This document shows positions 1-32,113 of a stretch of 32,113 bases of DNA, piece after piece. The stretch comes from a virus: IMG/VR virus record IMGVR_UViG_3300032722_001737. One strand, given 5' to 3'. The position numbers were made by a program, and so were the translations under genes. The notes beneath the pieces are model-generated. The model made no database searches. It worked only from the letters and a program-made list of their open reading frames with translations, and had not been told where the DNA came from. Position 1 is the stretch's first letter. Each line of letters begins with the position of its first letter.

Positions 1-11
1 TGGAGGTACTG

Positions 12-248
12 ATGGGCTACCCGATGACGTACGCGAGGCTCGTTAGGCGCAATGGCCTGTACGGTGATTATGACGGCTGTGCTAACGAGCACCGCGGCTG
101 CATCAGGGGTGACATGCGCAGGCTCGAGCTGGACACGCGTGACGAGCAGCGCATGTACGCTGACACCGCAGGCATCACACCCGAGCAGGTGAAAGCAGTG
201 TTCGACAAGTTCTTTGACGACGGGTGCGAACCCTTCAAGGGTTCTTGA
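12..248 (+). CDS. hypothetical protein (78 aa)
   Basis: ATG at 12 lies 5 nt after GGAGG. The gene is convergent with the minus-strand operon and overlaps it by 14 nt. Confidence 0.5.
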   Translation: MGYPMTYARLVRRNGLYGDYDGCANEHRGCIRGDMRRLELDTRDEQRMYADTAGITPEQVKAVFDKFFDDGCEPFKGS

Positions 249-495
249 CGACGCGAACTATCACTGATATTCCAGCTCCATTGCTGCCACGATCACGTCG
301 CCAGTCACCATCGATCTCTAACGCAGTGTGAAGTCCTTTTGCGTTGAGCCATGTGATTTGGCCATCATAGATGGCAATGAGCATGTTGACTCCTCCGATG
401 TGGACGAAGCGCCTGAGCACTGATGACCACATCGAGTCTCGATCGACGAGTTCACCGTTCGTGTCAGTCCACTCGATGAAGTCGCCCGGTTTCAT
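235..495 (-). CDS. hypothetical protein (86 aa), last gene of a minus-strand operon
   Basis: ATGA overlap with the upstream gene at 492-495. Confidence 0.5.
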   Translation of the reverse strand: MKPGDFIEWTDTNGELVDRDSMWSSVLRRFVHIGGVNMLIAIYDGQITWLNAKGLHTALEIDGDWRRDRGSNGAGISVIVRVVKNP

Positions 496-791
496 CCGAC
501 AACGTCGAGGTCCTCAGGCAGGTACCCGTAGCGCAGGTTGCTGGGTTGCCATCTGACGTTCACCTCGAGGTGAGGATACTGCGGGAACACAGGGTCCTCC
601 ACGATGCCAACGCACTCGCCGAACTCCTCAACGTGGTCGTTTGAGCAGAAGATGCAGACGTAGTTCGGATCGTTGTAATCAGTGCTGGTCAGACCCCTGT
701 CGTGGAGGCGCACGTGCTTTGTCGGTGTGCAATTGCCGCGCATGCGCTTCTTGAGCTGCTCTGACATCCTGACGCGTGTGCCGCGCTTCAC
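492..791 (-). CDS. hypothetical Cys-containing protein (99 aa)
   Basis: ATGA overlaps on both sides. Contains a CIFCS...EC motif. Confidence 0.5.
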   Translation of the reverse strand: MKRGTRVRMSEQLKKRMRGNCTPTKHVRLHDRGLTSTDYNDPNYVCIFCSNDHVEEFGECVGIVEDPVFPQYPHLEVNVRWQPSNLRYGYLPEDLDVVG

Positions 792-1102
792 TTTCCTTCG
801 AGCTCCTTCGCCCGTGAGTCAGGCATCGTCCACCCGGCCGCGAGAGCCTTCTTTTCCCATGCCTGCAATCCCTTGGGTGGCACAGGAAATGTCCCACCCC
901 ACCCGCAGTGGTAACAGTTGGCCTCGGGGCACGGATTTTCGAGGGTCATTCCGTGGCATTCATCATTGTCGTCAATCATGCATTCACAGATGAAACCTTC
1001 GCACAAGCCTGCTGGATCCTCATAATCACACTTGTCCAGACCGCCTTTGCCGTGACCATGCGCAGGGGCACCACACTTGGGACACTTCCATTCAAATTTC
1101 AT
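788..1102 (-). CDS. Cys-rich zinc-finger/zinc-ribbon protein (104 aa, 12 Cys, CPKCG motif)
   Basis: CxxC pairs are present. The gene is translationally coupled within the operon. Confidence 0.55.
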   Translation of the reverse strand: MKFEWKCPKCGAPAHGHGKGGLDKCDYEDPAGLCEGFICECMIDDNDECHGMTLENPCPEANCYHCGWGGTFPVPPKGLQAWEKKALAAGWTMPDSRAKELEGK

Positions 1103-1112
1103 TGTGTTCCTT

Positions 1113-1931
1113 TCAACTGAAAGTGCTCACGTCACCATGAATTAGGAACTTACGAATCTTGTTCCCGCGGAGCGCCTCCTCCTCAGAAGGTTGACCACGA
1201 CGACCCTTACCGAAATCGGTGGTCGCATCGACTGTGACGATCTGCTTCTCAGGAAGCACGTATGCGTGGAGCTGGCGACCGAACACCGCACCGCCGTCGA
1301 TTCCAATCGCATGCTCGGTGATGAGCGGCTTGTCCAGGACGCTGTGACCGAACACGATCGTCTCGGGCCCTTGCCAGAACGTAGTCCAGAAAGCCCACCC
1401 GGGTTCGTTGTCAGGAACGCGTGACGGCCACTTCGACTTTCGCAGAAGCATGGGCTTGCCTTCTTCGTCGAAAGGTCTGATAGATTGTATGTGCAGCAGG
1501 TGCTGCGGTTCCTGCGCTTCGATGGGACGCCCGGGCCACGCACCGGCGTGAACTGCAACGACGTTGTGCTCCGGTACGCGGATGAAGAACGGAATGAACC
1601 TCATCCATTCGTAGTGCTCGAGCCTGAGCTGCTTCCGCGTTTCAATGTGGGAAGCAGGCATCCTGGACTCGTCCAGTTTCTCGCCCCAAGAGATCAGGCG
1701 TTCGTAGTGCAGGTGTTTTTCCTCGTGATTTCCCATGATGCCAGCGGACGAGCCTTGAAGCTGCTCACGCTGCCGAACGAGGTCGATGCATCCTGCGCTC
1801 TTGGGACCACGATCGACGTAGTCGCCAAGAAAGATGATCCGATCGCCGGGCGAAGGATCGACCTTCTTTAGGAGCGCGACTGTCTCATCGTACATGCCAT
1901 GAAGGTCACCTATGAAGATCGTCCTGCTCAT
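1113..1931 (-). CDS. PPP-family metallophosphoesterase, Ser/Thr protein phosphatase (lambda-PPase/ApaH-like)
   Basis: Carries the GDLHG, GDYVDRG and GNHE signature motifs in the canonical order. Confidence 0.85.
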   Translation of the reverse strand: MSRTIFIGDLHGMYDETVALLKKVDPSPGDRIIFLGDYVDRGPKSAGCIDLVRQREQLQGSSAGIMGNHEEKHLHYERLISWGEKLDESRMPASHIETRKQLRLEHYEWMRFIPFFIRVPEHNVVAVHAGAWPGRPIEAQEPQHLLHIQSIRPFDEEGKPMLLRKSKWPSRVPDNEPGWAFWTTFWQGPETIVFGHSVLDKPLITEHAIGIDGGAVFGRQLHAYVLPEKQIVTVDATTDFGKGRRGQPSEEEALRGNKIRKFLIHGDVSTFS

Positions 1932-1932
1932 G

Positions 1933-2211
1933 TTACTTGGAGTTCAGCTTGCAACCGAGGATGTCAGCCTTCGACTTTGCTTCCTCGATCGTCAAGTAGA
2001 CGCCGATGTTGCGGTCCGTGCGCCACGGACGGTGACCCCACAGCTGGTACTGCGGTGACATCTGCGGAGGTGACCACATCTCGACGAAGCAATAGTCGAT
2101 CTCACCGTTCGAACGTGCTGAACTCACCGCAGTCCATCCTCCGAACAGGATGAGCATGATGATGAGCAACAATACTGTGATTCCAAACATTTTTTCGAGC
2201 ATGTTTTCCAC
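1933..2211 (-). CDS. small membrane protein (92 aa) with an N-terminal TM helix
   Basis: Hydrophobic N-terminus ITVLLLIIMLILFGGW. Lies adjacent to the phosphatase start. Confidence 0.5.
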   Translation of the reverse strand: MENMLEKMFGITVLLLIIMLILFGGWTAVSSARSNGEIDYCFVEMWSPPQMSPQYQLWGHRPWRTDRNIGVYLTIEEAKSKADILGCKLNSK

Positions 2212-2220
2212 GTTTTCCTT

Positions 2221-2406
2221 TCAGTTCACGTCCATCTTCGTCGCAGGAAATACAATTTCAGCAGGGTCTGCGTCCTTGATGTCGACCACAAGGATCGTCT
2301 CCTTGTGCACTGGGAAGGGCGTACCAAACCTCGTCAAAAATGTCGACGTCCTTTCAAACCCCATCAGCATCAGGTGCAAGGACATCCAGTCAATGAAGCG
2401 CCTCAT
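2221..2406 (-). CDS. hypothetical protein (61 aa), first gene of the minus-strand operon
   Basis: Canonical leaderless promoter: GTGTAAA-N17-TAGAAT-N6-ATG. Confidence 0.5.
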   Translation of the reverse strand: MRRFIDWMSLHLMLMGFERTSTFLTRFGTPFPVHKETILVVDIKDADPAEIVFPATKMDVN

Positions 2407-2442
2407 GTGAGGATTCTACCACCGTCGCTGTCCTATTTACAC
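2407..2442 (-). promoter_or_regulatory. bipartite promoter GTGTAAA-N17-TAGAAT, 6 nt upstream of ATG 2406
   Basis: Plus-strand tttacac at 2436-2442 and attcta at 2413-2418, 17 nt apart. Confidence 0.55.
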
Positions 2443-2446
2443 TGCA

Positions 2447-2539
2447 ATGAGTTCTGATCTGAGGTTCGTGACAACGTTGTTCATGATGCTCACAATCGTC
2501 CTCGTCGCAGGGTATGTCTTCGCGCGGGTCTTCAATTGA
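2447..2539 (+). CDS. possible 30-aa hydrophobic mini-protein
   Basis: Translation MSSDLRFVTTLFMMLTIVLVAGYVFARVFN. Below the ORF-track cutoff and with no clear SD. Confidence 0.2.
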   Translation: MSSDLRFVTTLFMMLTIVLVAGYVFARVFN

Positions 2540-2571
2540 AAAACGCGTGACTACTTATTGTTGAGGTTCAA

Positions 2572-3072
2572 ATGTCAAACTTGTACGCAGGCGCTCTTGA
2601 AATTTCAGGAGCAGCAACGTTAGGTTCTCTTAACGTCATCGGTTCAACATCAAACGCTGGAAAGATGTTCGTGTCCGGAAACTTTTCAGCAGGTCAGAAT
2701 TTGGGCTCTCCAAATGTTTTCACTGCAATCAATCAATGGCTAACATCTTCATGGAAATCGAGCGTTACGACTAGTGGCAGTACGTCTATGCAGATCAATG
2801 CTCCTGGCTCGTATTTACACATTACGAATATGTCATTTTCTGGTTCTGCAGGCGTCTACACGTTTGCAAAATTTGAAAACGGATATCCTGATCCAGATTG
2901 CATGGTTCAAACGACAATTGCGAACGGTCAACCTTTTCCTGTGAACGTTACGTTGTCAGACGTTGATATGTACAATACAAGTGACGTCGTTGACATTCGT
3001 GTAAAGAGCAACAACGCCGGTGCAAATTTTCAATTGAACTTTGGTAACTTCATGATGCTCAAGGTGTTCTGA
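2572..3072 (+). CDS. Ser/Thr/Gly/Asn-rich protein (166 aa) in an AT-rich island; possible moron or fibre-like fragment
   Basis: SD GAGGT is present. GC is well below the flanks and the amino-acid composition is atypical. Confidence 0.55.
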   Translation: MSNLYAGALEISGAATLGSLNVIGSTSNAGKMFVSGNFSAGQNLGSPNVFTAINQWLTSSWKSSVTTSGSTSMQINAPGSYLHITNMSFSGSAGVYTFAKFENGYPDPDCMVQTTIANGQPFPVNVTLSDVDMYNTSDVVDIRVKSNNAGANFQLNFGNFMMLKVF

Positions 3073-3090
3073 GCTTTCATACTTATCAGA

Positions 3091-3969
3091 ATGAGGGTCA
3101 GGCTTTCAGAACTGCGTGTCGCGATACTCGATGTCCTCCTCGAAGCGATCGACCTTGACAGGCTAGCGAAACGGGGCCTTCGCGGGCGCACGCTGATGAG
3201 GTTGGGTTCACAGAATTGGGACGCTGACGAGACAGAAGAAGATGACTATGGCCTCAATGTCCCTGAAGAGGGAGACGATGAGCTCGTTCTCGTTGACAAT
3301 AAAGGCGTCGTGGTCGCTAGCGTTTCAATCGAGGGAGACAGTGACGGCGAATGGAAGGACATTGCATCGTTGTACGCACACACGCCCGCTGATGCTGTGA
3401 CGATCATGATGGCAGCGCTTGGGTACTGGAGGGCGATCAACCCATCACAGAACGTGTCACCTGCAGCGCAGTCAGTGATCAAGCGCTATTATGATCAGTA
3501 CAAGGACGATCCCACACGCATCATGCAGCAATCGAGCTCAACGCGTTGGCAACCATGGCTCACTGCAATCTATCTCGCTCCTTCGAACATGCCTGAGCCG
3601 AACGTCAAGACTCCTCGCAACATAGAACAGTTGCGATCCCTCCAAAGACAGTCAACCATTGGCTTCGGTCAGATATACAGAGACAAAACAAAGACACGAA
3701 AGCATGACCTCGAGCTCCTGTGCAAGCTGCACAACTGGACAGAGGTCGTTGACCTGATCCATGATGCTGCTCGTGATGAGGACCCCGACTCACCCCTCGT
3801 GTGGAAGATCAGAAAGTGGGCGCATGATGATCCCGCTGGTTTGAAGCAGGTCATCGACAAGGTCCTGATGATGCCTGACTTCATGCGTTACGAGGTCAAG
3901 GAAGCGTTCAAGAAGTGGAACATCCCGCTCGGTGCGTTGAAGCCGTTACATGGTGAACCCGACCTGTGA
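3091..3969 (+). CDS. hypothetical protein (292 aa)
   Basis: Long ORF with high GC3. Its N-terminus, MRVRLSELRVAILDVLLEAI, is paralogous to the next gene. Confidence 0.6.
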   Translation: MRVRLSELRVAILDVLLEAIDLDRLAKRGLRGRTLMRLGSQNWDADETEEDDYGLNVPEEGDDELVLVDNKGVVVASVSIEGDSDGEWKDIASLYAHTPADAVTIMMAALGYWRAINPSQNVSPAAQSVIKRYYDQYKDDPTRIMQQSSSTRWQPWLTAIYLAPSNMPEPNVKTPRNIEQLRSLQRQSTIGFGQIYRDKTKTRKHDLELLCKLHNWTEVVDLIHDAARDEDPDSPLVWKIRKWAHDDPAGLKQVIDKVLMMPDFMRYEVKEAFKKWNIPLGALKPLHGEPDL

Positions 3970-3990
3970 CGTGACAGTATAGTTACAAGC
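3953..3990 (+). promoter_or_regulatory. promoter GTGAACC-N18-TATAGT-N7-ATG (leaderless type)
   Basis: Matches the window-wide promoter family. Confidence 0.4.
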
Positions 3991-4320
3991 ATGAGAATCC
4001 GCATGGGCACGCTGCGACGCATCATCCACGAGGCGTTGCTCGATGAGGAAGCGGCGAACCACGCATGGCCCGGACAGCCTCAGGCGAAGAACGTGTTGTC
4101 GCCTGACATCAATAGCAGAGAACAACTCGGCGCGATCTCAGCGAAAGCGATCGATACTGTAAATGACGAAGATGGACTTCCTGAACATCTTCGTGAACCA
4201 CAAGTAAAACCTAGCGACTGCTGGGGCCCAGTTCCCCCAGATTCGGACCCGGTTCATGTCAGCGCCGATCCATTTTCGAGGGACTACTCGCCCCTACCCA
4301 CCGGGAACATCAAGAGATAG
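3991..4320 (+). CDS. hypothetical protein (109 aa); N-terminus MRIRMGTLRRIIHEALLDEE
   Basis: N-terminal motif is shared with the 3091 gene. Confidence 0.55.
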   Translation: MRIRMGTLRRIIHEALLDEEAANHAWPGQPQAKNVLSPDINSREQLGAISAKAIDTVNDEDGLPEHLREPQVKPSDCWGPVPPDSDPVHVSADPFSRDYSPLPTGNIKR

Positions 4321-4379
4321 ATCAATAGTACTACTTGTCTACGTACAATTTCAATTGTCGATCAATTACGATTAATCGT

Positions 4380-4643
4380 TTAAGCGCTGAGTTCCTCGAA
4401 GTCTGCGTCCCATGACGCGACCCATCCGTAAGTGTCATTAGCAAGGACGAACAGGAAGTGCCCTGATCCTGTGTCTACCTCATCGTGCCGCGCCAGGAAG
4501 AGCGCGAGGCACCTTTTCCTGACCTCGAGGCCGGCTAGTGCGTACGCCTGATCGGAGTTGCTAATCCGTTTAGGCGCCCTTCGCATGATGATCGACCCTG
4601 AACCATCCTTCGGTCCCATGATGAGCAGATCACCCGTCAGCAT
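4380..4643 (-). CDS. hypothetical protein (about 87 aa)
   Basis: ORF with an ATG at 4643 (or TTG at 4649). No clear SD. Confidence 0.4.
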   Translation of the reverse strand: MLTGDLLIMGPKDGSGSIIMRRAPKRISNSDQAYALAGLEVRKRCLALFLARHDEVDTGSGHFLFVLANDTYGWVASWDADFEELSA

Positions 4644-4760
4644 CGTCAACCATGCGTCTCAGTTGCTCGGCGAGCGTTCGCTTGATGACACACGTTTTCT
4701 CTCCCACGTGCAGGATGACGTAGTCACGTTCAGTCGAACGGAAGAACGCATTTGCTTTTG

Positions 4761-4964
4761 TCACTGCTTCGACTGACCAGTCTTCTTCGCCACACACACC
4801 ATTCTCGGTATTTCTGAGAACGTCAGATCATGCACTCTGTGCCATTCAGACACGATGCCACACTTACGACAAGTATCATCCTGTTCGAGGAGCTTAACAA
4901 TACTGTCGCCTCTCGTGCTGTATTCGTCTAGTTTATGCATGTTCACTTTCGTATGTAGTGCCAT
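4761..4964 (-). CDS. small zinc-ribbon protein (67 aa, CRKCG)
   Basis: Contains a CxxC motif. Overlaps the upstream gene end. Confidence 0.4.
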   Translation of the reverse strand: MALHTKVNMHKLDEYSTRGDSIVKLLEQDDTCRKCGIVSEWHRVHDLTFSEIPRMVCVAKKTGQSKQ

Positions 4965-5494
4965 CGATCTGTGTCAAAACGCGTGGGTCGACGTGCTGCA
5001 CAACCGATGTCCTTGCACATGAGCGTCCCGTCGCAGGAGTGTTCGAGTCCCATGGCATGCCCAATTTCATGAGCGAATGTGATGACCATCTGGTCAGGCG
5101 TGTAGTCCTCATTCGCGTAGATGAACTGCCGGACAGTGACGTCAGCGTGGCCCGTGAAATCGTTCCACACCGTCTTCCCCAGAGGTGAGAACTCCCCGCC
5201 TGGGTGGATGCAGATCTCCCTAGGCTCGTAGGTGCACTGCGTGATCCTCACCTCGTCGAACGGCTTGTCGTAAGGCAGTGCCTTCTCCCAATCAGAGATT
5301 GCCTCCTCTATCAGTGCGATGTCAGTGCTCGAGAATGCAGGGTCGATGTCTACGTTGTAGGAGCTCGGCGGCTTGTCGACTGGCTTCATCCCCTCGACGA
5401 GGCACACGGCGCCGCCGCAGCTCGCGAGCACCGCGACAGTCATGAGCGCCAGCGTCACCCTGCTCGGTGATTCACAACGTTCCCTTCTTTTCAT
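4943..5494 (-). CDS. secreted lipoprotein zinc metalloprotease (metzincin, HEIGHAMGLEH)
   Basis: HExxHxxGxxH motif. Signal peptide with lipobox LASC. ATGA overlap with the upstream HE gene. Confidence 0.8.
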   Translation of the reverse strand: MKRRERCESPSRVTLALMTVAVLASCGGAVCLVEGMKPVDKPPSSYNVDIDPAFSSTDIALIEEAISDWEKALPYDKPFDEVRITQCTYEPREICIHPGGEFSPLGKTVWNDFTGHADVTVRQFIYANEDYTPDQMVITFAHEIGHAMGLEHSCDGTLMCKDIGCAARRPTRFDTDRWHYIRK

Positions 5495-6159
5495 TCACAT
5501 GCACCCACGTCCAATGTATTGGATGGCCTAATACGTTGGTCTAAAGAGTTATCTTGGGCCAACGTGGGAGCCGTGGTGGCCAATTTAGAGGCCTTATGGG
5601 CTGCCCAATAAGCTTTGACACCTTCACTGATATTCTTACGTGATTCTAGCGATCTTTTTTGTCCACGTAACGTTTTGCTGAGATTTGCTTTTTCTACGTC
5701 TGAAAGACGTCGCTTTGATGCAGCAATCGAAAGTCGTTGACGCGTTATTTCACTACGTTTTTCTCCCTTACATTTTCTTTGCGCATCAGCCATTCGTTTT
5801 CTTGTGAATTCAGAAGGAGGTTCGCGTCTCCGTCGTTTTTCGCTCATTTTGAGTTTAGATTCAGGACTAGCGTTTAATACGCCTTCGCCTCCATCAGTCA
5901 AATTCGATCCCCAGTGACCCTCAAGACCATGGTGAGTTTTCAACAGTGCAATCAATTCGACTTCACGGTCAAGTGCCCATCGTTCAACGAGCGTCTCAAA
6001 AACGATGATGCGTTTCTTGTGGCCGTGTTTTGCAACAATATTCTTCCAAATCACGTTACGAGGTTTGACATTTTTCAGACGTCGCTTGTTGCCCTTTCCA
6101 ACATAGAAAGGTCGATCATCACTTGTGATATCAATGTAAGTGTAATAACGTTTGAACAT
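5491..6159 (-). mobile_element. GIY-YIG homing endonuclease (222 aa) with NUMOD-like basic repeats, in an AT-rich island
   Basis: Motifs YTYIDI...FYVGKG...R...E...N(TDGGEG) and basic NUMOD3-like repeats. ATGA overlaps at both ends. Confidence 0.85.
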
Positions 6160-6569
6160 CACGTTTCTTCCATTCCCTTCTCTGCCATGATCTCCTTGAG
6201 AAGGTTTCCCAACTCGACGTATTTTGAACCGAGAGTCACGATGTCGACCTTGCTGAGTCGCTTCACGTCGTAGGAACATACGTACTTGGGACGCTTTGTG
6301 CCGAGACCAAAGAAGTCGAACACAGGTTGCAGTTGAACGTATCCCTCCTTCTCGCGAAGTTGGACGCGCTTGCCGTTGAAGTCGCGATAGATACGTACAC
6401 TCCTCCTGTACCTGCGACCTGCTACTACCTTGACGTACTCTTCCTCGGGTTTGACAGGGACGGGCGCATGCTCACGCACGATCCTGTAGATCTCACCGCC
6501 CCAGCTCGCAGCTCTGACACAGACGAAGTCACCCTCAGCTAGGTTGTATTCAGCGAGCGTGCGTGTCAT
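6159..6569 (-). CDS. hypothetical protein (136 aa)
   Basis: Translationally coupled (ATGA) to the HE gene. Confidence 0.55.
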   Translation of the reverse strand: MTRTLAEYNLAEGDFVCVRAASWGGEIYRIVREHAPVPVKPEEEYVKVVAGRRYRRSVRIYRDFNGKRVQLREKEGYVQLQPVFDFFGLGTKRPKYVCSYDVKRLSKVDIVTLGSKYVELGNLLKEIMAEKGMEET

Positions 6570-7203
6570 TCTCTTCCTCGATGATGTGTGACCATTTCTT
6601 CATGAGCTCAGTTCCCACCGCCTTTTCCATCAACAACTTGCTTTCTGCGCTGATCCCGACGGGCGTGGATCGCTTGCCAAATGCAGATCGTAGCCAAGAT
6701 CGAAAAGATGACAGCCTCGATTGCGTGCGTGTGATCAACCATCTGATGCCCTTCCATATCATCTTAACCCATGCAGGCCCGGAATTGCATCTCCTGTCGA
6801 GCCATGTTTCCATGCCCGGGTACTTGTAGTCAAGGTAGAAGATTCCTCCGACAGGTATCGTCATGGGTTGGATTGAAACGAGTTGTGGAGCACGTAGTAG
6901 TGGGAACGTACTCCTGACGAGAGGAAGCGCGAATTGCCCGAAGCCAGTGAAGTGCTTCGGTTCCTTACTCCACAACACGGTGATCTGCCTTACAACATTA
7001 CTTTCGTACTCCACGGCAATGACGATGCCGAGGGAGCTGCGGTCGCCAGTGTGGGCAATCGTCCCCGCGTGGTACACCCAGTCACCGGGCGTGAGCGTGT
7101 TTCCTGCGTCCTTCGGATCGAAGTGACAGATGCAGGATGGATGATCGTACCTGGTGAAAGGCGTTTCTACGTCAGGCCTCGTGTACGTCTTGAGCGAGCT
7201 CAC
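6550..7203 (-). CDS. paralog family A (217 aa): LKTYT N-terminus, PGDWV...GIVIAVEYESNVVRQITVLWS core
   Basis: Shares the core motif with the genes at 7200, 7498, 7800 and 12481. Confidence 0.55.
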   Translation of the reverse strand: MSSLKTYTRPDVETPFTRYDHPSCICHFDPKDAGNTLTPGDWVYHAGTIAHTGDRSSLGIVIAVEYESNVVRQITVLWSKEPKHFTGFGQFALPLVRSTFPLLRAPQLVSIQPMTIPVGGIFYLDYKYPGMETWLDRRCNSGPAWVKMIWKGIRWLITRTQSRLSSFRSWLRSAFGKRSTPVGISAESKLLMEKAVGTELMKKWSHIIEEENDTHAR

Positions 7204-7505
7204 TTTTTCTTCTCTTCTGGGATGTCAAGTACGTTGATTGTCCCGTAGAAATCCTTCCTAATCTTGGATTTCTCGTAGCGAGGAAGGATCCCTTTCCTCA
7301 TTGTGAAGACGTTCGGATCGAACCACAACGCTAGCTTTGGGACAGTCGACCACAACACGCTGATGTTTGTGGCATCCAAAGACGTGACAATGCCGAACGC
7401 TTCCTCATCCTGACTGTGTATGACAAGCGCGCCTGGAACGAGCGGCTTACCATCCACCACGATGAGAGGATGTGAGTCTGTTTCGTAGATGCGTAGCTCA
7501 CCCAT
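7200..7505 (-). CDS. paralog family B (about 101 aa): FGIVTSLDATNISVLWS
   Basis: Motif conserved. ATGA overlap at 7200-7203. Confidence 0.5.
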   Translation of the reverse strand: MGELRIYETDSHPLIVVDGKPLVPGALVIHSQDEEAFGIVTSLDATNISVLWSTVPKLALWFDPNVFTMRKGILPRYEKSKIRKDFYGTINVLDIPEEKKK

Positions 7506-7803
7506 CCTTTTTCTCCACGATCGCAAGCAGGTCTTTCATGATGTCTGCGTCGATCTGTTCTCGGATCTGCTCTGCTGCATTTGCGTTGACCCTCACGAGC
7601 AATTCAACGGGTATCGTCCACATGACATTTGCGGTCTCTGACTCAAGATCAGATGAGATGACGATGCCGTAAGAATCTGTCTCGCCCTTGTCCCGTTGAG
7701 ACGTACCGAAGAACACCATGTCTCCCGGGAGAGGTACGTAGTCCTTTGTGAAGGGCTCGTACGCTTCCTGAAGAAACCTGAACTCTTCGGTGGTGAACTT
7801 CAT
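7498..7803 (-). CDS. paralog family C (101 aa): PGDMV...YGIVISSDLESETANVMWT
   Basis: ATG at 7803 makes an ATGA overlap with the upstream gene. Confidence 0.55.
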   Translation of the reverse strand: MKFTTEEFRFLQEAYEPFTKDYVPLPGDMVFFGTSQRDKGETDSYGIVISSDLESETANVMWTIPVELLVRVNANAAEQIREQIDADIMKDLLAIVEKKDG

Positions 7804-8114
7804 GTTTTCTTTTCGATGCTGGAGTCGAGCGCTGCCTCGAGATCTTTCGACGAAAGATTCCAACCAGAAGCAGACCTGAAGTCCTCCGCTGACTCAACTG
7901 TCCACGTAGCATCAAGCTTCCGTGACGTTGAGTTGATGCTCCACAGGACAGTGATCTGATACTCATCGTTCCTGTCAATTGCGATGACTAGTCCTTGGAC
8001 GTTGTCGTACCGGTGCTTGACGGCATCGCCAGGCTTTGCGTCGAGGGCGATGACAGACGCTTCGTCGGTCACTTCATCGAACTTGAACCCGGTGTACGTT
8101 TTGAGTTGACTCAC
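7800..8114 (-). CDS. paralog family D (104 aa, GTG start): SQLKTYT...PGDAV...QGLVIAIDRNDEYQITVLWS
   Basis: GTG at 8114 lies 5 nt after AGGGGGA and gives a GTGA overlap with the upstream stop. Confidence 0.55.
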   Translation of the reverse strand: MSQLKTYTGFKFDEVTDEASVIALDAKPGDAVKHRYDNVQGLVIAIDRNDEYQITVLWSINSTSRKLDATWTVESAEDFRSASGWNLSSKDLEAALDSSIEKKT

Positions 8115-8431
8115 TCCATCCCCCTGCGCTTTGCTTCTTCGAGTATGACATTGTCGAGCCTCGTCCTCATCGTTGCTAGCTCCAGGAGCGTGACGTGGTG
8201 CCATCCTGACGGCGTCATTGTCTGCGTACGACACATCACAGGCCACATGAAACCGACAGTGTCAATGACCGGGTCAAATGTGAAGTGATGCGTGTGCCTT
8301 AGGTCCCGGCGCGTCGATGCTTCGATGTGCGTTAGCCTGTAGATCTGACCGGTGTGATCACGATCGTACAGTTCATTCAGGAAGAACTCCCTGCCGTCGT
8401 ACTCCCCACTCAGAAGGCTTTCTTCATCCAT
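8111..8431 (-). CDS. hypothetical protein (106 aa), first gene after the MVP terminator
   Basis: Upstream elements are TATGAT, a 17-nt spacer and a GAGG SD. Confidence 0.55.
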   Translation of the reverse strand: MDEESLLSGEYDGREFFLNELYDRDHTGQIYRLTHIEASTRRDLRHTHHFTFDPVIDTVGFMWPVMCRTQTMTPSGWHHVTLLELATMRTRLDNVILEEAKRRGME

Positions 8432-8457
8432 CTGTGATACCTCAGTTCATCATACGG

Positions 8458-8494
8458 CATCGGGCCGCGAAGGACATGCCCCCGCGGCCCGATG
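8458..8494 (-). terminator. perfect 12-bp GC-rich stem-loop (CATCGGGCCGCG / 13-nt loop / CGCGGCCCGATG) downstream of the MVP stop; no U-tract
   Basis: Seen directly in the sequence. Sits between the MVP stop (8516) and the next gene start (8431). Confidence 0.6.
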
Positions 8495-16638: not shown

Positions 16639-16859
16639 AGCATCACCACAGGTGATAGGACGTGCGTGAAGTCCTCGAGCTCGTCGATCATGCCGTACCC
16701 ACCTTCGGTGACGAGACCTGAGCTCGGGTAGTCAGCTTTCCTCGCGAGGGAGCACACGAACCTGATGCACTTCGCAAGCTGCAACGCTTCCTCAGGAGGA
16801 ATAAGGACTGAACCGATCTGCACGTCGTCGACGTCGTCGAAGTACTTGACTATCTTCAT
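16635..16859 (-). CDS. hypothetical protein (74 aa)
   Basis: ATGA coupling. Confidence 0.5.
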   Translation of the reverse strand: MKIVKYFDDVDDVQIGSVLIPPEEALQLAKCIRFVCSLARKADYPSSGLVTEGGYGMIDELEDFTHVLSPVVML

Positions 16860-17056
16860 GACTTCTCCACGTTAGAGATGAACTTGTACACCTCGTCGAT
16901 CGACCGTTCCTCAATGTCCTCAAGGTCTGCGAAGCTCTCAGCCATGTTGATGACGTGCCTGAAGTTCTCCTTCAGTGTCAACCACTCCTCACGTGTGAGG
17001 GTGATGCTGTGAAGACTCAGACCGTCGAGGGTCTCGCTGTACCTGGTGCATTTCAT
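16856..17056 (-). CDS. hypothetical protein (about 66 aa), first gene of the operon
   Basis: ATG at 17056 lies 6 nt after GGAGA. Confidence 0.5.
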   Translation of the reverse strand: MKCTRYSETLDGLSLHSITLTREEWLTLKENFRHVINMAESFADLEDIEERSIDEVYKFISNVEKS

Positions 17057-17107
17057 TGTCAATCTCCGTGGGACGTGCAGGCGTCGGACCTGCGCTGTTG
17101 CCTGTTC

Positions 17108-17125
17108 GCACGATTTTCATCGTGC
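17108..17125 (-). other. 7-bp stem hairpin with a GAAA tetraloop on the minus-strand RNA (GCACGAU-GAAA-AUCGUGC), between the tRNA and the operon
   Basis: Seen directly in the sequence. Confidence 0.4.
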
Positions 17126-17163
17126 TACTGAGGCTGCCTCTGCCACCTGGGCTAACGTCCCGG

Positions 17164-17235
17164 AGCCCACTGTCGGGTTTGAACCGACGACCGCCGGTTT
17201 ACAAAACCGGTGCTCTACCGCTGAGCTAAGTGGGC
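17164..17235 (-). tRNA. tRNA-Thr (anticodon UGU)
   Basis: Folds as a cloverleaf by hand. Acceptor GCCCACT/AGTGGGC, D-stem GCTC/GAGC, anticodon stem CCGGT/ACCGG with loop TTTGTAA, T-stem GTCGG/CCGAC with loop TTCAAAC. No encoded CCA. Confidence 0.85.
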
Positions 17236-17236
17236 T

Positions 17237-17274
17237 TGATTGTAGTGTGAGTGACCTTGAGATACAATCTTACC
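17237..17274 (+). promoter_or_regulatory. back-to-back TACAAT boxes: one 3 nt upstream of the tRNA 5' end (minus strand), one 6 nt upstream of the HE ATG (plus strand)
   Basis: attgta at 17240-17245 and tacaat at 17263-17268. Confidence 0.4.
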
Positions 17275-17946
17275 ATGGCACAAGTTACAAATACACAGCC
17301 ATCAGTTTACGTGATTGAGAATCTCATCAACGGGAGAGCGTACATAGGTTGGACAGTGAATGAAAAGCGTCGATGGTACAAGCATCGAACTGCCTCTAGA
17401 ACCGGTCGTTCTTACCTCTATCGTGCAATGCGTAAGCATGGTATCGAGAATTTCGTGATGCATCACGTTGATGATTATGAAACGCGTGATGCAGCAAAAG
17501 CAGGTGAAGTGGAATGGATCGCATACCTGCGCATGATGCGTGTCAAACTCTACAACGAGACTGACGGTGGCGACGGAACATCTGGAAGAAAGAATAGCCC
17601 AGAGACGATCGCAAAGATGAAAGCTGCACACAAAGGAAAGATCATCTCGCCCGAGCAACGGGCGCAAATCAGCAAAACACTGAAGAAGTTCAATGAAGAA
17701 ATTGGTATGTCGCCTGAAACGCGTGCTAAAATTTCAGAACGACTGAAAGGTAAACAGAAGCCTTTGCGTACGCCTGAACACTGCGAAAAATTACGTAAAG
17801 CTGCAATCGCTCGCGATTCTCACGTAACTTCAGATAAAACGCGTGAAAAGATGCGTCAAGCAGCTTACACACGCGAAGAACGCAAGAAACTTGGGCTCCC
17901 AAGCTTAAGAGAGCTCAAGCGTCAAGCGCGGCTCGACAAGAGTTAG
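17275..17946 (+). mobile_element. GIY-YIG homing endonuclease with NUMOD3 repeats (I-TevI/Seg-like), AT-rich
   Basis: Motifs VYVIENLINGRAYIGWT...R...H...E...N(ETDGGDG). Tandem SPE(Q/T)RAKIS NUMOD3 repeats. Confidence 0.85.
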
Positions 17947-18716
17947 AACCCAGCCTTCTTGAAGCTACCCCTTTCTTCGAGCCCTGTCTCGGTGAGACCG
18001 AGGATGTACGTTGTGCCGCATTTCCCCCAACGATTTTTTGTTACTTCGAAGAGGAGGCACCCGTACGTGTCCGACTTTTCTTTTTCATCCACGAACATAT
18101 TCGCGTGGATATCGATAGCATGTCGAATTTTATTCGCACCAGCGAAATCTCCATTTTTTGTCACCTGACAGATGAAGATGGTCACCGCGTAGTTCTGCTG
18201 CGACCAGTCGACCATCATCTCTGCACAGTAACCCGGCGTCTTCCCCGTTGTGCCACGCGATTCGCCGTGGCTGTCGACGTACTTGCCATCGTCAAGTGTT
18301 TGAAGCGAATCTTGGAGGAAGAAGATCTGCTTCCCAGGGTTCTGGGCCTTGACGTTGTCAAGGAAGTTGTAGACCTTCGGGAGCATACGCTCCTCGCCGA
18401 CCATGAAGTCGTTCTTCAACCTCAGGCGTTCGATGCTCATCTTGCACTGGTAGATCGATTCCTCGCCGCAGTTATAGAACACGATGTGTCCCGCCTTCGT
18501 GAGCGAGTCCGCGAGCTGACGAAGCAGGGTCGACTTTCCTGCGCCCGGGCCGCCGGTGAGCATCAATGTGCTCGTCGGTGTGAATCCACCGCACCCGCCC
18601 ATCGCGTCGTCAATCCAGTCGATTCCGGACGTGCGCTTGATGCGCAGCTCCGGAGGAACCTCGACCGTGCTGATCATAGTCCCGGGCTTGAACCCACGAG
18701 CAACGTTGAGCTTCAT
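17943..18716 (-). CDS. RecA-superfamily ATPase (KaiC/RadA/DnaB-C-like; Walker A GGPGAGKST)
   Basis: Walker A and Walker B-like motifs. SD AAGGAGAG. Confidence 0.7.
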   Translation of the reverse strand: MKLNVARGFKPGTMISTVEVPPELRIKRTSGIDWIDDAMGGCGGFTPTSTLMLTGGPGAGKSTLLRQLADSLTKAGHIVFYNCGEESIYQCKMSIERLRLKNDFMVGEERMLPKVYNFLDNVKAQNPGKQIFFLQDSLQTLDDGKYVDSHGESRGTTGKTPGYCAEMMVDWSQQNYAVTIFICQVTKNGDFAGANKIRHAIDIHANMFVDEKEKSDTYGCLLFEVTKNRWGKCGTTYILGLTETGLEERGSFKKAGF

Positions 18717-18774
18717 CTTTGGAACTCTCCTTGTGAGAATGCGCAGACGACCTGCTTGCCGTACCGCGTGTTAC

Positions 18775-18804
18775 AGTGTATCAACTAAGGTATGAAGTTT
18801 ACAC
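18775..18804 (-). promoter_or_regulatory. promoter GTGTAAA-N17-TACACT with an SD-containing leader of about 55 nt for the ATPase gene
   Basis: Plus-strand tttacac at 18798-18804 and agtgta at 18775-18780. Confidence 0.45.
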
Positions 18805-18857
18805 ACGTCTGTTATTCATGACGGTGATGGTGTGGGTTTATCACCCAGAGTGATGTC

Positions 18858-19073
18858 TCACCCCACGTCTGAGACGTCGACATCGTACTCGATGAAAAGC
18901 TTCTTGATAAGAAAACCCTTTCGTCCGTACTTTCGGAATGCACTGAGATTTAAATCCGCCTCAGCCTTCGATGTGAAGTGTTTCGCATTCGCAGGCGTAT
19001 GGGTGTACGCCTCAGCGGGTGACACGGCCCAGTGATTCCAGCGTACGAAGTACTTCCCGGTGCGCTGGTTCAT
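18858..19073 (-). CDS. hypothetical protein (71 aa)
   Basis: ATGA overlap with the upstream 15-aa leaderless mini-ORF. Confidence 0.45.
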   Translation of the reverse strand: MNQRTGKYFVRWNHWAVSPAEAYTHTPANAKHFTSKAEADLNLSAFRKYGRKGFLIKKLFIEYDVDVSDVG

Positions 19074-19117
19074 GATGACGTAAAAAGTCTTCGATGCGCA
19101 CCACTTTGTCGATTCAT
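19070..19117 (-). CDS. 15-aa leaderless mini-ORF (MNRQSGAHRRLFTSS) coupled to the 18858 gene
   Basis: GGTGTAC-N17-TAGGGT-N6-ATG promoter, with an ATGA overlap downstream. Confidence 0.3.
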   Translation of the reverse strand: MNRQSGAHRRLFTSS

Positions 19118-19126
19118 GCGTTCACC

Positions 19127-19294
19127 CTACCACAGTTGGTACCAGAGTACACCGTCGTCATTTGCATCAGTGAGACCCTTGAGGATCTCAGGGTACGCGG
19201 CGAGCGCTGCGATCAGCCCGCAAACGAAGCACAGTGCGATGATCACAGCGACCACGTCGCACAGTACCTCGTCAAACGGACGAGTGGACATCAT
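19127..19294 (-). CDS. 55-aa single-TM membrane mini-protein
   Basis: ATGA overlap with the 19291 gene. Hydrophobic core VVAVIIALCFVCGLIAALAA. Confidence 0.4.
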   Translation of the reverse strand: MMSTRPFDEVLCDVVAVIIALCFVCGLIAALAAYPEILKGLTDANDDGVLWYQLW

Positions 19295-19458
19295 CGGTCA
19301 ACGAGTTCGTAGTAAAGCTTATCGAAGGCCTCCTGAGCCTCGTCTCGACGGCGGTAGTCCTCGTTTGTCTGGCAGCACCCGGCGTCGATCTGCTTGCACG
19401 TCAGGCGGTCACGAAGCCGCAGCAGTTCGTCCAACTCTTCGCGGGTCAACTTGATCAT
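19291..19458 (-). CDS. hypothetical protein (about 55 aa, MIKLTREELDEL...)
   Basis: ATG at 19458 lies 6 nt after GGTGGA. Confidence 0.45.
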   Translation of the reverse strand: MIKLTREELDELLRLRDRLTCKQIDAGCCQTNEDYRRRDEAQEAFDKLYYELVDR

Positions 19459-19483
19459 GTGCATTCCACCGTCATCATGAGAC

Positions 19484-19545
19484 AATCTACCACCGTTGCG
19501 ACCGGTCTTACACCTGTGTAAATCGCCTCACTGCTGTGTTACCAT
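19484..19545. promoter_or_regulatory. divergent leaderless promoter pair sharing a palindromic -35 (TTACAC-CT-GTGTAA, 19508-19521)
   Basis: Plus strand: GTGTAAA-N17-TACCAT-N6-ATG at 19552. Minus strand: GTGTAAG-N17-TAGATT-N5-ATG at 19478. Confidence 0.55.
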
Positions 19546-19551
19546 TGACAC

Positions 19552-19896
19552 ATGACCAAGCCAAGCAAGTCAGTACGCATTCTCGACGCGATCGATGAAC
19601 TGGGTGCCGCGGGCATGCGACTCACGGACATCCAGCGCGCGCTCTGGGCGATGACGTATCCGAAGAAGCCCTTCACCCGGGCGCTTCGCGGCTACTGGTG
19701 CACGAACCTTCTCGGTGGACCGCACTACCACGAAGGGTTGCTTCACGCCTTCTGCGAGAAGGATCCCGAAACGGGCAGGTGGGTGCGCAACTGCATCGAC
19801 CACGATGGACATCCCTGGCGCAGGATGCGGGAGCTCTCTGAGTCACACGCCGGGCGGCCGTGCTATTGCTTCTACTGCAGAGGGTCACGTCGATGA
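19552..19896 (+). CDS. hypothetical protein (114 aa), possible winged-helix DNA-binding N-terminus
   Basis: Leaderless promoter. Helical N-terminus RILDAIDELGAAGMRLTDIQRAL. Confidence 0.55.
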   Translation: MTKPSKSVRILDAIDELGAAGMRLTDIQRALWAMTYPKKPFTRALRGYWCTNLLGGPHYHEGLLHAFCEKDPETGRWVRNCIDHDGHPWRRMRELSESHAGRPCYCFYCRGSRR

Positions 19897-20162
19897 TCTT
19901 CCCCGCACACTTGCCCGACGACTGGGTCATCTTCTACCCGTCCGACGGGACGTTCCTCGGGTACCTCGGCCGCGGGTGGATTCACCACGCTGAAAACGCG
20001 ATCGGCTACGAGTTCAAGGCTGACGCGCTCCTCGTCGCGAAGGAGTCACGCAAGCCCGACGAGCAGGCACCATGGGTGTGTCGTCGTCGCGAGTACAAAG
20101 GATCGTGCAGCTCGACGTGCCCGTGGCACAGCAATGTGCAACCGAGGACCTCAGAGAGGTAG
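19893..20162 (+). CDS. hypothetical protein (89 aa)
   Basis: ATGA overlap. Confidence 0.5.
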   Translation: MIFPAHLPDDWVIFYPSDGTFLGYLGRGWIHHAENAIGYEFKADALLVAKESRKPDEQAPWVCRRREYKGSCSSTCPWHSNVQPRTSER

Positions 20163-20171
20163 GATGCGGAC
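20136..20171 (+). promoter_or_regulatory. GTGCAAC-N17-TAGGAT-N6-ATG
   Basis: gtgcaac at 20136-20142 and taggat at 20160-20165. Confidence 0.6.
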
Positions 20172-20450
20172 ATGATCAGTCACCAGAACGCATGCGCAAA
20201 GATGGTGCAGGACACCGTGTTCGTCCACGATGGTGTAGAGCTGCGGTGGGCCTTCGTCAAGAAGGCGTTGAAGGCTGACTTCAAGAAGTCAAAGTGCTAT
20301 CCGACGCGGATCGACGTCGAACTGATGTTCGCTGGGCGAGAACCCGAGGTCCTCGCTCCTGACGTTGTTGTCCTCGACAGTCTCCACATCACGACCAACT
20401 TATGGCCTGAGACGACGAAGCTCGTCCAGGACGCATGGCAAATGAAATGA
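20172..20450 (+). CDS. hypothetical protein (92 aa)
   Basis: Leaderless promoter. Confidence 0.6.
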   Translation: MISHQNACAKMVQDTVFVHDGVELRWAFVKKALKADFKKSKCYPTRIDVELMFAGREPEVLAPDVVVLDSLHITTNLWPETTKLVQDAWQMK

Positions 20451-20641
20451 AGGGTGAGCAAAAGCTCTCTGATTCAGAGAAGAAGCAGTGGCTCCTCGCT
20501 CGCGGCACACGCCGCAGGGGCGTCCACAACTTTTCAAGGAAGATCAGTCACTGGCCGTTCTGCTCGAACTGCGGGCTCGTGGCGCTCAAGAACGACGTGT
20601 CAGTTCGAGCAGCAAAAGCACAATGTGAATGGGAAGAGTGA
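20447..20641 (+). CDS. small zinc-ribbon protein (64 aa; CSNCG)
   Basis: ATGA overlap. Confidence 0.45.
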   Translation: MKGEQKLSDSEKKQWLLARGTRRRGVHNFSRKISHWPFCSNCGLVALKNDVSVRAAKAQCEWEE

Positions 20642-20673
20642 ACGTTCACCAACCACGATGGTAGGATGCCTCC
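20638..20673 (+). promoter_or_regulatory. GTGAACG-N17-TAGGAT-N6-ATG
   Basis: Positions as stated in the call. Confidence 0.55.
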
Positions 20674-21159
20674 ATGCTCAATCCTGACAAGGCGTACAAG
20701 GTCGTTCTCGTCTCGTCCCACCATGACGGTCGACGCAGCGTGAAGATCAAGTTCGCCACGGACTCAAGTCTCACTGCGCATGATTTCCTCAACGACCTCA
20801 TCAAGAGGTGCCCGAAGACGGGCAACGTCGGTCCCGACTACCGCGTCCTCAATCGTATCGACTTCGCAGAACTGAACGCAGTGATCTGCCGAGAGACTGC
20901 GGCGCGGCGGGCGAAGGGTGCGAAGAAGGCGGCAGCGACCCGCAAGAAGCACGGTGCTGCAGCGTTCGTCCTGTGTCCCCGTTGCGGCGCCAAGTCGAAG
21001 AAGCTCTGGAGTGAGATGGGCGGCCTCGAGACGAGGCAATGCAAGAACCATCACAGGTTCGAGCACGATCGTTGGCTAGCTGACAGGGCGTTCTGGGCGC
21101 CGGTCCTTACGGGCCGCGTCATTCCCGAGAGTTCGATCACCAAGGAGGTAGAATCATGA
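20674..21159 (+). CDS. basic zinc-ribbon protein (161 aa; CPRCG...C..HH)
   Basis: Leaderless promoter. KK/RK-rich segment. Confidence 0.6.
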   Translation: MLNPDKAYKVVLVSSHHDGRRSVKIKFATDSSLTAHDFLNDLIKRCPKTGNVGPDYRVLNRIDFAELNAVICRETAARRAKGAKKAAATRKKHGAAAFVLCPRCGAKSKKLWSEMGGLETRQCKNHHRFEHDRWLADRAFWAPVLTGRVIPESSITKEVES

Positions 21160-21347
21160 TGACGAAGAAGGAGTTTCAGCACATCGTACGCGGTTGGGCA
21201 ACGTCTGAGGTCGTTGACGAGTCCCTCAGTCTCGAGGACGTCAAGAAGTTCGACCCGAAGTTCGCACAGCTCCTGTCCGCCTACCTCTCCGCGGTACAGC
21301 AGGTGATCGAGTACGCTGACACGAAAGTCGAGCCGAATGACGGGTGA
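21156..21347 (+). CDS. hypothetical protein (63 aa)
   Basis: SD AAGGAGG plus ATGA overlap. Confidence 0.55.
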   Translation: MMTKKEFQHIVRGWATSEVVDESLSLEDVKKFDPKFAQLLSAYLSAVQQVIEYADTKVEPNDG

Positions 21348-21537
21348 AAATGCACTCCTGTTCGCGTTCTCGCCCGACGAGGTACTCGCATTGAGGGTCG
21401 CGGTCATGCATCATCTCCATGAGTGCCATCACCAGATCCGTGTCAAGGCAAAGAGCACACCGCACCACGGCGTCGACGTTGGTGACCTCGAGATCACGAA
21501 TCGTTTCGAAGCACTGCTCGACAAGCTCACGTTGTAG
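21337..21537 (+). CDS. hypothetical His-rich protein (66 aa)
   Basis: 11-nt overlap with the upstream gene. Confidence 0.45.
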   Translation: MTGENALLFAFSPDEVLALRVAVMHHLHECHHQIRVKAKSTPHHGVDVGDLEITNRFEALLDKLTL

Positions 21538-21564
21538 CACGCGTTCGTGCACCCGCTCGGGCTG

Positions 21565-21600
21565 ACTGTGCACCGAAACCATGGGTGGTGGTAGGGTCCC
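21565..21600 (+). promoter_or_regulatory. GTGCACC-N17-TAGGGT, with no convincing ORF immediately downstream
   Basis: See the finding on 21565..21868. Confidence 0.4.
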
Positions 21601-21868
21601 TTGGTCGGCAAATGGTGCCCACGAGCTGACCCACGTATTACCCGCGGGGGTCAGACCATGGCCACACTGTTAAAAACTCGAATGGCTCGTGCAGGAGACA
21701 AGATATTACGAACAAAGTTCCGGAACGTGAGAAGATCATGGAGGCGGGTGCACAAGAAAGGGGTGTCATCGAGAGACTGTCGTCTGGGCCAACTTCGAGG
21801 AAGCCGTCGTGACACTCATAGCGACCATCGCCGAACTCGACAATCCCGCGGACAAGTGAGGAAGAGAC

Positions 21869-22075
21869 ATGCCCGGTGCAAAGAAGAAGTTGAACGGACA
21901 CGATTACAGGTCGAGTGAGTTCGAAGACGCCTGCCGTCATCTCGATGAGACGATCGGCCACGTTGGGATGATCGCAGCGTCGCTCTCCGACGACGGCAAC
22001 GTCACCTCTGCATGGGATGACGTTCATGCTCGGCTGAGCGCAATCTACGCCACGATGGAGAAGTTGGCCCGATGA
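21869..22075 (+). CDS. hypothetical acidic protein (68 aa)
   Basis: SD GAGGAAGA lies 4 nt before the ATG. Confidence 0.55.
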   Translation: MPGAKKKLNGHDYRSSEFEDACRHLDETIGHVGMIAASLSDDGNVTSAWDDVHARLSAIYATMEKLAR

Positions 22076-22218
22076 CTCGCGAAGAGCAAGACCTCGCCGA
22101 TCGCCAGCGCGCCACGCACTGGAACAAGATCCTCAAGCACCTCAACTTCCTCGACGGGGACGACCTCAACGAACTGAAGGAGGAGATCGACGCAATCCTC
22201 CACGCAAGGGACGACTGA
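22072..22218 (+). CDS. hypothetical 48-aa protein
   Basis: ATGA overlap. Below the ORF-track cutoff. Confidence 0.4.
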   Translation: MTREEQDLADRQRATHWNKILKHLNFLDGDDLNELKEEIDAILHARDD

Positions 22219-22397
22219 TGAACGACGAAGAAAAGAAGGCAGTCCTCAACTGCGTCACGTCTGCGCTTGTCATCATGCAGAACTTGCGTCCCGGTCTCGT
22301 GGATGAACGTCGTGACCTTGAGGAGACGCTGGTCGAGCTCGGGCGTGCAGTCCATGCGATCAAAGAGCGCTGTCGAAAGATCGATAAGTTCATCTGA
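22218..22397 (+). CDS. hypothetical 59-aa protein
   Basis: TGATG overlap. Below the ORF-track cutoff. Confidence 0.4.
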   Translation: MNDEEKKAVLNCVTSALVIMQNLRPGLVDERRDLEETLVELGRAVHAIKERCRKIDKFI

Positions 22398-22438
22398 CGA
22401 CTGTGCAAGTAAGCAACTTACAGAGGTAATATACAGCC

Positions 22439-23050
22439 ATGATCACCGCCAAGGAACTCGTGAAGAGGTACTGCTCAATGTTCGACCTCAACTATGTTGA
22501 AGGCGACGACGTCGACGAGGAGGGATGGCCCTGCGCCGTGTGCGTGGGATTCGCCTCAGGCACAGAGCTTGCGGCGATCTACCTCAACATGGCGAACGGC
22601 ATCAGGGTGATGTCCCGTGTCGACGTCGACAGTGGCATGGAGGTCTGGCGCGATGTCAGTGAGCAAGAGTTGCTGGCGTCGATCGTGATGTGCAACAGGC
22701 TTCACAACCGCGAAACACAGGAGGAACTTCCGATGAAGCAGGAGAAGAAGGCTCAACACAACTACTACAATGAGAACCCGATCGTCAGCGATAATAAGTT
22801 CATCGGTGACGTTGAGAACCCTGAGCTGGTCACGACGCTGGTTCACCGGTTCGTCCGAGACAACAAGTTCGAGAAGCTCATCGACGCACTCGACGACGTC
22901 ACACCCGCAGAGTGGCGTGCCCAGGTGAACAAGGCAGCCGAGAAGCTCGAGTCTGACCTCATCGAGGTCCTCGAGAATGCGGAGAACGAACTGCACGGCG
23001 GACAGTTCACTGCCTCTATCGATCGCACGAAGTGCGGCGGTGTGCACTGA
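22439..23050 (+). CDS. hypothetical protein (203 aa)
   Basis: Promoter GTGCAAG-N17-TAATAT-N6-ATG. Confidence 0.6.
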   Translation: MITAKELVKRYCSMFDLNYVEGDDVDEEGWPCAVCVGFASGTELAAIYLNMANGIRVMSRVDVDSGMEVWRDVSEQELLASIVMCNRLHNRETQEELPMKQEKKAQHNYYNENPIVSDNKFIGDVENPELVTTLVHRFVRDNKFEKLIDALDDVTPAEWRAQVNKAAEKLESDLIEVLENAENELHGGQFTASIDRTKCGGVH

Positions 23051-23051
23051 C

Positions 23052-23360
23052 ATGGGCGCCGAGAGCTTCGTCACCTACGCGAGGGGCAAGACCGTCAAGG
23101 AAGCGTTCGACAACGCCGTGAGGGAAGCTCGGTACGAGCACGGTCACGGCGGGTACACCGGGACGATCGCGGAGAAGGACGGCTTCAGGTACATCCCTGT
23201 CCCGGCAGGCGTTAGTCCGAAGGACTTCATCCGTCGGATCGAGAACGACGTCTACGACAACAACAAGGACCCGTACGGGTACGAGGACAAGTGGGGTCCC
23301 GCACTGTGCGTCGAGGTCGAGAAGGACCTCTTTTGCTTCTTCGGCCTGGCGTCCTCCTGA
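23052..23360 (+). CDS. hypothetical protein (102 aa)
   Basis: Starts 1 nt after the upstream stop. Confidence 0.5.
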   Translation: MGAESFVTYARGKTVKEAFDNAVREARYEHGHGGYTGTIAEKDGFRYIPVPAGVSPKDFIRRIENDVYDNNKDPYGYEDKWGPALCVEVEKDLFCFFGLASS

Positions 23361-23365
23361 GTGCT

Positions 23366-23401
23366 GTGCAACTTCTGAACCATTCATGGTAGGATGAACG
23401 C
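23366..23401 (+). promoter_or_regulatory. GTGCAAC-N17-TAGGAT-N6-ATG
   Basis: gtgcaac at 23366-23372 and taggat at 23390-23395. Confidence 0.6.
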
Positions 23402-23647
23402 ATGAACAACGAAGCCCTGACAAATTCGATCATCGAACAGCAGATCGCAGAAGTTCGATCTCAACTCGAGCTGCTCGAGGCGCAACTCAGGTCGCTGGTC
23501 GCCCTCAAGGAACAGCGTCGGAAAATCGAGCTAGAGGAGCGCATCGACAACGCGATCGTGGATTGCTCTCTCTCCGAAATGCGCGATCTTGCGCGCTACC
23601 TCGACGAGTGCATCGACAACTACGGTGACGACCGTGACACGTGGTGA
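23402..23647 (+). CDS. coiled-coil protein (81 aa; MNNEALT...)
   Basis: Leaderless promoter. Confidence 0.6.
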   Translation: MNNEALTNSIIEQQIAEVRSQLELLEAQLRSLVALKEQRRKIELEERIDNAIVDCSLSEMRDLARYLDECIDNYGDDRDTW

Positions 23648-23651
23648 AAAC

Positions 23652-23903
23652 ATGATGCCATCAACGATCGCTGCGAACGTGCCTGACAAACATGCACAGC
23701 GCCTGTGGAAGGCGCTCAATGACAAGTTCGAAGGAGGCGTCTGGTGGACGAAGGGACCTGACGGATCATCGTCGATGGTCGTCGACCTCTTGTCCGACGC
23801 ACCTCCTCGAGGTCCTCACTCTCCTGAGGAGATCATGTGTCGCACGTACTTCGCACTGGGCTACCTCGCTGCATGTGCACATGAAGACAGGAAGACAGAA
23901 TGA
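23652..23903 (+). CDS. hypothetical protein (about 83 aa)
   Basis: Starts after the upstream stop. Confidence 0.45.
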   Translation: MMPSTIAANVPDKHAQRLWKALNDKFEGGVWWTKGPDGSSSMVVDLLSDAPPRGPHSPEEIMCRTYFALGYLAACAHEDRKTE

Positions 23904-23939
23904 AGAAGCTTGATCTCGACAATCGAGATTGAGGAGATC

Positions 23940-24209
23940 ATGATGAACATTCGACCCGAAGATGAGCCAGCATACAGGCGCAAGCAGATCGCATTTCACA
24001 AGAGCGAGATGGAGGGTCACCAGCGAGCGCTCAACGATCTCGAGGAGCGTGAAAAGCAGATCGCCGCTAAGGCTCGCCAAGAGGCGCGCATGATCATGAT
24101 CAAGCATCGCGCCGAGGATGCGATCTACGATATGAACTGCGAGGAGGCGATCACGTTCCTCAAGTACACGTACGGCGTCATCAAGACAGAGTTCAACATT
24201 GACATTTGA
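23940..24209 (+). CDS. hypothetical coiled-coil protein (89 aa)
   Basis: SD GAGGAG. Confidence 0.5.
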   Translation: MMNIRPEDEPAYRRKQIAFHKSEMEGHQRALNDLEEREKQIAAKARQEARMIMIKHRAEDAIYDMNCEEAITFLKYTYGVIKTEFNIDI

Positions 24210-24216
24210 GGCACAC

Positions 24217-24516
24217 ATGCAACTAGAACCCTTCCTGAAGGTCTCACGGCCCTGGGCACACATGGAGTACTTCGTCTCCGCTGAGCACAACGGCGTCGAA
24301 GTCCTCGCAACATTCACGGACGAAGCACAGACGCAATCGTTCGGCGACATCCCACGGTCGATGGTGCTCTGCACAAGCCGTCCAGGTCTTGCGGTGCGAT
24401 GCACGCTCTATGACGGTAACGGTTTCGAGACGAAATTCACGCTCACGGACGCTGAGCACGCCGCGTGCCAGAATGCGTTGGGGTGCAATCTCAGGCCCGT
24501 CGGGGGTAGTATTTGA
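24217..24516 (+). CDS. hypothetical protein (99 aa)
   Basis: SD GAGG lies 7 nt before the ATG. Confidence 0.5.
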   Translation: MQLEPFLKVSRPWAHMEYFVSAEHNGVEVLATFTDEAQTQSFGDIPRSMVLCTSRPGLAVRCTLYDGNGFETKFTLTDAEHAACQNALGCNLRPVGGSI

Positions 24517-24518
24517 GC

Positions 24519-32113: not shown

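What the first reader, a model, noticed from the sequence alone, without database searches (positions are those of the whole stretch)
6550..8114. Tandem array of four diverged paralogs (plus further members at 12481 and 14231) right downstream of MVP
Consecutive ATGA-coupled genes share PGD.V...(G/Y)(I/L)VI(A/S).D......(I/V)(T/S)VLWS. They have variable N- and C-termini, and two share an LKTYT N-terminus. A related pair at 14905 and 15258 shares VLDSxTMRTGWIY. Local expansion with divergence is typical of phage host-interaction or anti-defence modules. Adjacency to MVP raises the speculative possibility of shell-associated or cargo proteins.
Basis: partly seen in the sequence, partly recalled or inferred. 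Interest (0 to 1): 0.6.

Follow-up and report, generated by a model that had tools for sequence, protein, structure and literature searches.

The report
Small proteins displaying capsid-protein fragments
The four tandem genes are real paralogs, and each fuses one conserved small beta-module to a different short piece copied from a T4-type major capsid protein; this conserved architecture of a clade of huge uncultivated phages has not been described before.

Summary
It fails for 14231-14863. The 14905/15258 pair is real.

The "variable C-termini" are fragments of a T4-type (gp23) major capsid protein (MCP). D carries the N-terminal "Gol" region (MCP 72-115). A carries the strand before the spine helix (about 296-332). 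B carries the spine helix (334-358). C carries the extreme C-terminus (507-540).

An exhaustive profile search and nine related metagenomic arrays show the same architecture. A roughly 60-residue N-module ("MSxLxTY...PGD.V...GIVIA.D...TVLWSxxP") is followed by an MCP fragment, and in one case by a portal fragment. The usual order is 2, 3, 6/7, 1. The arrays lie in huge phages, on contigs up to 369 kb, that also encode MVP and GroEL.

The tails are as conserved as the module, so they are under selection. No tail matches the MCP I-domain or the central stretch 363-481.

The function is unknown. My best guess (0.4) is head-protein segment mimicry acting by strand or helix complementation on T4-type head proteins. 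MVP linkage is loose clade-level synteny, and cargo status is unsupported. I found no described equivalent.

The parts
7800..8114 (-). Unit A (104 aa). N-module aa 1-59 (nt 7938-8114). Tail type 2, aa 60-85 (nt 7860-7937), 'INSTSRKLDATWTVESAEDF'. This corresponds to MCP about 296-332, the strand and linker just before the spine helix.
   Evidence: Pfam Gp23 20.7 bits, E 3e-4, below the gathering cut-off 24.4. PHROG 138 major head protein, E 0.003. Smith-Waterman z about 5 against two MCPs. Clade MCP HMM 8.3 bits, reached by 0 of 640 shuffles. Type-2 profile against the MCP profile, P 1e-3 to 3e-3. The orthologous type-2 tail in L198 scores 31.6 bits at MCP 300-335.
7498..7803 (-). Unit B (101 aa). 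N-module aa 1-63 (nt 7615-7803). Tail type 3, aa 70-92 (nt 7528-7596), 'AEQIREQIDADIMKDL'. This corresponds to the MCP spine helix (about 334-358).
   Evidence: Not detectable on its own. A profile of type-3 tails from six other genomes finds B at E 9e-8 in the window. The same profile aligns to MCP 336-358 with P 4.6e-4.
7200..7505 (-). Unit C (101 aa). N-module aa 1-53 (nt 7347-7505). Tail type 7, aa 58-97 (nt 7215-7334), 'LWFDPNVFTMRKGILPRYEKSKIRKDFYGTINV'. This corresponds to the extreme C-terminus of the MCP (507-540).
   Evidence: tblastn with the Mel-JY01 MCP, E 3e-6, 52% identity over 33 aa. Smith-Waterman z 9-14. MCP HMM E 2e-6. Type-6/7 profile against the MCP profile, E 2e-12.
6550..7203 (-). 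Unit D (217 aa). N-module aa 1-79 (nt 6967-7203). Tail type 1, aa 88-130 (nt 6814-6942), 'FALPLVRSTFPLLRAPQLVSIQPMTIPVGGIFYLDYKY'. This corresponds to MCP 72-115, which aligns to T4 gp23 residues 88-132 and so covers the Gol region. A C-terminal extension, aa 134-217 (nt 6553-6804), is a predicted helical hairpin.
   Evidence: Pfam Gp23 28.9 bits, above the gathering cut-off 24.4. PHROG 138, E 7.6e-7. tblastn hits to annotated MCPs of T4-like phages. MCP HMM E 1.4e-10. hhalign E 2e-16. Alignment of the same MCP columns to solved T4 gp23. The extension motif RRCxxGPxW recurs in L021, L022 and L190. AF2 gives pLDDT 84-97 for the module, below 50 for the tail and 66-83 for the helices.
12481..12741 (-). 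Unit E (86 aa). It has the same N-module, but its short tail 'NPLIMGWVFDGQLQKIKV' is not MCP-like. It lies just upstream of MVP, as it does in relatives.
   Evidence: Leave-one-out E 0.008. Independent family HMM E 7.7e-6. Orthologs are P0141, L019 8218-8640, L022 8901-9164 and L205. There is no MCP similarity.
8111..8431 (-). Leader gene of the array (106 aa, no module). Its stop codon overlaps the start of A.
   Evidence: An ortholog sits at the same position in L013 (45-374), read by eye. There is no Pfam hit.
6159..6569 (-). Trailing gene (136 aa). It has a GD.V-type N-terminal region and a conserved 'GYV.L.PVFDFF...VD.V.LG.KY.ELG' C-terminal part. It always follows the type-1 unit.
   Evidence: One to three copies follow the type-1 unit in L013, L016, L017 and L156, compared by eye. 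PHROG 23032, unknown function, E 0.003.
8516..11200 (-). MVP (major vault protein) homolog, 894 aa. It is a syntenic neighbour of the array and is not shown to be functionally linked.
   Evidence: Precomputed Pfam MVP_shoulder plus faint Vault repeats. 80 related metagenome loci at 38-73% identity. Arrays occur only near the closest ones.
8458..8494 (-). Perfect 12-bp inverted repeat with a 13-nt loop between MVP and the array. It has no T-run. It may be an RNA hairpin that sets relative expression.
   Evidence: It was not called as an intrinsic terminator.

Best explanation
Each gene encodes a conserved N-terminal beta-module of about 55-80 residues. Its hallmarks are an N-terminal strand MSxLxTY, then PGD.V, GIVIA.D and TVLW(S/T)xxP. 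The module is fused at a fixed junction to a short segment copied from a T4-type head protein.

In the window the four tails are four different conserved segments of the gp23-type major capsid protein (MCP):
- the N-terminal 'Gol' region,
- the strand before the spine helix,
- the spine helix,
- the C-terminal strands.

The tails are predicted to be disordered on their own. I propose that they act as mimics of head-protein segments. They would bind by strand or helix complementation to the partner surfaces these segments normally contact. Those surfaces could be on an HK97-fold T4-type capsid protein, which would modulate, cap or poison its folding and assembly. Alternatively the co-translated tails could bind one another. 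The module would serve as a common handle or steric cap.

Shown: the anatomy, the homology of the tails, their conservation, and the array order.
Inferred: any binding at all, its direction (helping or inhibiting), and its target (the phage's own capsid protein, a rival phage's, or the sister tails).
For: 1. The tails are MCP fragments. See the hits listed per unit under 'parts'.

2. The architecture is a conserved family, not a local accident. A 48-position profile of the module searched against 1.84 billion proteins found, besides four of the window's own units, about 19 small proteins at E of 1e-3 or better. Their tails fall into the same MCP types. Arrays with the same unit types occur in L013, L016, L017, L019, L021, L022, L156, L186 and L190.

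3. The tails are under purifying selection. Across six type-1 orthologs, mean identity is 40% in the tail against 35% in the folded module. The conserved tail residues (RR, QPM, P.G, FY.DY.Y) are those conserved in MCPs.

4. The represented segments are not random. Of 68 unique tails, 29 score at least 3 bits on the MCP HMM. All 29 fall in MCP 72-120, 292-335, 336-362 or 482-545. None falls in the I-domain (121-291) or the central stretch 363-481.

5. T4 structural work describes the N-terminal region and the I-domain linkers as elements stabilised by contacts with neighbouring subunits (PMC9546572). That is where a competing mimic would be expected to bind.

6. The tail is disordered in isolation (pLDDT below 50) next to a confident module.

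7. The genes are translationally coupled and keep a recurrent order 2, 3, 6/7, 1, which fits co-production.

8. One unit (L156 2336-2719) carries a gp20-type portal fragment instead (PHROG 213, E 1.7e-4). Head proteins in general appear to be the source of the tails.
Against: - There is no functional or structural evidence for any binding.
- I could not show that these phages have a full-length gp23 or gp20 of their own. No complete MCP lies within 10 kb of any of the 80 MVP loci. The 369-kb contig could not be read in full.
- The array sits among small genes of unknown function rather than in a recognisable structural module.
- About half of the tails match nothing.
- The bias toward conserved MCP segments is partly a detection effect. 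MelJY01/RM378 identity is 39% in the unrepresented stretch 363-481, against 44-61% in the represented segments.
- The spine helix is not an inter-subunit arm, so simple 'arm capping' does not explain type 3.
Confidence: 0.4

Rival explanations
1. Anti-defence decoys. The tails copy the conserved capsid and portal epitopes that bacterial immune sensors recognise. The fusion proteins would soak up or jam such sensors before the real structural proteins appear.
For: - D carries the region homologous to the T4 Gol region, a 29-residue stretch of gp23 that binds EF-Tu and triggers the Lit protease. It is the most conserved part of gp23 (PMC3014915; alignment).
- Capsid protein directly activates CapRel (PMC9712102, listed).
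- From my own knowledge, portal proteins are the triggers of some Avs sensors, and one unit has a portal-like tail.
- The genes sit among many small genes and homing endonucleases.
Against: - A faithful Gol mimic should activate a Lit-type system, not block it.
- Known fold-level sensors recognise large surfaces, not 25-45-residue peptides.
- No defence or anti-defence family was matched, although PADLOC was not scanned.
- This reading does not explain the conserved colinear order or the co-retention of a set of complementary segments.
Confidence: 0.2
2. Evolutionary debris. A duplicated gp23/gp24-like gene was broken up by repeated in-frame insertion of a proliferating small-ORF module. The MCP-like tails are relics without a function of their own.
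For: - The array order follows MCP order (2, 3, 6/7) with the N-terminal piece last. That is the order expected from a fragmented gene followed by the start of a tandem paralog, as in T4 genes 23 and 24 (the T4 gene order is from my own knowledge).
- The junction VLW(S/T)xxP is identical in all units.
- Module-like small genes are abundant in these genomes.
- Homing endonuclease genes flank the region.
Against: - The tails are at least as conserved as the module across genomes whose modules are only about 35% identical. They keep the MCP-invariant residues. Neutral relics would have decayed.
- The same tail types persist in at least nine arrays, including a high-GC lineage.
- Fragmentation may well be the origin. 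That does not make the present tails non-functional.
Confidence: 0.1
3. Vault-associated proteins. The module binds the phage MVP shell, as cargo or adaptor, and the tails recruit or display capsid-like peptides in or on the vault-like particle.
For: The order E-type unit, MVP, array recurs in the window, L017, L019, L022, L186 and L190. The array follows MVP after a hairpin in the window.
Against: - The distance to MVP varies from 0.1 to 8 kb.
- Several close MVP relatives with 10-kb flanks have no array: L188, L191, L193, L194.
- None of the MVP loci at 50% identity or less has one.
- The module is unrelated to MVP by profile comparison (E 0.98).
- No cargo-targeting motif is known for bacterial or phage MVPs.
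Confidence: 0.1

Closest known systems
T4 gp23 'Gol' region (activator of the Lit protease through EF-Tu)
   Same: The type-1 tail of D is homologous to this most conserved stretch of gp23 (MCP 72-115, aligning to T4 88-132). Published work shows that a short peptide from it is biologically active by itself (PMC3014915).
   Different: In T4 the region is part of the full capsid protein. Here it is a free-standing tail on an unrelated module. It is only one of at least four different head-protein segments displayed by paralogs. EF-Tu binding was not tested.
Ccm of SaPIbov5 and related capsid-redirecting proteins of phage satellites
   Same: It is a capsid-protein homolog encoded outside the normal structural role that acts on capsid assembly through homologous contacts (PMC8569155).
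   Different: Ccm is a full-length HK97-fold homolog that co-assembles into shells. The units here carry only 20-50-residue fragments on a foreign module. They are encoded by huge phages, not satellites.
Donor-strand complementation by chaperones of chaperone-usher pili (PapD/FimC)
   Same: Mechanistic analogy only. A helper supplies a strand that a subunit normally receives from its neighbour, capping it until assembly. This rests on my own knowledge.
   Different: There is no homology. The fold, the system and the direction of effect are all unverified here.
Genes split by mobile-element insertion in T4-like phages (for example T4 topoisomerase genes 39/60)
   Same: A conserved gene is cut into separately translated pieces next to homing endonuclease genes (PMC3014915).
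   Different: In those cases the pieces together make the complete protein. Here most of the MCP is missing (I-domain, central 363-481) and every piece has acquired the same extra module.

Membership tests
Pfam PF07068 Gp23 (T4-type major capsid protein) | Whole-protein score above the curated gathering cut-off | tested here: met
   D scores 28.9 bits against a cut-off of 24.4. Five of 21 family members match, best E 1.4e-7. A scores 20.7 bits, below the cut-off.
Pfam PF07068 Gp23 (T4-type major capsid protein) | Complete HK97-type fold with A, P and I domains (about 450-540 residues) | tested here: not met
   Matches cover only 23-45 residues per protein: profile positions 4-46 in D and 140-182 in A. 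The four window tails cover MCP 72-115, 296-358 and 507-540. Across 68 tails, none matches 121-291 or 363-481. These proteins are fragments of a capsid protein, not capsid proteins.
SH3-like, KOW or Tudor small beta-barrels (for the N-module) | Significant sequence-profile match to a barrel family | tested here: inconclusive
   Only sub-threshold hits: SH3-B_UBE2O in 3 of 21 members (best 7.2e-5; B scores 19.4 bits against a cut-off of 22), Spt5 KOW at 0.04-0.07, and CarD RID at 0.1.
SH3-like, KOW or Tudor small beta-barrels (for the N-module) | Structural match of a confident model | tested here: inconclusive
Inteins / HINT domains (considered because of the fixed junction ...VLW|S/T followed by an 'extein-like' conserved fragment) | C-terminal His-Asn followed by Cys/Ser/Thr, an N-terminal nucleophile, and a HINT fold of at least about 130 residues | tested here: not met
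   The junction residue is Leu-Trp, not His-Asn. The module is 53-79 residues without a conserved N-terminal Cys or Ser. There is no Pfam intein or HINT hit. The feature list is from my own knowledge.
Vault (MVP) repeat domain or vault cargo | Homology of the module to MVP repeats, or a known vault-targeting domain | tested here: not met
   hhalign of the module against the MVP alignment gives E 0.98. There is no Pfam Vault hit. Physical association is not testable with these tools.
T4 internal-protein capsid-targeting sequence (considered because of the N-terminal LKTY) | A free N-terminal roughly 10-residue peptide ending in a prohead-protease site | tested here: inconclusive
   In the AF2 model, residues 3-8 form a confident strand inside the module (pLDDT 93 for residues 1-10). 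That argues against a free targeting peptide. No protease site is conserved in the alignment. The T4 sequence is recalled from memory and was not verified.

The most novel reading that the evidence does not exclude
The array encodes a capsid protein in pieces. The co-translated tails (N-terminal strand, return strand, spine helix, C-terminal strands) would re-associate into an HK97-like core lacking the I-domain and the central part of the fold. The result would be a heteromeric particle that carries four or five N-modules. Huge phages could use it as a capsid-periphery mimic, for instance to nucleate, cap or decoy capsid assembly, possibly together with their vault-like MVP shell.
Probability: 0.12. 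Interest if true: 0.92.

Novelty: categorically new. Interest (0 to 1): 0.8.

Why it matters
If the tails work as proposed, this would be a natural system in which a virus displays short copies of the most conserved segments of head proteins on a common carrier domain. It would give a direct handle on three things: which capsid segments are autonomous interaction elements; how very large T4-type capsids are controlled, or how rival phages are poisoned; and whether the Gol region has a conserved role beyond T4. It also offers ready-made peptide reagents against T4-type capsid assembly.

Even if the function turns out to be different, the family documents an unusual route of gene evolution. A capsid gene was fragmented and each piece was re-used, and the result was kept under selection across a clade of huge phages that also encode MVP and GroEL.

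Tried and rejected
Searches that found nothing:
- Megablast of 6 kb against 50,697 phage records gave no match.
- Word-indexed protein searches with D, and with the four concatenated tails, returned only the window's own proteins.
- A single-sequence MVP scan of IMG/VR found nothing. The alignment-based scan did work.
- phmmer of D and C against PDB sequences gave only chance hits.
- tblastn of a module against GenBank phages gave only chance hits.

Search for the clade's own MCP. Distant MVP-bearing huge phages LR756500 and LR756501 have no array or MCP within 17-20 kb of MVP.

Hypotheses rejected:
- Readthrough or frameshift fusion. G_AAA_AAG motifs occur at the B/C and C/D junctions. The required shifts differ (the B-to-C shift is +1, not -1), and the purine runs are adequately explained as ribosome-binding sites.
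- Exons separated by introns. The 'intervening' parts are conserved as protein, not as DNA.
- Intein-like splicing (see the membership test).
- T4-like capsid-targeting sequence (see the membership test).
- Homology of the module to MCP or MVP.

Unresolved tails. The 'RYNPLS.DEDIYIP' tails and the '..SKKTLMEKFGLDP' tails could not be assigned (hhalign E 0.47 and 0.14; PHROGs).

dN/dS could not be computed. All copies of this phage are about 100% identical. Orthologs in other phages are too diverged for codon alignment.
Full report
**Observation.** The minus strand downstream of the 894-aa MVP homolog (8516-11200) carries six genes in a row:
- a 106-aa gene (8111-8431),
- four genes of 104, 101, 101 and 217 aa: A 7800-8114, B 7498-7803, C 7200-7505 and D 6550-7203,
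- a 136-aa gene (6159-6569).

The junctions are stop/start overlaps: GTGA, ATGA, an 8-nt overlap, and GTGA. Gene callers on five independent metagenome contigs made the same calls.

Pairwise similarity among A-D is weak, but they are each other's top hits. In leave-one-out profile searches against 497 real and 2485 shuffled ORFs, the omitted member was always the best non-training hit (E from 6e-6 to 0.03). The gene at 12481-12741 (E) is a member as well. A family profile that never saw it scores it at 7.7e-6. The gene at 14231-14863 is not a member. The pair at 14905 and 15258 is related (E about 1e-5).

**What the variable C-termini are.** Pfam and PHROGs unexpectedly matched D, and more weakly A, to the T4 major capsid protein family Gp23. 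D scores 28.9 bits against a curated cut-off of 24.4, at profile positions 4-46. A scores 20.7 bits at positions 140-182. tblastn of D against phage genomes hits annotated major capsid proteins of T4-like phages.

I then searched the window with the capsid proteins of Microcystis phage Mel-JY01 and Rhodothermus phage RM378. Three different genes each matched a different part of the capsid protein:
- D matched residues about 70-122 (E 2e-10).
- C matched the extreme C-terminus, 504-536 (E 3e-6).
- A matched 304-339 (E 0.15).

A profile built from 120 capsid proteins confirmed D (1.4e-10) and C (2e-6). It placed A first among the rest. No other ORF of the window scored.

**A conserved family.** The locus itself has no close relatives. 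All metagenome copies are about 100% identical, and word-indexed searches find only self.

An exhaustive HMMER search of 1.84 billion proteins with a 48-position profile of the module found, besides four of the window's own units, about 19 small proteins (79-159 aa) at E of 1e-3 or better. They share three features: the N-terminal MSxLxTY strand, the PGD.V / GIVIA.D / TVLWS core, and a fixed junction VLW(S/T)xxP. Their tails fall into the same capsid-protein types.

Their contigs, plus loci fetched through the MVP gene, gave nine further arrays: L013, L016, L017, L019, L021, L022, L156, L186 and L190.

Profile-profile comparison of each tail type with the capsid alignment gave the following:

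| Type | MCP positions | Result |
|---|---|---|
| 1 | 72-114 | E 2e-16 |
| 6/7 | 487-544 | E 2e-12 |
| 2 | 296-332 | P about 1e-3 |
| 3 | 334-358, spine helix | P 5e-4 to 1e-3 |

A type-3 profile built without window B still finds B at 9e-8. A type-2 tail in L198 scores 31.6 bits on its own. So A, B, C and D carry capsid segments 2, 3, 7 and 1.

One unit of L156 has a gp20-type portal fragment instead (PHROG 213, E 1.7e-4). The top tblastn hits for that tail are gp20 portals but are not significant.

**Anatomy and selection.** With a 21-sequence alignment, AlphaFold2 models the module of D confidently (pLDDT 84-97; strands 3-8, 25-27, 42-45, 54-67 and 70-78). It models the capsid-like tail as disordered (pLDDT below 50). 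It models the D-specific C-terminal extension as a helical hairpin. That extension, with an RRCxxGPxW motif, recurs in L021, L022 and L190.

Across six type-1 orthologs, the tail is on average 40% identical and the module 35%. The conserved tail residues are those conserved in capsid proteins. The tails are therefore maintained by selection.

Of 68 unique tails, 29 score at least 3 bits on the capsid profile. All 29 lie in 72-120, 292-335, 336-362 or 482-545. None lies in the I-domain or in 363-481. This is partly a detection bias, because the represented segments are the most conserved.

Alignment to solved T4 gp23 puts type 1 on T4 residues 88-132. This is the Gol region, which the T4 literature calls the most conserved part of gp23. 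T4 head structures describe the N-terminal region and the I-domain linkers as elements fixed by contacts with neighbouring subunits.

**Order and context.** Arrays usually run 2, 3 (or an unassigned type), 6/7, then 1, followed by one to three copies of the 136-aa trailing gene. L013 and L017 show local swaps. The order is roughly that of the capsid protein with the N-terminal piece last. This fits an origin by fragmentation of a capsid gene, perhaps a tandem pair.

The phages are huge. Contigs reach 369 kb. They share a block of E-type unit, MVP, array, NinI-like phosphatase, IF1/eIF-1A-like protein and GroEL.

Of 80 MVP loci in metagenomes, only the closest (at least 61% identity) have arrays, and about half of those with enough flank do. 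The MVP link is therefore clade-level synteny, not a tight couple. The module is unrelated to MVP or to the capsid protein, and is absent from GenBank phages at tblastn sensitivity.

**Interpretation.**
- Shown: a new family of small proteins that fuse one module to different fragments of T4-type head proteins. The family is conserved, and its members are arranged in coupled arrays.
- Inferred: function.

I favour segment mimicry acting by complementation on HK97-type head proteins, or among the tails themselves (0.4).

Rival explanations:
- Decoys for immune sensors of capsid and portal (0.2). A true Gol mimic should, however, trigger rather than block a Lit-type system.
- Relics of a fragmented gene (0.1). 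The conservation of the tails contradicts this.
- Vault cargo (0.1). Only loose synteny supports it.

Whether these phages have their own gp23 could not be determined.

**Comparison with known systems.** The nearest are:
- the Gol peptide of gp23, which is the same sequence region in a different context;
- the capsid-protein homolog Ccm of SaPIbov5, which acts on assembly but is a full-length protein;
- split genes of T4-like phages, whose pieces still sum to the whole protein;
- donor-strand complementation, as an analogy only.

Searches of the paper library and all the sequence and family libraries used turned up nothing that describes this architecture.

Noticed in passing
window 8516-11200 (-); L185-L264: A full-length major vault protein homolog (MVP_shoulder plus faint Vault repeats). 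Relatives at 38-73% identity occur on 80 metagenome contigs, several of 180-570 kb. Relatives at 40% identity occur in the huge phages LR756500, LR756501 and LR756503. Phage MVPs seem far more widespread than the two gut phages reported in a 2023 preprint (10.1101/2023.11.10.566534).
   Followed up: partly
L156 2336-2719: One family member carries a fragment of a T4-type portal protein (gp20; PHROG 213, E 1.7e-4) in place of a capsid fragment. The unassigned '..SKKTLMEKFGLDP' tails (P0140, P0143, L019, L022) occupy the same array position and look similar by eye.
   Followed up: partly
window 6159-6569 (-); L013 1884-2721; L017 10964-12212; L156 3253-3609: A second conserved small-protein family ('GD.V...IYR.V' N-terminus, 'GYV.L.PVFDFF', 'VD.V.LG.KY.ELG') always follows the type-1 unit, in one to three copies. 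Its function is unknown (PHROG 23032, E 0.003).
   Followed up: partly
window 6553-6804 (-), D residues 134-217: D has a Trp/Arg-rich extension predicted as a helical hairpin. Its RRCxxGPxW motif is conserved in L021, L022 and L190 but missing from other type-1 units. It may be an amphipathic or coiled-coil element.
   Followed up: partly
L008 4668-6311 and 2029-3462 (about 4-8 kb beyond the window start): The phage encodes its own GroEL-type chaperonin (547 aa, Cpn60_TCP1) and an AAA+ ATPase (477 aa). GroEL, a NinI-like phosphatase and an IF1/eIF-1A-like protein are syntenic with the array in relatives. Two relatives (L016, L017) also carry an M24 peptidase there.
   Followed up: partly
window 5491-6279 (-), 11365-11991 (+), 17251-17946 (+): Three GIY-YIG-type homing endonuclease-like genes with NUMOD3-like repeats. 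One lies between the E-type unit and MVP, and one just downstream of the array's trailing gene.
   Followed up: no
window 4943-5494 (-): A 183-aa protein with a lipoprotein-like signal peptide (…LASCGG) and a metzincin motif HEIGHAMGLEH (weak Reprolysin_5 hit). It is probably a secreted zinc protease.
   Followed up: no
window 14905-15222 and 15258-15461 (-); also 235-495, 12738-13225; L016 and L017 small ORFs: Many further small ORFs share a looser pattern, 'PGD.V ... hydrophobic strand ... GW(I/V)..L.K'. This is a broader family of module-like proteins with a native last strand instead of a capsid tail. Most are only marginal by HMM (E 0.03-0.1 for 12959-13228 and 14908-15222).
   Followed up: partly
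window 17162-17235 (-): tRNA-Thr (anticodon TGT).
   Followed up: no
L013 371-1155: In this relative a type-3 unit, a type-2 unit and a type-7 unit run together. One frame change falls inside the type-2 module, and the protein P0126 carries two units. Either the assembly has a frameshift or natural multi-unit fusions exist.
   Followed up: no
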